A stretch of 64,000 nucleotides of DNA from Christensenella sp. UBA5489. Its GTDB lineage: Bacteria > Bacillota > Clostridia > Christensenellales > UBA1242. The notes below the pieces were generated by a model. It had not been told where the DNA came from. It made no database searches and was given only the letters and a program-made list of their open reading frames with translations. A program made the position numbers and the translations under genes. The stretch spans positions 27,386 through 91,385 of the forward strand of contig DIPL01000014.1 in assembly GCA_002424095.1 (NCBI GenBank). Direction: 5' to 3'. Shown here piece by piece: positions 1 through 64,000 of the stretch; the stretch's first letter is position 1; each line of letters starts with the position of its first letter.

Positions 1-1706
1 TGGCTATTATTTTTCTAGGATTTTTGCCAACTCATCTCGGTTTTTGGATTTTAAATAAAAATTATAGTATATTTGTCAAAAAATTATGTATTGCTCTGAC
101 TAAAATAATGATTTTTTATCTAATTTTAATGCTGATATATTTAATTCCAGCGTTGAAAAATCTTTATAAATTCAACACTGCGGGAAACGTTGCATTAAAT
201 TCTGAAATAGAATTAAATGCTTCAACTCGTGATTTGTCAATGTTTCAAACCCGTCCTTTCAAAACTGTCCTTGAAAAAGAAAGCATAAAGAAACAAGACA
301 AAATCAAAGAGCATAGAGCAACAAACTACTTAAATTTTGTCGTTTTTTCTTTACTGCTATCCTATTTTGTGATATCTTTAATTGGACTTGATATAAGTGC
401 GTGGCTAAGACCGTTTGCAAATTTTTTAATAATGATTATTTGCTTTTCGGTTGTCTATGAATTATTATTTTTACTGGACACAAATTGGATAAAGCATAAA
501 AAATATATAAAATTTATAAGTTGGCTGGTGAATTCATCACCATCGCAAACTGAACTTCTTTTGGCACGCGCCTCTTTATGTGAAATTAAATTTATGATAC
601 AAGATTATGAAAGAGAATTAATAAAACAAAATGAAATTACGGCAAGTGATAACGTTGCTTTTTCTTTCGTTTACTCTGAAATAAAACAAAAAATGATTGA
701 AAACGGCATCAATGATATAAGCGAAGTCGATTGGCTGATTGCATCATATTTCAATTTGCCAAAATATGAAATTAAATTTTTAACTCAAATCACAAAACAG
801 CAACAAAAAGAGCTACTTAGTTTGTTGGCACGTCGGATTAAAGGAGAGCCGATTGCAAAGATTTTTGAATATACAGAATTTTACGGCTTAAAAATGAAAG
901 TTGATAAAAATGTATTAACTCCACGTCAAGAAACTGAGATTTTAACCGAAATTGCAATAAAAGAAATTAAAAAGGCAGAACGTAACGCATTAAAAAAATT
1001 CAAACACGATGTTAAAAGCACCGCCGAGAAAATAGATAAGAAAATAGATAAGGTAACTGTTAAATCTGAAAAAGATTCTAAAAAATCAGGAAAAAGGATA
1101 GCAGTATTAGATTTATGTACCGGAAGCGGAGCAATTGCAATTGCAATAGCAAAAAACACAACGGCAAAAGTTTTTGCGACTGATATAAGCACGCAGGCAT
1201 TAGAGATTGCACAAACGAACGCAAAAAAAAATAATGCTCAAATAGAAGTTAAACAAAGCGATTTGTTTTCGAACTTAAAAAAGAAGCAATTTTTTGATTT
1301 TATAATAAGCAATCCGCCATATATAAAAACAGACAAAATAAAAACTTTGCAAATAGAAGTAAGAGATTTTGACCCAATAATTTCTCTTGATGGTGGTTTT
1401 GATGGCTTGTATTTCTATAAAAAAATTGCAAACGAATCGCCACCTTTTCTAGTTGAAAATGGAAAGATTTTTTTAGAAATTGGAAAAGGGCAGGGGAGCA
1501 AAGTTAAGAAAGTTTTGGCAGAAAATTTCACAAACATTAAAATCTTAAAAGACTATAATCACATTGACCGATTTGTAATAGCGCAGAAAAAAACAGAATG
1601 CAAAAAAGAATATATTGAAAACATTTCATCAGATGATAAAACTTCAAAAAAGCCAAAAAACAAAAAGAGATTGAATTTTTTCAAGTCAAAAAAACAAGCA
1701 ATATAA
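1..1706 (+). CDS. prmC: Release-factor glutamine N5-methyltransferase (PrmC/HemK) in one frame with an N-terminal multi-pass membrane region resembling the C-terminal part of DUF1385/YqhQ proteins; 5' end lies outside the window
   Basis: The frame of ORF 24..1706 stays open back to base 3, so the CDS is 5'-partial. The C-terminal half has the SAM-binding motif LDLCTGSGAIAIAIA and the catalytic NPPY box (IISNPPYIKTD). The first ~190 aa are hydrophobic helices ending in WLVNSSPSQTELLLARASL. An in-frame ATG at 594 could be a PrmC-only start. Confidence 0.8.
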   Translation, partial: AIIFLGFLPTHLGFWILNKNYSIFVKKLCIALTKIMIFYLILMLIYLIPALKNLYKFNTAGNVALNSEIELNASTRDLSMFQTRPFKTVLEKESIKKQDKIKEHRATNYLNFVVFSLLLSYFVISLIGLDISAWLRPFANFLIMIICFSVVYELLFLLDTNWIKHKKYIKFISWLVNSSPSQTELLLARASLCEIKFMIQDYERELIKQNEITASDNVAFSFVYSEIKQKMIENGINDISEVDWLIASYFNLPKYEIKFLTQITKQQQKELLSLLARRIKGEPIAKIFEYTEFYGLKMKVDKNVLTPRQETEILTEIAIKEIKKAERNALKKFKHDVKSTAEKIDKKIDKVTVKSEKDSKKSGKRIAVLDLCTGSGAIAIAIAKNTTAKVFATDISTQALEIAQTNAKKNNAQIEVKQSDLFSNLKKKQFFDFIISNPPYIKTDKIKTLQIEVRDFDPIISLDGGFDGLYFYKKIANESPPFLVENGKIFLEIGKGQGSKVKKVLAENFTNIKILKDYNHIDRFVIAQKKTECKKEYIENISSDDKTSKKPKNKKRLNFFKSKKQAI

Positions 1707-1818
1707 ATTCAAAAATATGTATAAATATGCACAAGGAATTGTTTAAGTTTCAAACAAAAAATCTATTAAAAAAAATTAATTTTGAAATTGTTTTTATTAT
1801 TTTATTTTTAAACTTATA

Positions 1819-2892
1819 TTAAAAATTATTTTCACTTAAATAGCGACTACATTCAACCGCAAGTGCAACAGTTGCACCGACAATATTATTATTTCCCATT
1901 CCAATAAAGCCCATCATTGAAACGTGTGCAGGAACGGAAGAACTCCCAGCGAATTGAACGTCGCAATGCATTCTCCCCATTGTGTCAGTTAACCCATAAC
2001 TTGTAGGACCTGCCTTCACATTATCTGGATGCATTGTTCGACCTGTGCCGCCACCAGATGCTACGGAAAAATAGTTCTTACCATTTTCAATGCAATATTT
2101 TTTATATTCGCCCGCCACTGGATGTGTGAAGCGGACAATATTCGTTGAATTGCCTGTAATTGATACGTCGACATTTTCGTGAATCATAATTTCCACTCCT
2201 TCATTAACATCGTATGTACCATAAATACGGACATTATTTTCATCTATATTTAAGTTTGTTTCTTCTTTTTTTAATGAATAGTTATTCATTTTTTTTGTAT
2301 TTGATTTTGAATTTTTTACCGATTGCTCATTGCCGAAATTAATTTCATTGAGAATTGTAAGTTTATGGTTCTTTTGATTAAAAGAGGTTTCAACGAAAAT
2401 GAAACCTTTAATTCGTGCAATAATATAAGCCGCATCTTTTCCAAGTCCATTTAGAATTACTCGCAACGGTGTTTTTCTCACTTTGTTAGCAGATTTCACA
2501 ATACCGATTGCTCCTTCTGATGCAGCAAAACTTTCGTGTCCTGCCAAAAAACAAAAGCATTTAGTTTTTTCGTTCAATAATTTTGCAGCTAAATTACCGT
2601 GTCCAATGCCGACTTTCCGTTGCTCTGCAACCGAACCCGCCTTACAAAAAATTTGCAGTGCTTCGCCAATTTTTTCAGCACAAACTCCCGCATCAGAATT
2701 ATTATTCTTAATTGCCATAGCAACTCCAACTTCATAAGCGGAAATAGCATTATCAAAAGCAATAGGTTGAATATTTTTAATAATTTTTTCGACATTGATT
2801 TTGCATTCAAGGCAAAATTTTTTAACTTCATTTAAATCTTTAAAATTAAGATTTTTTAGTTTATTATCTATTTTACTTATATTTCCTTTCAT
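1819..2892 (-). CDS. GGGtGRT family protein (uncharacterised conserved family)
   Basis: Carries the literal family motif SGGGTGRTMHPDN and a conserved-looking C-terminus (DVQFAGSSSVPAHVSMMGFIGMGNN). An AAGG Shine-Dalgarno (SD) sequence precedes the ATG. It lies 77 nt downstream of the NifU-like gene on the same strand. Confidence 0.8.
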   Translation of the reverse strand: MKGNISKIDNKLKNLNFKDLNEVKKFCLECKINVEKIIKNIQPIAFDNAISAYEVGVAMAIKNNNSDAGVCAEKIGEALQIFCKAGSVAEQRKVGIGHGNLAAKLLNEKTKCFCFLAGHESFAASEGAIGIVKSANKVRKTPLRVILNGLGKDAAYIIARIKGFIFVETSFNQKNHKLTILNEINFGNEQSVKNSKSNTKKMNNYSLKKEETNLNIDENNVRIYGTYDVNEGVEIMIHENVDVSITGNSTNIVRFTHPVAGEYKKYCIENGKNYFSVASGGGTGRTMHPDNVKAGPTSYGLTDTMGRMHCDVQFAGSSSVPAHVSMMGFIGMGNNNIVGATVALAVECSRYLSENNF

Positions 2893-2969
2893 TTTTTCGC
2901 CTTTTTATTTATTTGAAATTTATTTAATTTCACTAAATCTTATTATTTGTTTTAACTTCCGCACGAATT

Positions 2970-3629
2970 TCAATCTTTTCTAGGATTTAAAAAATTCACT
3001 CCTTGTGCAAATCTACCATAGGTTTTAGTGCAATCTGCAAGTGTTTGAGTTGGATTTCCTCCGTTTCGCAATTTTTCAATAAGAGAATTAACATCGACAT
3101 ATTCATAACCAATTACTTCACTGTTTTTATCAAGTGCAAGCCGTGTAACATAGCCTTCTGCAAGATTAAGGTATCTAGGACCATTCTCTCCACCATAAAC
3201 CGTGGCAAAATTGCTTGCTCTGTGTTTACCTAAATCTTCTAAGGCACTTCCGACTTCTAGTCCATTTTCAGAAAAAGCACTTTGACTTCGACCGTAGACA
3301 AGTTGAAGGAAAATTTCACGCATTGCGACATTGATTGCATCGCACACCAAATCCGTATTCAACGCCTCCAAAAGAGTTTTGCCAACTAAAATTTCTCCTG
3401 CCATTGCCGCCGAATGAGTCATAGCACTACAACCAATTGTTTCAACTAATGCTTCACGAATAATTCCATTTTTAACATTAAGTGTTAATTTACACACTCC
3501 TTGCTGAGGGGCACAAGCGCCACAGCCGTGCGAAAAACCGCTTATGTCGGAAATTTCTTTCGTTTGAGTAAAGTTTCCTTCCTGCGGAATTGGCGACGGT
3601 CCGAAAGTTTTACAATTTTTACAATTCAA
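2970..3629 (-). CDS. NifU/IscU-like Fe-S scaffold domain protein with a ~100-aa C-terminal extension
   Basis: TTG start with a GGAG SD 8 nt upstream. Cys-containing scaffold-like motifs are present: HGCGACAPQQGVCKL and ETIGCSAMTHSAAMAGE. It is co-oriented with the GGGtGRT gene. Confidence 0.6.
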   Translation of the reverse strand: MNCKNCKTFGPSPIPQEGNFTQTKEISDISGFSHGCGACAPQQGVCKLTLNVKNGIIREALVETIGCSAMTHSAAMAGEILVGKTLLEALNTDLVCDAINVAMREIFLQLVYGRSQSAFSENGLEVGSALEDLGKHRASNFATVYGGENGPRYLNLAEGYVTRLALDKNSEVIGYEYVDVNSLIEKLRNGGNPTQTLADCTKTYGRFAQGVNFLNPRKD

Positions 3630-3838
3630 TTTTTCATCTCCATTTTTATTTATAATAGCAAAAATAATTTTTTAAAGCAAATATTTATTATCTTTTATTA
3701 ATATTAAAAAATATATCACATTTTGTTAATGTTTTAAAAAAATGATTTTGCTTGATTTTTGCAATAATATAAGATAAAATATTTATTGATTAAATTAAAA
3801 ATTATAATTGTATTAAAATCAGGGAAAGGAAGAAAAAT

Positions 3839-5092
3839 ATGGATAAAAAACTTTTTGAATTTTTACAGAAAAAAGGATATGTATATCAAACAACCGACGA
3901 AGCAGCAGTAAAAAAACTTTGCAACGGCAAACCGATGACTTTGTATTGTGGCATAGACCCAACCGCCGATAGTCTGCATATAGGGCATTGCTTTCCGCTT
4001 ATAATTTTAAGACATTTTCAAAACGCAGGGCACCGTATAATAATTTTGCTTGGCGGTGCAACAGCAATGATTGGAGACCCGTCTGGAAAACGAGAAATGC
4101 GAAAAATGGTTTCACAGGATTTCATTACATCAAATCTCGATAGTATAAAAAAAATAATTGGAAAATTCTTAAACCTTGGCGGAGAAAATCCGATTACATT
4201 TGTGAATAACTATGACTGGTTTAAAAACTTGAATTATGTCGAATTTATGCGTGAAATTGGAGTTCATTTTAATGTAAATAAAATGCTTGCAACTGAGGCA
4301 TACTCATCAAGACTTAATGAAGGCGGGCTGACTTTTTTTGAAATGGGATATATGCTTATGCAAGCATATGATTTTGTTTACTTAAATAAAAAATATGGTT
4401 GCAGTATGCAAATTGGCGGTAGCGATCAATGGGCGAATATTTTGGCAGGTGTTGAACTCGGACGCAAACTTGCTCATCAGGAAGGAAAAAGCGAACAAAA
4501 TTTTCAAGCGATGACTTGTCCATTACTTTTAAATTCAGAAGGGAATAAAATGGGAAAAACTGAAAAAGGTGCAGTTTGGGTGCTTAAAGAAAAAACATCA
4601 CCTTTTGAATTTTATCAATATTTTTATAACCAAAACGACGCCGATGTTGAGAGATTTTTGAAAATATTAAGCGACTTGTCAGTTGACGAAGTTAGTGAAA
4701 TTATGAAAGGTGATATTCGTGATGCAAAGCATAGAATGGCGTTTGAAGTAACAAAACTTATTCACGGTGAAGCGGATGCGAAAGAAGCACAAGATACGGC
4801 AAAAAATTTATTCTCTTCCAAAACAAATTTGAATGATTTAAGCAATATGCCAGAAATTGAAATAGATGCACAAACTTTGAAAAAGGGTTTTAAGATTTTA
4901 GATGCTTTTTTGATTGCAAATCTAGCAGGTTCAAAAAGTGAAGTTCGAAGAGTTGCGGCTCAGGGCGGATTGTCGCTGAATAATGAAAAGATAATTGACC
5001 CTGAAAAACTTTTAAGTGAAAAGGATTTTAATAATAAAGTTGCAATATTGAAAAAAGGCAAAAAAACTTTTGTAAAACTTATATTTAAATAA
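3839..5092 (+). CDS. tyrS: Tyrosine--tRNA ligase
   Basis: Class I HIGH motif (DSLHIGHCFP), a KMSKS-type loop (NKMGKTEKG) and a C-terminal S4-like domain. Length of 417 aa is typical. Confidence 0.93.
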   Translation: MDKKLFEFLQKKGYVYQTTDEAAVKKLCNGKPMTLYCGIDPTADSLHIGHCFPLIILRHFQNAGHRIIILLGGATAMIGDPSGKREMRKMVSQDFITSNLDSIKKIIGKFLNLGGENPITFVNNYDWFKNLNYVEFMREIGVHFNVNKMLATEAYSSRLNEGGLTFFEMGYMLMQAYDFVYLNKKYGCSMQIGGSDQWANILAGVELGRKLAHQEGKSEQNFQAMTCPLLLNSEGNKMGKTEKGAVWVLKEKTSPFEFYQYFYNQNDADVERFLKILSDLSVDEVSEIMKGDIRDAKHRMAFEVTKLIHGEADAKEAQDTAKNLFSSKTNLNDLSNMPEIEIDAQTLKKGFKILDAFLIANLAGSKSEVRRVAAQGGLSLNNEKIIDPEKLLSEKDFNNKVAILKKGKKTFVKLIFK

Positions 5093-5106
5093 AAAAAGGA
5101 ATATAA

Positions 5107-5772
5107 ATGGAAATTACAGATTTAAAAAAAATAGGAAAATCTGTCAAATATAAAGTTTTTGTTGATAATCTTTTTTGGTGCATATTAATTGATGAAACAA
5201 TTGTAAAATTTAATTTAAAAAAAGGCGTTAATTATGACGCTGATTTTTTAAATAATGCGAAAGCGGAAGGACAAAAAAAACTTGCACTAAACACAGCAAT
5301 GAAACTCGTTAGTCTTTATTCAAAAACAAAAAAAGAAATAGGTGATTATCTAAATAAAAAATCTTTTTCTCAGGAAGCAGTGAAATATGCCATAAAAAAA
5401 CTTCAAGAATACAACTATATAAATGATGAGAATTATGCTAAAAATTATATAAATATGAAAAAAAGCGTGAAAGGCAAAAAAGCAATTGAATTCGAATTAA
5501 AAAATAAAGGAATTAATTTAGATATTATTAAAAAAAGCATTAATGAAATGGAAAATCAAGATGATGAAATTTTTAAATTAGCAGAAAAATTTCTGAGAAA
5601 TAAGAAAGATAACGGAAATATAAAAAATCAAGAAGTCGAGAGTTTAAATAAAGCAAAACAACAACAAAATAATGAATTTATATTGAAAGCTAAATTGTTT
5701 AATCATTTAATGGGCAAAGGTTTTAAATATGATGAAATTATGCGTGTAATTAATAAAATTTTCGAAAAGTAA
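5107..5772 (+). CDS. recX: RecX-family regulatory protein
   Basis: Repeated three-helix modules typical of RecX (..EIGDYLNKKSFSQEAVKYAIKKLQEYNYINDENYAKNYI..). The 221-aa size fits and an AAGGA SD is present. Confidence 0.65.
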   Translation: MEITDLKKIGKSVKYKVFVDNLFWCILIDETIVKFNLKKGVNYDADFLNNAKAEGQKKLALNTAMKLVSLYSKTKKEIGDYLNKKSFSQEAVKYAIKKLQEYNYINDENYAKNYINMKKSVKGKKAIEFELKNKGINLDIIKKSINEMENQDDEIFKLAEKFLRNKKDNGNIKNQEVESLNKAKQQQNNEFILKAKLFNHLMGKGFKYDEIMRVINKIFEK

Positions 5773-5792
5773 TTCAGTTGAGCGGAGTAGCA

Positions 5793-6185
5793 ATGAAAAT
5801 TGGAATTGATATGGTTGAGATTAATAGATTTTATGAAAAAGACGACTCTTTTTATAAAAAAATATTCACCGAAAATGAAATTCATTATGCTAGAAAATAC
5901 AAAAATTATGCTGAACGATTTGCCGGGTTTTTTTGTGCAAAAGAAGCCTTTATTAAAGCACTTGAATGTGAGAAAAAATTAGATATGAGAAGCATTGAGG
6001 TTTTACATTTCGAAAGTGGAAAACCGTACCTAAATCTTTACGGCGATGCAAGAGAGTTGATTAAAGAAAAAGAATTCACACAGGACAAATCAGAAAAGAT
6101 AAAAAGCGATTATTTTATAAAAAAAATTGATTTAAGTATTTCGCATACGAAAAATTCAGCAGTTGCAATTGTAATTATTTATTAA
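5793..6185 (+). CDS. acpS: Holo-[acyl-carrier-protein] synthase (4'-phosphopantetheinyl transferase)
   Basis: MKIGIDMVEINRF start, FTENEI.YA, FAGFFCAKEAFIKAL and ISHTKNSAVAIVI are all AcpS hallmarks. I moved the start to the ATG at 5793, inside track ORF 5778..6185. Confidence 0.88.
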   Translation: MKIGIDMVEINRFYEKDDSFYKKIFTENEIHYARKYKNYAERFAGFFCAKEAFIKALECEKKLDMRSIEVLHFESGKPYLNLYGDARELIKEKEFTQDKSEKIKSDYFIKKIDLSISHTKNSAVAIVIIY

Positions 6186-6214
6186 TTTGTAAGGAAAAAT
6201 TAAGAGGTGAGAAA

Positions 6215-7465
6215 ATGAAAATTTGGTTTTATAACGCACAAATATTACAGAATTGCAAAATAATTTCAGGAGATGTTTTAGTTGAAGATGAAAAAATTGT
6301 ATATGTCGGAAAAAATCCACCTGTTTTTGATGCGGACAGAAAAATTGATGTAAAAAATAATATTTTAATGAGTGGCTTTGTCAATACTCATTCTCATATA
6401 CCGTCAACAATAATGCGTGGTTATGCCGATGATATGCCACTAGATTTATGGCTTGACAAAATCATTCCCATAGAAAGAAAGATGACAGAAAATGATATTT
6501 ACTGGTCAACTATGCTCGGAGTGATGGAATATGTAAGGGCAGGAATAACTTGCGTAGAGGAAAATTATTCTTTTATTTCACCGATTATGAACGCCTTAAA
6601 AAAAGCAGGTATGCGAGCCCGTATTTCGCTTGGATATCCAAATGTAAACCAAACGAAAAAAGTAAATTTAGAACAGCAATTTAAAGAGATAAAGAAAAAT
6701 AATTTTAAAGCCGTATGTTTTGCACATTCAGTTTATGGAACAAGTCAAAAACAATTTGACGAGTTGATAGTTTTTGCAGGAAAAAACAATTTGAGTGTAA
6801 GCACGCATTTATCAGAAACTTTAAAAGAAGTCGGAGATTGCACTGTAAAATATGATAAAACACCAGTTGAGTATTTGGAATATTTAGGATTTCTAGACAG
6901 ACCTTGCACAATTTATCACGCAGTCCACACAGATAAAGATGATTTGAAAATTTTGGCGGACTATAATGTAAATGTGGTAACTTGTCCGTCAAGCAATTTA
7001 AAACTTGCCAGCGGAATTGCTCCTATTTATGCAATGCAAACAGCAGGAATTAATATTGCAATTGGAACAGATGGAGCATATAGCAACAACAGTTACGATA
7101 TGTTTAAGGAAATGTTTTTAACAGCAACTTTAAACAAAACAACTTTATATAATGCTGAAATTTTAAAAGCAAAAGAAATTTTAAAAATGTCAACTATCAA
7201 CGGAGCAAAATCTTTGGGATTTGACAATTTAGGCGACATAAAAGAAGGATATTTCGCCGATTTGATTTTGATTGATATAGATAAACCGCATCATTTTCCG
7301 CATAATAATTTAGTTTCAAATTTGGTATATTCAGCAAAATCAAGTGATGTTTATCTAACTATGATAAACGGAAAAATTGTTTATGAAAATGATATTTTTA
7401 ATTTTGATGAAAAAGTTGAAAAAATCTATTCGGAATGTAAAAAAATTAAAAGTAAAATTTTATAA
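6215..7465 (+). CDS. Amidohydrolase, MtaD-like (5'-methylthioadenosine/S-adenosylhomocysteine deaminase family)
   Basis: Metal-binding motif SGFVNTHSHIPSTIMRGYADDMPLDLWL, followed by HLSET, AVH and GTDG motifs typical of the chlorohydrolase/MtaD subgroup. GAGGTGA SD. Confidence 0.65.
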   Translation: MKIWFYNAQILQNCKIISGDVLVEDEKIVYVGKNPPVFDADRKIDVKNNILMSGFVNTHSHIPSTIMRGYADDMPLDLWLDKIIPIERKMTENDIYWSTMLGVMEYVRAGITCVEENYSFISPIMNALKKAGMRARISLGYPNVNQTKKVNLEQQFKEIKKNNFKAVCFAHSVYGTSQKQFDELIVFAGKNNLSVSTHLSETLKEVGDCTVKYDKTPVEYLEYLGFLDRPCTIYHAVHTDKDDLKILADYNVNVVTCPSSNLKLASGIAPIYAMQTAGINIAIGTDGAYSNNSYDMFKEMFLTATLNKTTLYNAEILKAKEILKMSTINGAKSLGFDNLGDIKEGYFADLILIDIDKPHHFPHNNLVSNLVYSAKSSDVYLTMINGKIVYENDIFNFDEKVEKIYSECKKIKSKIL

Positions 7466-7610
7466 GAGAATTAATCCATCTATTTTTAAAGTCGTTATAA
7501 ATTGCTAAATATTTGACTTTAAAAATTGAATCTATTAAACTATAAAGTAGAAGAAAAAACCAAAAATTTAAACTTAAAAAATTCAAAATTTAAAAAAAGG
7601 AGTGAAGTTT

Positions 7611-10112
7611 ATGAGTAATCTTAATTCTTTTTCGGACAATGTTGAAAAAGTATTGAAAAAAGCAAGTGAAATTGCATTAAAATTCGGAAATTTGCAAGTC
7701 GGAACTGAGCATATTTTGTATGGCTTAGTAAGTGTAAGAGACTGTGCATCAAGTCAAATCCTTGCAGAATATGGCGTTAGTCAAGAAAGTTTGGAAATAA
7801 TTTTCGGCGAAAATGCTGATTTTATTGAAATTGGAAATCAAGTCGAACTAACACCACGTGTAAAAGAAATGATAAAAGTCGCTCAAAAAATTGCAATACA
7901 ACTCGGACATTCTTTTATTGGAACGGAGCATATCTTTTATGCAATATTAAACAGCGTTAACAGTTTTGCTGTCAGACTTTTAACAGGATATTTTCACGTT
8001 AATATAAACGACTTAAAAACACGAGTACTTGTTGTTCTTCAAGGCGAAAACAAAGAAATTGTGCAAAACAATCCAGCACAAAATTCAAATAGCACATTAC
8101 CTGAAAAACTTCTTGCAATGGGAACAGACATCACCTTAAAGGCGAAAGAAGGAAAAATTGACCCTATAATCGGACGTGAAAGCGAAATAGAAAGAGTTAT
8201 AGAAATTCTTTGCCGTAAAACGAAAAATAATCCTGTTTTAATTGGTGAAGCAGGCGTCGGAAAAACCGCAGTCGTTGAAGGACTTGCACTTGCAATTGTA
8301 ACAGGAAATGTTCCAGAAATCTTATCAGATAAAATCATATTTTCTCTTGAAATTGGTGGACTTATGGCGGGAACTAAATATCGTGGCAGTATGGAAGAAC
8401 GTCTTAAAAATGCAATTGAGATGATAATTAAGCAAAAAAATATAATTGTTTTTATAGATGAAATTCATACACTTGCACAGGCAGGTTCTGATAAAGGAGA
8501 AACAAGTCCAGCGGATATGCTAAAACCCTATCTTGCACGTGGAGAACTTCAAACAATTGGTGCAACAACAACTGATGAATATAGAAAATTCGTTGAAAAA
8601 GATAAGGCGTTAGAACGTCGTTTTCAGCCGATTATGGTTAATCCGCCATCCGTCGAGCAAACAATTGAAATTTTAAAAGGCTTGAAAGATAGTTATGAAG
8701 CATTTCATAAAATTAAAATAACAGATGAAGCAATCGATGCCGCCGCACATCTTTCCGACCGCTATATTATGGACCGTAACTTGCCCGATAAAGCTATTGA
8801 TTTAATTGATGAAGCATCGAGTAAGGCGAAAGTTAATTTTAATTTAAAACCAGCGGCAATCCGTGATAAAGAAGAAAAAATCAAGCAACTTTCAGCGAAT
8901 AGAGATGAAGCCAGCATCCAAAGAAATTATGAGAAAGCGGCAAAGCTTCAATCTCAAATAATCAACCTTGAAAACGAACTTGATGTTTTGACAGCCGAGT
9001 TTAATAAAAAAGCCAAAAAATCAACAGGAGCAATAGGAGCGAATGAAATTGCCGAAGTCGTTTCAAAATGGACAGGCATACCTATTACAAAAATCACCGA
9101 AACCGAAAAAGAAAAACTTATGCATTTAGAAGAAATCATCCATCGACGTGTTATAGGACAAGATGAGGCGGTGGAGGCTGTTGCACGTGCAATCCGCCGT
9201 TCACGTGTTGGTTTGCATGACACACGCAAGCCAATCGGCTCATTTCTCTTTATGGGGCAGACCGGAGTCGGGAAAACTGAACTTTCCAAAGCAATTGCTG
9301 AGGCAATGTTTGATGATGAAAACAATATAATCCGTCTTGATATGAGCGAATATATGGAAGGGCATTCTGTTTCTAAACTTATTGGTGCGCCACCGGGATA
9401 TGTTGGTTATGATGAAGGCGGACAACTTACAGAACAAGTGCGTCGAAAGCCATATTCTGTTATTCTTTTTGATGAAATTGAAAAAGCACATCCTGAAATT
9501 TTTAATGTATTACTTCAAATTTTGGATGACGGTCGTTTAACGGACAGTCAAGGGCGAGTTGTAAGTTTTAGAAACTCAATTATAATAATGACAAGCAATG
9601 TCGGTGCTTCGACATTAAAAACAAAAGAACTTGGCTTTAATGATACTAATGTCGATGATAATTTTGAAAAAACAAAACAAATATATTTCGACGCATTAAA
9701 GAAAAAGTTTAAGCCAGAATTTATCAACCGAATTGATGTAATTTGCGTATTTAAACCACTTGGAACAGATGAACTTACGAAAATTGCCAAAATTTTAATT
9801 AGCAATATAAATAAACGATTGAAAAAACAAAATTTGGAATTAAAAATAACCGAAGAGGCATTAAATCTAGTTGTTAAAAAGGGTTGCATAAATCCAGAGT
9901 TTGGTGCAAGACCACTTAAAAGATTTATTCAGCAAGAAATTGAAGATACAATTGCTGAAAAGATTTTGATTGGAGAACTCAGTAAGGCAGGAGCAATAAT
10001 AATTGACTGTGAAAATGATAAACTTGTTTTTGAAAGCGAGCTAAAAAATGAAAATTCAAAATCAAATAAGACAAAAGAAACAGGTGAAACATCAGATAAA
10101 AATAGATTTTAA
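7611..10112 (+). CDS. clpC: ATP-dependent Clp protease ATP-binding subunit ClpC
   Basis: Two Clp_N repeats, AAA-1 Walker A (GEAGVGKTAVVEG), a UVR-like linker (RNYEKAAKLQSQI), AAA-2 Walker A (GQTGVGKTELSKA) and GARPLKRFIQ. Start placed at ATG 7611, 8 nt after GGAG. Confidence 0.92.
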   Translation: MSNLNSFSDNVEKVLKKASEIALKFGNLQVGTEHILYGLVSVRDCASSQILAEYGVSQESLEIIFGENADFIEIGNQVELTPRVKEMIKVAQKIAIQLGHSFIGTEHIFYAILNSVNSFAVRLLTGYFHVNINDLKTRVLVVLQGENKEIVQNNPAQNSNSTLPEKLLAMGTDITLKAKEGKIDPIIGRESEIERVIEILCRKTKNNPVLIGEAGVGKTAVVEGLALAIVTGNVPEILSDKIIFSLEIGGLMAGTKYRGSMEERLKNAIEMIIKQKNIIVFIDEIHTLAQAGSDKGETSPADMLKPYLARGELQTIGATTTDEYRKFVEKDKALERRFQPIMVNPPSVEQTIEILKGLKDSYEAFHKIKITDEAIDAAAHLSDRYIMDRNLPDKAIDLIDEASSKAKVNFNLKPAAIRDKEEKIKQLSANRDEASIQRNYEKAAKLQSQIINLENELDVLTAEFNKKAKKSTGAIGANEIAEVVSKWTGIPITKITETEKEKLMHLEEIIHRRVIGQDEAVEAVARAIRRSRVGLHDTRKPIGSFLFMGQTGVGKTELSKAIAEAMFDDENNIIRLDMSEYMEGHSVSKLIGAPPGYVGYDEGGQLTEQVRRKPYSVILFDEIEKAHPEIFNVLLQILDDGRLTDSQGRVVSFRNSIIIMTSNVGASTLKTKELGFNDTNVDDNFEKTKQIYFDALKKKFKPEFINRIDVICVFKPLGTDELTKIAKILISNINKRLKKQNLELKITEEALNLVVKKGCINPEFGARPLKRFIQQEIEDTIAEKILIGELSKAGAIIIDCENDKLVFESELKNENSKSNKTKETGETSDKNRF

Positions 10113-10169
10113 GTTGAATTCATTTGAATTTAATAAGATATTTTGATATAATAAAAAGTGGAGGTTATA

Positions 10170-10700
10170 ATGAAAATTGAATTTATAGAAAAAAATTTTA
10201 AAATTATTGACAGTTTAAAGGACGCAATTAAGAAAAAAATATCAAAACTCGATAGATATTTTGGCGAAAACGCAAAAGCACGAGTTGTTTGTAAAATGGA
10301 AAACAAAAAGCACAAACTTGAGGTTACGATTAAAAACGAAGGGCTTTTATATCGCTCAGAAGTTATCGGTGATAATATGAATGAAAACATAGACCTTGCA
10401 TTGCCTAAAATCGAGCGTCAAATTATAAAACAATATGAAAAAAAGCGTGATAAGTTTAGAAATTTAGTAATAGACTATTCCGACCTTGCTTTTTTAGATA
10501 ATAAACCTGAGGATATTAACAAAGAAATAATTAAGAAAAAAGCATTTGATTTAGACCCAATTTTAATTGAAGATGCAATTGATTTTTTAGATGCAATTGA
10601 CCACGATTTCTATGTATTTTTAAATTCAAAAACAGGTAAAGTTAATGTTTTATATGTTCGAGGCAACGGTGGACTTGGCTTAATTGAATGTAATTATTAA
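10170..10700 (+). CDS. hpf: Ribosome hibernation promoting factor, long form
   Basis: N-terminal RaiA/HPF fold (KISKLDRYF...ARVVCKMENKKHKLEVTI) plus a C-terminal dimerisation domain (FYVFLNSKTGKVNVLYVRGNGGLGLIE). ATG at 10170 follows GGAGG. Confidence 0.9.
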   Translation: MKIEFIEKNFKIIDSLKDAIKKKISKLDRYFGENAKARVVCKMENKKHKLEVTIKNEGLLYRSEVIGDNMNENIDLALPKIERQIIKQYEKKRDKFRNLVIDYSDLAFLDNKPEDINKEIIKKKAFDLDPILIEDAIDFLDAIDHDFYVFLNSKTGKVNVLYVRGNGGLGLIECNY

Positions 10701-10730
10701 TTTATGTTTGTGGGCATACAACAAAATAAA

Positions 10731-10760
10731 ATGTGCAGTCGCATTAATGCGACTGCACAT
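10731..10760. terminator. Bidirectional intrinsic terminator between convergent hpf and the SPFH gene
   Basis: Perfect inverted repeat atgtgcagtcgcat / atgcgactgcacat, flanked by an A-run upstream and a T-run downstream. Confidence 0.8.
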
Positions 10761-10818
10761 TTTATTATTTGATTTGAAAATCCGTGTGAATTTTTCTGCA
10801 CGATTGCGTCAAAATAAA

Positions 10819-11727
10819 TTAATTTTCAGATTTTTTACGGCGTATAACTTCTTTATTTGTGTCGTTTGATTTATCTTTCATTGAATTAACTGTTTCTGTT
10901 ACACCAGCAATAAGGGAAGAAAGGTCCGTAATTCCACTTGGTACAATGAGTTTAGTGCTTTGTCCGTCTGCTAAACTTTTCAAGGCGTCAAAGGCTTTCA
11001 GCGTCAAATATGCTTGATTAGGAGATGCTTCATTAATTTTCCGAATTGCTTCTGCCTCGCCATCGGCTTCGGCAATAAAAGTTGCTTTTCGTGCCTCTGC
11101 TTTTAAAATTTGTGCCTGTTTTTCACCTTCGGCTCTTAAAATATTACTTCTTTTATCTCCTTCCGCCAATAAAATTGTTTCTCTCCGTTCTCTCTCCGCT
11201 CTCATTTGCTTTTCCATTGCTTCACGAATGGCTTTTGGAGGGTCAATATTTTTAAGTTCAACACGATTAATTTTAATTCCCCACGGGTCAGTTGCATCAT
11301 CCAAAATAGCACGCATTTTGTTGTTTACGGTATCACGACTTGTAAGTGTTTCGTCAAGTTCCAATTCACCAACTATATTACGCAAAGTCGTTGCCGTTAA
11401 ATTTTCAATTGCATTAATCGGTCTTTCAACGCCATACGTAAAAAGCTTCGGGTCAGTAACCTGATAATAAACAACATTATCAATTTGCATTGTAACGTTA
11501 TCTTTGGTTATAATCGGCTGTGGAGGAAAATCCGCAACTTTTTCCTTCAAACTAATTGGTGGCATTGCTCTATCAAAAATCGGCAAAATAAAATGCACGC
11601 CAGTTTCTAATGTTCTATGATATTTCCCAAGTCTTTCAACAACAACCGCCGTTGCCTGCTGTACAATTTTTATCGAAAGTGAAAATAGTAAGAGAATAAC
11701 AGCACCTAAAACAATAATAACCCACAT
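10819..11727 (-). CDS. SPFH/band-7 (stomatin/slipin-like) membrane protein
   Basis: N-terminal TM segment, an SPFH core (VVERLGKYHRTLETGVHFILPIFD...) and an E/A/R-rich coiled coil (REAMEKQMRAERERRE). It is downstream of nfeD, which is the classic pairing. Confidence 0.88.
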   Translation of the reverse strand: MWVIIVLGAVILLLFSLSIKIVQQATAVVVERLGKYHRTLETGVHFILPIFDRAMPPISLKEKVADFPPQPIITKDNVTMQIDNVVYYQVTDPKLFTYGVERPINAIENLTATTLRNIVGELELDETLTSRDTVNNKMRAILDDATDPWGIKINRVELKNIDPPKAIREAMEKQMRAERERRETILLAEGDKRSNILRAEGEKQAQILKAEARKATFIAEADGEAEAIRKINEASPNQAYLTLKAFDALKSLADGQSTKLIVPSGITDLSSLIAGVTETVNSMKDKSNDTNKEVIRRKKSEN

Positions 11728-11780
11728 ATAAAACTCCTTTTTAATCTAGATTAAGATTTTATCTATCAAACGAAATATTA

Positions 11781-12230
11781 TTAATTTTTTTCTTCAATTT
11801 GTTTAATTTTAACTTGTTTAACCTTAAGTTTATTTCCTTTAACTTTTATAACTTCAACTTCTTCGTTTGGCAAAATTTCCGAATCGCTATAAACTGTCCA
11901 AATAATTCCATTAAGTTTGATTGACCCGTCCTTTTCCATTCCACAAGATTCAATTAATTTTGCTTTTTTCCCAAGTAGTGGTTCAGCAGTCGAACTTTCG
12001 CTCTTTTTATTGAGATGTTTTAAAGCAAAACGACGCAACCCTAAAATGCAACCGAGCGAAACTAAAATTGCACATATAATTTGAATTTCAGGATTAATAC
12101 CACCAATTGACGCCAAAATCAAAGCCACAAGTCCACCTACTGCAATCCATATACTGATAAATTCCATAGTAAAAAATTCAATTAGCAGTGAAACGGCAAC
12201 AATAATTGCCCAAATCCAAATCCAATCCAT
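11781..12230 (-). CDS. NfeD-family membrane protein
   Basis: Three N-terminal TM helices plus a C-terminal OB-like domain (GKKAKLIE...GSIKLNGIIWTVYSD...V.VIKVKGNKLKV). Operon partner of the SPFH gene. AGGAG SD. Confidence 0.8.
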   Translation of the reverse strand: MDWIWIWAIIVAVSLLIEFFTMEFISIWIAVGGLVALILASIGGINPEIQIICAILVSLGCILGLRRFALKHLNKKSESSTAEPLLGKKAKLIESCGMEKDGSIKLNGIIWTVYSDSEILPNEEVEVIKVKGNKLKVKQVKIKQIEEKN

Positions 12231-12349
12231 AAATGCTCCTAAAACTTTTATCTATAAATATATTAACATATTAATATGAAATAAGTCAAGAAAATATAAG
12301 TGAATGATGAAGTATTTTGTTTAAAATTAAGTGTAAAATCAAAATTACA

Positions 12350-12377
12350 TTGCAAAATGAAATGTATATGCTATAAT
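12350..12377 (+). promoter_or_regulatory. Sigma-A-type promoter with extended -10, directly abutting the start codon of the MBL hydrolase gene
   Basis: TTGCAA (12350..12355), a 16-nt spacer, then TGcTATAAT (-10 at 12372..12377). The ATG at 12385 lies only 7 nt after the -10 and has no SD. Confidence 0.5.
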
Positions 12378-12384
12378 CATTTTT

Positions 12385-13164
12385 ATGAGAATTTGCAATT
12401 TATCTTCCGGAAGCGATGGAAATTTAACATATATTGAAAGTGAAAATGCACGAGTTTTAATAGATATTGGACTTTCTTGTAGAGAAACAGAACGCCGATT
12501 GAGTCTTTTAAAAACAACACCAGACCAAATTGACGCCATTTTTATAACACACGAACACCTTGACCATATGAAAGGTTTAGAAGTTTTCGCTTCTAAATAC
12601 AAAAGTAAAGTTTTCGTGCATAAAAATGGTTATGTGCCACTTGTAAATAAGATAAATAGAACGGTTGATATTGAAGTTTTCGATGATAATACCTTTGATT
12701 ATAAAGATCTTACAATTTTTCCTATATCAGTTCCACACGATGTCAAGCAATGCACAGGATATTCAATTATTTCCAAGCAGAAAAAAATAAGTATTATTAC
12801 AGATTTAGGACATACTACAAGTGAAATACTTCAAAATTTACGATTCAGTAATTTGGTTTTTTTGGAAGCAAATCACGATGTCGATATGCTTGTTGCAAAT
12901 CCTGATTATCCAGAATTTTTAAAGCAACGTATTTTAAGTTTAAAAGGGCATTTATCAAACGATAGTTGTGCAGAATCAATTGCGGATTTAGCGAATTATG
13001 GCACAAAAAATTTTGTTTTATCACATCTCAGCACAAAAAACAACACACCGCAACTTGCATTTGAATACATAAGCCGAAAATTGAGAGAGAAAAACATTAA
13101 AGAAGGCGAAGATATTAAGATAAAAGTTGCATCAGTTGTTCCTCAAACAATTTTTAGATTATAA
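12385..13164 (+). CDS. MBL-fold metallo-hydrolase, YycJ/WalJ-like
   Basis: N-terminus MRICNLSSGSDGNLTYIE and metal motif ITHEHLDHMKG. Followed by an HtrA-like protease, as in the distal part of the Bacillus wal operon; no walRK genes here. Confidence 0.85.
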   Translation: MRICNLSSGSDGNLTYIESENARVLIDIGLSCRETERRLSLLKTTPDQIDAIFITHEHLDHMKGLEVFASKYKSKVFVHKNGYVPLVNKINRTVDIEVFDDNTFDYKDLTIFPISVPHDVKQCTGYSIISKQKKISIITDLGHTTSEILQNLRFSNLVFLEANHDVDMLVANPDYPEFLKQRILSLKGHLSNDSCAESIADLANYGTKNFVLSHLSTKNNTPQLAFEYISRKLREKNIKEGEDIKIKVASVVPQTIFRL

Positions 13165-13246
13165 AGAGTTATAAAGCGAAATTTTTGTAAATCCGAATAA
13201 AATTAAAGACAAATCACAAGTTTTGAAGTATAAAACAGGAGATTTT

Positions 13247-14278
13247 ATGAAAAAAATTGTGATTTTTTTTATATTCGTTGCCATAATTTTTTCGTCGGGG
13301 ATTATCATTTCAAGCTGCTTTGGAGCGAACATAGAAGAACGTGATTTAAGCGTTGATATGACACCTCGTCTTATTTCAACAAGAGATAATATGAATGCAA
13401 CGGAAGTTTCCGATGCTGTGAAAAGTGCTGTTGTCGGTATTTCGGCAAGTTCAGTGCGTGGAACAAGTGTAGGCAGTGGCGTTGCAATTGCTCTTGGCGG
13501 ATATATTTTAACAAACCAGCATGTTGTTGGTAGTAGTAACGATATAACAGTATATTTCGCAGATAAAACAAAAGGTAGTGCTAAATTAATTTGGTCTGAT
13601 TTTGGTATAGATATTGCAATTTTAAAGTCGGCAATTGATATGCCATATTTAGAAACAGCACCGCTTTCCGAAGTGCGTGTTGGTGAAGATGTTTTGGCAA
13701 TTGGAACGCCACTTTCACTTCAATTCAAACATAGTGTAACAAAAGGGATTGTGAGTGCGTTAAACAGAGCACTTGAAGTCGAAAATTCAAACGGCACAAT
13801 AAGTTATATGCAAAATTTAATACAGCACGATGCAAGCATAAATTCGGGAAACAGTGGCGGACCATTAATAAATTTTGATGGAAAGGTAATTGGTATAAAC
13901 GCATTAAAGGCGGCGGATGCCGAAGGTATAGGCTTTGCAATTCCGATTGAAACTGCAACGGTAGCGATAGAAAAAGTAATACCAAATAACTCATTCCAAC
14001 AAACTTATGTCGGTGTTATGGCTTATGATGCGGAACTTGCTTATTTCAACGATGAAACAGATGCGAGCATGGGGGCATATGTTATGGATATTGCTTTAAA
14101 TTCACCTGCTTTTAATTCACAGTTGCAGTCAGGAGATGTGATTACACGTATAAATTTATTAAAAATAAATAATACGTTGGATTTAAGAAAAGCAATTTAT
14201 ATTTTAAATGTCGGCGACGAAATTGAAATAGATGTAATTCGTAGGGGCGAGATAAAAACTATAAGAATTGCAACTTAA
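13247..14278 (+). CDS. HtrA/DegP-family (S1C) serine protease with N-terminal membrane anchor and C-terminal PDZ domain
   Basis: Catalytic triad contexts LTNQHVV, DIAILK and GNSGGPLINFDGKVIGIN. PDZ-like tail (GAYVMDIALNSPA...GDVITRIN). Start moved to ATG 13247, after GGAG. Confidence 0.88.
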   Translation: MKKIVIFFIFVAIIFSSGIIISSCFGANIEERDLSVDMTPRLISTRDNMNATEVSDAVKSAVVGISASSVRGTSVGSGVAIALGGYILTNQHVVGSSNDITVYFADKTKGSAKLIWSDFGIDIAILKSAIDMPYLETAPLSEVRVGEDVLAIGTPLSLQFKHSVTKGIVSALNRALEVENSNGTISYMQNLIQHDASINSGNSGGPLINFDGKVIGINALKAADAEGIGFAIPIETATVAIEKVIPNNSFQQTYVGVMAYDAELAYFNDETDASMGAYVMDIALNSPAFNSQLQSGDVITRINLLKINNTLDLRKAIYILNVGDEIEIDVIRRGEIKTIRIAT

Positions 14279-14364
14279 TATCATTCTTGAATTATTCCTC
14301 ATTATGTATTTTGAATTATTTTTTTGTTTTTGCAAAAACTTTTCTTTAAGGGGGATTGTGCTGA

Positions 14365-14841
14365 ATGTACAAGATTTTTATAAATAGTTTACTTATTATT
14401 TTTCTATGTTTTACATTAAGTTGTAATACAAACGACTATTACCCTGTTAATGTATTCTTTAAAGATGGCACATTACCGAATTCAGATAAATCTTCAATAA
14501 CAGCAATATACTTAGAAGATAAACGCATAAGAGAAAAATATACTGATATTTTAATTTCATCCAACATAGATAATTTGGAATTCTCAATTGCGAAAGAAAA
14601 TGATAAATATATTGATATAAAAATTGCGGAAAAAGAAATCTGGTATTCATTGACAGAACTCTTAAAAGATAAAATAGACATTGAATACACAACTTTTGCA
14701 AAAGCACAAACAACAACCTATGTAATAAAATCTGAAACGCCAACTGTTTTGCAGTTTAAGGCAGTTGGTGGAAATTATAACAACGATGAACTGGAAAATA
14801 TTTTCACAGTTTCCAAAACTTTTGAACTTAAAATTCAATAG
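14365..14841 (+). CDS. Hypothetical lipoprotein
   Basis: Signal peptide with a lipobox (LCFTLSC). GGGGGA SD. No recognisable domain. Confidence 0.55.
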   Translation: MYKIFINSLLIIFLCFTLSCNTNDYYPVNVFFKDGTLPNSDKSSITAIYLEDKRIREKYTDILISSNIDNLEFSIAKENDKYIDIKIAEKEIWYSLTELLKDKIDIEYTTFAKAQTTTYVIKSETPTVLQFKAVGGNYNNDELENIFTVSKTFELKIQ

Positions 14842-14876
14842 CTCGAATAGTGTAATTTTTTATTTTATAAAAGTAC

Positions 14877-14905
14877 TTGAAAAGTTAGTTTTTATTTGCT
14901 AGAAT
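14877..14905 (+). promoter_or_regulatory. Sigma-A-type promoter for the ABC-ATPase-like gene
   Basis: TTGAAA, 17-nt spacer, TAGAAT, located 15 nt upstream of the ATG at 14921. Confidence 0.45.
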
Positions 14906-14920
14906 ACAAAAGGTGATTTT

Positions 14921-15568
14921 ATGATTCTAATAAAAAATTTATATTTAAGATATATTCGGGAATATTTCGCTTTATACGACATAAATTTAAAAATCGAACA
15001 AAATGAAAGTGTAGCCTTTCTCGGCGAAGTTGAAAGCGGAAAAACAAGCTTATTACGAATTTTAGCGAAAGTTGAAAAATATACAAAGGGCGAAGTTTAT
15101 ATTAAAAACATACCGCTTCAAAAAATCAACTATGCTACCGATGTAAATCTAGGATACATTCCCGCAACTCCCGTTTTTTTCGAAAATAAAACGGTATACG
15201 ACAACTTAAAATATGTCTTAAAAGTGCAGAAAATAAAAAAGACTGAACTGGAAACTAAAATCAACGATGCTTTGATTGAATTTAAACTTGAAAATATAAA
15301 GGACACAAAAATCAAGGCATTGACATTATTTGAAAAATATCTAATTTCGTTCGCAAGACTTTCATTCAGAATGCTTGAAATTGTTTTAATTGACGATATA
15401 TTCGAAAACTTGAAGCAGGAAGAGCAAGAAGTTTTGAAAGAAATAATAAAGAAAAATTATGTTGGAAAATCAATATTAATTTTGGCAACTCAGGATGAAA
15501 AAATTGCGAAAGAACTTTGCAAAAGAAAAATATTTTTCAAATCAGGCTCAATCGAAAAAAATGATTAA
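14921..15568 (+). CDS. ABC-transporter ATPase-like protein with degenerate catalytic motifs, no permease partner
   Basis: Walker A is intact (GEVESGKTS). The signature position reads LTLFEK rather than LSGGQ, Walker B reads IVLIDDIF, the H-loop position reads ATQD, and the Q-loop Gln is absent (IPATPVFF). Confidence 0.65.
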   Translation: MILIKNLYLRYIREYFALYDINLKIEQNESVAFLGEVESGKTSLLRILAKVEKYTKGEVYIKNIPLQKINYATDVNLGYIPATPVFFENKTVYDNLKYVLKVQKIKKTELETKINDALIEFKLENIKDTKIKALTLFEKYLISFARLSFRMLEIVLIDDIFENLKQEEQEVLKEIIKKNYVGKSILILATQDEKIAKELCKRKIFFKSGSIEKND

Positions 15569-15593
15569 AATACAAAAATTAAGGATAAAGTAA

Positions 15594-15968
15594 ATGGATA
15601 ATCTGCAAATCGAAGAAAGTGAAAATGTGGAAGAAAAAATAAGAGCAATTTTTTCAACAAACTACATTCTAAAAAATTTCAATGAAAGTATAAAAGAGAA
15701 TTACATAAAAATTTTTAAAATTCCAGTCATCGAAAAACTGTTTTCCAATTCAGAACTTATGAGTTCAATTAAGCAATTTTTGGAGAATGATTTGGTAATT
15801 TCCAAAACATCCAGAAATTCATTTATGCACCGAAATACTTTAATTTATAGATTTAAAAAACTTAAAAAGATGATAGGTTTAGATTTGCAAAGATTTAACG
15901 ATGCTGTTATTTTTAATAATATAATAAATATAAAAAAATGTTTGGACGAAAAAAATTTAGTAATTTAA
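15594..15968 (+). CDS. Small PucR-C-terminal-type helix-turn-helix protein
   Basis: C-terminal HTH ISKTSRNSFMHRNTLIYRFKKLKKMIGLDL is typical of PucR/CdaR-type HTH domains. AAGGA SD. 25 nt downstream of the ABC-like gene. Confidence 0.55.
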   Translation: MDNLQIEESENVEEKIRAIFSTNYILKNFNESIKENYIKIFKIPVIEKLFSNSELMSSIKQFLENDLVISKTSRNSFMHRNTLIYRFKKLKKMIGLDLQRFNDAVIFNNIINIKKCLDEKNLVI

Positions 15969-16055
15969 AAATTTCGCATTACTGGCGTTTTCCGTCCATT
16001 TTTTATAATCAGTGTAGTTGTCGCACAAATGCGTCAATTTTTTATTTTAAACTTT

Positions 16056-16649
16056 TTAATCAATGTTTGAATCATTTTGTTTATAGTATTCGCTCACTTT
16101 GACATATTCATCTCTGTCTTTTTTTTGTCTGTTTGGTTTTTCTTTCATTTTACTATTTGGTTTTTCATTCTTTTTAAAACCTGACATTAAATTGAAAATT
16201 GTGCCTAAATTTGAATTATTTTTGCCAAGTGAACCAATTAAATCTTTTTGATTGTTTCCGGCAAGCAAGGGAAGAATATTTTGTAAAGGATTATTCGAAC
16301 TTTCACCCGAATTTCCGCCATTAAAATTTCCGAGCATTTTTGCTAAATTGCCTAAATTCGCCTTATCGCCACCACCGCCATTTAAACCGCCTAACATTCC
16401 AAGCAGATTTCCGATATTCCCAAATGCTCCTTTATTTTCCAAATTATTAGAATTATCAGAGTTTTTGAAATCATCATAATTAAAATTTTGTGTTGTACTA
16501 AACTCATTCGCTGTATTTTTAAAATTGTCAGCGGAATTATTAAAGTTATTGTTGACGCCATTATTAAAGCCATTAGGATAATATGAGAAATTTTTATTTT
16601 GCTCTTTATTTTCCGTTTTTCTAATTCGATTGTTTTTTATGTAATTCAT
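16056..16649 (-). CDS. Asn/Gly-rich low-complexity protein, no signal peptide
   Basis: GGAG SD. Internal repeated motif GN(I/L)GNL..MLG..NGG occurs at least twice. Basic K-rich C-terminus. Confidence 0.5.
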   Translation of the reverse strand: MNYIKNNRIRKTENKEQNKNFSYYPNGFNNGVNNNFNNSADNFKNTANEFSTTQNFNYDDFKNSDNSNNLENKGAFGNIGNLLGMLGGLNGGGGDKANLGNLAKMLGNFNGGNSGESSNNPLQNILPLLAGNNQKDLIGSLGKNNSNLGTIFNLMSGFKKNEKPNSKMKEKPNRQKKDRDEYVKVSEYYKQNDSNID

Positions 16650-16801
16650 TAAATCTCCATTTAAATTTATATTTCATAATTTTTTCTCCGCTGAGTTGGT
16701 GCGAAAATTTAAAAAATTTGTTTAAAACAAATAAAAATATCTTTCGCAACATTATATTATATGACAACATATAATTATATAGTTAAAAGGATAGAAAATT
16801 T

Positions 16802-17200
16802 ATGAAAAAAAGTTTTTATGAGTTCAGTAATCAAAAATTCGAAAAAAACAAAAACACTGAAAAGCAAGATTTTAAAAATTTCCGTCCAACACACGATGCA
16901 CAAAATTCACAAAGTTTTGAAAAACGAAATCATGAAAACTCACATTCTGAGAACTTTCGTCAATCAGAGCAGGATAGTGATTTTGAATCAAAAAAAAGTG
17001 AAATTGAAGAAACGATAAATAAATATCAAGATATGTCGCAAAGCGAACTTCTTTCTAATTTATTTTCCGAAGTAAACAAACAAAAACAGCAGGGCACATT
17101 TGATATTGAAAAAATTGAAAACGCAATTTCAGGACTTGGTGCGTATTTAACAACCGAACAACAAAATAATATGAGGGAAATGTTAAAAAAATTCAAATGA
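16802..17200 (+). CDS. Hypothetical charged protein, translationally coupled to the S8 peptidase
   Basis: AAGGA SD. The stop overlaps the next start (ATGA at 17197..17200). Q/E/K/S-rich with no recognisable domain. Confidence 0.5.
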   Translation: MKKSFYEFSNQKFEKNKNTEKQDFKNFRPTHDAQNSQSFEKRNHENSHSENFRQSEQDSDFESKKSEIEETINKYQDMSQSELLSNLFSEVNKQKQQGTFDIEKIENAISGLGAYLTTEQQNNMREMLKKFK

Positions 17201-18354
17201 AAAATAAAATAGACAAAAATCTAGTTCAAGTATTATCGGTAATTTCATCTTTTCAGGAAGATTTGGAATGTATTATTTATGTCGGCGACTTCGACATTGC
17301 ATTAAAAAATTTAAGTAAAGACAAAATAAAAATTCAAGCGACATTTCCATTTATAAATGCCTTGTCGCTCCAACTCAACCGAAAAAAACTAAACAAACTA
17401 TTAACATATAATTTTGTGAAATATGTTTCAAGTCAGACGCACGTTTTTGCACTGATGAACGTTGCCAAAAAAATCTTAAAAATTGAAGAAAATGCAACTG
17501 GAAAAGACATTAGTGTCGCTTATATAGATACGGGAGTAAGTCCTCATCTAGACTTTGTTCTCGGCGAAAATAGAATTATAAAATTTATAGATTTAATAAA
17601 TAACAGAGTCTTTGCCTATGACGATAACGGACACGGAACATTTGTTTGCGGAGTTGGTTCAGGCAATGGCTTAATGTCGAACAAAAAATATGCTGGAATT
17701 GCACCAAAATCTAATATTGTAGCCATAAAAGCATTAAATGAACAGGGCGAAGCAAATTCGATTAAAATTCTAGAAGCAATGCAATGGATTTATGATAACA
17801 GCGATAAATACGGTATAAAAGTAGTTTGTATGAGTTTCGGAAGTGAACCTCTCGGTGCTAACGACCCCATTATGAAAGGTGCGGAGGAACTTTGGAAAAA
17901 TGGAATCACAGTTGTGGCAGCGGCAGGTAACAGCGGACCAGAATATGAAACAATAAAAAGCCCGGGAGTCAGTCCAAAAATTATTACAGTAGGTGGATTT
18001 AACGATAATCGAATTAATGATTATACCTATAACGAAAAGTTTTTTGAAATTGCAGAATTTTCTTCACGAGGACCAGCGTTAAAACGTTTTAAGCCTGATG
18101 TTATTGCTCCTTCTGTGAATATTGTTTCTTGTGGAACGAACGAACCTTACACTTCACTCAGCGGAACAAGTGTTGCTGCTCCAATGATTGCAGGAGTTTG
18201 TGCACTTTCTTATGAAAAGAATTATAACATTAAGCCCGATGTTTTAAAAAAATTAATAACTGGTTGTTCAAAAGCAATTACCTATAACAATAATGTTGAA
18301 GGCTTTGGAATTCCTGATGTCGAACAATTACTGAATAACAAAGCCGTTTTTTAA
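17197..18354 (+). CDS. S8 (subtilisin-family) serine peptidase, no signal peptide
   Basis: Catalytic Asp (VAYIDTGV), His (DDNGHGTFVCG), oxyanion Asn (AAAGNSGP) and Ser (LSGTSVAAPMIAG). Confidence 0.88.
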   Translation: MKNKIDKNLVQVLSVISSFQEDLECIIYVGDFDIALKNLSKDKIKIQATFPFINALSLQLNRKKLNKLLTYNFVKYVSSQTHVFALMNVAKKILKIEENATGKDISVAYIDTGVSPHLDFVLGENRIIKFIDLINNRVFAYDDNGHGTFVCGVGSGNGLMSNKKYAGIAPKSNIVAIKALNEQGEANSIKILEAMQWIYDNSDKYGIKVVCMSFGSEPLGANDPIMKGAEELWKNGITVVAAAGNSGPEYETIKSPGVSPKIITVGGFNDNRINDYTYNEKFFEIAEFSSRGPALKRFKPDVIAPSVNIVSCGTNEPYTSLSGTSVAAPMIAGVCALSYEKNYNIKPDVLKKLITGCSKAITYNNNVEGFGIPDVEQLLNNKAVF

Positions 18355-18592
18355 ACTAAATATTTGAAATTTAATATGGCAGGAACTACAAACATTTACG
18401 ATTGTTCTTTTTCTTTATTTTTACCTACTTATAAAACTGAATATAAATAAAATTTAGATTAATAATAAATAAAGATAGAATTCATTATATAATTTAACTT
18501 TGAATAACGACAAAAAATTTTAATTTACTTTACTCATTAAAATATGAATGTTATAATTAAAATTACAAAATTTATCAGAACAAGGAGAAAAA

Positions 18593-20707
18593 ATGAGTAG
18601 AATTGAAAAATTAAGAAAAATAATTTATGCAAATTCAGTTGCTGTAATAGGTGCAAGTCAAAAGAAAGGGAAAGTTGGAAACGAACTTATTTTGCGTTTA
18701 AAAGAATTTGGTTTTAAAGGAAAAATATATCCTATCAATATGAATTATGCCGAAGTTGAAGGAATACCAACATATGCAAGCGTAACAGATATTAAGAAGC
18801 CTATTGATTTTGCATTAATTGCAACTCCGAAAGAAAGTATACTTGACATTATAGAGCAATGTAATACAGCAGGTATAAAAGGTTTAATTATAATTTCAAG
18901 CGGTTTTAAAGAGTTAGACGATGATGGTGCAAAACTTGAATTAGAAATTAAAAAAGCCATTGAAAAATATGATATGACACTTATTGGACCAAATTGTTTA
19001 GGTATAATAAATGCCGATCCAAATATAATGCTTAATGCTTGTTTTGCTCCACTTAATCCAGTTGTTGGTAAAATTGGACTTGCTACACAATCAGGCGCAC
19101 TTGCAAGCGGAATAATAAACATTTTGCCACAAATTCGTATTGGTTTGCGCCAAATGATAAGCCTAGGTAACCAAACAGATATAAATGTTTTAGACATAAT
19201 TGAATTTTGGGAGCAGGATGATAGTATAGAGCAAATTTTACTTTATATTGAAAGCATACCTGATAGCAAAAGATTTAAAGAAATATGCGAACGAGTTAAT
19301 AAGAAAAAACCAATAATTGTTGTGAAATCAGGGCGAAGTGTGATAGGAACAAAAGCAACGGCAAGCCACACAGGCTCGCTTGCGGGCGACGATAATTTAG
19401 CAAATGCTTTATTTGAAAGTGCAGGTGTAATCCGTGAATTAAATTTAAGAGATATGTTCGGAACAGCACAAGTTTTTAATAATTGCAATATTCCTAAAAA
19501 CCAAAAACTTGCAATTTTAACAAATGCGGGCGGTCCAGGTGTTTTAGCTACCGACACGGCAAGCGACTACAATATTGAATTAGCAGAACTTTCGCAAGAG
19601 ACCAAAGAAAAATTGAAAAAGATTTTGCCACCTCAGGCAGGTGTTAATAATCCACTAGATGTAATTGCAAGTGCCACTCGTGAGCAATATACACAATCAG
19701 CGGAAATTTTGTTTGCATCTAAGGAAGTTGGAGTTTTACTTGTTATTTATCTATATATAACAGAACAAAACGATGTTGGAATAATCCAGGACCTTGAAAA
19801 ATTAAAATTAAAATATCCGGACAAGCAAGTCATTGCTGTTTTTATGACTACAACAGATTTTTCTGAGCGGTTAAAAAAAGTTGTTCCAAACTGTACAATA
19901 CCAATTTTTAAATATGGAATAGATGCTATTCACGGATTAAATAGATTGCTCGAAAGAAGGAAATTATTACAACAAAAACAGCCAGAGAAACCAATTTTTA
20001 AAGTAGATAAAACAGCAGTCAAATCAATTATTAAAGAATATCAACAAAAAGGAATGAAACAACTTTCGACATTTGCAAGTTTAAAAGTCTTTGACGCTTA
20101 TAATATCCCGCTTGCACCATTTGGTAGTGCAAAGACAATTGAAGATGCTAAAAAAATTGCCGAAAAAATTGGTTATCCGATTGTTCTTAAAATTTCAGAT
20201 TATAAAATCTCTCATAAATCTGATGTTGGCGGCGTTGTTACAAACATAAAGAACAAAGCCGAACTAGAAATTGAATGGAAAGCATTATTCGATCGTATAA
20301 AAAGTTTTGATGCAAAAGGTAATCTTGAATGTGTAATTGTGATGAAACAAATAAGTGGCTCTCAAAGAGAATTCGTTGCCGGTATTGCAAAAAAACAGAG
20401 TAGCCATATCGCAATGTTTGGTTTAGGAGGTGTTTTTGTTGAGATTTTTAAAGAAATTGCATTTAGGGCATGTCCTTTATCTGTAAACGATGCAATGGTG
20501 TTGATTTCAAGCACAAAAGCATCTAAATTGTTAGGGGAAGTGAGAGGGAATAAGGCGGCGGATATTGAAGAACTAAAAAATTTATTACTGAAATTAAGTA
20601 AACTTGTTGAAGAAAATAATGAAATAAAAGAAATTGATATAAATCCGATTATGGTTGCCAAAGATGGTAGTGTTTTTGCAGTTGACGCAAGAATTTTGTT
20701 AGATTAG
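18593..20707 (+). CDS. Acetate--CoA ligase (ADP-forming), fused alpha/beta type
   Basis: N-terminal CoA-binding domain (VAVIGASQKKGKVGN), a succinyl-CoA-synthetase-like domain with the phospho-His context (ASHTGSLAGDD) and a C-terminal ATP-grasp domain (GYPIVLKI...KSDVGGV). AGGAGA SD. Confidence 0.82.
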   Translation: MSRIEKLRKIIYANSVAVIGASQKKGKVGNELILRLKEFGFKGKIYPINMNYAEVEGIPTYASVTDIKKPIDFALIATPKESILDIIEQCNTAGIKGLIIISSGFKELDDDGAKLELEIKKAIEKYDMTLIGPNCLGIINADPNIMLNACFAPLNPVVGKIGLATQSGALASGIINILPQIRIGLRQMISLGNQTDINVLDIIEFWEQDDSIEQILLYIESIPDSKRFKEICERVNKKKPIIVVKSGRSVIGTKATASHTGSLAGDDNLANALFESAGVIRELNLRDMFGTAQVFNNCNIPKNQKLAILTNAGGPGVLATDTASDYNIELAELSQETKEKLKKILPPQAGVNNPLDVIASATREQYTQSAEILFASKEVGVLLVIYLYITEQNDVGIIQDLEKLKLKYPDKQVIAVFMTTTDFSERLKKVVPNCTIPIFKYGIDAIHGLNRLLERRKLLQQKQPEKPIFKVDKTAVKSIIKEYQQKGMKQLSTFASLKVFDAYNIPLAPFGSAKTIEDAKKIAEKIGYPIVLKISDYKISHKSDVGGVVTNIKNKAELEIEWKALFDRIKSFDAKGNLECVIVMKQISGSQREFVAGIAKKQSSHIAMFGLGGVFVEIFKEIAFRACPLSVNDAMVLISSTKASKLLGEVRGNKAADIEELKNLLLKLSKLVEENNEIKEIDINPIMVAKDGSVFAVDARILLD

Positions 20708-20814
20708 GTTTTTTAATTCGATTAATTAAAAACACTTTTAAAAGTTGCTTTTTTGTATTAAAAAAGGTGTGGCGAATTCTTATTAAATTTTCCGCCACCC
20801 ATTAAATTTTATTT

Positions 20815-21861
20815 CTAACTTTTTTTAGAATATTTCAAAACATAATCCAAAATAATTCTGTTCGTATTCATTGGTTTATAATTAGACATAATATTTTGTA
20901 TTTTTTCTCTATTTTCCAAAGAATGTTTAATAATTCTTTTCAAAGATTGAATATTTAAATCTTGTTCTAAAATAACTTTCGCATATCCATTATTCTGAAA
21001 AACTTTCGCATTATCAACTTGTTCTCCCCGTGATTGTTTTGCAAGTGGAATCAAAATCATAAGTTTTTTCAATGCAAGTAATTCAAAAATTGAATTTGAA
21101 CCAGCACGACAAATAACAATGTCAGCCAAATCAAAAAAATCATAAATATTATTTATAAATTCGGTTTGGAAATAATTATTTTTTTGAATATTTGTTAAAT
21201 TGCCCTTTCCGACTATATGTATTATATTAAATTCATTTAAATTATTTAAATTTTTCCAAAAAAAATCATTAATTCTCCTTGAACCGCTGCTTCCGCCAAA
21301 AATCAAAATAACGGGCAGTCTGCGTGAAAAATTGCAAGTTTTCCGAGCAATATCTTTTTTCCCATCAAAAATAATATCTCTTATGGGATTTCCAGCAAAA
21401 ACACATTTATCATTTATGCAAGTTTCACGAAAACTTGTGAACATAATATTACATTTTTTTAAAATAATTGTGTTTGCCAAACCAAAACTATAATCTGATT
21501 CGTGTGCCAAAATCGGAATTCTTAACCGTCTTGCGGCAAAGACAACAGGTAAAGAAATATATCCACCTTTTGCAAAAAGCACATCAGGTTTAATTTCTTT
21601 CAAAACCTTTTTTGCATTTGAAATATATTTCATCAGTTTAAAAGGAATCAATAGATTTTTTAGCGTAAATTTTCTGACAAACTTAACAGATTTAACACCA
21701 ACAAACTTTACATTTTTGAAATTCTTTATCAACTCAAATTCCATACCGTCTTCATCGCCAAGATAATAAATTTCAAAATGCTGACTGAAATAGGGAATAA
21801 GTGCAATATTAGGCATAATATGACCAGCAGTTCCTCCACCAGTTAATATAATTTTTTTCAT
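20815..21861 (-). CDS. murG: Undecaprenyldiphospho-muramoylpentapeptide beta-N-acetylglucosaminyltransferase
   Basis: N-terminus MKKIILTGGGTAGHIMPNIAL and a C-terminal GT28 domain (ICRAGSNSIFELLA...P...SRGEQVDNA). Start placed at the second ATG (21861), preceded by AAGGA. Confidence 0.88.
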   Translation of the reverse strand: MKKIILTGGGTAGHIMPNIALIPYFSQHFEIYYLGDEDGMEFELIKNFKNVKFVGVKSVKFVRKFTLKNLLIPFKLMKYISNAKKVLKEIKPDVLFAKGGYISLPVVFAARRLRIPILAHESDYSFGLANTIILKKCNIMFTSFRETCINDKCVFAGNPIRDIIFDGKKDIARKTCNFSRRLPVILIFGGSSGSRRINDFFWKNLNNLNEFNIIHIVGKGNLTNIQKNNYFQTEFINNIYDFFDLADIVICRAGSNSIFELLALKKLMILIPLAKQSRGEQVDNAKVFQNNGYAKVILEQDLNIQSLKRIIKHSLENREKIQNIMSNYKPMNTNRIILDYVLKYSKKS

Positions 21862-22225
21862 AATAATCCTTGATTTTATTTTATGCAACCCTTTCAAATT
21901 TATGATTTTATATTAATGTTTTTAAGTGAGAACTTATCCGCAAAATTAATTATTAAATTTGTTTGATGAACTCTTCTGAACTGTGCTCTTTGCATTTTGG
22001 GGATATTTTAAGTTGAAAAAGTTGGAGATATATCAAAAAGAAGTTGGTAGTATATAAAAAAGAAAATACACAAAAAAATAAAACGGAAATTTATACTATA
22101 ATTTTTGAACAACTTTTTGCGATAAAAATTAATTTTTTCGAACGAAGGTTTGAAGTTTTAAAATAAAATTTTAAATAAAAAAAACGGCGAAAGCCTTATT
22201 AATAAAGAGTTTCCACCGTTTTTCA

Positions 22226-22312
22226 TGGTGCGGATGGTGGGACTTGAACCCACACGAAGTTGCCTTCCCAGGATTTTAAGTCCTGTGCGTCTGCCGATTC
22301 CGCCACAACCGC
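22226..22312 (-). tRNA. tRNA-Leu (anticodon UAA), CCA encoded
   Basis: The reverse complement folds as a cloverleaf: acceptor GCGGTTG/CATCCGC (one U-U mismatch), anticodon arm CAGGA-CTTAAAA-TCCTG, long variable arm, T arm GTGGG-TTCAAGT-CCCAC, then A-CCA. Confidence 0.85.
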
Positions 22313-22435
22313 ATATTTTTATTATTTAATTTTAGATACTACAAACTGCATTTTTATTAAATTTTATAAAATATTTTTCGCCCATACTCAAAACATTTTA
22401 AATTTTAATTAAATTAATTAAGATTTCTAGAAAAT

Positions 22436-22510
<75 letters not shown>

Positions 22511-22781
22511 GTGCAAGATTTGCATATAATATTTTATTTAGAAATTAATTTTTTGGTTAATGTTAATATTGATTTTTAAACAGCGGAAATTTATAAAATT
22601 AAACAATTTCGTTTTACTACGTTTCTGTCGCTCACATTTCAAATTTAACAAAATAATAATACCATATTTTTTAGTTATCGTCAATCCATTTATAAAAATT
22701 TTTAAATTTATTTTTTTATGATATATATAATATATATATTATTATATTTTATATTTTCACCCAAAAACATTATAAATAAAA

Positions 22782-22802
22782 AGCCCCGATTTCTCAGGGC
22801 TT
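22782..22802 (-). terminator. Intrinsic terminator downstream of tRNA-Gly
   Basis: On the - strand: AAGCCCTGAGAAATCGGGGCTT hairpin followed by TTTATTT. Confidence 0.5.
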
Positions 22803-22812
22803 TAAGAGTAAA

Positions 22813-22887
22813 TGGAGCGGAAGACGAGATTCGAACTCGCGACCCTTGCCTTGGCAAGGCAATGCTCTACCACTGAGCCACTTCCGC
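22813..22887 (-). tRNA. tRNA-Gly (anticodon GCC), CCA encoded
   Basis: Reverse complement GCGGAAGTGGCTCAGTGGTAGAGCATTGCCTTGCCAAGGCAAGGGTCGCGAGTTCGAATCTCGTCTTCCGCTCCA. Canonical D and T loops. Confidence 0.92.
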
Positions 22888-22909
22888 ATACTAATGCAAA
22901 CTTGAAAAC

Positions 22910-22938
22910 ATTATATCATTTTATAAATATAAAATCAA
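22910..22938 (-). promoter_or_regulatory. Sigma-A-type promoter for tRNA-Gly
   Basis: On the - strand: TTGATT, 17-nt spacer, TATAAT. The -10 ends 22 nt before the mature tRNA 5' end. Confidence 0.5.
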
Positions 22939-23107
22939 GTATATTTTATAATTTTTTTCACAAAAATGTGAATGAATTTAAAAAATGTATTTTGTAATTT
23001 CAAAAAATAATATCTGGATATTTTGTAGATTTCTTTATTAAGTGAGAATTTGTTTTAGTTGGTCAGATAACTTCTTACTTGGAAATCAAATTAAATTAAA
23101 TTTAAGG

Positions 23108-23854
23108 TTATCTTACAAGTTCTTCAAATAACACAGTTTGACCAGTTTGTTGGTACGAAGTTTTTTTATGCCCGTCACATAATTCGGCTTTGGTTATGAC
23201 ATGTTTTCCATCTTCAAAAATATATTCAAATGGAGCATAAAATTTATTTGCAATATTTTTACGGACAATATCTGGTGCAAGGGTATTCCAAAGAACAGTG
23301 CGAGTATTTTTTGTAGTATTGTTTATGATTTCTACATCATAAAAACCAATAGGTTTCTCTTTTATAAATGAACTTATAATAGGTAGAATTTCATTTAATA
23401 AGATTTTACTGCGAAGCGGAAAAGATAATCTTAATGAAAAAAGATTGTCAATTATCAATTCAAAGTTTTCGCCTTTATAATTCCCCACTACATATGTGTT
23501 TACTGCTAAAATGTTAAGTTTTGAATCAAAATAATTATACAGTGGTATATCTAAACTTTCATCTAAGTTGAAATTTATAGGGGAGCTATCATATAAATTT
23601 GTATTATTATAATTATAAGTATATAAAACTTCAGAATCAATTTCAAACATTTTAATATAGGTTTGAAAATTTGCATTTTCCCAGTAATGATACATAGGGT
23701 CTCCAATCTTTCCTAGGGTATTTTTAGTACGCACTAAATCGTCATCATCTAAATCTTCTCTTATTTGCGTGTATAAACAAAGTTTTATTAATTGTTTTTT
23801 AAATTGAGCTTGACTTTGTACCCTTCCAAAATTAACTATCCTATGCATATTCAT
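23108..23854 (-). CDS. Hypothetical protein (orphan, no recognisable domain)
   Basis: 248-aa ORF with no competing frame. AAGGA lies upstream, so the start may be the ATG at 23854 or 23848. No signal peptide or TM segment. Confidence 0.5.
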   Translation of the reverse strand: MNMHRIVNFGRVQSQAQFKKQLIKLCLYTQIREDLDDDDLVRTKNTLGKIGDPMYHYWENANFQTYIKMFEIDSEVLYTYNYNNTNLYDSSPINFNLDESLDIPLYNYFDSKLNILAVNTYVVGNYKGENFELIIDNLFSLRLSFPLRSKILLNEILPIISSFIKEKPIGFYDVEIINNTTKNTRTVLWNTLAPDIVRKNIANKFYAPFEYIFEDGKHVITKAELCDGHKKTSYQQTGQTVLFEELVR

Positions 23855-24267
23855 TAATCCTTTTTATAAAAGACATTACCATCTTTTTAAGATAAAGTCA
23901 ATATACTATATACATACTGTTTAAAAAACAAAACACCTTCCGACTGAATTAATATGCTAGTGTTTTTATCAATTTATTATTTTTTATTATATTAATTAAC
24001 ATTTTTTCGAACGTCATTTGCAATTAACGTCATCTGCAATTATTTTTAATTTCTAGTAATAAAAAGTTAAAAATGGTTGATTTTTTGCTTTCAATTGTAT
24101 AAACTTATAAAGTTATTTATGGAGCGATTAATATAATTTATATTAATTCATATAAAATGAATGATATATAAAACGTATTAATTAATATAAATAAAATATA
24201 ATACTTATAATAAAAAATTTAGAAAATAAATTTATAAAATAGAAAAAATTAAAAGAGGTATTTACAG

Positions 24268-26556
24268 GTGAATAGTAATAAATCAAGTAGTACGAAATTT
24301 TTATATTGGATTTTAATTGCGTTGCTGATTATTTTCGTTGTTTTTTCGTTCTCAGGCACAGCAACACACGGAAAAAAGGTTTTTTACAACGAAGCAATTG
24401 AACATTTTGAAAAAAATGAAATTGAAATGTGGTATGTAATTGGCAGTAATAAGGTAATTTTCAAACTTACTGATGCAGCGGACTCACAAATTGAAATAGA
24501 TGAGTTTCCTGCCAAAGCGGATTTTTTTATTACATTTAATTCGCACGAATATGACAACTTACTTGAAACATATGGAACCCTTTATTATGGTTCAGAACCT
24601 CCCGCAGGCTCATGGCTAGACTATATATATCCTGTGTTGATGATTGGACTCGGCATTGCACTTGTATATTTTATGTTTAAAATGTTTAGTGGTAAGGGCA
24701 GTGGAGCACTTTCTTTCGGAAGAAGTCGTGCAAAACCTATTACGAACATCAAGGTTAAATTTTCCGATATTGCAGGAGCAGATGAAGAAAAAGCTGAACT
24801 TGAAGAAATTGTTGATTTTTTAAAAACGCCATCAAAATTCACAGAACTCGGAGCACGTATTCCAAAAGGAGTGCTTTTAGTAGGTCCTCCGGGAACAGGA
24901 AAAACTTTGCTTGCAAGGGCAGTTGCCGGTGAAAGTGAAGTACCGTTTCTTTCAATAAGTGGTTCAGATTTTGTTGAAATGTTTGTTGGTGTTGGTGCAT
25001 CACGTGTACGCGATCTTTTTGAGCAAGCAAAAAAGAGCAGTCCGTGTATAATTTTTATTGACGAAATAGATGCCGTTGGACGACAACGTGGTGCAGGATT
25101 AGGTGGCAGTAATGATGAGCGAGAACAAACACTTAATCAACTCCTTGTGGAACTTGATGGCTTTGAATCTAATCAAGGCATAATTGTTCTTGCCGCAACT
25201 AATAGAGTCGACATTCTCGACCCTGCACTTTTGCGACCAGGTAGATTTGACCGCCAAATATTTGTTCATCGCCCTGATGTGAAAGGTAGAGAAGGAATTT
25301 TGCGAATTCACGCAAAAAATAAACCATTGGATGATGAAGTAAACTTTACGACACTTGCACGACTAACAAGTGGCTTCACAGGTGCAGATATTGAAAATAT
25401 GCTTAATGAAGCGGCAATTTTAGCAGCAAGAGCAAATCGACCACGAATTTTAATGCAAGATATTACAGAAGGTATTAATAAAGTAATAATGGGACCTCAA
25501 AAACGAAGCAAACACGTAAGTGCAAAAGATAAGCAAAACACTGCTTATCACGAATCAGGGCATGCAATTCTTTTCAATAAATTAAAATATGTTGAAGATG
25601 CTCAGGAAGTATCCATAATTGCACGTGGAATGGCAGCAGGCTATACTTTACGCCTACCTGAAAATGATGACGATTTCTTAACTTATAATAAGTTAAATGA
25701 CCTTATTGCAAGTTTAATGGGCGGCCGCATTGCCGAAGAATTAATATTCAAAGATGTATCTGTCGGTGCGTCACACGACATCCAACAAGCAACTAAAATT
25801 GCTCGAAAAATGGTTATGGAATATGGAATGAGCAATAAATTCGGTTTTATGGGCTTTGATTCTGATGCTGAAGTTTTTATTGGTAGGGATTATCATTCAC
25901 GTATGCAACATTCCGATAAAACCGCCAGCGAAATTGATATAGAAATCAAACGGATTTTAGATTTCAACTTTGAAAGAGCAAAGAAAATATTAAGTGATAA
26001 TATAGAATTGCTTCACAATATGTCAAAACTTTTGCTTGAAAAAGAAACAATTTATAAGCAAGAAGTTGATATGTTGGTTGAAGGTAAAAGCGTGGAAGAA
26101 ATCATAGAACATATGGATAAACAGGAAAAAGCACGTAAAACAAAGGCGGAAAAAGGCAGAAAGGAAAAAGAAGAACAAAACAAATTGCGTGAACTTGAAA
26201 TGAAAGTCAGAACAAGTGAAGTTTTCTTAAAGCACGGCATTATATCAGAACAGGAACATAAAAACATTGTAAAATTAAGAGATGATTATTTGAAAGTGAT
26301 AGAATTAAAAAAGGCAGAAGAGACAAAAGCGACAGAAATATTACCTTCGGAAAAAAAGCAGTCAAAAACAGAAAAGCCAAAAACAGCAGAAACAAAATCA
26401 ACAGAAAAGAAAAGCAAGGCAGAAAATAAAAAAATTAGCAAAAGTTCAAAAGTTGATGAAGATAAAAAGAAAAAAACGAATTCGAAGAGCAAGTCAACGA
26501 CAAAAACCAAAACAAAATCACCGTCAAAACCAAAAGATAGCGATAAAAAAGATTAA
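24268..26556 (+). CDS. ftsH: ATP-dependent zinc metalloprotease FtsH with a ~147-aa Lys-rich C-terminal tail
   Basis: Two TM segments, AAA Walker A ([17 protein letters not shown]), Walker B (IIFIDEIDA), SRH ([19 protein letters not shown]) and zinc motif HESGHAI. GTG start after AGAGG. Confidence 0.93.
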
Positions 26557-26588
26557 TCACTAAATGATAAGGAGAAAATAATATAATA

Positions 26589-27113
26589 ATGAAAAAGAAA
26601 ATTGGAATTTTTATAGGGCTTGCTCTTGTTGCACTGCTCGTAATAACGGTTGTAGTTATGGCAATAGTTCAAGTCAACTATAAACCTGAAATTGCTGTGC
26701 CGAATAGCATAACCATTTTAAACAACGAAGGCAAATCGGTATACTCATCCCCCGACCATTCAGACGAAGTTTATGATGAAACTTTAAAACATTTTGAACA
26801 AAGTTTTAGTAGAAGTTTTCTTTCAGCATTTTTTGCTGGACAGGTAAATAACTCTTTAAATATAGTGGAAACAACAGAATTACAGTCATTTACAGATTAT
26901 AAAATAACATTGAAATACGAAGAAAATCAAGTTTTGAAAGAGAAAGAAGAAAAATATAATAATATCATAATTGGAGTAACGAATTCTGCGGAATATCAAG
27001 AAATCAGCATATATTTCCAGCAAGCCGCAAGCACGAATTATTATTATGTCCTTAAAACCTTTGTAAAACAAAATGTCTTTTTTGATTATTTAGAAACATT
27101 GACATATCTATAA
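26589..27113 (+). CDS. Hypothetical membrane-anchored protein
   Basis: Single N-terminal TM segment (IGIFIGLALVALLVITVVVMAIV) with no recognisable domain. Followed by a terminator. Confidence 0.5.
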   Translation: MKKKIGIFIGLALVALLVITVVVMAIVQVNYKPEIAVPNSITILNNEGKSVYSSPDHSDEVYDETLKHFEQSFSRSFLSAFFAGQVNNSLNIVETTELQSFTDYKITLKYEENQVLKEKEEKYNNIIIGVTNSAEYQEISIYFQQAASTNYYYVLKTFVKQNVFFDYLETLTYL

Positions 27114-27136
27114 AAAAAGTTAAATATTAAATTTTT

Positions 27137-27168
27137 TCCGATGAAAAATAATTTCGTCGGATTTTTTA
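27137..27168 (+). terminator. Intrinsic terminator
   Basis: 10-bp stem tccgatgaaa / tttcgtcgga (one G-U pair), 5-nt loop, then TTTTTTATT. Confidence 0.7.
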
Positions 27169-27275
27169 TTTATTTCTAGAAGTTTTTCTTTTTAAATTTT
27201 TTGCTACGTAACCATTGCCTTAGATTGTAAACATTCAAAATGAAATTTCATATTATGCAATGGAGGCAATTATTT

Positions 27276-28136
27276 TTGAATTATTATATTGATTTAACAG
27301 ATAAAAGAAATATTTACATTTTTAAAATGTTACAAAATATGGGACATAATGTCCAAAGTTTTTTATTTAAAAATCAGAAAAAAGATATGGCTGAAAATAA
27401 AATACAGATGGAAAACCCAATGATAAAATTTCCTAAAAGGCAAGCAAGTTTAAAATATGAAAACATAGTCATTTTTTCGCCTGCAAAAAAATTTACCGAA
27501 AACGAAATTGATGAGTTGCCAAAAAATTCACTGATTTTTGGCGGCAGCCTAATAAAAAACAATTTAGCAAAACTTGAAAGCAGGAATATAAAATATATAA
27601 ATTTTCTCGATAATGATGATTTTGTAGTTAGAAATGCAAAACTTACCGCAGAAGGGATTCTGGCACTTTTGATAAGTAACACTGAAAAATCTATTTTTGA
27701 AAACAAAATTTTGATTTTAGGTAGCGGTCGTGTCGGAATGGCAACCGCAGCATTATTGAACAAACTTGATTTAAACACCGATATTGCAATTTTTCATAAT
27801 GATAAGTTTGCAGTGGCGAGTTTTTATGGCAAAAATGTTGTTTTTGAAAATCAATTATTCGAACGAATAGGGCAGTATGATGTCATAATAAACACAGTTC
27901 CTTTCAAAATTTTAAAAGACGAGTTTTTATCAAAAATTAATAATAACGCAATAATTCTTGAAGTTGCTTCGACAAATTGCCTAGAAAAAGACCTTTTAAA
28001 AGATTATAAATTTAAATATATTCCTTCACCTGCATTGCCGCAGCGATACAGCGCAGAAAGTGCAGCAGGAATAATGTTGGAGGTAATTTTAAAATTTATA
28101 AAACAACAAGGGCAAGAAAAAACATTAGAAAAATAA
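27276..28136 (+). CDS. dpaA: Dipicolinate synthase subunit A
   Basis: NAD-binding motif ILILGSGRVGMATAALL, a DpaA-like N-terminus (YIDLTDKRNIYIFKML) and dpaB directly downstream. I prefer the TTG start at 27276, 9 nt after GGAGG, over the track ATG at 27240. Confidence 0.8.
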   Translation: MNYYIDLTDKRNIYIFKMLQNMGHNVQSFLFKNQKKDMAENKIQMENPMIKFPKRQASLKYENIVIFSPAKKFTENEIDELPKNSLIFGGSLIKNNLAKLESRNIKYINFLDNDDFVVRNAKLTAEGILALLISNTEKSIFENKILILGSGRVGMATAALLNKLDLNTDIAIFHNDKFAVASFYGKNVVFENQLFERIGQYDVIINTVPFKILKDEFLSKINNNAIILEVASTNCLEKDLLKDYKFKYIPSPALPQRYSAESAAGIMLEVILKFIKQQGQEKTLEK

Positions 28137-28154
28137 ATTTAAACGGAGAAAAAA

Positions 28155-28730
28155 TTGAAAACTACAACAATAGGATTTGCAATAACCGGTTCGTTTTGCA
28201 CGTTATCTACAATAATTGATGTTATAAAAAATCTCATAAAAGAAGAAAAATATAAAATAATTCCAATATTTTCATTTAATGTGGCATCACAAGATACGCG
28301 CTTTTTCAAAGCGGAAGACTTTAAAAATGAAATAAAAAAAATCACGGATTATGAGCCAGTGAATTCTCTTCAAGCTGCGGAACCATTAGGACCGAGTGGC
28401 GTAATTGATGTTATGGTAGTTGCACCCTGCACAGGGAATACGCTTGCAAAACTTGCAAATGGCATAACCGATACACCAGTTACAATGGCGGTAAAATCAC
28501 AATTAAGAAATAATAACCCCGTGGTCTTAGCGATTTCAACCAATGACGGATTAGGGCTAAATTTAAAAAATATAGGCATATTATTAGCATCAAAAAATAT
28601 ATATTTTGTGCCATTCGGACAGGATAATCCAGAAGGTAAACCAAATTCTTTGGCTTCGGACTATTCATTGATTGGAAAAACAATTAAAGAGGCAAAAAAC
28701 GGTCATCAATTACAACCAATAATTCAATAA
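28155..28730 (+). CDS. dpaB: Dipicolinate synthase subunit B (flavoprotein)
   Basis: IGFAITGSFCT and VAPCTGNTLAKLANGITDTPV motifs of the SpoVFB/flavoprotein family. TTG start after GGAGA. Confidence 0.88.
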   Translation: MKTTTIGFAITGSFCTLSTIIDVIKNLIKEEKYKIIPIFSFNVASQDTRFFKAEDFKNEIKKITDYEPVNSLQAAEPLGPSGVIDVMVVAPCTGNTLAKLANGITDTPVTMAVKSQLRNNNPVVLAISTNDGLGLNLKNIGILLASKNIYFVPFGQDNPEGKPNSLASDYSLIGKTIKEAKNGHQLQPIIQ

Positions 28731-28780
28731 TTTAATTAAAGTAATTTTAAAAACAAACGATATAAATAGGAAAAAGAAAA

Positions 28781-29899
28781 ATGAGTTTAAATAAAGAAAA
28801 AAAACATAACATTGCCGTAGTAGGAGCAAGCGGTCTTGTCGGAAGAAAAATACTTCAAATTTTAGAAGAATACAAAATAAAAATAAATAAATTATACTTA
28901 TTTTCGTCGCCGAAAAGCGCTGGAAATTTAATTTATTTTAATAAGAAATCTTATAAATTAATTGAACTTAACAAGCCAAATATTGACAAAATTAAAAATA
29001 TTGATTATGTATTTTTTGCAGCAGGTGGTGTTGTTTCAAAAGAATATGTGAGTATTTTTGTTGATAAAGGAGCGACTGTTATAGATAATTCCAGTCGATT
29101 TAGAATGGTCGAAGGAGTGCCTTTGGTAGTTCCCGAAGTCAATCCTGAAACGTTAAAAAACAAAAAAATAATTTCTAACCCTAATTGCAGCACGATTCAA
29201 GCCGTCGTTGCACTTGCTCCACTGCATAAACGTTATAAAATTAAAAGAATTATTTTCTCGACATATCAAGCAGTTAGTGGTGCGGGAGAGCGAGGAGGCG
29301 AGGATTTAAAAAATCAAATTTTAGAATATTCTAATAAAACCGCACAAAATGACAAAAACAAAAAAAGCACTAAATTGAATAAAAAATCAAGTCAAAATAT
29401 GACTTTAAAAAATGATTCAAAAAGTCAAGCAGTTGCTTTTCAATATCCTATATTTAACAACATACTCCCACATATTGACGTTTTTTGTGTAGACGGCTAT
29501 ACTCGTGAAGAATATAAAATGATTAATGAAACACGAAAAATTTTAAACGACCCTGATATTAAAATTTCAGCAACCGCTGTTCGTGTACCTATTTTTAATT
29601 GTCATTGCGAAAGTATTAATGTCGAATTCGAAAAGCAATGCGACTTAAACGAAATTAAAAAAATTTTTTCAAATACAAAAGGCATTGTTTTGCTGGATGA
29701 CACTTCAAAAAATATATATCCAATGCCAAATATGTGTGTTGATAAAGATGAAGTTTTTGTCGGAAGAATAAGAATTGATGAAACCGTTCCAAGTGGCGTC
29801 AATTTATTTGTCGTTGCCGATAATCTAAGGAAAGGTGCGGCAACAAATGCTGTACAAATTTTACAGATTTTAATAGATAAAAAATTAAAGAAGTTTTAG
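28781..29899 (+). CDS. asd: Aspartate-semialdehyde dehydrogenase (with a K/N-rich internal insertion)
   Basis: IAVVGASGLVGRK NAD motif, active-site context SNPNCSTIQAVVAL, and RVPIFNCH. A low-complexity insert sits near 29320..29430. Confidence 0.9.
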   Translation: MSLNKEKKHNIAVVGASGLVGRKILQILEEYKIKINKLYLFSSPKSAGNLIYFNKKSYKLIELNKPNIDKIKNIDYVFFAAGGVVSKEYVSIFVDKGATVIDNSSRFRMVEGVPLVVPEVNPETLKNKKIISNPNCSTIQAVVALAPLHKRYKIKRIIFSTYQAVSGAGERGGEDLKNQILEYSNKTAQNDKNKKSTKLNKKSSQNMTLKNDSKSQAVAFQYPIFNNILPHIDVFCVDGYTREEYKMINETRKILNDPDIKISATAVRVPIFNCHCESINVEFEKQCDLNEIKKIFSNTKGIVLLDDTSKNIYPMPNMCVDKDEVFVGRIRIDETVPSGVNLFVVADNLRKGAATNAVQILQILIDKKLKKF

Positions 29900-29967
29900 A
29901 TTTAGAAATAGAATAATTAATTGAGATATTCAGTTAATTAAAACAAAAGTAAAAAGGAATATTAAAA

Positions 29968-30855
29968 ATGAAGAATGAAATATTTAGAGGGAGTGCGACA
30001 GCACTTGTAACACCGTTTACGAAAACGGGAGATATAAATTATGAAGTCTTAAAAGAATTAATAAATTTTCAAATACAAAATCAAACAAAAGCATTGATTA
30101 TTTTAGGAACAACGGGCGAAGCGGCGACAATTTCTTTAAAAGAAAAAATTGAAATTGTTAAATGTGCCGTACAACACGTGAACAGACGAGTTCCTGTTAT
30201 AATTGGTTCGGGCAGTAACGACACAAAAGTTGCAATTCAAAATAGTCGTATTTTTGAAAAATTAGGAGCAGATGCTTTACTTGTTGTAACTCCATATTAT
30301 AATAAAAGCACACAAAATGGTCTTGTTTCACATTTTACAGCAATTGCGGATAATGTAAACATTCCAATTATTTTATATAATGTGCCAAGTCGCACAGGTG
30401 TTAATATCTCACCGCAAACGGTTAAAAAGTTGAGTGAACATAATAACATTGTTGCAATCAAAGAGGCTTCGGGAAATTTGGAGCAGATTATTGAAATCGC
30501 AAGGTTATGTGGCGATGAAATGACAATTTATAGCGGCGATGATGCACTTATATTACCAATTTTAAGCGTTGGCGGTCGGGGAGTAATTGGCGTTACCAAC
30601 AACATTGCACCAGCGTTAGTAAATAAATTATGTGAAACTTTTTTTGAAAACAAAATTAAAATTAGTCGTGAAATTCAGTGTAATTTAAATCCGTTAATCA
30701 AGGCATTATTTATGGAAGTTAATCCGATACCAGTTAAAACCGCATTGAATTTAATGAATAAAAATGCGGGAGATGTACGACTTCCGTTGACACCAATGGA
30801 AGAAGAAAATATTCATAAATTAAAAACGGAAATGCAAAAATTCAATCTTTTATGA
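29968..30855 (+). CDS. dapA: 4-hydroxy-tetrahydrodipicolinate synthase
   Basis: GSATALVTPF, ILGTTGEAATIS, TPYYNK and the Schiff-base Lys context (AIKEASGN). Confidence 0.93.
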   Translation: MKNEIFRGSATALVTPFTKTGDINYEVLKELINFQIQNQTKALIILGTTGEAATISLKEKIEIVKCAVQHVNRRVPVIIGSGSNDTKVAIQNSRIFEKLGADALLVVTPYYNKSTQNGLVSHFTAIADNVNIPIILYNVPSRTGVNISPQTVKKLSEHNNIVAIKEASGNLEQIIEIARLCGDEMTIYSGDDALILPILSVGGRGVIGVTNNIAPALVNKLCETFFENKIKISREIQCNLNPLIKALFMEVNPIPVKTALNLMNKNAGDVRLPLTPMEEENIHKLKTEMQKFNLL

Positions 30856-30863
30856 TAAATATT

Positions 30864-32378
30864 TTATGCTTTTGAAAGAAACAGCAACTTATTTATAATT
30901 TTTATAGCATTTTCAAAATGGCGATTTTCAACGGCAATAATAATATTCGAGCCGTTGGAATTAATTTTTACATATAAAACTTCTATATTTTTAATATTTA
31001 AGCATAAAAACAATCTCTTAAAAATTTGACTATTTAAAATAATCTTTTCGCCAACAATTGCAATAAGAGAAACATCTTTTTTAAGTGAAATTTCCAAGAA
31101 ATCCAAAGTTTTGAAATGTTCGATAAATTCCTTTTCATCGCATTTTATCTCGTTTTGATTAAAAAATAAATCTATAAAATCAACATTTGCGTCAAATTGT
31201 ATTGATGAAATATTTAAATCATTTAAGATTTTAAAAACTTGAAAGAAATATTCGACTTCATTATATTCCATAATTTTCTTTATTTTCAAGTGAACCTGAT
31301 TTCTCTTTCCCGTTATGGCTTTTACCATATCAACGTTTTTTGAATTGATATAATTTCCAATTTTTGTTCCTTGTTTTTCTGGCTCAAAAATGCTTTTTAT
31401 TACAATTGGAATGTTTTTTTTGCGGGCAGGGAGAACAGTGTCAGGATGTAGAATTTTTGAGCCCATATAAGAAAGTTGTCTGAGTTCGTTAAAAGTTATT
31501 TCGCGTATATTTAAATGTGATTTTACAATTTTTGGGTCGCAGGACATCAAACCGTCGACATCTTTCCAATTCTCATATAAATCTGCATTAATTGCAGCTG
31601 CAATCAAACTCGCTGTATAATCGCTACCGCCACGAGAAAAAGTTAAAATTTGTCCATTTGGTAATTGTCCATAAAAACCTGGGACAATAACGCCACGTCT
31701 TTTTTTACTTGTAGGTGACAAATTCCGTCTTTTATATTTTGTCAATTTATTGCGAATAAGTTTATTTGTTTTTATAAAATCAAGTTCACCGTCATTATTA
31801 AATTTTATAATGTCAATGGCATCTACGAACTCGAAATTTAAAATTTCAGCCATTATTTTTGCCATCAGAAATTCGCCACGAGAAGCAATAAAACTTTTAA
31901 AATTATCACAATAAATATGTTTTTGATTTATTTCAAATTTGTTTTGATTTTTGCATATATTAATTATTTCTTTAATATTAAAAACATCATTACTAATCGT
32001 TGCCTCATTTAATTTAAAATGTTCAATAATTTCAATAAAGATTTTTTCAATTTTCAATAAAACTTTATCGCAAATACTGCTGTTATCATAATCATTATTG
32101 TTACAATTATGTTTATTATTCTCTAAACTTTCGCAACATTCGTAAAGTAAATCTGTTATTTTTTTATCATTCTCATTTGACTGACCAGGTGCAGAAACAA
32201 CAATGATTTTTCTATTTGCGTCGTTTTTTATCACATCAATAACTTTTTCTATATTTTGCGGATTTGCCATACAAACTCCGCCAAATTTTGCGACAATAAG
32301 TTGTTTTTTAGGCTTTTTATCTATAAAATAAAAAGACTTTTTTTCATCAGTATTTTTTAAGCTTTGCATTATAATCAT
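30864..32378 (-). CDS. Aspartate kinase (with low-complexity insertions)
   Basis: VAKFGGVCMA N-terminal kinase motif, SRGGSDYTASLIAAAINADLYENWKDVDGLMSCDPKIV, and C-terminal ACT-like repeats. At 504 aa it is longer than the roughly 400 aa I recall as typical. Confidence 0.85.
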   Translation of the reverse strand: MIIMQSLKNTDEKKSFYFIDKKPKKQLIVAKFGGVCMANPQNIEKVIDVIKNDANRKIIVVSAPGQSNENDKKITDLLYECCESLENNKHNCNNNDYDNSSICDKVLLKIEKIFIEIIEHFKLNEATISNDVFNIKEIINICKNQNKFEINQKHIYCDNFKSFIASRGEFLMAKIMAEILNFEFVDAIDIIKFNNDGELDFIKTNKLIRNKLTKYKRRNLSPTSKKRRGVIVPGFYGQLPNGQILTFSRGGSDYTASLIAAAINADLYENWKDVDGLMSCDPKIVKSHLNIREITFNELRQLSYMGSKILHPDTVLPARKKNIPIVIKSIFEPEKQGTKIGNYINSKNVDMVKAITGKRNQVHLKIKKIMEYNEVEYFFQVFKILNDLNISSIQFDANVDFIDLFFNQNEIKCDEKEFIEHFKTLDFLEISLKKDVSLIAIVGEKIILNSQIFKRLFLCLNIKNIEVLYVKINSNGSNIIIAVENRHFENAIKIINKLLFLSKA

Positions 32379-32428
32379 TATACTTTTTAGTATAGTTTTT
32401 TGTTAAAATTTTTAAAATGGATTTTATA

Positions 32429-33211
32429 TTAAAAATTAATTTCTCCCTTTTTAATTTTTATTGTTTTTAAATTTAATTTTTCTTGCTTTATAACAATTCT
32501 CTTTTCAAAAATTTTTTCCAAAAATTCATGTCGTTTTTTTGAATACCAGTTGATTTTTCGTGGAGATAATTCCAAGAGTTTAGAAACCAAAACACATTCA
32601 TTCTCAATTTCATAATTTATATTTGGCAAGAATTCAAAATCACTGTTAAGAAGTGAAATTTTGTCGCCTTGGAAAACAACATTAATTTCATCAAAAGAAA
32701 CTTCAATATTATCAATTAAAAATCTTAGAAGTTCCAAAAAAGCGTCATCGCTAAGTAAATAAGTACTATTATCATTGGCAATTTTCAAAAGTTCTTGCCA
32801 TTTTTCACGCACTGTTTGCAATTTAAAATAAAAAAACGACTCAATGTATAAACTGTCATCCAAAATCAATTGACGGTTAATCAAAAACCTATCGGTCTCT
32901 CTATCAAAACTCACAAGTGCTTTTTTAAAAGTATGCAACTCAAGTATAGTTTTTCGTGGAAATTTCAAATTTTTTCCTAAAAAATCTTCTTTAATAAAAG
33001 TGCAGATAGCATTTGTGAGAATGTCAGAGATATGATAACAAAGTCTTGTTTTTTCAACGTCTTCGCAGGCAATAACAATATTAATTTTGCCAGTTTGTTC
33101 ATAAGAAGTTATAACGCCAGCGACTTCTTCAACCTTTGTTTTAAGATTAGAAAAAATATATTTCGCCATATCGACTTTATCGTTTTCCATTCCCATAGAA
33201 AATTCCCACAT
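32429..33211 (-). CDS. Hypothetical protein, possibly YtxC-like sporulation protein
   Basis: The size and the patterns FFYFKLQTVREKW and AFLELLRFLIDN resemble my recollection of the YtxC family. This needs an HMM check. Confidence 0.35.
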   Translation of the reverse strand: MWEFSMGMENDKVDMAKYIFSNLKTKVEEVAGVITSYEQTGKINIVIACEDVEKTRLCYHISDILTNAICTFIKEDFLGKNLKFPRKTILELHTFKKALVSFDRETDRFLINRQLILDDSLYIESFFYFKLQTVREKWQELLKIANDNSTYLLSDDAFLELLRFLIDNIEVSFDEINVVFQGDKISLLNSDFEFLPNINYEIENECVLVSKLLELSPRKINWYSKKRHEFLEKIFEKRIVIKQEKLNLKTIKIKKGEINF

Positions 33212-33462
33212 ATGATAAATATTCTCCTAAAATATTTTATGCAAGGAAATTAAAAATACTCAACTTTTTTGAGATTTAGTAACTAATTAAAAAATTGGAC
33301 ATAATACAGTTTGAATTGAATTTTTAAGTGAATAGAATTAATAAAAAATCATTTGACTTTTTTGTAATTAATTGTAATAATAAAAAGTAAAAGAAATATA
33401 ATTATAATTTTATATTTTTGATATACTAAACTAATGATGTTTAAAAATTCTAAGGTTAAAAT

Positions 33463-34317
33463 ATGAAAAAAATCATAATGTCTCTCATTTTATCTTTACT
33501 CGTTGGCACATCATCGATTTTTTTTGCTTCCTGTGCCTGTTCAGCCCAAATTGAAGACCATAGCATTATAACGACATCATCAAATATTCAAAAGGGCACG
33601 GTTAGTATAGGTGGCATATATAAAACGAACGATACGGTAACTTTAAGTGCATTAGCAAAAAACGGTTATCAATTTATTTCGTGGATAAAAGGCGATTTAA
33701 TTGTCTCCTATGAATCGGAATTTTCTTTTATTGCAAGCCGTGAAACCGAAGGAAAATACACCGCATTATTTACCACCGATGAACTTGAATTTTTTATGAT
33801 TAAAGAAATATCATATGATATTGCAGGTTTAGAGATGTCTGATGACGAAAGTTCTTTAAATAAAGTAAATTTCATTGAAATAGAAAGTGGGACAACTTCG
33901 GGTCTATATCAGCTACTTGGAAACTTTGACGGTGCAATTGCTGACAATACAGGAAACTTTTCAACAAAGGATTTTTCATTGCAAGAAAAAATATTTTATT
34001 TAGATAAAGAATATCATTTTGTGGCAGACTTTGAATATGAATATATAAATAATCTCACAAGCACAAAAGATAAGAATAGCTTAAATGCAAAATTCAGCAT
34101 TGATTTCAAAAATTTAAATAACGGAGAAGTGAACGGTAACACAAAAACATATACTGGCACTAACTATACAATAACGCAGACCAATGAGAGTGAGTCAGTA
34201 TATGAAATTAATGTTACGTATACAAAACTCGCAAAACCAACGGGCTGGAATGATGAAAGCATCCACTCGTTAAATATAAAATTTTCCTATCCGTTTAATT
34301 CCGATGAACAACAATAA
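33463..34317 (+). CDS. Lipoprotein with an InlB-B-repeat-like domain
   Basis: Signal peptide and lipobox (IFFASCAC). GTVSIGGIYKTNDTVTLSALAKNGYQFISW resembles the divergent InlB B-repeat (GY.F..W). Confidence 0.5.
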   Translation: MKKIIMSLILSLLVGTSSIFFASCACSAQIEDHSIITTSSNIQKGTVSIGGIYKTNDTVTLSALAKNGYQFISWIKGDLIVSYESEFSFIASRETEGKYTALFTTDELEFFMIKEISYDIAGLEMSDDESSLNKVNFIEIESGTTSGLYQLLGNFDGAIADNTGNFSTKDFSLQEKIFYLDKEYHFVADFEYEYINNLTSTKDKNSLNAKFSIDFKNLNNGEVNGNTKTYTGTNYTITQTNESESVYEINVTYTKLAKPTGWNDESIHSLNIKFSYPFNSDEQQ

Positions 34318-34388
34318 AAAATAAAAACGGACATTTTATCAGTCAGAATATAGATAAGTTTTAAGAAACTTATTCACTCATTACTTTT

Positions 34389-36230
34389 TTATTCAATTAA
34401 ATTTAGGGTATAATGTTTAAACCAAAGGTCGAATTGATAAAGATAAGCGATTAATTGTGGTCTTGTCATTAATTGTCCGAACCAAGGTTTTTGCTCAATG
34501 GAATCTTCAAATAAATTTTGTAATGCCTTTTTATCAAAAATATAATTCAAAATTGAATTTTTGTTTTTAAGGCTTGCTTTTAATAATTTTTTGACACTAT
34601 TTAAATATTTAGGATTATGCGTTTTTGGATAAGGATTTTTCTTTCGGTTAAGGATTTCATCAGGAACAATATCTTTCACCGCCTCTCTTAAAAGTCCTTT
34701 TTCTCTGTTTTTATCGAATTTATATTTCCAAGGCACATTATAGAGATATTCTATAAGTCTATGGTCGGCAAATGGCACACGAACTTCCAGTCCTGCGCCT
34801 GTTGTCATACGGTCGTTTCTATCAAGTAATGTTTGCATAAACCAAAGCAAATTTAGATAAGTCAGTTGTTTATGTCGTTTGTCTTGTTTGCTTTCCATGC
34901 CAGTCAATGGCGTTTCTTTTAATGTTTGTATATATCTTTCTTTAACGTAATTTATCAAATTCAACTTATCTCTAAATTTTTGATTTAATAAAGAATTGCG
35001 TTCATCTAAATTTCTTATCCACGGAAAAAATTCGTTTTGTTGTTCTTTATAAAACCACGGATAGCCGCCAAAAATCTCATCTGAACACTCTCCCGATAAG
35101 GCAACCGTAAACCTTTGTTTTACTTGCTTACTGAACCAATAAAGAGAAGAGTCAACATCTACCATACCTGGAAAATCTTTCAAAACCAGTGCATCGTAAA
35201 GTGTGTCGACGAGTTGTTCGTTATTGATAGTTATATAATTATGTTTTAATTGAAACCTTTTTATAAGGAGTTTAATAAAATCATTATCTTGCGAGACTTG
35301 AAAATCATTTCCAGAAAAATATTTGTAATTATCTAAATAATCTATACTGAAAGTTTCTAAATCAAGCTTAAATTTGCGGGCAATCAATGTAATTGCTGTT
35401 GAGTCTAGTCCGCCTGACAAAAAAGAGCAAAGTGGAACATCGGAAGTGAGTTGACGACGAATACTGTCTTCAAGTAAATGTCTTGTTTTTTTTGCAGTTT
35501 CATCAAAATTTTCACTATGAGCAATCGCTGGCACATTCCAATATCTCTCAATAGTTAATTTTTCTGAAAAATTGTGGCTTTTAGCATTTAAATCAAGTGG
35601 TTTATATTTTAAATAATGTCCCGCTTTAAGTTCATAAACATTAGGATATATTCCACAACCGGGTGTGTGCGATGGTCCAAGTCCTAAAATTTCACGCAAG
35701 CCGTCAGATGTAATCGAGTTTATTTTAAAATAACTTAAAATTGATTTAATTTCTGAGCATACCATAAAATCGCCATTATTTTTGTTTTTTAAGTAATAAT
35801 AAAAAGGTTTAACGCCTACATGGTCTCGGCATCCGAACAATTCTTTTGTTTTTTCATTCCAAATAGCAAAAGAAAAAATACCGTTTAATTTCTCCACACA
35901 TTTTTCTTTATATTCAACATATAACTTAATCAAAACTTCCGTATCTGAATAACCAATGAAATCATAACCTTTTTTAATCAAATCATTTCTTAATTCTTCC
36001 ATATTATATAATTCGCCGTTATAAATCAACACAAATTCTTTAAAGCAAAAAGGCTGTTTGCCGTTTTCTTTATCGACAACGACAAGTCTTTTATGCCCAA
36101 AAAAAACATTTTCGCTTTCATTAAGATAAAAGCCTTGTTCATCTGAACCACGATGATTCACCTTTGCCAAAGATTTATTTGCTTCCGCAATATTTATTTT
36201 TGGCGAAACAATTCCAACAAAACCACTCAT
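34389..36230 (-). CDS. asnB: Asparagine synthase (AsnB family) with Ser in place of the N-terminal nucleophile Cys
   Basis: The Ntn-glutaminase domain motifs are otherwise preserved (HRGSDE, KRLVVVD, YNGELYN, SDTEV) and the synthetase PP-loop is intact (FLSGGLDSTAI). The protein begins MSGFVGIV (ATG AGT GGT). Confidence 0.85.
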   Translation of the reverse strand: MSGFVGIVSPKINIAEANKSLAKVNHRGSDEQGFYLNESENVFFGHKRLVVVDKENGKQPFCFKEFVLIYNGELYNMEELRNDLIKKGYDFIGYSDTEVLIKLYVEYKEKCVEKLNGIFSFAIWNEKTKELFGCRDHVGVKPFYYYLKNKNNGDFMVCSEIKSILSYFKINSITSDGLREILGLGPSHTPGCGIYPNVYELKAGHYLKYKPLDLNAKSHNFSEKLTIERYWNVPAIAHSENFDETAKKTRHLLEDSIRRQLTSDVPLCSFLSGGLDSTAITLIARKFKLDLETFSIDYLDNYKYFSGNDFQVSQDNDFIKLLIKRFQLKHNYITINNEQLVDTLYDALVLKDFPGMVDVDSSLYWFSKQVKQRFTVALSGECSDEIFGGYPWFYKEQQNEFFPWIRNLDERNSLLNQKFRDKLNLINYVKERYIQTLKETPLTGMESKQDKRHKQLTYLNLLWFMQTLLDRNDRMTTGAGLEVRVPFADHRLIEYLYNVPWKYKFDKNREKGLLREAVKDIVPDEILNRKKNPYPKTHNPKYLNSVKKLLKASLKNKNSILNYIFDKKALQNLFEDSIEQKPWFGQLMTRPQLIAYLYQFDLWFKHYTLNLIE

Positions 36231-36291
36231 ACATTTTATATATGTTAAGTTTTCTTAAATTGACAAATATAACAATGTTTTTTAAAACAGA

Positions 36292-36320
36292 TTGCATTTA
36301 ATAAAAAAATATCGTATAAT
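36292..36320 (+). promoter_or_regulatory. Near-consensus sigma-A promoter upstream of thrS
   Basis: TTGCAT (36292..36297), 17-nt spacer, TATAAT (36315..36320). Confidence 0.55.
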
Positions 36321-36337
36321 TTATCTTATTAAATTAC

Positions 36338-36367
36338 ATTTTACATAATTTAAAAATTATGTAAAAT
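36338..36367. promoter_or_regulatory. 30-bp perfect palindrome in the thrS leader (operator or RNA hairpin candidate)
   Basis: attttacataattt-aa-aaattatgtaaaat: 14-bp arms with no mismatch, ~18 nt downstream of the -10 and ~44 nt upstream of the thrS ATG. Confidence 0.4.
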
Positions 36368-36410
36368 TTATATCATAATAAAATACAATTAATCCAAAAA
36401 AGGGAACAAA

Positions 36411-38216
36411 ATGAATAACGAAAACAAAAATGAAAATGTGAAAAAATCAGTAAGTGTGAAAAAAGATTTAACGACAATAAGGCATTCTCTTGCACACGTA
36501 CTCGCAAAAGCCGTACAAAATATATATGGCAAAGAAAATGTAAAACTTGCAATTGGTCCAGCAATTGATAATGGACTTTATTATGATTTTGATTTACCAT
36601 CAGCAATAGCCACACAAGAACTTACTAGAATAGAAAATGAAATGCACGCTATTATAAAGAAAAGTGAAAAATTTGCGAAAAAAGTTTTATCTAGAAAAGC
36701 AGCACTTGATTTCTTTGATAACAACGAATATAAAATTGAATTGATTAATGAAATTTCCGAAAACGAAGAAATTTCAATTTATTATCTAGGAAATGACTTT
36801 TTCGACTTATGTCGTGGTCCGCATGTAGAAAGCACAGATGAATTGAAAAATATTGCATTTAAAATAGCGAACGTAAGTGGCGCATATTGGCGTGGTAGTG
36901 AGAAAAATAAAATGCTCCAAAGAGTTTATGTATACGCTTTTGAAAATAAAAAAGAACTTATGGACTATTTAACGCAGTTAGAAGAGGCGAAAAAGCGAGA
37001 CCATATAAAACTTGGCAAGGAACTTGAACTTTTTACTACGTCTGATTATATTGGGCAAGGATTACCGATTATACTTCCGAAAGGCGCACGTATAATTCAA
37101 ATCTTACAAAGATTTGTCGAAGATGAAGAGCAGAAAAGAGGATATTTACTAACAAAAACACCTTTTCTCGCAAAAAGCGATTTATATAAAATTTCAGGGC
37201 ATTGGTACCATTACAAAGATGATATGTTTTTTTGGGGCGACGAGGAAAAAGGAAAAGAAGCATTTGCTTTGCGCCCAATGACTTGTCCATTCCAATTTCA
37301 AGCATATCTCAGTAAATCAAGGAGTTATAAAGATTTACCGTTGAGATATAACGAAACTTCAACACTTTTTAGAAATGAATCAAGTGGTGAACTCTTAGGA
37401 CTTATTAGAATGCGTCAATTTTCAATATCTGAGGGGCATATTGCTTGTACGTCTGAACAGGTCCAAGACGAATTTAAAAATAGTCTTGAACTTGCAAATT
37501 TTATGCTTAAAACGCTTGGACTCGACAAGGATGTTCGCTATCGCTTTTCAAAATGGGATGAAAAAAACAAGGAAAAATACATTGGTTCGGCAGCGGATTG
37601 GGAAAAAAGTCAAAATTATATGCGAGAAATGCTTGATAAACTAGGTGTGGATTATTTCGAAGCCGATGGCGAAGCCGCTTTTTACGGACCAAAACTTGAT
37701 ATAGAAATTAAAAACGTACATGGCAAAGAATATACCTTAATCACAATTCAAATTGATTTTCAACTTGCAGAACGCTTTAAAATGCAATATACCGATTCCG
37801 ATGGTCAAAAAAAATATCCTTATGTGATTCATAGAACTTCAATTGGCTGTTATGAACGCACACTTGCATTTTTAATTGAAAAATATGCAGGTGCTTTTCC
37901 TGTATGGCTTGCGCCAGTGCAAGTGAAAGTTTTAAGCCTTGCAGAGCGCAACGAAAACTATGCAAAACAAGTTTTTGAAAAATTTATTGATGCAGGAATT
38001 AGGGCAGAACTCGACATAAGAAATGAAAAATTAGGTTATAAAATTCGTGAAGCCTCTGCTGTAAAAATTCCTTATATCATAATTCTTGGCGACAAAGAAG
38101 AGAGCGAGCAAAATATTTCTGTGCGTGGCAGAAAAAACGAAAATATGAATAACATAAATTTCAAAGATTTCTTGAATAGAATACAAAATGAAATAAAAAA
38201 TAAAACCATAAATTAA
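36411..38216 (+). CDS. thrS: Threonine--tRNA ligase lacking the N-terminal TGS domain
   Basis: The editing-domain motif HSLAHVLAKAV is already at residue ~25. Class II catalytic core (RMRQFSISEGH, HRTSIGCYERT) and a C-terminal anticodon-binding domain are present. Confidence 0.92.
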   Translation: MNNENKNENVKKSVSVKKDLTTIRHSLAHVLAKAVQNIYGKENVKLAIGPAIDNGLYYDFDLPSAIATQELTRIENEMHAIIKKSEKFAKKVLSRKAALDFFDNNEYKIELINEISENEEISIYYLGNDFFDLCRGPHVESTDELKNIAFKIANVSGAYWRGSEKNKMLQRVYVYAFENKKELMDYLTQLEEAKKRDHIKLGKELELFTTSDYIGQGLPIILPKGARIIQILQRFVEDEEQKRGYLLTKTPFLAKSDLYKISGHWYHYKDDMFFWGDEEKGKEAFALRPMTCPFQFQAYLSKSRSYKDLPLRYNETSTLFRNESSGELLGLIRMRQFSISEGHIACTSEQVQDEFKNSLELANFMLKTLGLDKDVRYRFSKWDEKNKEKYIGSAADWEKSQNYMREMLDKLGVDYFEADGEAAFYGPKLDIEIKNVHGKEYTLITIQIDFQLAERFKMQYTDSDGQKKYPYVIHRTSIGCYERTLAFLIEKYAGAFPVWLAPVQVKVLSLAERNENYAKQVFEKFIDAGIRAELDIRNEKLGYKIREASAVKIPYIIILGDKEESEQNISVRGRKNENMNNINFKDFLNRIQNEIKNKTIN

Positions 38217-38240
38217 AATAATCATTCAAAAAGTTCTGTA

Positions 38241-38268
38241 TTGACTTAGTAATAAAATATGTTATAAT
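38241..38268 (+). promoter_or_regulatory. Strong sigma-A promoter with extended -10 for the orphan two-gene operon
   Basis: TTGACT (38241..38246), 16-nt spacer, TGtTATAAT (-10 at 38263..38268). Confidence 0.55.
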
Positions 38269-38297
38269 ATATAAAATTTGGTTAAAAGCGGGATTTT

Positions 38298-38825
38298 ATG
38301 AATACAATAATGCAAGCAGATAATCTTTCTGAATTAAAAGACGCAATGCATATTATTTTTGTTGGGGAAATTGAAATTGATATTGAATCAGGCGAATATG
38401 AGCGAGTTATAGGCAAATATTATGGCGGAAAATATCAGCAAGATGGCTTAACCTTTCAAATCTATATGGATAGAAATCAAAAACGTGAATCATTAGGGCT
38501 TTTTGTTGATGCAAAAAATAAAGATGAAATTAATAAATCTTTAAAACCGTTGATAGATTTTATTTCTGAAATTATGGGCAGAACATTTCTAGGAACTGCT
38601 ATTGATAAAGAACAAAAAACACTTGCGATTGAGTGGATAAATAATAAAGATTACGCAAAGTATTCATTATTATACTATCACGAACTTTTTGAAAGAGATA
38701 AGATAAGCCAATATGAATATAACGAAGATTATGGTGATTCATATTTATCAAAATTAAATCTAAAATTAAAAGAAATAATACAATCTCATTCACATAATAC
38801 GAATGAAAAAGAAATTGAAAGATAA
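38298..38825 (+). CDS. Hypothetical cytoplasmic protein (orphan operon, gene 1)
   Basis: 175-aa ORF with no TM segment, signal peptide or recognisable motif. Confidence 0.5.
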   Translation: MNTIMQADNLSELKDAMHIIFVGEIEIDIESGEYERVIGKYYGGKYQQDGLTFQIYMDRNQKRESLGLFVDAKNKDEINKSLKPLIDFISEIMGRTFLGTAIDKEQKTLAIEWINNKDYAKYSLLYYHELFERDKISQYEYNEDYGDSYLSKLNLKLKEIIQSHSHNTNEKEIER

Positions 38826-38837
38826 TAGGAGGGAAGA

Positions 38838-39500
38838 ATGATTAAAGATATTAATCAAAATACATTTATTGAACTATTGAACCAAAATTTCGGAAATGAA
38901 TTCAAGGTAAAAGAGGCTGATATTAATTTTAATTATTTACCTTATAGAGAAAAGGTTTTAGAAAACCCTGACGAAATTCAAAAGTTTAAATTTTTCAAAT
39001 CATTTTTACAACCTAATGAAGCCGAAAAAAATACAGAATTTTTTCAGAATTTAGAATATTCGTGTAAAATAAAAATTAAAGGTTCAATAGAAAAAAATGA
39101 TTTTTGTCTTTCATATCGTGATGGTTATGGAAAGGGTTTTTTAGAAGTCGAACTTTCTGATGATAAGCAAATACCGGATAAAGAACTTATGCTAAAATTA
39201 AAAAATATTTTCAATGACTTTATGCAACAGGAATATTTTTGCGAGTTTAAAACTCAATCAATCGGATTTTTAGATTTAAAGCAAACATCTGCCATAGCAT
39301 ATATAGATGACAGTGGATCAGCACGTAATTTTTTTAATAATTTAACAAGTAGATTAGAATATACAAACTCTTTGGAATTTTTTAATATAGGACAAGAATA
39401 TGTAATTGAGATTTGCAAAAATCATAGATATAAAATGCCTATTGGAGAAAAGTTGTCATCAGAAGCGAGTTCTCCGATTTTAACGGATATGCAAAGATAA
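38838..39500 (+). CDS. Hypothetical cytoplasmic protein (orphan operon, gene 2)
   Basis: 220-aa ORF with a strong SD (AGGAGGGAAGA ATG), 12 nt after gene 1. No recognisable motif. Confidence 0.55.
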   Translation: MIKDINQNTFIELLNQNFGNEFKVKEADINFNYLPYREKVLENPDEIQKFKFFKSFLQPNEAEKNTEFFQNLEYSCKIKIKGSIEKNDFCLSYRDGYGKGFLEVELSDDKQIPDKELMLKLKNIFNDFMQQEYFCEFKTQSIGFLDLKQTSAIAYIDDSGSARNFFNNLTSRLEYTNSLEFFNIGQEYVIEICKNHRYKMPIGEKLSSEASSPILTDMQR

Positions 39501-39533
39501 TATTTTCGTTAACACATAGAATTAAATTCAATC

Positions 39534-39562
39534 AAAAAGCAATAGTTTTTCTATTGCTTTTT
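39534..39562. terminator. Bidirectional intrinsic terminator between the orphan operon and the Cys-rich gene
   Basis: aaaaagcaatag-ttttt-ctattgcttttt: 12-bp stem flanked by A and T runs. Confidence 0.75.
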
Positions 39563-39643
39563 TTATGCTCTAATTTCAAATAAATCTATACTTTTTATTT
39601 GAGTTTATAATTTCAAATTTTAATAGTTATTGATGTTTTTTAT

Positions 39644-39865
39644 TTAACAACGGTTGCATAATGTCATTCCAATTGCAAGCCAAAAGATAGGACTGCAATT
39701 AAAACCAAAATTTCCGCAACTTTGAGGGATGCAACAGTTCCCTATATGTCGCTGAAATCCGCAGGTTCCGCAACATTGCGAACCACAACAACACGGGCAA
39801 GTTGGCGGGACATAACATCCGCAACCCGAGTTGCAAAATCTTCCTAATGTACTTCTACAAAACAT
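39644..39865 (-). CDS. Small cysteine-rich protein (17 Cys in 73 aa) with a hydrophobic C-terminal segment
   Basis: Strong SD (AGGAGG, 9 nt before the ATG) and its own terminator. CC/CCC clusters (CPCCCGSQCCGTCG, GNCCIPQSCG), followed by IFWLAIGMTL and a C-terminal CNRC. Confidence 0.65.
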   Translation of the reverse strand: MFCRSTLGRFCNSGCGCYVPPTCPCCCGSQCCGTCGFQRHIGNCCIPQSCGNFGFNCSPIFWLAIGMTLCNRC

Positions 39866-40028
39866 TTGTATCTTATCCTCCTATTTTATTTTATGTAAAT
39901 TAAATTAAATTGTGAAATCACTTAATTTAATCAAATAGAAACTGAAAACAATAACTTAAATAATTGAAATTAATATTAAAAAGTGTTATTATATAATAAT
40001 ATTTTAAATATTAAAGAAAGGAATTGTT

Positions 40029-40586
40029 TTGAAATTATATAAAAAATGCCCACGCTGTAATCAAAAAGCGTATTTAAACGATGTAAAGTGTGATGAATGT
40101 GGTTTGGTTTTTTCTAGACTTAATTTTGCTTCAAATCTTGAAGCAAAAAAAGCAATTGTCAACGGAGAAAGAGAAAAGGTTATTACAACAACACAATTTC
40201 CAAGTGATTTAAAACGTTGGCTTGCCGGTGTCCTTTGTGCTTTTGGAGGATTTTTAGGTTTGCATAATTTTTATGTTGGAAGATATTTTAAAGGTGCTTT
40301 CTGTTTCATTGTATCTTTTATAACCATTATTTTGATTTTTACTTTGGAATCGACCTCAGTCTTATTTGAAACGCTATTGTGGCTTTTTCCTGCGGCTGCT
40401 GTGTTTGCATTTTGGTTTCATGATTTGTTTTTAATTGCAATTAACAAATATAAGGTTCCGATTGCACTGTTAATGCCTGAGAAAAAAGAGAAAGAAATAA
40501 TAATCGTTGAAAAGAAAGAAAAAGCGGGAAAAAACAAAGAAGCAAAGAGAAAAAAGAACGAGTCTAACCCAATAGAAGAGCAATAA
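40029..40586 (+). CDS. Zinc-ribbon plus TM2-domain membrane protein
   Basis: N-terminal CPRCNQ...CDECG zinc ribbon, TM2-type motif WLAGVLCAFGGFLGLHNFYVGRYFKG, and a K/E-rich tail. TTG start after AAAGGA. Confidence 0.7.
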   Translation: MKLYKKCPRCNQKAYLNDVKCDECGLVFSRLNFASNLEAKKAIVNGEREKVITTTQFPSDLKRWLAGVLCAFGGFLGLHNFYVGRYFKGAFCFIVSFITIILIFTLESTSVLFETLLWLFPAAAVFAFWFHDLFLIAINKYKVPIALLMPEKKEKEIIIVEKKEKAGKNKEAKRKKNESNPIEEQ

Positions 40587-40595
40587 AAGGAAAAA

Positions 40596-41759
40596 ATGAA
40601 TAAAACAAAAAAAACTGTGGTTATGGGAATGAGTGGAGGGGTTGATTCCAGTGTTGCTGCCTATCTTTTAAAGCAACAAGGCTTTAATGTAATTGGCTTG
40701 TTTATGATAAATTGGCAAGACACCAGTGGCTCATCTCATTGTAGCGCCGAAGAAGACTTTGAAGACGTGAAAAGAGTATGTAACGTTTTGCAAATTCCTT
40801 ATTACAGTGTGAATTATGAAAAAGAATATAGAGAACGAGTTTTTTCTTATTTTTTAGAGCAATATAAAAAAGGAAGAACACCAAATCCCGATGTTTTATG
40901 TAATAAGGAAATAAAATTCGGACCTTTTTTAGAGCAAGCAGAAAAACTTGGCGCAACCAACATTGCAACTGGACATTATGCAAAAAAGATTGAAATAAAT
41001 GGGAAATATCATCTTGTGAAGGCCGCAGATTTAAATAAAGACCAAAGTTATTTTTTACACCAATTAAATCAAAAACAACTTGAAAAAATTTTGTTTCCAC
41101 TAGCAGATATAACTAAACCAGAAGTACGAAAAATTGCCACCGAACTTGGCTTTTCGACAGCAAAAAAGAAAGATTCAACAGGAATATGTTTCATTGGCGA
41201 GCGAAATTTTAAAAATTTTTTAAAAGACTATTTTCCTATTCAAAAAGGCGATATAATCACGCAAAGTGGAGAAGTTGTTGGACGCCACGATGGTCTTATG
41301 TTTTATACCATAGGGCAAAGGCGTGGTCTTGGAATTGGTGGAATTAAAGGCGGTGCGGGTGGCAGTTGGTTTGTTCTTGGAAAAGATTTAAAAAGTAATA
41401 AATTAATTGTATCGCAAGGCGAAACCCATGCACTTTACTCAAATTCTTGCGAATGTGAGAATTTTAATTGGATACCTGAAAGACCAAAATTGACAACTTT
41501 CGACTGTTCTGCAAAATTTAGATATCGTCAACCAGACCAGCGAGTAACGGTTAATTTAACAACACCAGCAATAGAACAAAATTCTAACACAACGCAAAAT
41601 AAAAAAACAAAGTTTAAAATAGGAGAAGTTTTTATCAATTTTCATAAACCTCAACGTGCAATAACGCCGGGACAGTATGCCGTTCTTTATGATGAAAATG
41701 GATTATGTCTTGGTGGCGGAGAAATTATGGAAACAATAGAAACACAACAACTAATGTGA
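40596..41759 (+). CDS. mnmA: tRNA 2-thiouridine(34) synthase
   Basis: PP-loop VVMGMSGGVDSSVAAYLL, NPDVLCNKEIKF, DQSYFL and the STGICFIGE catalytic Cys context. Confidence 0.93.
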   Translation: MNKTKKTVVMGMSGGVDSSVAAYLLKQQGFNVIGLFMINWQDTSGSSHCSAEEDFEDVKRVCNVLQIPYYSVNYEKEYRERVFSYFLEQYKKGRTPNPDVLCNKEIKFGPFLEQAEKLGATNIATGHYAKKIEINGKYHLVKAADLNKDQSYFLHQLNQKQLEKILFPLADITKPEVRKIATELGFSTAKKKDSTGICFIGERNFKNFLKDYFPIQKGDIITQSGEVVGRHDGLMFYTIGQRRGLGIGGIKGGAGGSWFVLGKDLKSNKLIVSQGETHALYSNSCECENFNWIPERPKLTTFDCSAKFRYRQPDQRVTVNLTTPAIEQNSNTTQNKKTKFKIGEVFINFHKPQRAITPGQYAVLYDENGLCLGGGEIMETIETQQLM

Positions 41760-41787
41760 AAATTTAAGCAGTATTCTTGAAAAATGT

Positions 41788-41816
41788 TTGACAGCGTAAA
41801 TGTTTTAATCTATAAT
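41788..41816 (+). promoter_or_regulatory. Perfect-consensus sigma-A promoter upstream of secD
   Basis: TTGACA (41788..41793), 17-nt spacer, TATAAT (41811..41816). Confidence 0.6.
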
Positions 41817-41900
41817 AAAAAAGTTGTTTAAAAAAATTTTTAATTGAATAAAATAAACATAAAAAAATTTAACATATAAAACTTGGAGTTTGATTTAATA

Positions 41901-43226
41901 ATGAATAAAAAACTTGCAAAAAGAAATTTCATAAGTATAGCAATTCTTATAATAATATTAATCACTATGTGTTTCGCAAACTTTCCTATTCCCGCAACGA
42001 CACAAAGATTTGTAGGATTCGCAAACGCAATAACAACTGATATTGACCTTTCAGGCGGTTTTGTGGCACAGTACGAAATGAAATTTCCCGACGAAATAGT
42101 TGACAGAAATCAAAAAGTCAAAGATACCGCAGATTTTATAAATAATAAGTTAATTGAATACGGTTACAAAAGCGCAAGTGTTTCAGTCGCAGGAGGATTG
42201 ACAGAAGACACGACCGCAAATCAATTATATATTGAAGTTCCTAATCTAATGTATGCTAAGGAAGTGCTTAATGCGGTTGTCGCTGATGGAAATTTATATA
42301 TAAGGACCACGGAAACCACCGAAGTTGGGGAAAATGACCTTTCAGGTGAAGATATTTCAAACGCTTTTTCAACTTTCACGCAACTCACAGCCAGTGAGTA
42401 TAAATGGGGAACAACAATTGAACTTTCTGATGAAGGTGCAACAAAAATAAAAAAATTAACGGAAAGTGGAAGTGGTACGATTTATATTTATATCGGCGAT
42501 GAAATTTTTTCCAACATTTCCTTTTCAAACCAAATAACAGACAATTCTCTTTATGTCTACGGTTCTTCTCCGAATAAAGACTCAGCAAACATATATGCAT
42601 TTACACTTCTTATGGCAAAACAAGAAGTAAGTTTTGAACTAATTGGAGACCAAATTTCAACCATTTCGCCACTTCTCGGCGAAAATACGTTATTATTTTT
42701 ACTGATTGCCGTAATCTTGATTATAGCGCTATTTATTTTTGTAATGGTGTTGATTTTTGGTGATTTTGGATATCTTGCAGGTTTATCTCTTGCAATATAT
42801 TTTGCTTTAATTATGTTCTTTATGCAAGCCGTACCGATTTTTGTGCTTTCAATCAGCGGTATAATCGGTGCTTTAATTGGACTTCTTTTGTTATTTAGTA
42901 GTTTTTATATAATTTTTGATAATATAAAAAGCGGATATGCCGAAGGTAAAAAAATTCCATTATCGACGAAATCAGGTTTTAGTAAATCTATAATGACTAT
43001 TGTTGATTTAAATGTTATAGCAATCATTTTTGCAATTATTATATATTTTGTTGGAGCCCCGCTAACACATAGTTTTGCGTTTGCTCTCGGTTTAGGTGCA
43101 CTTTTAAATATGCCTGTTGCATTGCTTACAACTAAATCATTTACTAAATGGTATTTAAGCTTTAACAGTACAAAGCCAAATAAACTGCGTATGAAAAGGG
43201 AGGCAACAATAAATGAACTTGACTAA
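41901..43226 (+). CDS. secD: Protein translocase subunit SecD
   Basis: N-terminal TM segment, periplasmic-type domain with DLSGGF, and six C-terminal TM helices. Followed by an overlapping secF. Start uncertain: ATG 41901 or TTG 41883. Confidence 0.8.
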   Translation: MNKKLAKRNFISIAILIIILITMCFANFPIPATTQRFVGFANAITTDIDLSGGFVAQYEMKFPDEIVDRNQKVKDTADFINNKLIEYGYKSASVSVAGGLTEDTTANQLYIEVPNLMYAKEVLNAVVADGNLYIRTTETTEVGENDLSGEDISNAFSTFTQLTASEYKWGTTIELSDEGATKIKKLTESGSGTIYIYIGDEIFSNISFSNQITDNSLYVYGSSPNKDSANIYAFTLLMAKQEVSFELIGDQISTISPLLGENTLLFLLIAVILIIALFIFVMVLIFGDFGYLAGLSLAIYFALIMFFMQAVPIFVLSISGIIGALIGLLLLFSSFYIIFDNIKSGYAEGKKIPLSTKSGFSKSIMTIVDLNVIAIIFAIIIYFVGAPLTHSFAFALGLGALLNMPVALLTTKSFTKWYLSFNSTKPNKLRMKREATINELD

Positions 43227-44223
43227 ATTTTTTAAAAGCGGAATAGCAACTCTTATAATTCTAGCGCTAGGTCTTGTTTTGCTTTTTACAATGAATTTCA
43301 ATAAAAGTTTTGACTATACCGGCGGCACAATGATTTCAATCAATACAACTGAGTTTGAAATTGTAGAGGCGAAAAATAAAGTAAATGAAGTGTTAGCGGA
43401 AAATGATTTACGTGCATCCTTCATTAGTGCTGGTGAAAACGATATGGGAGATTGTTTGATTGTTAAATATCAAATTTTCGAAAATATAAATAAAACAAAT
43501 GAAAAGGTACGTAACGATTTATTTGAAACCTTTAACTATGATTCTGCTGATATTTTAGAAGAAAAATATATCACAATGCAAACAAACGCAGAACCTGCTT
43601 ATGGAGCAGAAATCTTCATAAAAGCATTTTTAGCATCACTTGTGGCAGTAGTTGCCGTTGCACTTTATATGGTTGCAAGGCATAATTTAACTTCGGGCTT
43701 TGTGATGATTGCCGTTGCGATTTTAGATTTAGGAATTATGCTTTCATTAACTATAATTGCAAGAATTCCAATAAGTCATTATGTTGGATTGGCAATTTTG
43801 GGAACAGTAGCAGTATCAATATCTATGAGTTTCTTGATTTTGAATCGAATTAATAAAAATGCAAATGACGAGAAAAATGTTTCGTTAAATAATAGCCAAC
43901 TTGTCGATATGTCAGCTAAAGAAAATAAAAATAGAAATCTTTATTTTGGACTTGCGTTTATTGCAGCGCTTACTTTAGTAGCTATATGGATTGATGGGAC
44001 TGCTAGTTTTATGTTACTAGCCTTAATACTTGGTATTTTGGGATGTGTATTTTCTTCTTATTATATAACGCCGACTCTTTGGGCAAGAGCATATTTTAGA
44101 AAGATTAAAAAACAGAAAACAACACAAGAGAAGTCCAATACTAAAAAAGATATGGGTATGGAAAATTTGAATGACGGAAATGACGACATAAGTGGAACTG
44201 TCGAAATTGATGATAATAATTAA
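43213..44223 (+). CDS. secF: Protein translocase subunit SecF
   Basis: FDYTGGT motif and a six-TM core. GGGAGG SD. Overlaps secD by 14 nt. Confidence 0.8.
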   Translation: MNLTKFFKSGIATLIILALGLVLLFTMNFNKSFDYTGGTMISINTTEFEIVEAKNKVNEVLAENDLRASFISAGENDMGDCLIVKYQIFENINKTNEKVRNDLFETFNYDSADILEEKYITMQTNAEPAYGAEIFIKAFLASLVAVVAVALYMVARHNLTSGFVMIAVAILDLGIMLSLTIIARIPISHYVGLAILGTVAVSISMSFLILNRINKNANDEKNVSLNNSQLVDMSAKENKNRNLYFGLAFIAALTLVAIWIDGTASFMLLALILGILGCVFSSYYITPTLWARAYFRKIKKQKTTQEKSNTKKDMGMENLNDGNDDISGTVEIDDNN

Positions 44224-45060
44224 ATGAATCAAAACGAAACTAAATTTAAAGATATAAAACATTCTGAACCGTTTAAACATAATAAAAAATTCGGTCAAAA
44301 TTTTTTAAGTGATAAAAATTTATTAAACGCCATTGTTGCCGACAGTGGCGTTTCAAAAAATGATGAAGTTTTAGAAATAGGTACTGGTGCGGGAGCGTTA
44401 ACTGAAGCAATCGCAAAAAAAGCGAAAAGGGTTGTTTCGTATGAAATTGACAAAAAATTAACTGAATTTTTGAAAGAAAAATTTTCTAACACAAAGAACG
44501 TAGAAATAAAATTTATGAATATTTTGAAATTTCCGATGAATGAAATTGAAAAAGATTTCATTGGCGATTTTTATATAATTGCAAATTTACCATTTTATAT
44601 AACAACTCCACTGATTTTTAAGTTTTTAGAACAAACAAACAAAGCAAAAAATCTCACTCTTATGGTTCAAAAAGAAGTGGCTGAAAAAATGGTCGCTGTT
44701 TCAGGAAATAAAAATTATGGAATTTTAAGCGTTATGATAAACTATTATTGTGATGCAAAAATAACCCGTAACGTAAAAAAAGAAATGTTCCGCCCACGTC
44801 CAAAAGTGGATTCTGCTGTCATTAAGTTGACCCGAAAACCTGATGCTTTTTATAACCCTGAATTCACACAATTTGTCGCAAAATGTTTTGCAATGAAGAG
44901 AAAAACTCTTACAAATAATCTTTTGCAAAGCAACCTTAAAAAAGAAAACATACTTGTTGCTTTTGAAAATCTTAAAATTCCGCCAATGTCTCGTGCAGAA
45001 AATTTAATTTTAAATCAATTTCGACAACTATTCTCCGAACTTACCCAAAATCGACATTAA
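44224..45060 (+). CDS. rsmA: 16S rRNA (adenine1518/1519-N6)-dimethyltransferase
   Basis: FGQNFLSDKNLLNAIV, EIGTGAGALTEAIA and ANLPFYITTPLIF. The ATG directly abuts the secF stop. Confidence 0.92.
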   Translation: MNQNETKFKDIKHSEPFKHNKKFGQNFLSDKNLLNAIVADSGVSKNDEVLEIGTGAGALTEAIAKKAKRVVSYEIDKKLTEFLKEKFSNTKNVEIKFMNILKFPMNEIEKDFIGDFYIIANLPFYITTPLIFKFLEQTNKAKNLTLMVQKEVAEKMVAVSGNKNYGILSVMINYYCDAKITRNVKKEMFRPRPKVDSAVIKLTRKPDAFYNPEFTQFVAKCFAMKRKTLTNNLLQSNLKKENILVAFENLKIPPMSRAENLILNQFRQLFSELTQNRH

Positions 45061-45179
45061 TTTTATGACCGTTTGAATTTTTATCTCATATAATATTTAA
45101 GATATATAAATATATACTTATTAAATTTATATGATTTTAAAAAAAATTATAGAATTAATTTTGGAAAAATGGAGAATTT

Positions 45180-46211
45180 ATGATATACAAAAAATCTGTT
45201 GTATTGAGTTCAATCGACAATTCTTTAAAAAAAGCGGTTTTAAACCTTGATGGAAAAACTGGCAAGATTAAAGGCGAAGTCAAATTATATAATTTTACAG
45301 AAGAACCCATGACTGAACTTTCGCTCGGTCTTTTAATCGACCAAAAAATTCATAAAATAAACCTTTCGAGAGTTGGCTATATGGCTTATACATCGGATTC
45401 AGTTTTTATAAATATTCCCGAAAACTGTACGTGTGCCTTGTTTGGTTCAAAAAGCGGAAAATCTGAACCACTTTTGCTTGGTGCGATTTCAGGGAGCAGT
45501 GCGTCTTTGGAAGAAAGGTTGATTTCCGGATTGCGTGCATTGGAACAAACTTCTGCTTCGGTAGCGGGGAAAATTTTGAGTGAAAGTAAAATTGAATTCG
45601 ACGATGATGAAGAAATTGAAGAAGAAATTGATAATTGTTTAAAAAAAACAACTTGTGAAAATTGTACTTATAAATCAGTCTTTTATAAAAATAAAAAAGA
45701 TTTTCGTACTTCGTCAAAAGATTTAAACAATTTTGAGTATTTAGAAAAGAATATTAATTCAGATAAAAATAGTGGCTCTGATAATAATTCGGACTATAAA
45801 AATAGTCAATTAATTGATGAAACTAAGAAAAATATAAAAAACGGAGAATTAAAAACTCCCACAGAAAACAGTGTTTATTTCTTTGATGAAATAAGTTCTC
45901 AAATTAATAAACTTTTTGACAATTATCCGACAGATGAGATTCTTTGCGATATAATTCCGAATTCTAAGTGGGTTAAAGTCGATTATGAAAACGATGAAAA
46001 ATTTTATGTTGTTGGACTTATATATTCGAACAGCGAAGTGAAATATGTTTGCTACGGTTTTCCTGCTATGTGGACAAAATTGCCGCCCGCAGATTTCAAT
46101 GAAAAAGCACAATGGCTCCCGATTGATGTTGAAGAGCCGCATGGTAACGGATATTGGATAACATATCAAGATGCACAGGATGGAGAAATGGTGCGTGTTG
46201 ACATAATTTAA
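45180..46211 (+). CDS. Hypothetical protein with a conserved-looking C-terminal domain
   Basis: GGAG SD. The C-terminus YVVGLIYSNSEVKYVCYGFPAMW...GYWITYQDAQDGEMVRV looks like a folded domain. The middle is low complexity with a C-x6-C-x2-C cluster. Confidence 0.5.
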   Translation: MIYKKSVVLSSIDNSLKKAVLNLDGKTGKIKGEVKLYNFTEEPMTELSLGLLIDQKIHKINLSRVGYMAYTSDSVFINIPENCTCALFGSKSGKSEPLLLGAISGSSASLEERLISGLRALEQTSASVAGKILSESKIEFDDDEEIEEEIDNCLKKTTCENCTYKSVFYKNKKDFRTSSKDLNNFEYLEKNINSDKNSGSDNNSDYKNSQLIDETKKNIKNGELKTPTENSVYFFDEISSQINKLFDNYPTDEILCDIIPNSKWVKVDYENDEKFYVVGLIYSNSEVKYVCYGFPAMWTKLPPADFNEKAQWLPIDVEEPHGNGYWITYQDAQDGEMVRVDII

Positions 46212-46278
46212 AAAACCAACAATTAATTTTGTGAGTTAAAATTTTATTTAATAAAATTATTTTTTGATTATTTATAAT

Positions 46279-46983
46279 TTACTTCTTATCATCCTTTTTA
46301 GTAGGTGGCTGAGTAATTCGATTTGCATATTCGTAATGCGTCTCATTTTTTGCAAAAATATCTTTACAATATTTTTCTAATAATCTTATAAAATTCTTAT
46401 ATGCTGGTAAAAAGCTTTTCGGTGCTAAAAGTTCAATTGTAAGTTCTTTATTTTTTCTTTGCTGTTTAGTTGCTGTGTTATTGTATACCACGTCTTCAAA
46501 ATAAAGATTGCTTTTAAATCCAGTACCGTTGAAGGCTTTGTATACAGTAGTTTTAATGTTTACGATGATTTTTGGTCTAACGTTTTTTATAACGTATTCC
46601 AAATCAATTGAAAATTGAGTGGAAAACATGGATGTAATTCCGTTAATTAAATAGAAACTATGCATATATGGAGTATCAGAATGTTTAATTTGATGTCTAT
46701 AAATTTCATTTCTTTTCAGTTTTGAAGTACTTGGTAAAATACTACGTCTTTGAATCACAAAATAATATTTCCCTTTTTCCCAAGTTTTATATAACAAAAT
46801 ACCAGTGTTTGTCAATAAGTTTTCTGGCGTGTCATAATAAATAATACTATATTTATACCGTCCTTCATAAGAGAATTCATCAATATTTAAACTTCTCGCC
46901 TGAGAAAGAATTTTTTTTTCGGCGACATTTGTTAAAATGTCATACCTTTTAAATTTATCATCTTCTAAATATGCGGTTTCCAT
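46279..46983 (-). CDS. Hypothetical protein (weak CYTH-like resemblance)
   Basis: YYDTPENLLTNTGILLYK recalls the CYTH-domain pattern Y.DTP...L...G..LR, but I see no clear ExExK motif. Confidence 0.4.
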   Translation of the reverse strand: METAYLEDDKFKRYDILTNVAEKKILSQARSLNIDEFSYEGRYKYSIIYYDTPENLLTNTGILLYKTWEKGKYYFVIQRRSILPSTSKLKRNEIYRHQIKHSDTPYMHSFYLINGITSMFSTQFSIDLEYVIKNVRPKIIVNIKTTVYKAFNGTGFKSNLYFEDVVYNNTATKQQRKNKELTIELLAPKSFLPAYKNFIRLLEKYCKDIFAKNETHYEYANRITQPPTKKDDKK

Positions 46984-47117
46984 TTAAAACTCCACTTTAA
47001 TATTTCTTATATTATACAATTAAAATCAATTAAAAATCAAGCAAATTAAATAGTTTACGATTATATTTTAATTCTTAAATTTATATTTACATTGTTTAAT
47101 AAAAATTAATTAATATA

Positions 47118-47146
47118 TTGAAAAAATGTTTAAAATGAATTATAAT
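47118..47146 (+). promoter_or_regulatory. Sigma-A-type promoter upstream of prfA
   Basis: TTGAAA, 17-nt spacer, TATAAT. Confidence 0.5.
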
Positions 47147-47190
47147 TATTATGCAAGGCAACTTGTGTGAATTAATAAAAAGGATACTAA

Positions 47191-48261
47191 ATGATAGAGA
47201 AGACGAAAAAAATCAAACAAAGATATGATGAATTGACACTGCTTGTAACAAATCAGGAAATTATAGCCGATAATAAGCAAATGAAAAAATTAATTAAAGA
47301 AAGAAACGCAATTGAAGAAATTGCAGATATTCATCAAATTCTAGAAAAAACATTAAATGAAAAAGCAGAAACCGAAGAAATTTTGAAAAACGAAAAAGAA
47401 AACGAAATAAAGCATTTATTCGAAGATGAATTGGTTTTAATTAACAAACATATCAATGAATTGGAAGAAAAAATTAAAGTGCTTTTGCTTCCAAAAGATG
47501 AAAATGACGAAAATAATGTTATTATTGAAATAAGACAAGCTGCGGGCGGTGATGAATCCGCTCTTTTCGGTAGACAGCTTATGAATATGTATATTCGCTA
47601 TGCCGAGCGTAAAGGTTGGAAAGTTGAAATTATTAACATTTCAGAAAGCGAAATAGGTGGAATAAAAGAAGTAACTTTTATAATAAAAGGGAAAAATGCT
47701 TATAAAAATCTAAAATTTGAAAGCGGCGTGCATAGGGTTCAGCGTGTTCCTGAAACTGAATCGCAGGGCAGGGTTCACACGTCAACCACAACCGTTGCGG
47801 TTTTGCCCGAAGTTGAAGAAGTTGATTTTGAAATATATGATAAAGATATAAAAATAGATACATATCGGGCGAGTGGTGCCGGTGGACAGCATATCAACAA
47901 AACCGACAGTGCAATTCGGATAACTCATTTGCCGACAGGCATTGTTGTTTCTTGTCAAGATGAAAGGTCGCAGATTAAAAATAAGGAACGTGCAATGAAA
48001 GTTTTAAAATCTAAACTATATGATTTTTATAAGGGAAAAATTGAAAGCGAATATAAAGAAAACAGAAAAAATCAAATAGGCACTGGTGATAGAAGCGAGA
48101 GAATAAGGACATATAATTTTCCGCAAAGCAGAATAACCGATCATAGAATAAATTTTTCAATTTTTTCGATAGACGACTTTATGGACGGGAATATTCAAGT
48201 TTTAACTGATGAACTTTTAAGAGAAGACCAAAGAGTTAAATTAGAGCATAATACATTTTGA
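47191..48261 (+). CDS. prfA: Peptide chain release factor 1
   Basis: GGQ motif (SGAGGQHINKTDSAIRITHLPTG) and PxT codon-recognition loop (RVQRVPETESQGRVHTS). Confidence 0.95.
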   Translation: MIEKTKKIKQRYDELTLLVTNQEIIADNKQMKKLIKERNAIEEIADIHQILEKTLNEKAETEEILKNEKENEIKHLFEDELVLINKHINELEEKIKVLLLPKDENDENNVIIEIRQAAGGDESALFGRQLMNMYIRYAERKGWKVEIINISESEIGGIKEVTFIIKGKNAYKNLKFESGVHRVQRVPETESQGRVHTSTTTVAVLPEVEEVDFEIYDKDIKIDTYRASGAGGQHINKTDSAIRITHLPTGIVVSCQDERSQIKNKERAMKVLKSKLYDFYKGKIESEYKENRKNQIGTGDRSERIRTYNFPQSRITDHRINFSIFSIDDFMDGNIQVLTDELLREDQRVKLEHNTF

Positions 48262-48330
48262 AATAAAAGGCTAAAATTATCTCTTTGCTTTAATGCAACA
48301 AATTCTAAAACAAACTGAAAAAAATATATC

Positions 48331-48359
48331 TTGCATTTATTTAAGAAAATTGATATAAT
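48331..48359 (+). promoter_or_regulatory. Sigma-A-type promoter upstream of the DUF4097-like gene
   Basis: TTGCAT, 17-nt spacer, TATAAT. Confidence 0.5.
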
Positions 48360-48395
48360 AATTAATATAAGAATAAATTAATTAAGGATAAAAAG

Positions 48396-49787
48396 ATGCC
48401 GCAGAATTCAAAAAGTGGACTAAAAGTTTTTATTTTTCTTTTAATAGCAATAATAGGCTCAATCATACTAGGCATTGGTGCTTTCTTAATACTATCTCCC
48501 GGTTCGGAAATATTTGGTATATCTTATAATTGCAATATAGACAAAACCACGGTAAGTAAACTTCAAGTATATGGCACGGAAGTTGACATTAATATATCGC
48601 AATATAATAAAGTTGTTATTGAAACAAAAGATGCAAAAGTAAAAGTGGCACGTGGTTATGATAATGCTGCGGTAACAAATTTTGAAATAGATAAAAGTTC
48701 CTATGGATTTTATTATGTTGGCGATAAAGTAGATTATACTTATAACATATACTCCTCCGGAGATACTCTATTTTTTAAATTAAATGAGCCTGAATATTCT
48801 TTTTTAAAGTTAAGAGCGCAAACCGAATTGATATTAAATATTAACGCAAATCAACAACTTCAAGAAAACCTATCTTTTGATATAATTACGCAAAATGGAG
48901 GCATTGAAATCGGCGGAGCAACTTCTTTAACTGAAGCAACAACATATCCGATAAATCTAAATAATATATCAATTCAAACAGAAAGCGGTGTTATAACTTT
49001 CAATGATACGGCTTTTGTTAAAAATGATATAGATTTAGAAAACAGCAGTGGTACAGTATTGTTTAAAAGTGAATTAAATTCGAATAATGTAAATATAAAG
49101 TCAAATAATGTAAATGTTAATTCGAATGATTTGAATGTAATAAATTTGAATATTGAAAGTACAAAGAGTGACATTAAGATTGGAAACGTTTCTGGAAATG
49201 TTTATTTGGATGTTACAGCAGGAATATTTAATTTTAAACAAATATATGGCAATTTTATTTCATCTGAAAAAATTGATTCTGCTCGAATATTAATTGAAAA
49301 AGTTGATGGGAATGTACAAATTTGCAACAATCAGGGAAGATTTACGGTTGATATTAAAGATACGAACGGAGAAATAAATATTTTGACTGATGCGGGAAAT
49401 GTGAAAATAGGAAATATTCGTAAACAAGCCACTATTGAAACTCGCACTGCAAATGTTGATGTAACAGTTGCCCAAAATAATAAAAATAGAGTAATGGTTG
49501 AAACAAAAAATGGAAGCGTAAAAGCAGATTTTAAAAGTATTCTTGAAGGACACGAAATAACGACCGAAAGAGGACGAATTGAAATGAGATGTTCGATTCA
49601 ATGTGCTTTTTATTTGAATGCAAATTCTGATAACGGTTATATAAATACGGTTTGGAAAGGCGAAAGAACAAAAGGGAAAAAAATTATAAACTCTTCTATT
49701 GGAAGTGAGAATCCGAATTCAATGAACAAATTAACGCTTTTCTCCAACTATGGCGACATTATAATGGATAGATATGGTGGCGATTAA
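48396..49787 (+). CDS. Membrane-anchored beta-strand-repeat protein (DUF4097-like)
   Basis: N-terminal TM segment, then repetitive short beta-strand units (GNVSGNVYLDVTAGIFNF, VDGNVQICNNQGRFTVDI, TDAGNVKIGNI) of the kind I associate with DUF4097/YvlB-type proteins. Confidence 0.45.
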   Translation: MPQNSKSGLKVFIFLLIAIIGSIILGIGAFLILSPGSEIFGISYNCNIDKTTVSKLQVYGTEVDINISQYNKVVIETKDAKVKVARGYDNAAVTNFEIDKSSYGFYYVGDKVDYTYNIYSSGDTLFFKLNEPEYSFLKLRAQTELILNINANQQLQENLSFDIITQNGGIEIGGATSLTEATTYPINLNNISIQTESGVITFNDTAFVKNDIDLENSSGTVLFKSELNSNNVNIKSNNVNVNSNDLNVINLNIESTKSDIKIGNVSGNVYLDVTAGIFNFKQIYGNFISSEKIDSARILIEKVDGNVQICNNQGRFTVDIKDTNGEINILTDAGNVKIGNIRKQATIETRTANVDVTVAQNNKNRVMVETKNGSVKADFKSILEGHEITTERGRIEMRCSIQCAFYLNANSDNGYINTVWKGERTKGKKIINSSIGSENPNSMNKLTLFSNYGDIIMDRYGGD

Positions 49788-49833
49788 TAGATTATTTCAA
49801 AATCTACGTGTCTAAAATTAAGGGGAAATATAA

Positions 49834-50433
49834 TTGGAAAAGGAAACAGTATTATCAAGTATTGAAAAATTTGCAGTTGAGAATAAAGTTCCTATATTAT
49901 TGCCTGAGTCTAGAACTGTTTTAAAAGAAATCATAAAAAGTCGAAAGCCACAAAATATATTGGAAATTGGTACTGCGATAGGTTATTCTGGCTGCTTAAT
50001 GTTACTCAATTCGCATGAAAGCAAATTGACAACAATTGAAAAAGATAGCAATATGATTGAAGTTGCGAAATCTAATTTCCAACATGTTGATTTAATGGAT
50101 AGAGTTTTTCTTTTGCACGGCGATGCAACCGAAATAATAAAAAACTTGCCGAAAAAGTATGATTTTATTTTTTTAGATGGACCGAAATCCCAATATGTTC
50201 ATCAGTTACCTTTTTTGTTAGATATATTGAATGAAAAGGGATTGATTCTTGCAGATAATGTATGTTTTAGGGGGCTCGTATTTTCAAAAAGTGATTTGCC
50301 TAAAAAAAATAAATATAAAACAATAGTTAAAAATTTACGAAAATTTATTGATGATGTGAAAAATAATCCGAGTTTAAAATATGAGATTTTAGAGATTGGA
50401 GATGGTTTAATGATAATTCAGAAAGCCGAATAA
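49834..50433 (+). CDS. Class I SAM-dependent O-methyltransferase (family 3, YrrM/TrmR-like)
   Basis: ILEIGTAIGYSG SAM motif, FIFLDGPKSQY, and a length of ~200 aa. Confidence 0.75.
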   Translation: MEKETVLSSIEKFAVENKVPILLPESRTVLKEIIKSRKPQNILEIGTAIGYSGCLMLLNSHESKLTTIEKDSNMIEVAKSNFQHVDLMDRVFLLHGDATEIIKNLPKKYDFIFLDGPKSQYVHQLPFLLDILNEKGLILADNVCFRGLVFSKSDLPKKNKYKTIVKNLRKFIDDVKNNPSLKYEILEIGDGLMIIQKAE

Positions 50434-50434
50434 C

Positions 50435-50462
50435 AATGCATATTGTTAGATATTTATGCATT
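50435..50462 (+). terminator. Intrinsic terminator after the O-methyltransferase gene
   Basis: aatgcat / atgcatt 7-bp stem followed by TTTT. Confidence 0.45.
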
Positions 50463-50638
50463 TTTTAAAACTACTTACGTATATCTTTTTAAATTGTTTT
50501 CTAATGTTTAATAAACTTAATTTGCCGATACAAACGGCTCTTTTTTATATTAAAATTAATTTTCAAAATAAGAATATATACACAATATATTGCATAATTT
50601 TAAGGGCTTAGGAAAAACTAATATTAAGGAGGATAAAA

Positions 50639-50806
50639 ATGAGAGAGATTCTTTTTGGCGTTGCGCTAGGCACTGTGCTTGGGGCGTTATTATATAAGAA
50701 AAATGAATGTGCGAAAGATTTAATAGACCAGGGCGAGCAAATGGTGAAGAAAGAAATTGAAAAAATGGAAAAAGAAAATAACCAAAGTAAAAAGAAAGCA
50801 TCTTAG
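50639..50806 (+). CDS. Small YtxH-like membrane protein (55 aa), absent from the ORF track
   Basis: Strong SD (AAGGAGGATAAAA ATG). It translates to MREILFGVALGTVLGALLYKKNECAKDLIDQGEQMVKKEIEKMEKENNQSKKKAS. A terminator follows. Confidence 0.6.
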   Translation: MREILFGVALGTVLGALLYKKNECAKDLIDQGEQMVKKEIEKMEKENNQSKKKAS

Positions 50807-50851
50807 ACTTTTGGTTATTCTCTTATAAAATTCTATTAATGTGTAAGAAAC

Positions 50852-50878
50852 AAACGCATAGTGTATAATTATGCGTTT
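50852..50878. terminator. Bidirectional intrinsic terminator between the small ORF and trxB
   Basis: aaacgcata / tatgcgttt 9-bp stem, 9-nt loop, T-run downstream. Confidence 0.7.
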
Positions 50879-50898
50879 TTTTATTTCGAAATTTTTAA

Positions 50899-51837
50899 TT
50901 ATTGAACATTTAATAAATAATTATTAACCGAAACCGAAGCAATGGCACCGTCTGCGCAGGCTGTTATAATTTGTCTGAGTGTTTTATGTCTGACATCACC
51001 TGCGGCATAAACTCCTGCAATATTGGTGTTCATATTTTCATCGGTAATTATATATCCCATTTCATCAAGAGATAAAATACCTTTAAGTGGCTCTGTGTCA
51101 GGTTTTCTTCCGATTGCTATAAAGAGTCCGTCAACATCTAAATCTCTTGTATTTTTAGTCAATATATCTTCAATTAAAATACTTTCAAGTTTGTCGGTGC
51201 CATCAAGCTTTTTAACAACAGAGTTTAAAATTATTTCAACTTTGGAATTTGATTTTTTGGCAAGAGTTGTTACCTTATTTAAAGATGCTTCATCGCATCT
51301 AAATTTACTATGCTTGTGAATAATATAAATCTTTTTGGCGAGGTCGTAAAGATATAGAGCATCTTCCATAGAAGTATTTCCACCGCCAACAACAGCCACC
51401 GTTTTATTTTTGAAGAAATTACCATCACAAGTTGCACAATAGCTGATACCCTTGCCGACAAACTTTTGTTCATTTTCGACTTCTAATTGTTTACTATATG
51501 CTCCTAAACAAAGTAGAATAGTTTTTGATTCAAATGTTCCATTATTGGTTTTTATTCTTTTAACTTTTCCAATTATGTCATATTCAAGTGCATCTGCGAA
51601 TATGATTTGAAGCCCTAATTTTGTTGCCTGTTCAAAAAGTTTAACTGCTAAATCTGCACCGTTAATTCTTTCAAAACCAGGATAATTTTCAATGTTCTTT
51701 GTTACTGCAACTTGACCGCCTGGCATCATTCTTTCAATCATTAAGATATTTTTTTTTGCTCTTAATGCGTAAATAGCCGCTGTAAGTCCTGCGGGACCAG
51801 CCCCTATTATAATTAAATCGTACATCTTTCCTCTCAT
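50899..51837 (-). CDS. trxB: Thioredoxin-disulfide reductase
   Basis: FAD motif YDLIIIGAGPAGLTAAIYA, redox-active CATCDG, NADPH motif VAVVGGGNTSMEDA. The start is either 51837 or the ATG at 51825. Confidence 0.93.
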   Translation of the reverse strand: MRGKMYDLIIIGAGPAGLTAAIYALRAKKNILMIERMMPGGQVAVTKNIENYPGFERINGADLAVKLFEQATKLGLQIIFADALEYDIIGKVKRIKTNNGTFESKTILLCLGAYSKQLEVENEQKFVGKGISYCATCDGNFFKNKTVAVVGGGNTSMEDALYLYDLAKKIYIIHKHSKFRCDEASLNKVTTLAKKSNSKVEIILNSVVKKLDGTDKLESILIEDILTKNTRDLDVDGLFIAIGRKPDTEPLKGILSLDEMGYIITDENMNTNIAGVYAAGDVRHKTLRQIITACADGAIASVSVNNYLLNVQ

Positions 51838-51903
51838 TTTTTTTAATTTATGATTTGATTTTTTTATAGTTTACACTATTTATATCAATTTGCAAAATGT
51901 TTT

Positions 51904-51921
51904 TGGATTTATTTAAATCCA
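51904..51921. promoter_or_regulatory. 18-bp perfect palindrome in the trxB / spoIIAA divergent region
   Basis: TGGATTTA-TT-TAAATCCA. Confidence 0.3.
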
Positions 51922-51997
51922 TAGACTATTTTATATTAGAATCAAAATAATTTATCAATAATCAAATTTACGTTAAACAATCTTATAAAAACTTAAT

Positions 51998-52032
51998 AAA
52001 AGACAAAAATTCTAAAAAATTTTTTGTCTTTT
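51998..52032. promoter_or_regulatory. 12-bp perfect inverted repeat about 40 nt upstream of spoIIAA
   Basis: aaaagacaaaaa - 11 nt - tttttgtctttt. Confidence 0.3.
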
Positions 52033-52071
52033 TCTGCTAATATTAATAAATTAATTAACAGAGGAGGGAAA

Positions 52072-52380
52072 ATGGAAGTAAAAAATCGAATTTATAATAA
52101 TACATTATATATTTTATTAAGTGGGGAACTCGATGAACATAGTGCCTATAATACAAGAATAAAGCTCGATGAAATTTTCGGCGAAAAAGGTTTTAAGCAA
52201 ATAATAATTGATTTATCAGAACTTGATTTCATGGATAGTACAGGGATAGGTGTTTTAATTGGAAGATATAAAAAAATGAAAGATAAGAACATACCAATTT
52301 TTATATGTAATCCATCAATGCACGCAGAAAAAATTTTTAAAATGACAGGTCTTTATGAAATAATGCCAAAAATAATATAA
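52072..52380 (+). CDS. spoIIAA: Anti-sigma-F factor antagonist
   Basis: STAS domain with the phosphorylatable Ser context LDFMDSTGIGVLIG. ATG at 52072 follows GGAGG. Upstream of spoIIAB-sigF. Confidence 0.92.
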   Translation: MEVKNRIYNNTLYILLSGELDEHSAYNTRIKLDEIFGEKGFKQIIIDLSELDFMDSTGIGVLIGRYKKMKDKNIPIFICNPSMHAEKIFKMTGLYEIMPKII

Positions 52381-52395
52381 ATATGAGAGGTTTAA

Positions 52396-52857
52396 ATGAA
52401 AAATTTAAAAAATGAAATGACTTTAACTTTTAAAGCAATATCAATAAATGAAAGTTTTGCAAGAGCTTGCATTGCGGCTTTTTGTATTCAGGCAGAACCG
52501 TCGCTTGAAGAAATAACTGACATAAAAACGGCAATCAGTGAAGCGGTTACGAATTGTGTTGTCCACGCATATCCACAAAAAATTGGCGAAGTTAAAATTC
52601 ACGTGCAACTTTATGATGATTCTGTTGTGATTTGGGTGAGTGATAGCGGAATCGGAATTGATAATATAGAAAAAGCACGTGAGCCGTTTTATACGACCAA
52701 ACCAGAGCAGGAAAGAAGCGGTATGGGTTTCACGGTTATGGAAAGTTTTATGGATTATACCGACGTCATTAAAAATGATGATAGGGGTATTACAGTCAAA
52801 CTTGAAAAATATTTTAGAACTAAAAAATCTTGTGCAGTCGGGGGACTTAATGCTTGA
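52396..52857 (+). CDS. spoIIAB: Anti-sigma-F factor (serine kinase)
   Basis: HATPase_c motifs AISEAVTNCVVHAY, DSGIGI and ERSGMGFTVM. Confidence 0.93.
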   Translation: MKNLKNEMTLTFKAISINESFARACIAAFCIQAEPSLEEITDIKTAISEAVTNCVVHAYPQKIGEVKIHVQLYDDSVVIWVSDSGIGIDNIEKAREPFYTTKPEQERSGMGFTVMESFMDYTDVIKNDDRGITVKLEKYFRTKKSCAVGGLNA

Positions 52858-53581
52858 ATATAATGAAACTATCAAACTCATAAAACAAGCACAAAACGGC
52901 GATGAAAAGGCGAAGACTATATTAATTGAGCAAAATGCACCGTTAGTCAAAAGTGTCATAAAAAAATTTAGAAACAAAAATTTGGAATACGATGACCTTT
53001 ATCAACTTGGTTGCGTTGGATTTTTGAAAGCGATAAATAACTTTGACACTTCGTTTAATGTGCGATTTTCGACTTATGTTGTGCCGATGATAATTGGAGA
53101 AATTAAACGTTTTTTACGTGATGATGGAATGATTAAAGTTTCTCGCACTATAAAAACGCAAAACCGTCTTATTTCAAAATTCATACAAAATTTTCAAAAT
53201 AAAAATGCAAAAAAACCAACATTACACGAAATTTCCGAAGAGTTCCAAATTGAAGAGGAAGAAATTGTCTTTATAATGGATTCTTCCAAAATGCCGATTT
53301 CAATTTATACACCGTATGAAAATGAAGAAAACGGTCTTTTGTTAATTGACCGTTATATTCAAAATTATGACAATGAAATTGTATTTGATAAACTTTTACT
53401 TAAAGAAGCATTAAATACTCTTGATGAGCGTTCGAAAAAAATTGTATTGCTTCGTTTTTTTAGAGATAAAACACAAAATGAAATCGCACAGGAGTTGAAT
53501 ATATCGCAAGTTCAAGTTTCACGCTTGGAAAATAGAATTTTAGGAATAATAAAAGAAAAGTTAAAAGTCAGCGAAAATTAA
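52850..53581 (+). CDS. sigF: RNA polymerase sporulation sigma factor SigF
   Basis: The ATG at 52850 overlaps the spoIIAB stop (ATGCTTGA). Region 2 (YDDLYQLGCVGFLKAINNFD) and region 4.2 HTH (TQNEIAQELNISQVQVSRLE) are present. Assigned by operon context. Confidence 0.9.
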   Translation: MLEYNETIKLIKQAQNGDEKAKTILIEQNAPLVKSVIKKFRNKNLEYDDLYQLGCVGFLKAINNFDTSFNVRFSTYVVPMIIGEIKRFLRDDGMIKVSRTIKTQNRLISKFIQNFQNKNAKKPTLHEISEEFQIEEEEIVFIMDSSKMPISIYTPYENEENGLLLIDRYIQNYDNEIVFDKLLLKEALNTLDERSKKIVLLRFFRDKTQNEIAQELNISQVQVSRLENRILGIIKEKLKVSEN

Positions 53582-53607
53582 ATTTTTCTCAATAAATAAT
53601 ATTATCA

Positions 53608-56589
53608 TTAAAAAACGGCAATATACGCAGTCAAAGATTTATTATTTTCATATTTATTTTCATTAACAATAGAATTTGACTTACCAAAAGAGCCTGCATT
53701 TTTTAATCTTTGTTCATATTTTATTTTATTTATATAATTAAGTTTTTCATTTAATTTTTTAATTTTTCGATGCGAATTACTGCGATTGCTATAAATTTTA
53801 TTTATCTTACTATAATCAGCTTTACTTTTTATTCTTTGATTATCTATGTCTGTTTGATTATTTTTATCCTCATCAACATTTCTTTCATTAATGATTTCCT
53901 TATCATTTTTTACTGAATCAGTATTGTCGTCTTTTTGACTTACATCAATTTCTTCGTTTTCTACTGTTTGTGGCATTGTGCGACTTTTGAAAGGTTTACT
54001 AGCCATTTCACAGGAATTAAAAGTTAAATTCAACTTATTTTGTAGTCTACGTCCCTTTTCAAATTTAGGCAAAGAAAGTAGGTTTTCTTTTATTTTATCA
54101 TCATTGTTTTTTAACTCATTGTTTGCTTTATTTCTAGAATAGTCATTAAAAGTCAAGGGCGTCGAAGGAAATTTATTTTCCGGTATTATGTTTTTTTCAG
54201 CATTTGTAGAATCTTTCAATTCTGTATTGGTTTTATTTCTAGTATTATTTTCATTGTTTATTATTTTGGAATTCGTTGAATTTGAGTTTTGATTTATTGA
54301 ATTATTGTTGTTATTTACGTTATTGTTTAAATTTTTACTATTATTTAAGTTATTATTATTGTTTATAGTCCTATCATTTCGTGAGTTAATTACATTTCTA
54401 TCACTTAAATTTTTTTCATTTTTTAATGTTCCATCCTCATTATTATTAATATTATTATTTACATTATTTTCAATTTCATTTTTATTATTTAAATCTCGTC
54501 GATTAATATTGTTTTGGTCATAAGGATTAAAATTTTCATTATTATTAAAATCATCATTTACATTATTATTTACATTGTCTTTAATATTATCTAAATCTTT
54601 TTCAAAGTTTGGCAAAGTTTTATTATCTTGTCTATTTAGATTATTAAAATTATCTTTAACACTGTCTTGATTGTTTAAGTCTTGATTGAAATCATTTTGA
54701 TTATTTTGGTTACGATCTTGATTGAAATTTTGATTGAAATTTTGATTGAATTCTTGATTGTAGTTTTGTCCCAAACTTTGATCGAATTCTTGATTATAAT
54801 TTTGATATTGATTATTCAAATATTCTCGTAGTAAAATACAATCAGGTCCAAAGCAAAATCCATAAAGATAACAATCATTGCCGTCAATACAAGGCTCTCC
54901 GTATGTGCGATAATTATAAAATAATGCAAATTGTGGGTCTTGGTTTGGTATATTTTGCGTATCCTGTAAGTCAGGCGAGTTAGGCTCTATATCAGGTTCT
55001 ATATTGGAATTTTTATCATTTATATTGTTATTTAAGGTATTGTTGTTCTTATTATTTTCATCCATAATGTTTGTATCGTTTGTATTAGCATCATCAGGTT
55101 TAGCATCAACATCCGTTACATCATTTTGATTTATTCTATTTAGATGATATTTTTTGTTGATATTGTTTATTTTGTTGGCATAATTGCCGTAACTATAATT
55201 ATAAGGGTTAGGGCAGGAAGGGCAATATGAATTATTTAACACATTATAATTCCCATCAATACATGATTCAATTTGTAATAAACTGTTTAGAATAGACTGT
55301 AAATTGCAATTTCTGTTATCCATACATCCCAAAAGTCTAATATATTTTGAATTTAAGGCATCTGTATTTTCGCCATTTTTTGTTCTTAATGATTTAATTG
55401 ATGCCAATTCATTATTTAATTCTGCTTTGTTCAAATTAATTTTATTGAAACTTGTATTTATATTATTTAATAAATCGTTGATTGCTTTTATTTGATTTTC
55501 ATCAAGTTTTATATCACCGCCTTTGATTTTATCCGCTAATTCTTTAATATATGCAATATTTTCATTTATTGATTTTATTAGATAATTACAATTTTTGTTG
55601 CATTCAACACATGAGTTGGAATTATTTTTTGTGTTTAATAATTTATTACCGTTTGTATTTGTCGCTGTTTTATTAATTAAATAATCATTGTTTGTTCTAA
55701 AATCATTATTATTTGGATTTGAATTTTTTGAATTGTTTAAGTTATTTAAGTTATTAGAGTTATAATCATAATTGTTGAAATTGTTATAATATCTATTATT
55801 ATCTTTTAAATTATTAATTCGATTTCTATAAAGACGATTGTTGTACTGTTTATAGTTTCTAACGCTACTATTTTCATCATTATTATTTTTAGTTACATTT
55901 TCGTTTCTATCACTGAGAACATTATTATTGATATCTCTATTTTCTCTATTTATATTCCTATCTATATTTTCAGCTTCGTCATTTTCATTTCTATATATGT
56001 TTTCATTATAATCCGTTTCATTATCATTATAGAAATTGCCTGCTTCTCGATATGTGTCAATATTTGAGCCCCAATATCTATTTCCCCAACCATTGCCATA
56101 ACCGCCGACGCCGTTGCCAAAATTACCGCCTAAATTATTACCGTAATTTCCGCCGAAATTGTTGCCATAGTTTCCACCATAATTCCCGCCATAATTGTTA
56201 TTGCCATAACCTCCAAAATTACCACCAAAGTTATTTCCACCAAAGCCATTATTAATACCGTTAACACCACCATATACACCATTTCCGCCGAATCCATTAT
56301 TGAAGCCACGGTTATAAAAATTGCCATAGGTATCGGTATTGCGATTAAAATTTGCAACATCAAATCTATAACCGCCATTTAATGCAACTTTCACTAAATT
56401 ATTATCACCGTTAAAACCATTAAATGTTATATCCTCGTTTTCAACATTATTTACTTTTTTTAATTCAGAAGACAACTTGTCCATCCTGCTATGAAGATTT
56501 GAACTTATAGCACCGTTTGAATTTGAATCACAGCCTGTAAAAACAAAGCACATCATAACTGCTATAAATCCGATAAAAAATTTTTTCAT
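53608..56589 (-). CDS. 993-aa asparagine-dominated low-complexity lipoprotein with G/Y/N repeats and two Cys-containing islands
   Basis: AAGGAGA SD. Lipoprotein signal (AVMMCFVFTGCDS). GGNYGGNYGNNFGGNYGNNLGGNFGNG repeats, NQNFNQNF repeats, and the islands CVECNKNCNY...CPSCPNPY and GEPCIDGNDCYLYGFCFGPDC. Confidence 0.7.
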   Translation of the reverse strand: MKKFFIGFIAVMMCFVFTGCDSNSNGAISSNLHSRMDKLSSELKKVNNVENEDITFNGFNGDNNLVKVALNGGYRFDVANFNRNTDTYGNFYNRGFNNGFGGNGVYGGVNGINNGFGGNNFGGNFGGYGNNNYGGNYGGNYGNNFGGNYGNNLGGNFGNGVGGYGNGWGNRYWGSNIDTYREAGNFYNDNETDYNENIYRNENDEAENIDRNINRENRDINNNVLSDRNENVTKNNNDENSSVRNYKQYNNRLYRNRINNLKDNNRYYNNFNNYDYNSNNLNNLNNSKNSNPNNNDFRTNNDYLINKTATNTNGNKLLNTKNNSNSCVECNKNCNYLIKSINENIAYIKELADKIKGGDIKLDENQIKAINDLLNNINTSFNKINLNKAELNNELASIKSLRTKNGENTDALNSKYIRLLGCMDNRNCNLQSILNSLLQIESCIDGNYNVLNNSYCPSCPNPYNYSYGNYANKINNINKKYHLNRINQNDVTDVDAKPDDANTNDTNIMDENNKNNNTLNNNINDKNSNIEPDIEPNSPDLQDTQNIPNQDPQFALFYNYRTYGEPCIDGNDCYLYGFCFGPDCILLREYLNNQYQNYNQEFDQSLGQNYNQEFNQNFNQNFNQDRNQNNQNDFNQDLNNQDSVKDNFNNLNRQDNKTLPNFEKDLDNIKDNVNNNVNDDFNNNENFNPYDQNNINRRDLNNKNEIENNVNNNINNNEDGTLKNEKNLSDRNVINSRNDRTINNNNNLNNSKNLNNNVNNNNNSINQNSNSTNSKIINNENNTRNKTNTELKDSTNAEKNIIPENKFPSTPLTFNDYSRNKANNELKNNDDKIKENLLSLPKFEKGRRLQNKLNLTFNSCEMASKPFKSRTMPQTVENEEIDVSQKDDNTDSVKNDKEIINERNVDEDKNNQTDIDNQRIKSKADYSKINKIYSNRSNSHRKIKKLNEKLNYINKIKYEQRLKNAGSFGKSNSIVNENKYENNKSLTAYIAVF
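54718..54813 (-). repeat. Eight consecutive 12-nt (4-codon) imperfect tandem units inside the N-rich gene
   Basis: On the + strand each unit begins ttg (ttgattgaaatt x2, ttgattgaattc, ttgattgtagtt, ...). They encode NFNQ/EFNQ-type repeats. Confidence 0.7.
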
Positions 56590-56795
56590 AAAAATTCTCC
56601 TTAAAATTTTATTTTTTCAGTTAAAAAAATTATATTATTTGTTAATTTTATTATTTGTAGATTTAAAAATTTTATGTAAATGTTTTTATAAAAATATAAG
56701 AATTATAATGGTAGAAAAATGAAAAATTTATGTTTTAAATTATAAATTAAAGGCAATAATTTTATAAGTGATTAATCAAATCAAAGGATTTTATT

Positions 56796-57242
56796 ATGGA
56801 TATACAAACAAGAAATCAAAAATATAATCAATATGTAGAGGCAAAAATGCCCAAAACAAAAAATTGGCCGAGTTTATTTAATTCTTTTTGGGTAGGTGGG
56901 CTTATTTGTGTTTTAGGACAAGGAATAAATGACTTGATTTTATTTGGATTTCCGACAATTGCCGAGCAAACAGCATGGGCATATACGCTTGTAATTTTAA
57001 TTTTTATGGCATCATTTTTAACGGGTATTGGGGTTTATGACCGCATAGGGCAGTTTGCGGGTGGCGGAACAATTGTGCCAATTACAGGCTTTTCAAATTC
57101 GGTTACAAGTCCAGCTCTTGATTTTAAAAGCGAGGGAATAATATTTGGAATGTGCGTTAAAATGTTTACAATAGTAGGACCAGTGCTTGTAATTGGTATT
57201 GTTGCAAGTGTTGTCGTCGGTTTAATTTATTTACTAATATAG
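56796..57242 (+). CDS. spoVAC: Stage V sporulation protein AC
   Basis: MPKTKNWPSLFNSFWVGGLICVLGQ and GGTIVPITGFSNS motifs, four TM segments, followed by spoVAD. Confidence 0.9.
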   Translation: MDIQTRNQKYNQYVEAKMPKTKNWPSLFNSFWVGGLICVLGQGINDLILFGFPTIAEQTAWAYTLVILIFMASFLTGIGVYDRIGQFAGGGTIVPITGFSNSVTSPALDFKSEGIIFGMCVKMFTIVGPVLVIGIVASVVVGLIYLLI

Positions 57243-57261
57243 TTAGCATTAAAAGGTGGTT

Positions 57262-58263
57262 ATGAAAAACTTTATCGGACAAACAATAGAATTTAAAAAT
57301 AAACCGAAAATAATCGGTAATTATTCAATTGTCGGTCCAAAAGAAGGGAAAGGGCATTTTGGTAAATTTTTTCATTGCGTTATGGATAATGATAGGTTTG
57401 ATGAAAAAACTTACGAAAAAGCTGAAAAAAAAATGATTGAAAAAGCACTTAGCGGGGCAATTAAATCAGCAGGCTTAAAACCTGAAAAAATTGATTTGTT
57501 TTTAGCAGGAGATTTGCTTAATCAAATAATAAGTTCAAGTTATGCTGCAAGGTCGTTTAATGTGCCGTATTTAGGATTGTTCGGTGCATGCTCAACAATG
57601 GCGGAAAGTTTAGCAATTGGCTCTTGTTTTATAGATGGAAAATATTTTGATACAGTGGCATGTGCCACCGTTAGTCATTTTTCAACAGCAGAAAGACAGT
57701 TTCGTTTTCCACTTGAACTCGGAAATCAGCGACCACCAACTTCACAATGGACAGCAACGGCAAGCGGTTGTAGCATACTTTCTTTGAAAGGGAAAGGACC
57801 ATATGTTTCAATGGCGACTTTCGGAAAAGTTACCGATTTTGGAATACACGATGTAAACAATATGGGTGCAGCAATGGCACCGGCGGCAATGAATACATTA
57901 GTTTCTCATTTTACAGATACAAAGACAAAACCTGATGACTATGATTTAATAATAACGGGTGATTTGGGTAAAATTGGAAGCGAAATTTTAATTGATTTAA
58001 TGGAGGATAAGGGCTATGTTCTTGGAATAAATTATTGCGATTGTGGTCAAATGATTTATAGAAGAAGGCAAAAACCTTTAATGGGTGGGAGTGGTTGTGG
58101 TTGTAGTGCTTCGATTTTAAATTCTTTTTTTATTGAAAAATTGAGAAAAAGAGTTTATAAAAAAATCCTTTATATGGCAACAGGTGCACTTTTAAGCACA
58201 ACTGCAACACAGCAAGGCGAATCGATTCCTGGAATTGCTCATGCCGTTGTAATAGAAAATTAA
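57262..58263 (+). CDS. spoVAD: Stage V sporulation protein AD
   Basis: Thiolase-like fold (GACSTMAESLAIG, GGSGCGCSA), size of ~334 aa, and operon context. ATG at 57262 follows GGTGG. Confidence 0.9.
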   Translation: MKNFIGQTIEFKNKPKIIGNYSIVGPKEGKGHFGKFFHCVMDNDRFDEKTYEKAEKKMIEKALSGAIKSAGLKPEKIDLFLAGDLLNQIISSSYAARSFNVPYLGLFGACSTMAESLAIGSCFIDGKYFDTVACATVSHFSTAERQFRFPLELGNQRPPTSQWTATASGCSILSLKGKGPYVSMATFGKVTDFGIHDVNNMGAAMAPAAMNTLVSHFTDTKTKPDDYDLIITGDLGKIGSEILIDLMEDKGYVLGINYCDCGQMIYRRRQKPLMGGSGCGCSASILNSFFIEKLRKRVYKKILYMATGALLSTTATQQGESIPGIAHAVVIEN

Positions 58264-58449
58264 TTTAAAAAAACAAATCACAAGATGATAAAAGATTCAT
58301 TCAATCTTAAATGGAAATTTATCAATATGCGGTGTAATATGCGTAACAAAGTACAACATATTGTGAGTAAAAAGTGTACTATGTAAGATATTAGGTACTA
58401 TGCAAAAAGAAATATTGTGATTTTAATGTGAGAAGTAAAAGGAAATAAT

Positions 58450-58812
58450 ATGTTATCTTATATTTGGATTTTTTTAATAGGTGGCTTTGTTTGTTCCATA
58501 GGACAATTATTAATTATTAAAACAAAAATGACATCTGCAAGAATTTTGGTTACATTTGTGATGGTCGGAGTGGTCTTGGAAACATTTGGAATTTTTGACA
58601 GTATTGCATCCTTTGCGAAAGCAGGAATTAATGTGCCGATTATAGGATTTGGTGCATCAATGACAAAAGGTGCAATTGCCGGCGCGGAAGCAAGAGGAAT
58701 AATTGGTGCCTTCGCGGGCGGTTTAGAAGCCGTTGCTGCTGGTGTTGCTTCGGCAGTTTTATTTGCATTTATTTTTGCACTTATTTTTAAGGCAAGGACA
58801 AAAAAGGATTAA
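58450..58812 (+). CDS. spoVAE: Stage V sporulation protein AE (SpoVAEB-type)
   Basis: IFLIGGFVCSIGQLLI and VPIIGFGASMTKGA motifs in a 120-aa membrane protein. Confidence 0.88.
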   Translation: MLSYIWIFLIGGFVCSIGQLLIIKTKMTSARILVTFVMVGVVLETFGIFDSIASFAKAGINVPIIGFGASMTKGAIAGAEARGIIGAFAGGLEAVAAGVASAVLFAFIFALIFKARTKKD

Positions 58813-58859
58813 TTGTTTTAAAATCAACTTTTCTAATATACTTTCATATATATAAATTA

Positions 58860-59543
58860 ATGAAGTCTTGGAAAAGAAAGAAGAAAGAGAAGTTTTCTTT
58901 TAAATTTAAGGCAGTTTCAGTGCTTTGTTTTTTTATTATATTTATAATTTTATTTTTGATTTATTTAGCAAATATTGTAAGTCCAGTTATTTTACAGGCT
59001 TCCGAAGCAAAAATAAAATCACTTACACAAAAAGCGATGAGCAGGGCAGTTTATTCAATTATAATGTCAGAGACTGATACTTATTCCGAACTTTTAAATT
59101 ATACTTATGACGAAGAAGGCTCTGTTTCTTTAATAACCGTGAATTCGATTTATGTAAATATGCTTTCAAGACAAATCACATCTCTTGCACAAAGCAGTAT
59201 TGATAATTTAGCTGATGCGGGAATTGATATAAATTTAGGCGCTTTCACGGGAATAACCGCTTTGGCTGATGCTGGTCCATTTGTAAAAATGAAATTAAAT
59301 GCAATTGGAACCGTATCAACCTTTTTTCGTTCTGAGTTTTTAAGTGCAGGTATCAACCAAACGAATCATAGAATTTATATAAATCTTCGAAGTGTAGTGA
59401 GTGTAATTTTGCCAATTAACAGTCCTCAGGTTAACGTTGCAACCGAAGTTATAGTTGGCGAAACCATTATAGTTGGAAAGATTCCGTCAACTTATTTACA
59501 ATCTTCAAATTTAGATGAAATGCTTAATCTTGTTCCTCATTAA
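58860..59543 (+). CDS. yunB: Sporulation protein YunB
   Basis: N-terminal TM segment and the YunB-type core (SEFLSAGINQTNHRIYINL...VGETIIVGKIPSTY). Confidence 0.8.
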   Translation: MKSWKRKKKEKFSFKFKAVSVLCFFIIFIILFLIYLANIVSPVILQASEAKIKSLTQKAMSRAVYSIIMSETDTYSELLNYTYDEEGSVSLITVNSIYVNMLSRQITSLAQSSIDNLADAGIDINLGAFTGITALADAGPFVKMKLNAIGTVSTFFRSEFLSAGINQTNHRIYINLRSVVSVILPINSPQVNVATEVIVGETIIVGKIPSTYLQSSNLDEMLNLVPH

Positions 59544-59692
59544 TACTTAAAAAGTTATTTGTAACCTTTTCATTCAAAACATTTGAAAATCAATTTAAAA
59601 GATGATATACTTTTAAGACTTTAAGGTTTATCAAATTTATTTCTGATTTATTTCTGAAATTTACTAAATTTTTTAATGTTAGGGGATTTTAA

Positions 59693-62293
59693 ATGGCAAC
59701 TTTTGATTTAAGTAATCAGAATTTTAATCAGCAAGGTAATAAAAATAGAATAATCGGAATTACTATTATAGTCATATGTTCTGTGGCTTTTTTAGTTTTG
59801 TTTACGTCATTTTTACCATTTTTAAAAAGTTTTTTACTTGGAACTATTGGTCTTTTTGCATATCCATCTTTTATAGTTCTTTTTTCGGTTGGAATTGCTT
59901 TTATTAATAATCGTCGTTATGTAATGCCACTAAAATATGTTGCATATATTTGTGCTGGAACAATAAGTTTGCTGGCAATTTTAAATTTAATAATAATTGG
60001 GCAACCTGAAATTTCTTTTCTTGATTATATAGCACTTTCATATGAGCAAAAATATACTGCTGGCGGAATTATCATAGGATTTTTAGTTGCTCCTCTTTTA
60101 TATATTTTTGGCTTTGCTGCTTCTTTAATAATTTTTTCAATAACTTTAATTGTTTCAGTTGCACTCATTATAGACTTTTTAAATACGATTAAAATATATG
60201 GCAAAAATTCTGTAATAAAAGACAATACAAGTGAATTGAAAATTGTTGAAATTTTGGACAATAAAAAGCAAAAAAGGGAAACGAAAGCAGAAAAACAACA
60301 GAAACAGACGGAAGCCAAAAACTTAAATGATGTAATTTCATTAAAAGATAGCAGTTTTAATTTGTTTTTAGACAAAAAAATGGAACAGCAAAAGAATACC
60401 GAAGCAAAAAGAAAACTAGGACTTATCAAAGGAAATTTAGAAGGCGAGAAATCACCTCGGAACAAACCAAAGACAATCCGTGAAATTTTATTGACACCGC
60501 CCGAAATTGATTTGTCGGCATACGGCTCATATAGGAAAAATAAAGAACGTGAAATAAATGATAATATTAATTCGCTTAAACAAGAGAAAAACTTCAATTC
60601 CAATATCTCCGAATTGCAAAAATCAAACATATTAAATGATTTCAAAGATTTAAATGAAAGTGATGAAAATTTTAAAAATACAATAGACAAATTAAAAGAA
60701 CAAGTTTATGAAAGTGGCGAAATAGAAAAAGAGCATAATGAAAATTTCAATAAGAAACCAAAGCGAAATTTTGCTCAACTTAAAATTGATAACTTTGAAA
60801 ATAATAATTCTTATCCAAAAAATTTATATAAAATTCCACCAAACTATTCTCATCCACCACTTGATTTGCTTGAAAACAGACCAGACGACCTTGACGCACT
60901 TAATGAAGATGTAGTCGAAAAACGAATTCAACTTGAAAATGCACTTAGAACATTCGGAATAAATGCTCACGTAATTGGTGTAGTTGTCGGACCGTCTGTA
61001 ACAAGATTTGAACTTGAAATGCCACCTGGCATTAGTGTTAAAAGAATAATTGCACATAAAGATGATATTTCACTTGCACTTGCATCAAGAGCAGGTATAA
61101 GAATTGAAGCCCCAATACCAGGTAAAAGTGCAGTTGGAATTGAAGTTCCGAATAATCATATAAGCACTGTTGGTTTACGAGAAGTAGTAGATTCTGATGA
61201 TTTTTTATCGAGTAAATCTCCCGTTACATTTGCACTTGGCAAAGATATAAATGGTTGCATTAAAACTTGTAACCTTGCTAAAATGCCTCATTTACTGGTC
61301 GCTGGTGCGACCAATTCGGGAAAGAGCATATTTTTAAATGCTTTAATTATCAGTATGATATATAAATCTTCGCCTGACGATTTACGGCTTATTTTAATTG
61401 ACCCCAAAAGAGTTGAATTTTCAATGTATAGCAACTTGCCACATTTGGTGATTCCTAATGTTATAACCGAAACTGAAAAAGCAAGCAATGCATTAACGTG
61501 GGCACTGAACGAAATGGAACGGCGCTATGAAATTTTCGAAACTGAAAGGTGTAGGAATATTGAAGAATATAATAATAGTCCGAATGTAATTTCGGGCGAA
61601 GAAAAAAAATTGCCATATATTGTTATTGTTATTGATGAATTTAGCGACCTTATGTCAATTATGAAAAAAGAAATTGAAGAAAAAGTTAAAAGACTTGCAC
61701 AAAAAGCACGTGCATCAGGCATTCATTTAGTTTTAACAACGCAGCGACCGTCTGTCGACGTGATAACAGGCACAATAAAAACAAATTTTCCATCAAGAAT
61801 TTCTTTTGCTTTGACATCGTTTGCAGATTCAAAAACAATTTTGGATCAGTCCGGTGCAGAAAATTTGCTTGGCAAAGGAGATATGCTTTTCTTGCCTTCT
61901 GATGCAAATTTTCCAGTAAGAATTCAAGGATGTTTTGTATCAAACAAAGAAGTCAAAGATGTTGTGCAATATATAAAAGAAAATAATCAACAAGAATTTG
62001 ATGATGAAGCAGGAAAAGAAATTGAAAGTTTAGTGCCAAATGGAGAAATAAACGATGAACTATCTGCACAAAAACTTGACCCCTTATCAATTAAATGTTT
62101 AAAATTTGTTATTGAAAACGGTCAAGCATCAATATCATCATTACAACGAAATTTTGCACTTGGATTCGGGAAAGCGGGGCGAATAATCGACAACCTTACA
62201 AAAATGGGATACATTTCAAAACAGGATGGAATGAAACCTCGTGATGTTTATTTAACAATGGATGGTTTTAAAAATCTATTCGGTGATGAATAA
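59693..62293 (+). CDS. ftsK: DNA translocase FtsK/SpoIIIE
   Basis: Four to five N-terminal TM helices, a long K/N/E-rich linker, motor-domain Walker A (LVAGATNSGKS), Walker B (IVIVIDEFSDL) and a C-terminal gamma winged helix (SISSLQRNFALGFGKAGRIID). Confidence 0.92.
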   Translation: MATFDLSNQNFNQQGNKNRIIGITIIVICSVAFLVLFTSFLPFLKSFLLGTIGLFAYPSFIVLFSVGIAFINNRRYVMPLKYVAYICAGTISLLAILNLIIIGQPEISFLDYIALSYEQKYTAGGIIIGFLVAPLLYIFGFAASLIIFSITLIVSVALIIDFLNTIKIYGKNSVIKDNTSELKIVEILDNKKQKRETKAEKQQKQTEAKNLNDVISLKDSSFNLFLDKKMEQQKNTEAKRKLGLIKGNLEGEKSPRNKPKTIREILLTPPEIDLSAYGSYRKNKEREINDNINSLKQEKNFNSNISELQKSNILNDFKDLNESDENFKNTIDKLKEQVYESGEIEKEHNENFNKKPKRNFAQLKIDNFENNNSYPKNLYKIPPNYSHPPLDLLENRPDDLDALNEDVVEKRIQLENALRTFGINAHVIGVVVGPSVTRFELEMPPGISVKRIIAHKDDISLALASRAGIRIEAPIPGKSAVGIEVPNNHISTVGLREVVDSDDFLSSKSPVTFALGKDINGCIKTCNLAKMPHLLVAGATNSGKSIFLNALIISMIYKSSPDDLRLILIDPKRVEFSMYSNLPHLVIPNVITETEKASNALTWALNEMERRYEIFETERCRNIEEYNNSPNVISGEEKKLPYIVIVIDEFSDLMSIMKKEIEEKVKRLAQKARASGIHLVLTTQRPSVDVITGTIKTNFPSRISFALTSFADSKTILDQSGAENLLGKGDMLFLPSDANFPVRIQGCFVSNKEVKDVVQYIKENNQQEFDDEAGKEIESLVPNGEINDELSAQKLDPLSIKCLKFVIENGQASISSLQRNFALGFGKAGRIIDNLTKMGYISKQDGMKPRDVYLTMDGFKNLFGDE

Positions 62294-62389
62294 AATTTTA
62301 AAAAGTATATTGTATAAAGATATTGAATTTATTTCAATTAATGATATAATAGTTGATTAATTGAAAGTAATTTATAATTGAGGAAAATT

Positions 62390-64000
62390 ATGACAAATGA
62401 AAAAATCGATAATTTTGAAGAAGTAGATTTTAGAAATAAAAAAGTTTCTGCAATAAGTCTTGGTTGTGATAAAAACAGAGTGGACTTAGAGCATATGCTT
62501 TTTTCATTACAAACTTCGGGATTTGAAATTGTTTCAGATATTGAAGGTGCAGATATAATAATTGTCAATACTTGTGCTTTCATAAAGCCTGCCATTGACG
62601 AAACTGTTGATAATATAAATTTGGCAATAAAACAAAAAATCATTGGAAGTGCTGAGAAAATAATTGTATCAGGTTGCTATCCTCAGAGGAATATAGAAAA
62701 ACTTGGAAATGCTTTTCCGCAGGTTGATTGTTTTTTGCCTCTTAATCAAAATTGCAACATTGTAAATGTTATTAAAAATTTATATTCGTCAAATATTACA
62801 AATTGCACCGCAGTAAATAATTTTTTATTAAACTCAAAAGATGCTTCAAGTAAGTTTATAGGCGGTGCTGCGGGAAGAGTTATAACCCATAATGGAATGT
62901 ATGCTTATTTAAAAATTGCAGATGGTTGTTCAAATGGCTGTGCTTATTGCACGATTCCTAAAATAAGAGGACGTTTTCGCTCAGTTCCTATGGACAATTT
63001 AATAAAGGAGGCAAAAACTCTTGCTCAAAATGGTTATAAGGAATTGATTTTAGTTGCACAAGATACGGCAAAATATGGCGATGATGTTTACGGAGAACCA
63101 AAACTTATTGAACTTTTAAAGAATTTAATAAAAATCAAAGACTTAGAATGGATTCGTTTGCAATATGTCTATCCGAAATGGCTCAATGACGAACTTTTGA
63201 ATTTTATTGCAACAGAGGAAAAAATGTGTAAATACATAGATATGCCTTTGCAACATATTGACGATGAAATTTTAAGAGCAATGAACCGAAAGTCAAATGA
63301 GCAGCAAACACTTGCACTTTTAAACAAAATAAAAATAAATTATCCTCAAATTATTTTAAGAAGCACATTTATTATTGGTTTGCCGGGCGAAACAAAGCAA
63401 AAATTTAATAAACTTTGTGATTTTATTTCCAAAGGAATAATTGATTATGCAACTTTTTTTCCTTATTATAGAGAAGTTGGCACAAAAGCATATTATATGA
63501 AAAAACAAGTCTTTGATTGGGTAAAGAAAAAAAGAATAAAAAAAATCACAAAAATTCAAAATATTGTTATGAATTTAAATAATCAGAAAAAACTTGGATT
63601 GGTGGAAGAAGTGTTGATTGATGAGTATTTCCCACAGCAAAAAATTTTTAAAGGACATAGTAAAAACAATTCGCCAAATATAGATTTATGTGTTATAATT
63701 GATAAAAATTATGATGAGATTGAAAAAGGCGAAAGTGCTGAAAAAGAAGAACAAACAGAGCAAAACGCAAATAAATCTTGTATAAACCATACTACTATGA
63801 ATTTAGAAAACGAACAAGCAGAAAAAAAGACAGAAATCGACAGTGAAAAAAACGCAGGTGCAAAAAATATATTTACACGATATAAAAATAAAGTTAAATC
63901 TTTTGTTGAAAGAAATGTTAGAAAGATGTTTAATAAAAAAGGTGAAACAGATTTTAATAATTTAATTGAAGAGGCAGAAGAAAAAGAAAAAATCCAGGTT
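62390..64000 (+). CDS. rimO: Radical-SAM methylthiotransferase, RimO-like (ribosomal protein S12 methylthiotransferase); 3' end runs off the window
   Basis: Not in the ORF track because there is no stop within the window; I translated the frame by hand from ATG 62390 to 64000 and found no stop. It has LGCDKNRVDLEHM, the radical-SAM box CSNGCAYCTIP and a TRAM-like region, then a K/E/N-rich extension. Confidence 0.7.
   Translation, partial: MTNEKIDNFEEVDFRNKKVSAISLGCDKNRVDLEHMLFSLQTSGFEIVSDIEGADIIIVNTCAFIKPAIDETVDNINLAIKQKIIGSAEKIIVSGCYPQRNIEKLGNAFPQVDCFLPLNQNCNIVNVIKNLYSSNITNCTAVNNFLLNSKDASSKFIGGAAGRVITHNGMYAYLKIADGCSNGCAYCTIPKIRGRFRSVPMDNLIKEAKTLAQNGYKELILVAQDTAKYGDDVYGEPKLIELLKNLIKIKDLEWIRLQYVYPKWLNDELLNFIATEEKMCKYIDMPLQHIDDEILRAMNRKSNEQQTLALLNKIKINYPQIILRSTFIIGLPGETKQKFNKLCDFISKGIIDYATFFPYYREVGTKAYYMKKQVFDWVKKKRIKKITKIQNIVMNLNNQKKLGLVEEVLIDEYFPQQKIFKGHSKNNSPNIDLCVIIDKNYDEIEKGESAEKEEQTEQNANKSCINHTTMNLENEQAEKKTEIDSEKNAGAKNIFTRYKNKVKSFVERNVRKMFNKKGETDFNNLIEEAEEKEKIQV

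Follow-up and report, generated by a model that had tools for sequence, protein, structure and literature searches.

A cysteine-rich gene and its neighbourhood

Within the 64,000-nucleotide stretch of DNA that was analysed (hereafter the window), an open reading frame (ORF) on the reverse strand at positions 39644 to 39865, with an ATG at 39865-39863 and a TAA at 39646-39644, encodes a protein of 73 residues. Its translation is exactly the sequence quoted in a preliminary description of this DNA and contains 17 cysteines (23% of residues), an approximately 20-fold enrichment over the 1.1% found across the window's long ORFs. The cysteines fall in CxC, CC and CxxxC spacings, accompanied by His and Gly, and acidic residues are absent. 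As had also been described, the ORF stands out as a GC-richer patch in AT-rich DNA, with a GC content of 37-41% compared to 19-28% in the flanks. This patch is attributable to Cys (TGN), Gly (GGN) and Pro (CCN) codons, with the excess at codon position 2 (63.5% GC, against 32% at position 1 and 34% at position 3; window background genes, 41/30/23%), and is a coding-composition signal, not an RNA-structure signal. Single-sequence AlphaFold prediction of the 73-residue protein was uninformative (pLDDT 50).

The strong Shine-Dalgarno sequence reported previously was located as AGGAGG at 39877-39882 on the reverse strand, 11 nt 5' of the ATG, and either GGAGG or GGGGG precedes the ATG by 5-11 nt in 8/8 members of the gene family described below. 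On the downstream side, 82 nt past the stop codon, lies an intrinsic terminator hairpin (39534-39562) with a 12-bp stem (AAAAAGCAATAG/CTATTGCTTTTT) flanked by A and T runs, so that a T run follows on either strand. The gene had been credited with its own terminator; the hairpin is present, but it also faces a convergent gene encoding 220 residues (p220) and is therefore a shared, bidirectional terminator. An equivalent hairpin occurs in the related contig L007.

Divergent from the cysteine-rich gene is a gene encoding a zinc-ribbon/TM2 protein, an assignment upheld by a PF05154 match above the cut-off (30.7 bits; cut-off 27.9), and the TM2 side of the divergent intergenic region has a sigma-A-like promoter of its own (TTGAAA-17-TATTAT with TG). 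Neither the Pfam annotations within 10 kb on either side nor the scanned window ORFs included a radical-SAM, lanthipeptide or other maturase gene. Roles linking the small gene to its neighbours were considered and rejected. An AsnB-like neighbour was discounted as a lasso-peptide cyclase, since it clears the asparagine synthase equivalog cut-off and not the cyclase cut-off, whilst p175 and p220 were dismissed as co-regulated coat genes on account of their sigma-A-type promoter (TTGACT..TATAAT). Functional coupling to the TM2 gene was likewise set aside, as the TM2-mnmA gene pair occurs without the small gene at three related loci (L018, L019 and L025).

Coding status and a family recovered through synteny

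Three NCBI MAGs labelled 'Clostridia bacterium' (GCA_028704815.1, GCA_028692295.1 and GCA_028681115.1) have a gene call for the identical 73-residue protein, and in a further MAG (L002), which diverges from the window by approximately 2% over 11 kb, the ORF differs by one silent change. The convergent neighbour p220 has a sole relative, P0011 (83% identity), encoded on the JGI/ENA contigs L007 and L008, where the corresponding position holds a 73-residue ORF with 90% amino acid identity to the window protein. The window and L007 ORFs differ at 21 nucleotides, 12 of which are in the third codon position, and 10 codons are silently changed, four by TGC/TGT switches. At the protein level, there are 7 residue replacements and no indels, and 17/17 cysteines are retained. 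The intergenic flanks of the two loci share 61% and 79% identity, with 17-19 gap columns. The dN/dS ratio was 0.16 for this pair, 0.48 for L010 versus L013 and 0.25 for L016 versus L021. These substitution patterns show the gene to be under purifying selection, and we regard the ORF as almost certainly a real, protein-coding gene. Automated annotation treated it differently: on L007, the JGI caller placed a 49-residue ORF in another frame instead of the cysteine-rich one, and on a Logan contig whose sequence matches the window exactly, the ORF is left uncalled.

The protein had been presented as an orphan, a status that sequence searches on their own would have left in place. A word-indexed protein search gave no candidate, and exhaustive phmmer against 1.84 billion representatives returned 0 hits at E ≤ 0.001. 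The phmmer null is weakly informative, because the exact protein is missing from the underlying collection of 15 billion proteins, such ORFs are seldom called and the HMMER bias filter penalizes this type of composition. Genome-contig scans of GTDB representatives, using the cysteine-rich protein and threonyl-tRNA synthetase (ThrRS), produced pattern hits and 0 tblastn-confirmed relatives; the lineage is apparently not among these representatives, and the ThrRS patterns corresponded to poorly conserved stretches. A metagenome scan with a two-sequence alignment recovered the L007 contig only, and tblastn against plasmids and phages gave no match. When eight family members were used as queries, Pfam and NCBIfam gave no match even at E ≤ 10, and PHROGs and PDB sequence searches yielded noise only.

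Homologues were recovered through gene order. We fetched the contigs of TM2-protein homologues in descending order of identity from related MAGs and metagenomes and inspected the divergent upstream ORF, following the arrangement small ORF <- -> zinc-ribbon/TM2 gene -> mnmA. This uncovered eight distinct family members, the window gene included, that span 54-122 residues and 12-23% Cys and are all divergent from the TM2 gene, so that the orphan label no longer applies. Beyond the window and L007, these were found at L010 (106 residues, 14 Cys), L013 (112, 13 Cys), L016 (101, 22 Cys), L021 (122, 22 Cys), L022 (69, 11 Cys) and L024 (54, 7 Cys). Every relative with a TM2 protein at least 53% identical carried a small cysteine-rich ORF, which was absent from L018 (TM2 identity 52%), L019 (45%) and L025 (41%), where the corresponding gap measures 40-100 bp.

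Conservation across the family is confined to the N-terminus and a short C-terminal motif. The N-terminal motif M(F)C[N/R]...C..CG[C/G]Y[V/T]PP (also written MFC..CGxCY[V/T]PP) is kept in the closer members, and the hydrophobic C-terminal motif C-x-P-[ILMF]-[IVMF]-[WCF]-h-x-h-G, within a hydrophobic stretch of 10-13 residues, is kept in all. The middle varies in length and contains in-frame repeats such as SSCGNWG. In L016 a 33-nt unit encoding SCGSSCGNWGG is present in 2.9 copies, and L021 has tandem units of 18, 21, 45 and 57 nt; all of these homologue repeat periods (18, 21, 33, 45 and 57 nt) are multiples of 3. Besides Cys, the proteins are rich in Gly, Ser, Pro and Asn. No signal peptide was found in the family proteins, and the net charge is positive in all eight; five members have no acidic residues, L016 has one, and L010 and L013 have 5-6. 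A check for conserved cysteine positions, proposed in the preliminary description, had a divided outcome: all 17 are retained in the close orthologue, but the wider family has no fixed positions, and its alignment contains 2 invariant Cys columns across the eight members. Beyond the genus level, it is Cys content, together with the terminal motifs, that is maintained, not Cys position. Overall, the family is lineage-restricted and fast-evolving, and belongs to uncultured, endospore-forming Clostridia.

Sporulation genes and a putative mother-cell-type promoter

The host is an endospore former, given the sporulation genes present in the window. Three of them, in the order spoIIAA-AB-sigF, encode a STAS protein, a SpoIIAB-like kinase and a sigma factor, and others encode SpoVAC, SpoVAD, SpoVAEb, YunB and FtsK/SpoIIIE. 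DpaB scores above curated NCBIfam cut-offs and lies beside a divergent DpaA, with this pair adjoining asd-dapA. A YtxC match in the window is weak. The sigK gene lies outside the window.

Upstream of the cysteine-rich gene, on the reverse strand, we identified a -10 element of the mother-cell sigma-factor type, CATAAAATA (39887-39895), and a -35 element, CACA (39911-39914), which includes the 'AC' typical of sigma-K (39913-39912) at a distance of 16 nt from CATA. When upstream regions were aligned by anchoring on the Shine-Dalgarno sequence, 8/8 genes shared the architecture T[A/C]AC - 16 nt (15 in L024) - CATA[A/C][A/T]AT[A/G] - 4-6 nt - (A/G)GGAGG - 5-11 nt - ATG. CATAnnnT[A/G] is invariant in all eight, 4-6 nt 5' of the Shine-Dalgarno sequence, and the spacing of the -35 [A/C]AC is fixed (16 nt in seven members, 15 nt in L024), whilst the spacer sequences are unrelated between lineages. 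There is also a resemblance to a sigma-A promoter in this region (TTCACA-17-TAAAAT, 10/12); an invariant C in CATA and the lack of the 'G' of TTG in 8/8 genes would be expected of a mother-cell sigma factor, not of sigma-A.

The element CATAAAATA agrees with -10 boxes such as CATATAAT and CATATTAT in mapped Clostridioides difficile sigma-K and sigma-E promoters, which differ at -35, where sigma-K promoters have 'AC' and sigma-E promoters 'ATA' (Saujet et al., PMC3789822). Mapped sigma-K promoters listed in Table S7 of that study include those of cdeC/CD1067 (GTAACA-N16-CATAGTAT), sleC (TTAACA-N17-CATATCTT) and CD1898 (AAACA-N15-CATATATT) (PMC3789822). Using the mapped promoters of that table (25 sigma-K and 47 sigma-E) as reference for nine sequences from this study (the eight family members and dpaA), the expression [AC]AC-N15-18-[CA]ATA matched 18/25 sigma-K promoters, 5/47 sigma-E promoters and 9/9 of our sequences, and the expression ATA-N15-18-[CA]ATA matched 4/25, 26/47 and 1/9, respectively. 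Position weight matrices pointed the same way, with all nine sequences scoring higher under the sigma-K than the sigma-E model, although the margin for the window gene is small (7.2 versus 6.9). As spacers vary, fixed-gap matrices discriminate weakly, and the regular-expression test is the clearer of the two.

An internal reference is provided by the dpaA-dpaB promoter of the same genome, which reads AACA(27230)-N15-CATATTATG-N4-GGAGG-N9-TTG(27276); dpaAB is sigma-K-dependent in both C. difficile and Bacillus subtilis (PMC3789822). Counted over both strands of the window (128 kb), the strict motif occurs five times, compared to 3.7 occurrences expected from shuffles, and abuts a Shine-Dalgarno sequence and start codon in two of the five, namely at the cysteine-rich gene and at dpaA. 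In its relaxed form, it lies within 150 nt upstream of 5/57 window ORFs, both of these genes among them. The AC-to-CATA distance, 16 nt, equals the lower limit seen in C. difficile (16-18 nt). Applying the Table S7 distance of 6-8 nt from -10 to transcription start, the predicted start would coincide with the first base of the Shine-Dalgarno sequence, leaving an unusually short leader of approximately 17 nt, a geometry that dpaA shares. From motif matching in AT-rich DNA, we consider sigma-K-type control of the cysteine-rich gene probable.

A putative spore-envelope protein and competing explanations

The chemical and mechanical resistance of spore envelopes owes much to disulfide-crosslinked, cysteine-rich proteins, the known examples of which, from a small number of cultured Bacillus and Clostridium species, are mutually unrelated in sequence. 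We propose, with a probability of roughly 0.6, that the window gene is a monocistronic, sigma-K-dependent gene whose mother-cell product is a disulfide-crosslinking component of the coat or exosporium matrix. An earlier suggestion of a small crosslinking coat or crust component in a sporeformer gains ground from the sporulation genes in the window and from the sigma-K-type promoter of all eight family members; its localization, timing and crosslinking are what we infer. Dependence on sigma-K, location at the spore surface and crosslinking by disulfides are the most likely interpretation. Under this proposal, sigma-K RNA polymerase would transcribe the gene in the mother cell at a late stage of sporulation, and the signal-less protein would follow the route of other coat proteins, from synthesis in the mother-cell cytoplasm to deposition on the surface of the forespore. 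Its many cysteines could then pair into disulfides between molecules, cementing the coat or exosporium, with the conserved N-terminal motif and short C-terminal hydrophobic motif potentially acting as docking or self-association elements and the variable, repeat-bearing middle as a crosslinking spacer.

Other explanations start from the same features. The cysteines, at 23% of residues in CxC, CC and CxxxC spacings with His, Gly and no acidic residues, could belong to a metal-binding small protein, either metallothionein-like or carrying an Fe-S or Zn cluster, with its thiols reduced and its metal possibly loaded into the spore; the reducing cytoplasm of a strict anaerobe would allow Cys to hold metal instead. 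Cys positions, however, vary across the family, and growth from 54 to 122 residues by central repeat expansion is unlike a defined cluster. Bacterial metallothionein models of the SmtA/BmtA type gave no Pfam match, nor did any other Pfam or NCBIfam model, metal-sensing regulators and transporters are not among the adjacent genes, and the promoter is of a sporulation rather than metal-responsive type. The metallothionein-like alternative raised in the preliminary description is weakened by the maintenance of Cys content without fixed positions, which speaks against a defined metal site, and we consider metal binding unlikely. A membrane-associated partnership with the divergent zinc-ribbon/TM2 protein, in which the C-terminal stretch would serve as an anchor and the gene would be unrelated to spore structure, draws on the strictly divergent arrangement at 8/8 loci and on conservation of the hydrophobic motif. 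The linkage nevertheless looks positional, as the more distant relatives L018, L019 and L025 have the TM2-mnmA pair but lack the small gene; a stretch of 10-13 residues is too short to span a membrane, and the TM2 side of the intergenic region has its separate sigma-A-like promoter, leaving this partnership improbable.

A small cysteine-rich ORF with a conserved N-terminus readable as a leader and a variable remainder readable as a core also invites comparison with RiPP or bacteriocin precursors (sactipeptide/ranthipeptide/SCIFF-like or lanthipeptide-like) whose maturase is encoded elsewhere. The argument previously made against a classical RiPP, namely the lack of an adjacent maturase, extends from the window gene to every homologue locus where the ORF occurs: within 10 kb on either side (window, L001-L016 and L021), there was no gene for a radical-SAM/SPASM enzyme, LanB/C/M, YcaO, a peptidase-ABC exporter or immunity, and the sole locus with a radical-SAM/SPASM gene (L019) is one that is devoid of the cysteine-rich ORF. 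Whilst a match to a known precursor family had been named as a finding that would count against the coat hypothesis, NCBIfam, including SCIFF and other cysteine-rich precursor models, returned no RiPP-precursor match. The AsnB neighbour is an asparagine synthase, the core would consist of 50-110 residues of low-complexity repeats, unlike known RiPPs, and the promoter is of the sigma-K type; a precursor role therefore seems highly improbable. The reading that the GC-rich patch reflects a chance ORF or a structured non-coding RNA is effectively refuted by the comparative data. It could appeal to the GC-rich island itself, to the frame being passed over by the JGI and Logan gene callers and to RNA folding z-scores of about -2 on both strands, but these scores are modest, unremarkable and accounted for by TGC/GCA self-complementarity. 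Rfam gave no match at the gathering score or at E ≤ 10 for the region 39400-40100 (three tRNAs only across the whole window), the GC excess is limited to codon position 2, dN/dS ranges from 0.16 to 0.48, and the Shine-Dalgarno sequence, ATG and frame are kept in eight lineages, with length changes in multiples of 3.

The proposed coat or exosporium protein finds its closest parallels in CdeM and CdeC of C. difficile. CdeM is a species-restricted, repeat-bearing protein of 161 residues (8.7% Cys) encoded by a monocistronic, sigma-K-driven gene with housekeeping genes on either side (PMC6101409). The repeats of these proteins are short and Cys-containing (CNCCNCCRK and NPC), and both proteins are proposed to crosslink the outermost layer of the spore through disulfides (PMC6101409). 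The family described here resembles them in its monocistronic organization, predicted sigma-K-type promoter, unrelated housekeeping neighbours, high Cys content, short repeats, lack of recognized domains and narrow taxonomic range. It differs in showing no detectable sequence similarity to them, in its conserved C-terminal hydrophobic motif and in scale, the window protein being 2-5 times smaller (73 residues versus 161 and 405) with a 2.5-fold higher Cys content (23% versus approximately 9%). Diverse, sequence-unrelated, cysteine-rich proteins have been argued to be typical of spore envelopes and are expected in other sporeformers (PMC7333573). Like the family members, CsxA of C. sporogenes/botulinum and CotY/CotZ/ExsY of Bacillus are cysteine-rich; those proteins are also made in the mother cell and contribute to disulfide-stabilized spore envelopes, properties that are here predicted. 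Unlike the low-complexity, length-variable family (pLDDT 50), they are folded and self-assemble into hexagonal two-dimensional crystals, and Pfam, NCBIfam, PDB and phmmer searches detected no sequence homology between the family and known coat proteins (CotY/CotZ/ExsY, CdeC, CdeM and CsxA). Variable length, repeat evolution and the retention of Cys density over Cys position fit a matrix or cement better than a lattice tile or defined metal site, and a matrix or cement is the more likely of these for the present family.

In composition and design, the family members also recall the ultra-high-sulfur keratin-associated proteins of mammalian hair, as seen in SSCGNWGSSCGSGSSCG of L021. Those proteins are small, with 20-35% Cys, Gly/Ser-rich short repeats and rapidly evolving repeat number, and they act as a disulfide-cured matrix between structural elements. 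The likeness is one of analogy only and, since keratin-associated proteins are eukaryotic, convergent; phmmer gave no hit. A more tentative idea, which we hold to be possible but not favoured, is that the family constitutes an unrecognized class of bacterial 'ultra-high-sulfur matrix proteins', in which repeat-evolving proteins of 50-120 residues would form a disulfide-cured spore-envelope cement in uncultured anaerobic Clostridia, targeted by a conserved C-terminal hydrophobic peg. Members of such a class would go largely unseen in current annotation; neither protein databases nor bias-filtered HMM searches bring them to light. If this were true, many sporeformers may carry hidden genes of the same sort. 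The YjcZ family (TIGR01732) and similar very small sporulation-associated proteins of Bacillota contain Gly and Cys together with a hydrophobic segment and are often missed by annotation. Compared with YjcZ, the hydrophobic segment of the present family is much shorter and C-terminal, and no model was matched at E ≤ 10.

On sequence evidence, the gene would fit functionally among established cysteine-rich, sigma-K-dependent spore-envelope proteins whilst being new at the sequence level, with no Pfam or NCBIfam model. The case is testable and would not overturn existing views. The family would extend the principle of cysteine-rich spore envelopes to uncultured Clostridia, with members that are far smaller and contain up to 23% Cys. 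A sporulation sigma-factor promoter, calibrated on dpaA of the same genome, points an otherwise unannotatable micro-gene towards a developmental role. Such a gene readily escapes detection, having been read in the wrong frame by one caller and left uncalled by others, and its homologues were recovered by synteny only.

Gene calling and C-terminal variation in the Cys-rich family

Gene callers handled the Cys-rich gene (39644-39865, minus strand, in the window) inconsistently on related contigs, an annotation artefact observed at L007 4952-5173 and L004 9616-9837. The JGI caller placed a 49-aa wrong-frame ORF across it, the Logan callers called no gene across it, and the exact protein was absent from a collection of 15 billion proteins, yet is annotated in three NCBI MAGs. 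Two homologues, L010 9541-9861 and L013 7123-7461, have a lower Cys density and an added polar, Lys/Asn-rich tail of ~25-30 aa beyond the conserved hydrophobic motif; because of this extra tail, the C-terminus of the family appears to be modular.

Sigma-K-like promoters in the window

Simple ORF calling gives an ATG at 27240 as the start of dpaA. This start is probably mis-assigned. In the region 27230-27278, AACA-N15-CATATTATG reads as a promoter of the sigma-K type; behind it come GGAGG and then, at 27276, a TTG in the dpaA frame, which by its sequence context would be the better-fitting start. Alignment to the DpaA model likewise starts only from residue 21 within the long dpaA ORF.

A sigma-K-like promoter was also detected at 51825-51875 (AAC-N16-CATAAATT-N8-GAGAGG-N4-ATG, minus strand), upstream of a gene for a thioredoxin-reductase-like flavoprotein (Pyr_redox_2; 50899-51837, minus strand), with the ATG behind it being the second one, MYDLIIIGAGPAG. 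This promoter hints that the genome encoding the hyper-Cys protein also has a mother-cell redox enzyme. A further candidate, AACA-N15-CATATAAT (16745-16802), has its 3' end 26 nt before a 132-aa ORF (16802-17200), directly followed by a subtilisin-like protease gene (17197-18354) that is partly similar to Csp germination proteases; together, the two genes could form a mother-cell sporulation operon. Between the spoIIA-sigF and spoVA operons lies a 993-aa ORF (53608-56589, minus strand) with zero Pfam matches.

Neighbouring genes and a divergent patch

Between thrS and the 220-aa gene convergent with the Cys-rich gene lies a 175-aa gene (38298-38825), which matched Arm-DNA-binding weakly and under the cut-off (18.7 bits). 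L007, which carries a distinct Cys-rich homologue, does not have this gene, and the homologue of the 220-aa gene directly follows thrS there; on gene order, the 175-aa gene appears to be a lineage-specific insertion. The nearby asparagine synthase (34389-36230, minus strand; TIGR01536, 455 bits) has the N-terminus MSGFVG, in which Ser occupies the position of the catalytic N-terminal Cys of class-II glutamine amidotransferases. This points to an enzyme that depends on ammonia or is modified in some other way, or else to a true start located elsewhere.

Compared with MAG GCA_028692295.1, the window showed 6.7-12% divergence across mnmA, the mnmA-secD spacer and secD (40596-43226), against at most ~2% in the remainder of the 11 kb compared, a pattern that marks 40596-43226 as an apparent, sharply bounded recombination patch.

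Follow-up and report, generated by a model that had tools for sequence, protein, structure and literature searches.

Results

In the window (the whole stretch of 64,000 nucleotides analysed here), Pfam assignments give the gene order spoIIAA, spoIIAB, sigF (ending at 53581), a 993-aa ORF, spoVAC (from 56796), spoVAD, spoVAEB, yunB and ftsK. The ORF lies on the minus strand (53608..56589; 993 codons plus stop), starts with ATG and is preceded, 6 nt ahead of the start codon, by the ribosome-binding site AAGGAGA (56596..56602, minus strand). It converges with sigF, leaving 26 nt between the two stop codons (53582..53607), and no terminator-like hairpin was found in 53300..57000, this junction included. 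Its other neighbour, the spoVAC-spoVAD-spoVAEB operon (56796..58812, plus strand; Pfam), was linked to the gene in every locus examined, and we regard the ORF as a candidate gene for a spoVA-linked spore lipoprotein. The initial annotation, made from the sequence alone, had described this arrangement correctly with respect to the reversed gene between sigF and spoVAC, the 26-nt gap and the missing hairpin.

The sequence of the gene is repeat-rich and of low complexity, and the copies of two congeners contain assembly gaps or one in-frame stop, which would speak for an artefact of assembly in repetitive, AT-rich DNA or for a pseudogene in decay. However, the region 53400..56900 is covered by contigs of three independent metagenomes with 0 differences and 0 gaps (one contig reaches only to 56810), so that the assembly across the repetitive gene, which the initial annotation had wished to see confirmed, agrees exactly. 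Moreover, strains differ within the ORF by 10 synonymous vs 7 non-synonymous SNPs (p=0.03) and by indels that are all multiples of 3, and intact orthologues are present in >200 genomes. The contigs of one strain variant show in-frame length differences within the gene, outside its NFNQ-type repeat, and the sequencing runs holding the gene's sequence are all DNA metagenomes. Hence, the 993-aa ORF is a real gene under selection, and the artefact or pseudogene reading, to which we leave almost no probability, is refuted as far as sequence data allow.

The N-terminus of the protein reads MKKFFIGFIAVMMCFVFTGC|DS, i.e., MKK followed by 14 hydrophobic residues and the lipobox FTGC (residues 1-20; 56530..56589, minus strand), in which Cys20 is the predicted lipidated residue. 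A lipobox at about residue 20 is found in nearly all full-length members of the family, and the genome encodes both Lgt (PF01790, E=1e-62) and LspA, the signal peptidase II (PF01252, E=2.6e-33). By these features the product is a predicted bacterial lipoprotein and Lgt/LspA substrate, in line with the signal recognised initially. Asn makes up 26.4% of the protein, the highest content among the genome's ORFs of at least 150 aa (median 6.8%, 99th percentile 12.9%), and the Asn-dominated composition noted in the initial annotation thus holds against the whole genome.

Several features follow the lipobox, all encoded on the minus strand. An N-terminal helix (about residues 25-45; 56455..56517; AlphaFold pLDDT 80-95) is conserved in alignments. 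Two NxDTY motifs were recognised, FNRNTDTYGNF by alignment (residues 81-91; 56317..56349) and SNIDTYR by alignments and motif count (residues 175-181; 56047..56067); N-R-N-x-D-T-Y-G of the first is invariant in 8/8 orthologues of one alignment, and the family motif occurs 263 times vs 1.3 times in shuffled sequences. [R/K]N[I/T]DTY is a new motif and defines the family. Between the two motifs lies a low-complexity block rich in G, Y, F and N (residues 92-173; 56071..56316), with tandem periods of 12 and 24 nt, at about the place where a G/Y/N repeat block had been reported. A G/Y/F-rich block is common across the family, and its position relative to the core varies. The cysteines of the protein are found at residues 327/330/334, 422/428/443/456/459, 567/573/579/584 and 860. 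The first three form a CxxCxxxC cluster at the start of a predicted three-helix-bundle core (about residues 311-445; 55255..55659), which also includes Cys422, Cys428 and Cys443, while a second island (residues 563-587; 54829..54903) holds four Cys and is conserved in the closest relatives only. The Asn-rich tail contains an NFNQ-type, codon-phased tandem repeat (54716..54806; periods of 12, 24 and 36 nt); the repeats seen in the initial annotation are codon-phased and variable in length. A conserved short motif, IKENLLSLPKFEKGRRL (residues 833-849; 54043..54093), recurs in same-genus orthologues. The C-terminal motif NSIVNENKYENNKSLTA (residues 972-988; 53626..53676) forms the very end of the protein in many orthologues and is followed here by 5 extra residues, YIAVF. 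We considered the NxDTY or the C-terminal motif as a sorting signal common to several proteins, and rejected this since within the genome each of them occurs in this protein only. The resemblance of the C-terminal NEN..NNKSLTA to a tmRNA degradation tag was likewise ruled out, the tag being ADNDVRPLAVAV.

AlphaFold predicts that only the N-terminal helix and the three-helix bundle are folded (core, pLDDT 83 and pTM 0.75; the same helices in a longer model), and that the remainder, including the G/Y block and the second Cys island, is disordered. Consequently, of the two Cys-bearing islands initially described as ordered, the first lies within a confidently folded domain, whereas the second is predicted to be disordered and is poorly conserved. 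The same is true for the G/Y block, which the initial annotation had likened to crosslinkable structural proteins. Foldseek against the PDB, and profiles against PDB sequences and Pfam, returned generic helical-bundle or coiled-coil matches only, and no relative of the family was found in Pfam, NCBIfam or the PDB, so the protein is unrelated to known ones as far as these curated families go, as had been supposed. PF09580 (Spore_YhcN_YlaJ) matched neither the 993-aa protein nor 10 diverse family members; the GerD family gave no match in Pfam scans, and no GerD chain was among the PDB profile matches up to E=10. NF045650 (the CD1247 N-terminal domain; we found no literature on CD1247) was rejected as a relative, since its scores of 17.6 and 21.2 bits are below the curated cut-off of 30 and 0/10 diverse members match. 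No match came from a word-indexed protein search with residues 300-600, whose results were swamped by Asn-rich candidates, while an exhaustive profile search with the core domain yielded 205 clusters. By these searches, the core is an uncatalogued domain.

The core-domain profile found exactly one copy in 217/301 genomes, and in 43/54 genera, of the Clostridia family (genomes of ~1 Mb) to which the window belongs. Among 400 evenly sampled genomes of the class, clear matches were confined to this family; borderline matches outside it came from two genomes (G059 and G202), the latter with no spoVA context. The gene is divergent from spoVAC in 29/29 loci examined, from about 23 genera (10 loci examined first and 19 further genera), which supplies the presence and synteny data that the initial annotation had called for. 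In 5 of the 19 further genera sigF is no longer adjacent, and spoVAC still is. Family genomes without a profile hit carry a divergent secreted or lipoprotein ORF in the same slot in 8/11 cases. The gene, initially described as inserted between sigF and spoVA, is kept at the same position family-wide; it is not an insertion but goes back to the ancestor of the family as a whole. There is a single copy and paralogue families are absent; the frame varies between about 240 and about 1600 aa. The helices and the NxDTY motifs are what is conserved; the G/Y block and the Asn tracts vary in length and position and are absent from some positional orthologues.

Upstream of the gene lies a putative forespore-type (sigmaF/sigmaG-like) promoter, ACATA-N17-AATAATA (56649..56677, minus strand), a conserved two-box element shared by the orthologues as [A/G][A/C]ATA-N17/18-[C/A]A·A[C/A]TA, in which A-T-A of the -35 box and A..A.TA of the -10 box are near-invariant. 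Of the 29 orthologous upstream regions, 28 contain the relaxed element (shuffle mean 4.4), 16 the RHATR-N17/18-CAHWHTA form (shuffle 1.05) and 6 the exact GHATR-N17/18-CAHWHTA form (shuffle 0.18); the window's own element deviates from the GHATR/CAHWHTA consensus at the first base of each box. Promoters of the sigmaE (ATA...CATAcanT) and sigmaK (AC...CATAnnnTA) types were each found in 0/29 of these regions, and no sigmaA-type promoter stands out upstream of the gene. The upstream ACATAAAAT was dismissed as a sigmaK site, since many genera have GAATA or AAATA in place of its CATA, no AC lies at the right spacing and 0/29 regions fit. The element is also found ahead of the ytfJ, Ku and dacF-like (S11 carboxypeptidase) genes of this genome; the promoter matrix is of moderate specificity, since a T4SS-pilin gene and a gene for a 3999-aa lipoprotein also score highly. 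Judged by consensus similarity in DNA of 70-76% A+T, the element fits sigmaF/sigmaG and not sigmaE/sigmaK. In C. difficile, the sigmaF/sigmaG consensus sequences are similar to those of B. subtilis, and the spoVAC operon is under forespore control (PMC3789822, PMC7438776). A promoter-like element of the divergent spoVAC operon, GTTTTA...G·CAATAAT (56732..56760, plus strand), was recognised by eye in 10/10 of the first orthologous regions. Position and promoter element together support the tie to sporulation made in the initial annotation.

Discussion

The initial annotation saw in the protein a structural or matrix component of the spore envelope, or a surface adhesin. Indeed, two segments are alike in amino-acid composition to Gly/Tyr-rich coat proteins and prion-like Asn-rich domains, and a spore coat or envelope protein with a structural or matrix role and Gly/Tyr crosslinks, or an Asn-driven amyloid- or prion-like assembly, would account for the G/Y/N composition with 26% Asn, for the position among sporulation genes and for the recurrence of the G/Y/F-rich block as a family feature. 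However, coat proteins are mother-cell products made from sigmaE/sigmaK promoters and carry no export signal, whereas the family combines a conserved lipobox, and thus predicted export and a lipid anchor, with a forespore-type promoter; an export signal with a lipobox would be unfit for coat assembly in the mother-cell cytoplasm, and sigmaE or sigmaK promoters are lacking in all 29 upstream regions. Moreover, the segments on which such a role would rely are the least conserved and predicted to be disordered, conservation being seen in the helices and NxDTY motifs. Hence, we find the coat reading, and with it that of an eggshell-like crosslinked matrix, unsupported and improbable.

Likewise unsupported, and given a slightly smaller chance still, is a vegetative surface lipoprotein or adhesin, evolving fast under phage or host pressure, whose adjacency to spoVA would be a frozen accident. 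Its rapid divergence, the in-frame length variation between strains, the wide range of frame lengths and the low-complexity repeats, as in variable surface lipoproteins, could all be explained in this way; yet position and orientation are kept in ~23 genera whose genomes are otherwise rearranged, the gene has remained single-copy, and it is the forespore-type rather than a sigmaA-type promoter that is conserved.

Since the family combines a conserved lipobox with a forespore-type promoter, the product would be placed at the inner spore membrane, on its outer side, and since the gene is head-to-head with the spoVA genes in every family locus examined, it makes a good candidate partner, so far unrecognised, of the SpoVA channel. 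We therefore postulate, tentatively and with slightly less than even confidence, a lipoprotein made in the forespore that works with this channel. The sigmaF/sigmaG-type promoter, back-to-back with that of spoVAC-AD-AEb, would activate the gene as the spore develops; by means of its signal peptide the product would cross the inner forespore membrane, Lgt and LspA would lipidate Cys20 and cleave the signal, and the protein would remain tethered to the inner spore membrane, facing outwards. The same compartment holds the SpoVA dipicolinic-acid (DPA) channel, the germinant receptor, the germ cell wall and the cortex. The short N-terminal helix beside the anchor and the three-helix bundle may form the working head, which could dock on or organise the SpoVAC/SpoVAEb channel as an accessory, cap or tether, a role analogous to that shown for the non-homologous NJ2 cap. 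The G/Y/N block, which carries the [R/K]N[I/T]DTY motifs, and the Asn tracts, all predicted to be disordered, might serve as spacers or form an extension that is gel-like or contacts the wall.

NJ2 (SpoVANJ2), a lipoprotein of the YhcN/YlaJ family encoded in the spoVA2 locus of Bacillus anthracis/cereus, co-purifies with C2/D2/Eb2, and efficient DPA import depends on it (Yu et al., mBio 2026, PMC13059800). In both cases a lipoprotein gene is linked to spoVAC-AD-AEb, with forespore expression known for NJ2 and predicted here. The two proteins are, however, unrelated in sequence and fold: ours lacks PF09580 and has a three-helix bundle instead of the YhcN/YlaJ domain. It is also 2-5 times longer and carries a G/Y block, NxDTY motifs and very long tracts of predicted disorder. 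The NJ2 gene lies within its operon, whereas ours is divergent and outside; and complex formation and a role in DPA import have been shown for NJ2, while our protein is a candidate partner of the channel. The divergent position of the gene, and a core with no detectable similarity to NJ2, YhcN, YlaJ or any solved structure, count against a SpoVA partner, as do its fast divergence in sequence and its variable length, traits that typify surface-exposed proteins as well. NJ2 homologues are absent from the C. difficile spoVA operon and from the B. subtilis and B. anthracis spoVA1 loci, for which cap-free transport has been suggested (PMC13059800). As the C. difficile SpoVA works without any cap (PMC13059800), a partner would not be required in principle.

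Rather unlikely, in our estimate, is a more general lipoprotein of the germination apparatus in the spore inner membrane, like GerD or YlaJ/YhcN, with an organising or stabilising role for the germinant receptor, cortex-lytic enzymes or membrane properties and no specific SpoVA binding, its spoVA linkage reflecting shared forespore regulation only. GerD of Bacillus is an alpha-helical lipoprotein made in the forespore under sigmaG-type expression, which scaffolds the germinosome on the outer face of the inner spore membrane; the YhcN/YlaJ proteins carry Asn/Asp-rich linkers after the lipobox. Our protein resembles GerD in having a small all-helical domain on a lipid anchor and in its predicted location and sigmaG-type expression, and B. 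subtilis YhcN, YlaJ, YutC and CoxA in being a lipoprotein, predicted to reside in the forespore inner membrane, with low-complexity linkers. According to work cited within PMC13059800, the latter four affect germination efficiency; they take no part in DPA transport, and YlaJ of B. cereus acts together with SleB (PMC13059800). The inference on location applies equally to both readings, and the window's family keeps a single GerA-type receptor (GerAC in 12/16 genomes). YhcN/YlaJ homologues were detected in 0/16 sampled genomes of this family (sister families, 4/10), which counts for both readings and, for the SpoVA partner, leaves room for a replacement. Nevertheless, the pairing with spoVAC outlasts the rearrangements that remove sigF, and the loci examined showed no similar linkage with ger or sleB genes. 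Homology is lacking as well: GerD, of ~180 aa, has no low-complexity regions, is not spoVA-linked and shows no sequence similarity to our protein in Pfam scans, and PF09580 is absent from the protein and from 16/16 sampled family genomes. Gene linkage alone does not separate a SpoVA partner from a general germination lipoprotein.

A bolder version of the SpoVA-partner proposal, which we consider unlikely, and more so than the general germination lipoprotein, would make the family an independently evolved extracytoplasmic SpoVA subunit. Its lipid-anchored helical head would cap or gate SpoVAC/AEb in the manner of NJ2 in B. anthracis, and the channel would be coupled to the germ cell wall and cortex by the G/Y block, flanked by [R/K]N[I/T]DTY motifs, and the Asn tracts, acting together as a gel-like tether or one that contacts the wall.

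The movement of DPA into and out of spores is an active question, and NJ2, the first extracytoplasmic SpoVA partner, was described only in 2026. The unrelated, single-copy and lineage-wide lipoprotein family reported here, linked to spoVAC and defined by an uncatalogued domain and a new short motif, [R/K]N[I/T]DTY, is a second candidate SpoVA partner after NJ2. It also draws attention to an uncultured family of ~1-Mb spore formers whose set of sporulation genes looks unusual in that an alpha/beta SASP gene was not detected. If the bolder version of our proposal is true, channel caps would have arisen at least twice, from unrelated folds, and the family would offer a handle on the gating of the minimal three-gene SpoVA systems of clostridia.

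The lipoprotein gene and its reading frame

The open reading frame at 53608..56589 (-), 993 codons long, lies where the initial annotation had placed it: Pfam assignments give spoIIAA, spoIIAB and sigF (+) on one side and spoVAC, spoVAD, spoVAEB, yunB and ftsK on the other, and 26 nt separate its stop from that of sigF, with no terminator-like hairpin found there. At its N-terminus the product has the proposed lipoprotein signal (MKK, a hydrophobic core, then FTGC); the G/Y/N block occupies residues ~92-173, and the 15 cysteines are clustered. At 26.4%, its Asn content is the highest among all ORFs of at least 150 aa in this genome (0.96 Mb, 92% complete, ~30% G+C; median 6.8%, 99th percentile 12.9%), and AT bias alone is insufficient to account for it. 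The second highest Asn content (23%) belongs to a 197-aa N/G/F-rich ORF without signal peptide at 16056..16649 (-), near a subtilisin-type protease gene (17197..18354).

Despite the internal tandem repeats of the gene, an assembly artifact is unlikely: Logan contigs from three independent metagenomes (fermentation 2014, landfill 2022, soil 2025) match 53400..56900 (one to 56810) with zero differences and zero gaps. A strain variant in a fourth sample differs by indels of 6, 135 and 189 nt, each a multiple of three. Ten of 17 strain SNPs, all of which fall within codons 293-906, are synonymous, more than expected (p=0.03; dN/dS roughly 0.36), since just 34% of possible transitions are synonymous. 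The periods of the tandem repeats are likewise nearly all multiples of 3. Together, these observations argue that the reading frame is kept by selection, the low-complexity part included. Public runs matching 53400..56900 come from fermentation, landfill, soil, anaerobic-digester and biofilm metagenomes; hence, the organism is not restricted to the gut.

Distribution and linkage to spoVA

The Clostridia family to which the organism belongs has genomes of 0.75-1.6 Mb, and the named relatives are uncultured MAGs, including Candidatus Caccopulliclostridium gallistercoris. Homologs were found in six of seven congeners and in other genera, always between sigF and spoVAC. A profile of the conserved core (about residues 325-450) recovered 205 clusters at 50% identity from 1.84 billion proteins. 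The broader profile that we used for the family and class counts matched exactly one copy in each of 217/301 family genomes (43/54 genera), and among 400 evenly sampled genomes of the class the clear matches were confined to this family, with two borderline matches besides. The gene stands head-to-head with spoVAC in all 19 further genera, whereas the sigF operon adjoins it in only 14 of them; thus, its linkage is to spoVA, not to sigF. The gene was not inserted between two operons, as was initially thought, but is inherited at the same spoVAC-paired locus. In 8 of 11 profile-negative family genomes the same slot is occupied by a divergent secreted or lipoprotein ORF (400-650 aa, N/Q/T-rich) with weak full-length similarity to the core, and the two family genomes that lack spoVAC gave no match to the core profile. 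The spoVAD-spoVAEB spacer measures 186 nt in the window (58264..58449) and ~15-30 nt in several relatives.

Protein architecture

AlphaFold modeling with shallow ortholog alignments folded two parts confidently: a helix just past the lipid anchor (about residues 25-45, pLDDT 80-95) and a three-helix bundle (about residues 311-445; pLDDT 83, pTM 0.75 when modeled alone). pLDDT stayed below 50 throughout the G/Y/N block and the Asn tracts, and also in the second Cys island, which had been described as ordered-looking. Common to nearly all full-length members are a lipobox near residue 20, the core of helices, a block rich in G/Y/F and copies of a short motif; the order of modules varies among clades. 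This motif, [R/K]-N-[I/T]-D-T-Y, occurs 263 times in 149 proteins (1.3 in shuffles), with at least one copy in 125 and at least two in 99, frequently paired 10 residues apart. The extreme C-terminus, SIVNENKYENNKSLTA, is conserved within the genus, the window's copy carrying five further residues; neither motif was found elsewhere in the genome. Pfam, NCBIfam and PHROGs gave no match above threshold, and PDB sequence and fold searches returned generic helical bundles only, so that no curated family in these resources covers the protein; public records label members "hypothetical protein" or, via an automatic rule, "Lipoprotein." By its sequence, this is a protein family not described before, and both its core domain and its short motif are new.

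A predicted forespore-type promoter

The intergenic stretch separating the gene from spoVAC spans 206 nt in the window and ~100 nt in many relatives. On the strand of the lipoprotein gene (-) it contains a conserved two-box element, ACATA-N17-AATAATA (56677..56649). Across 29 orthologous regions the element sits 14-59 nt ahead of the start codon, with a -35 box [A/G][A/C]-A-T-A and a -10 box [C/A]-A-n-A-[C/A]-T-A, in which A-T-A and A..A.TA, respectively, are near-invariant. The exact sigmaG consensus of B. subtilis is GHATR-N17/18-CAHWHTA; it fits 6/29 regions (shuffle mean 0.18), RHATR-N17/18-CAHWHTA fits 16/29 (1.05) and a relaxed, data-derived pattern 28/29 (4.4). The sigmaE consensus fits none of the 29 (shuffle mean 0.31), and a candidate sigmaK element upstream of the gene is contradicted by the same comparison (0/29; shuffle mean 0.35). 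On the opposite strand the relaxed pattern matched three times and the other four patterns not at all. Promoters of sigmaE and sigmaK are reported to combine a -10 box of the CATA type with a -35 box of ATA or AC (PMC3789822). Soutourina et al. emphasize that sigmaF and sigmaG overlap, and their list places the spoVAC operon under forespore control (PMC7438776).

As an internal calibration, the first ten orthologous sites were turned into a matrix, with which the whole genome was scanned; its top matches lie upstream of the lipoprotein gene and of genes for YtfJ, Ku, rubrerythrin and an S11 D-Ala-D-Ala carboxypeptidase (the latter four Pfam-confirmed). In B. subtilis, ytfJ, ykoV (Ku) and dacF are members of forespore regulons. 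Taken together, the consensus counts, the published consensuses and the genome scan lead us to predict a promoter of forespore type, sigmaF and sigmaG being left undistinguished. Top matches also precede a 3999-aa lipoprotein gene (contig C19, ~121,050, +) and a T4SS-pilin gene (PF18895; contig C3, ~86,500, +); either these genes are sporulation-controlled or the matrix is of limited specificity. A 55-aa YtxH-like ORF (window ~50590..50806, +; contig C20 ~77,976) is preceded by GCATA-N17-GAAAACTA (score 15.2), a good match to the forespore-type element. On the spoVAC side, all ten first orthologous regions show, by eye, another conserved two-box element (56732..56760, +; GTTT(T)A...G·CAATAAT); it has a G shortly upstream of the -10 box, which Saujet et al. 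link to promoters of sigmaF type (PMC3789822).

A possible partner of the SpoVA channel

Made in the forespore, the lipoprotein would cross the inner forespore membrane and remain tethered to the outer side of that membrane, in the compartment where the SpoVA channel and the receptor for germinants reside; Lgt and LspA are encoded in the genome. The family retains one GerAC-type gene, and no YhcN/YlaJ lipoprotein was found in it, unlike in several sister families. The strict divergent pairing with spoVAC-AD-AEb throughout the family suggests that the protein acts together with the channel, a function that we infer from context only. We propose, tentatively and at slightly less than even confidence, a forespore-made inner-membrane lipoprotein that partners SpoVA; the larger share of this belief, roughly seven-tenths, concerns the forespore origin and inner-membrane location of a spore lipoprotein, and a smaller share the partnership. 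The main rival, in which the protein would serve other components of the germination apparatus much as GerD or YlaJ do, would also suit the single GerAC-type gene and the lack of YhcN/YlaJ, but given the pairing with the channel genes we consider it less likely. The observation made in the initial annotation is confirmed and its interpretation partly supported; its suggestions, drawn from composition and location, of a coat or matrix protein or an adhesin are both unlikely.

A six-frame search for alpha/beta-type SASP genes (PF00269) found none in 41 family genomes, this one and 40 others, which together represent 40 genera and are nearly all ≥95% complete (B. subtilis control positive), and tblastn with approximate B. 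subtilis SspA and SpoVT sequences gave no match in this genome. Yet sigF, spoVA, yunB, ytfJ and a GerA-type receptor are among the sporulation genes that the family retains, and by these searches it may form spores without canonical SASPs.

The closest precedent comes from the spoVA2 locus of B. anthracis, whose YhcN/YlaJ-type lipoprotein SpoVANJ2 (NJ2) co-purifies with C2/D2/Eb2, is predicted to cap the channel's extracytoplasmic face and is required for efficient DPA import; the spoVA1 loci of B. subtilis and B. anthracis and the C. difficile spoVA operon lack a homolog of NJ2 (PMC13059800). Unrelated to NJ2 in sequence and fold, the Clostridia lipoprotein is a new, non-homologous variant among spoVA-linked spore lipoproteins. 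If it does the job of NJ2, it would be an independent invention.
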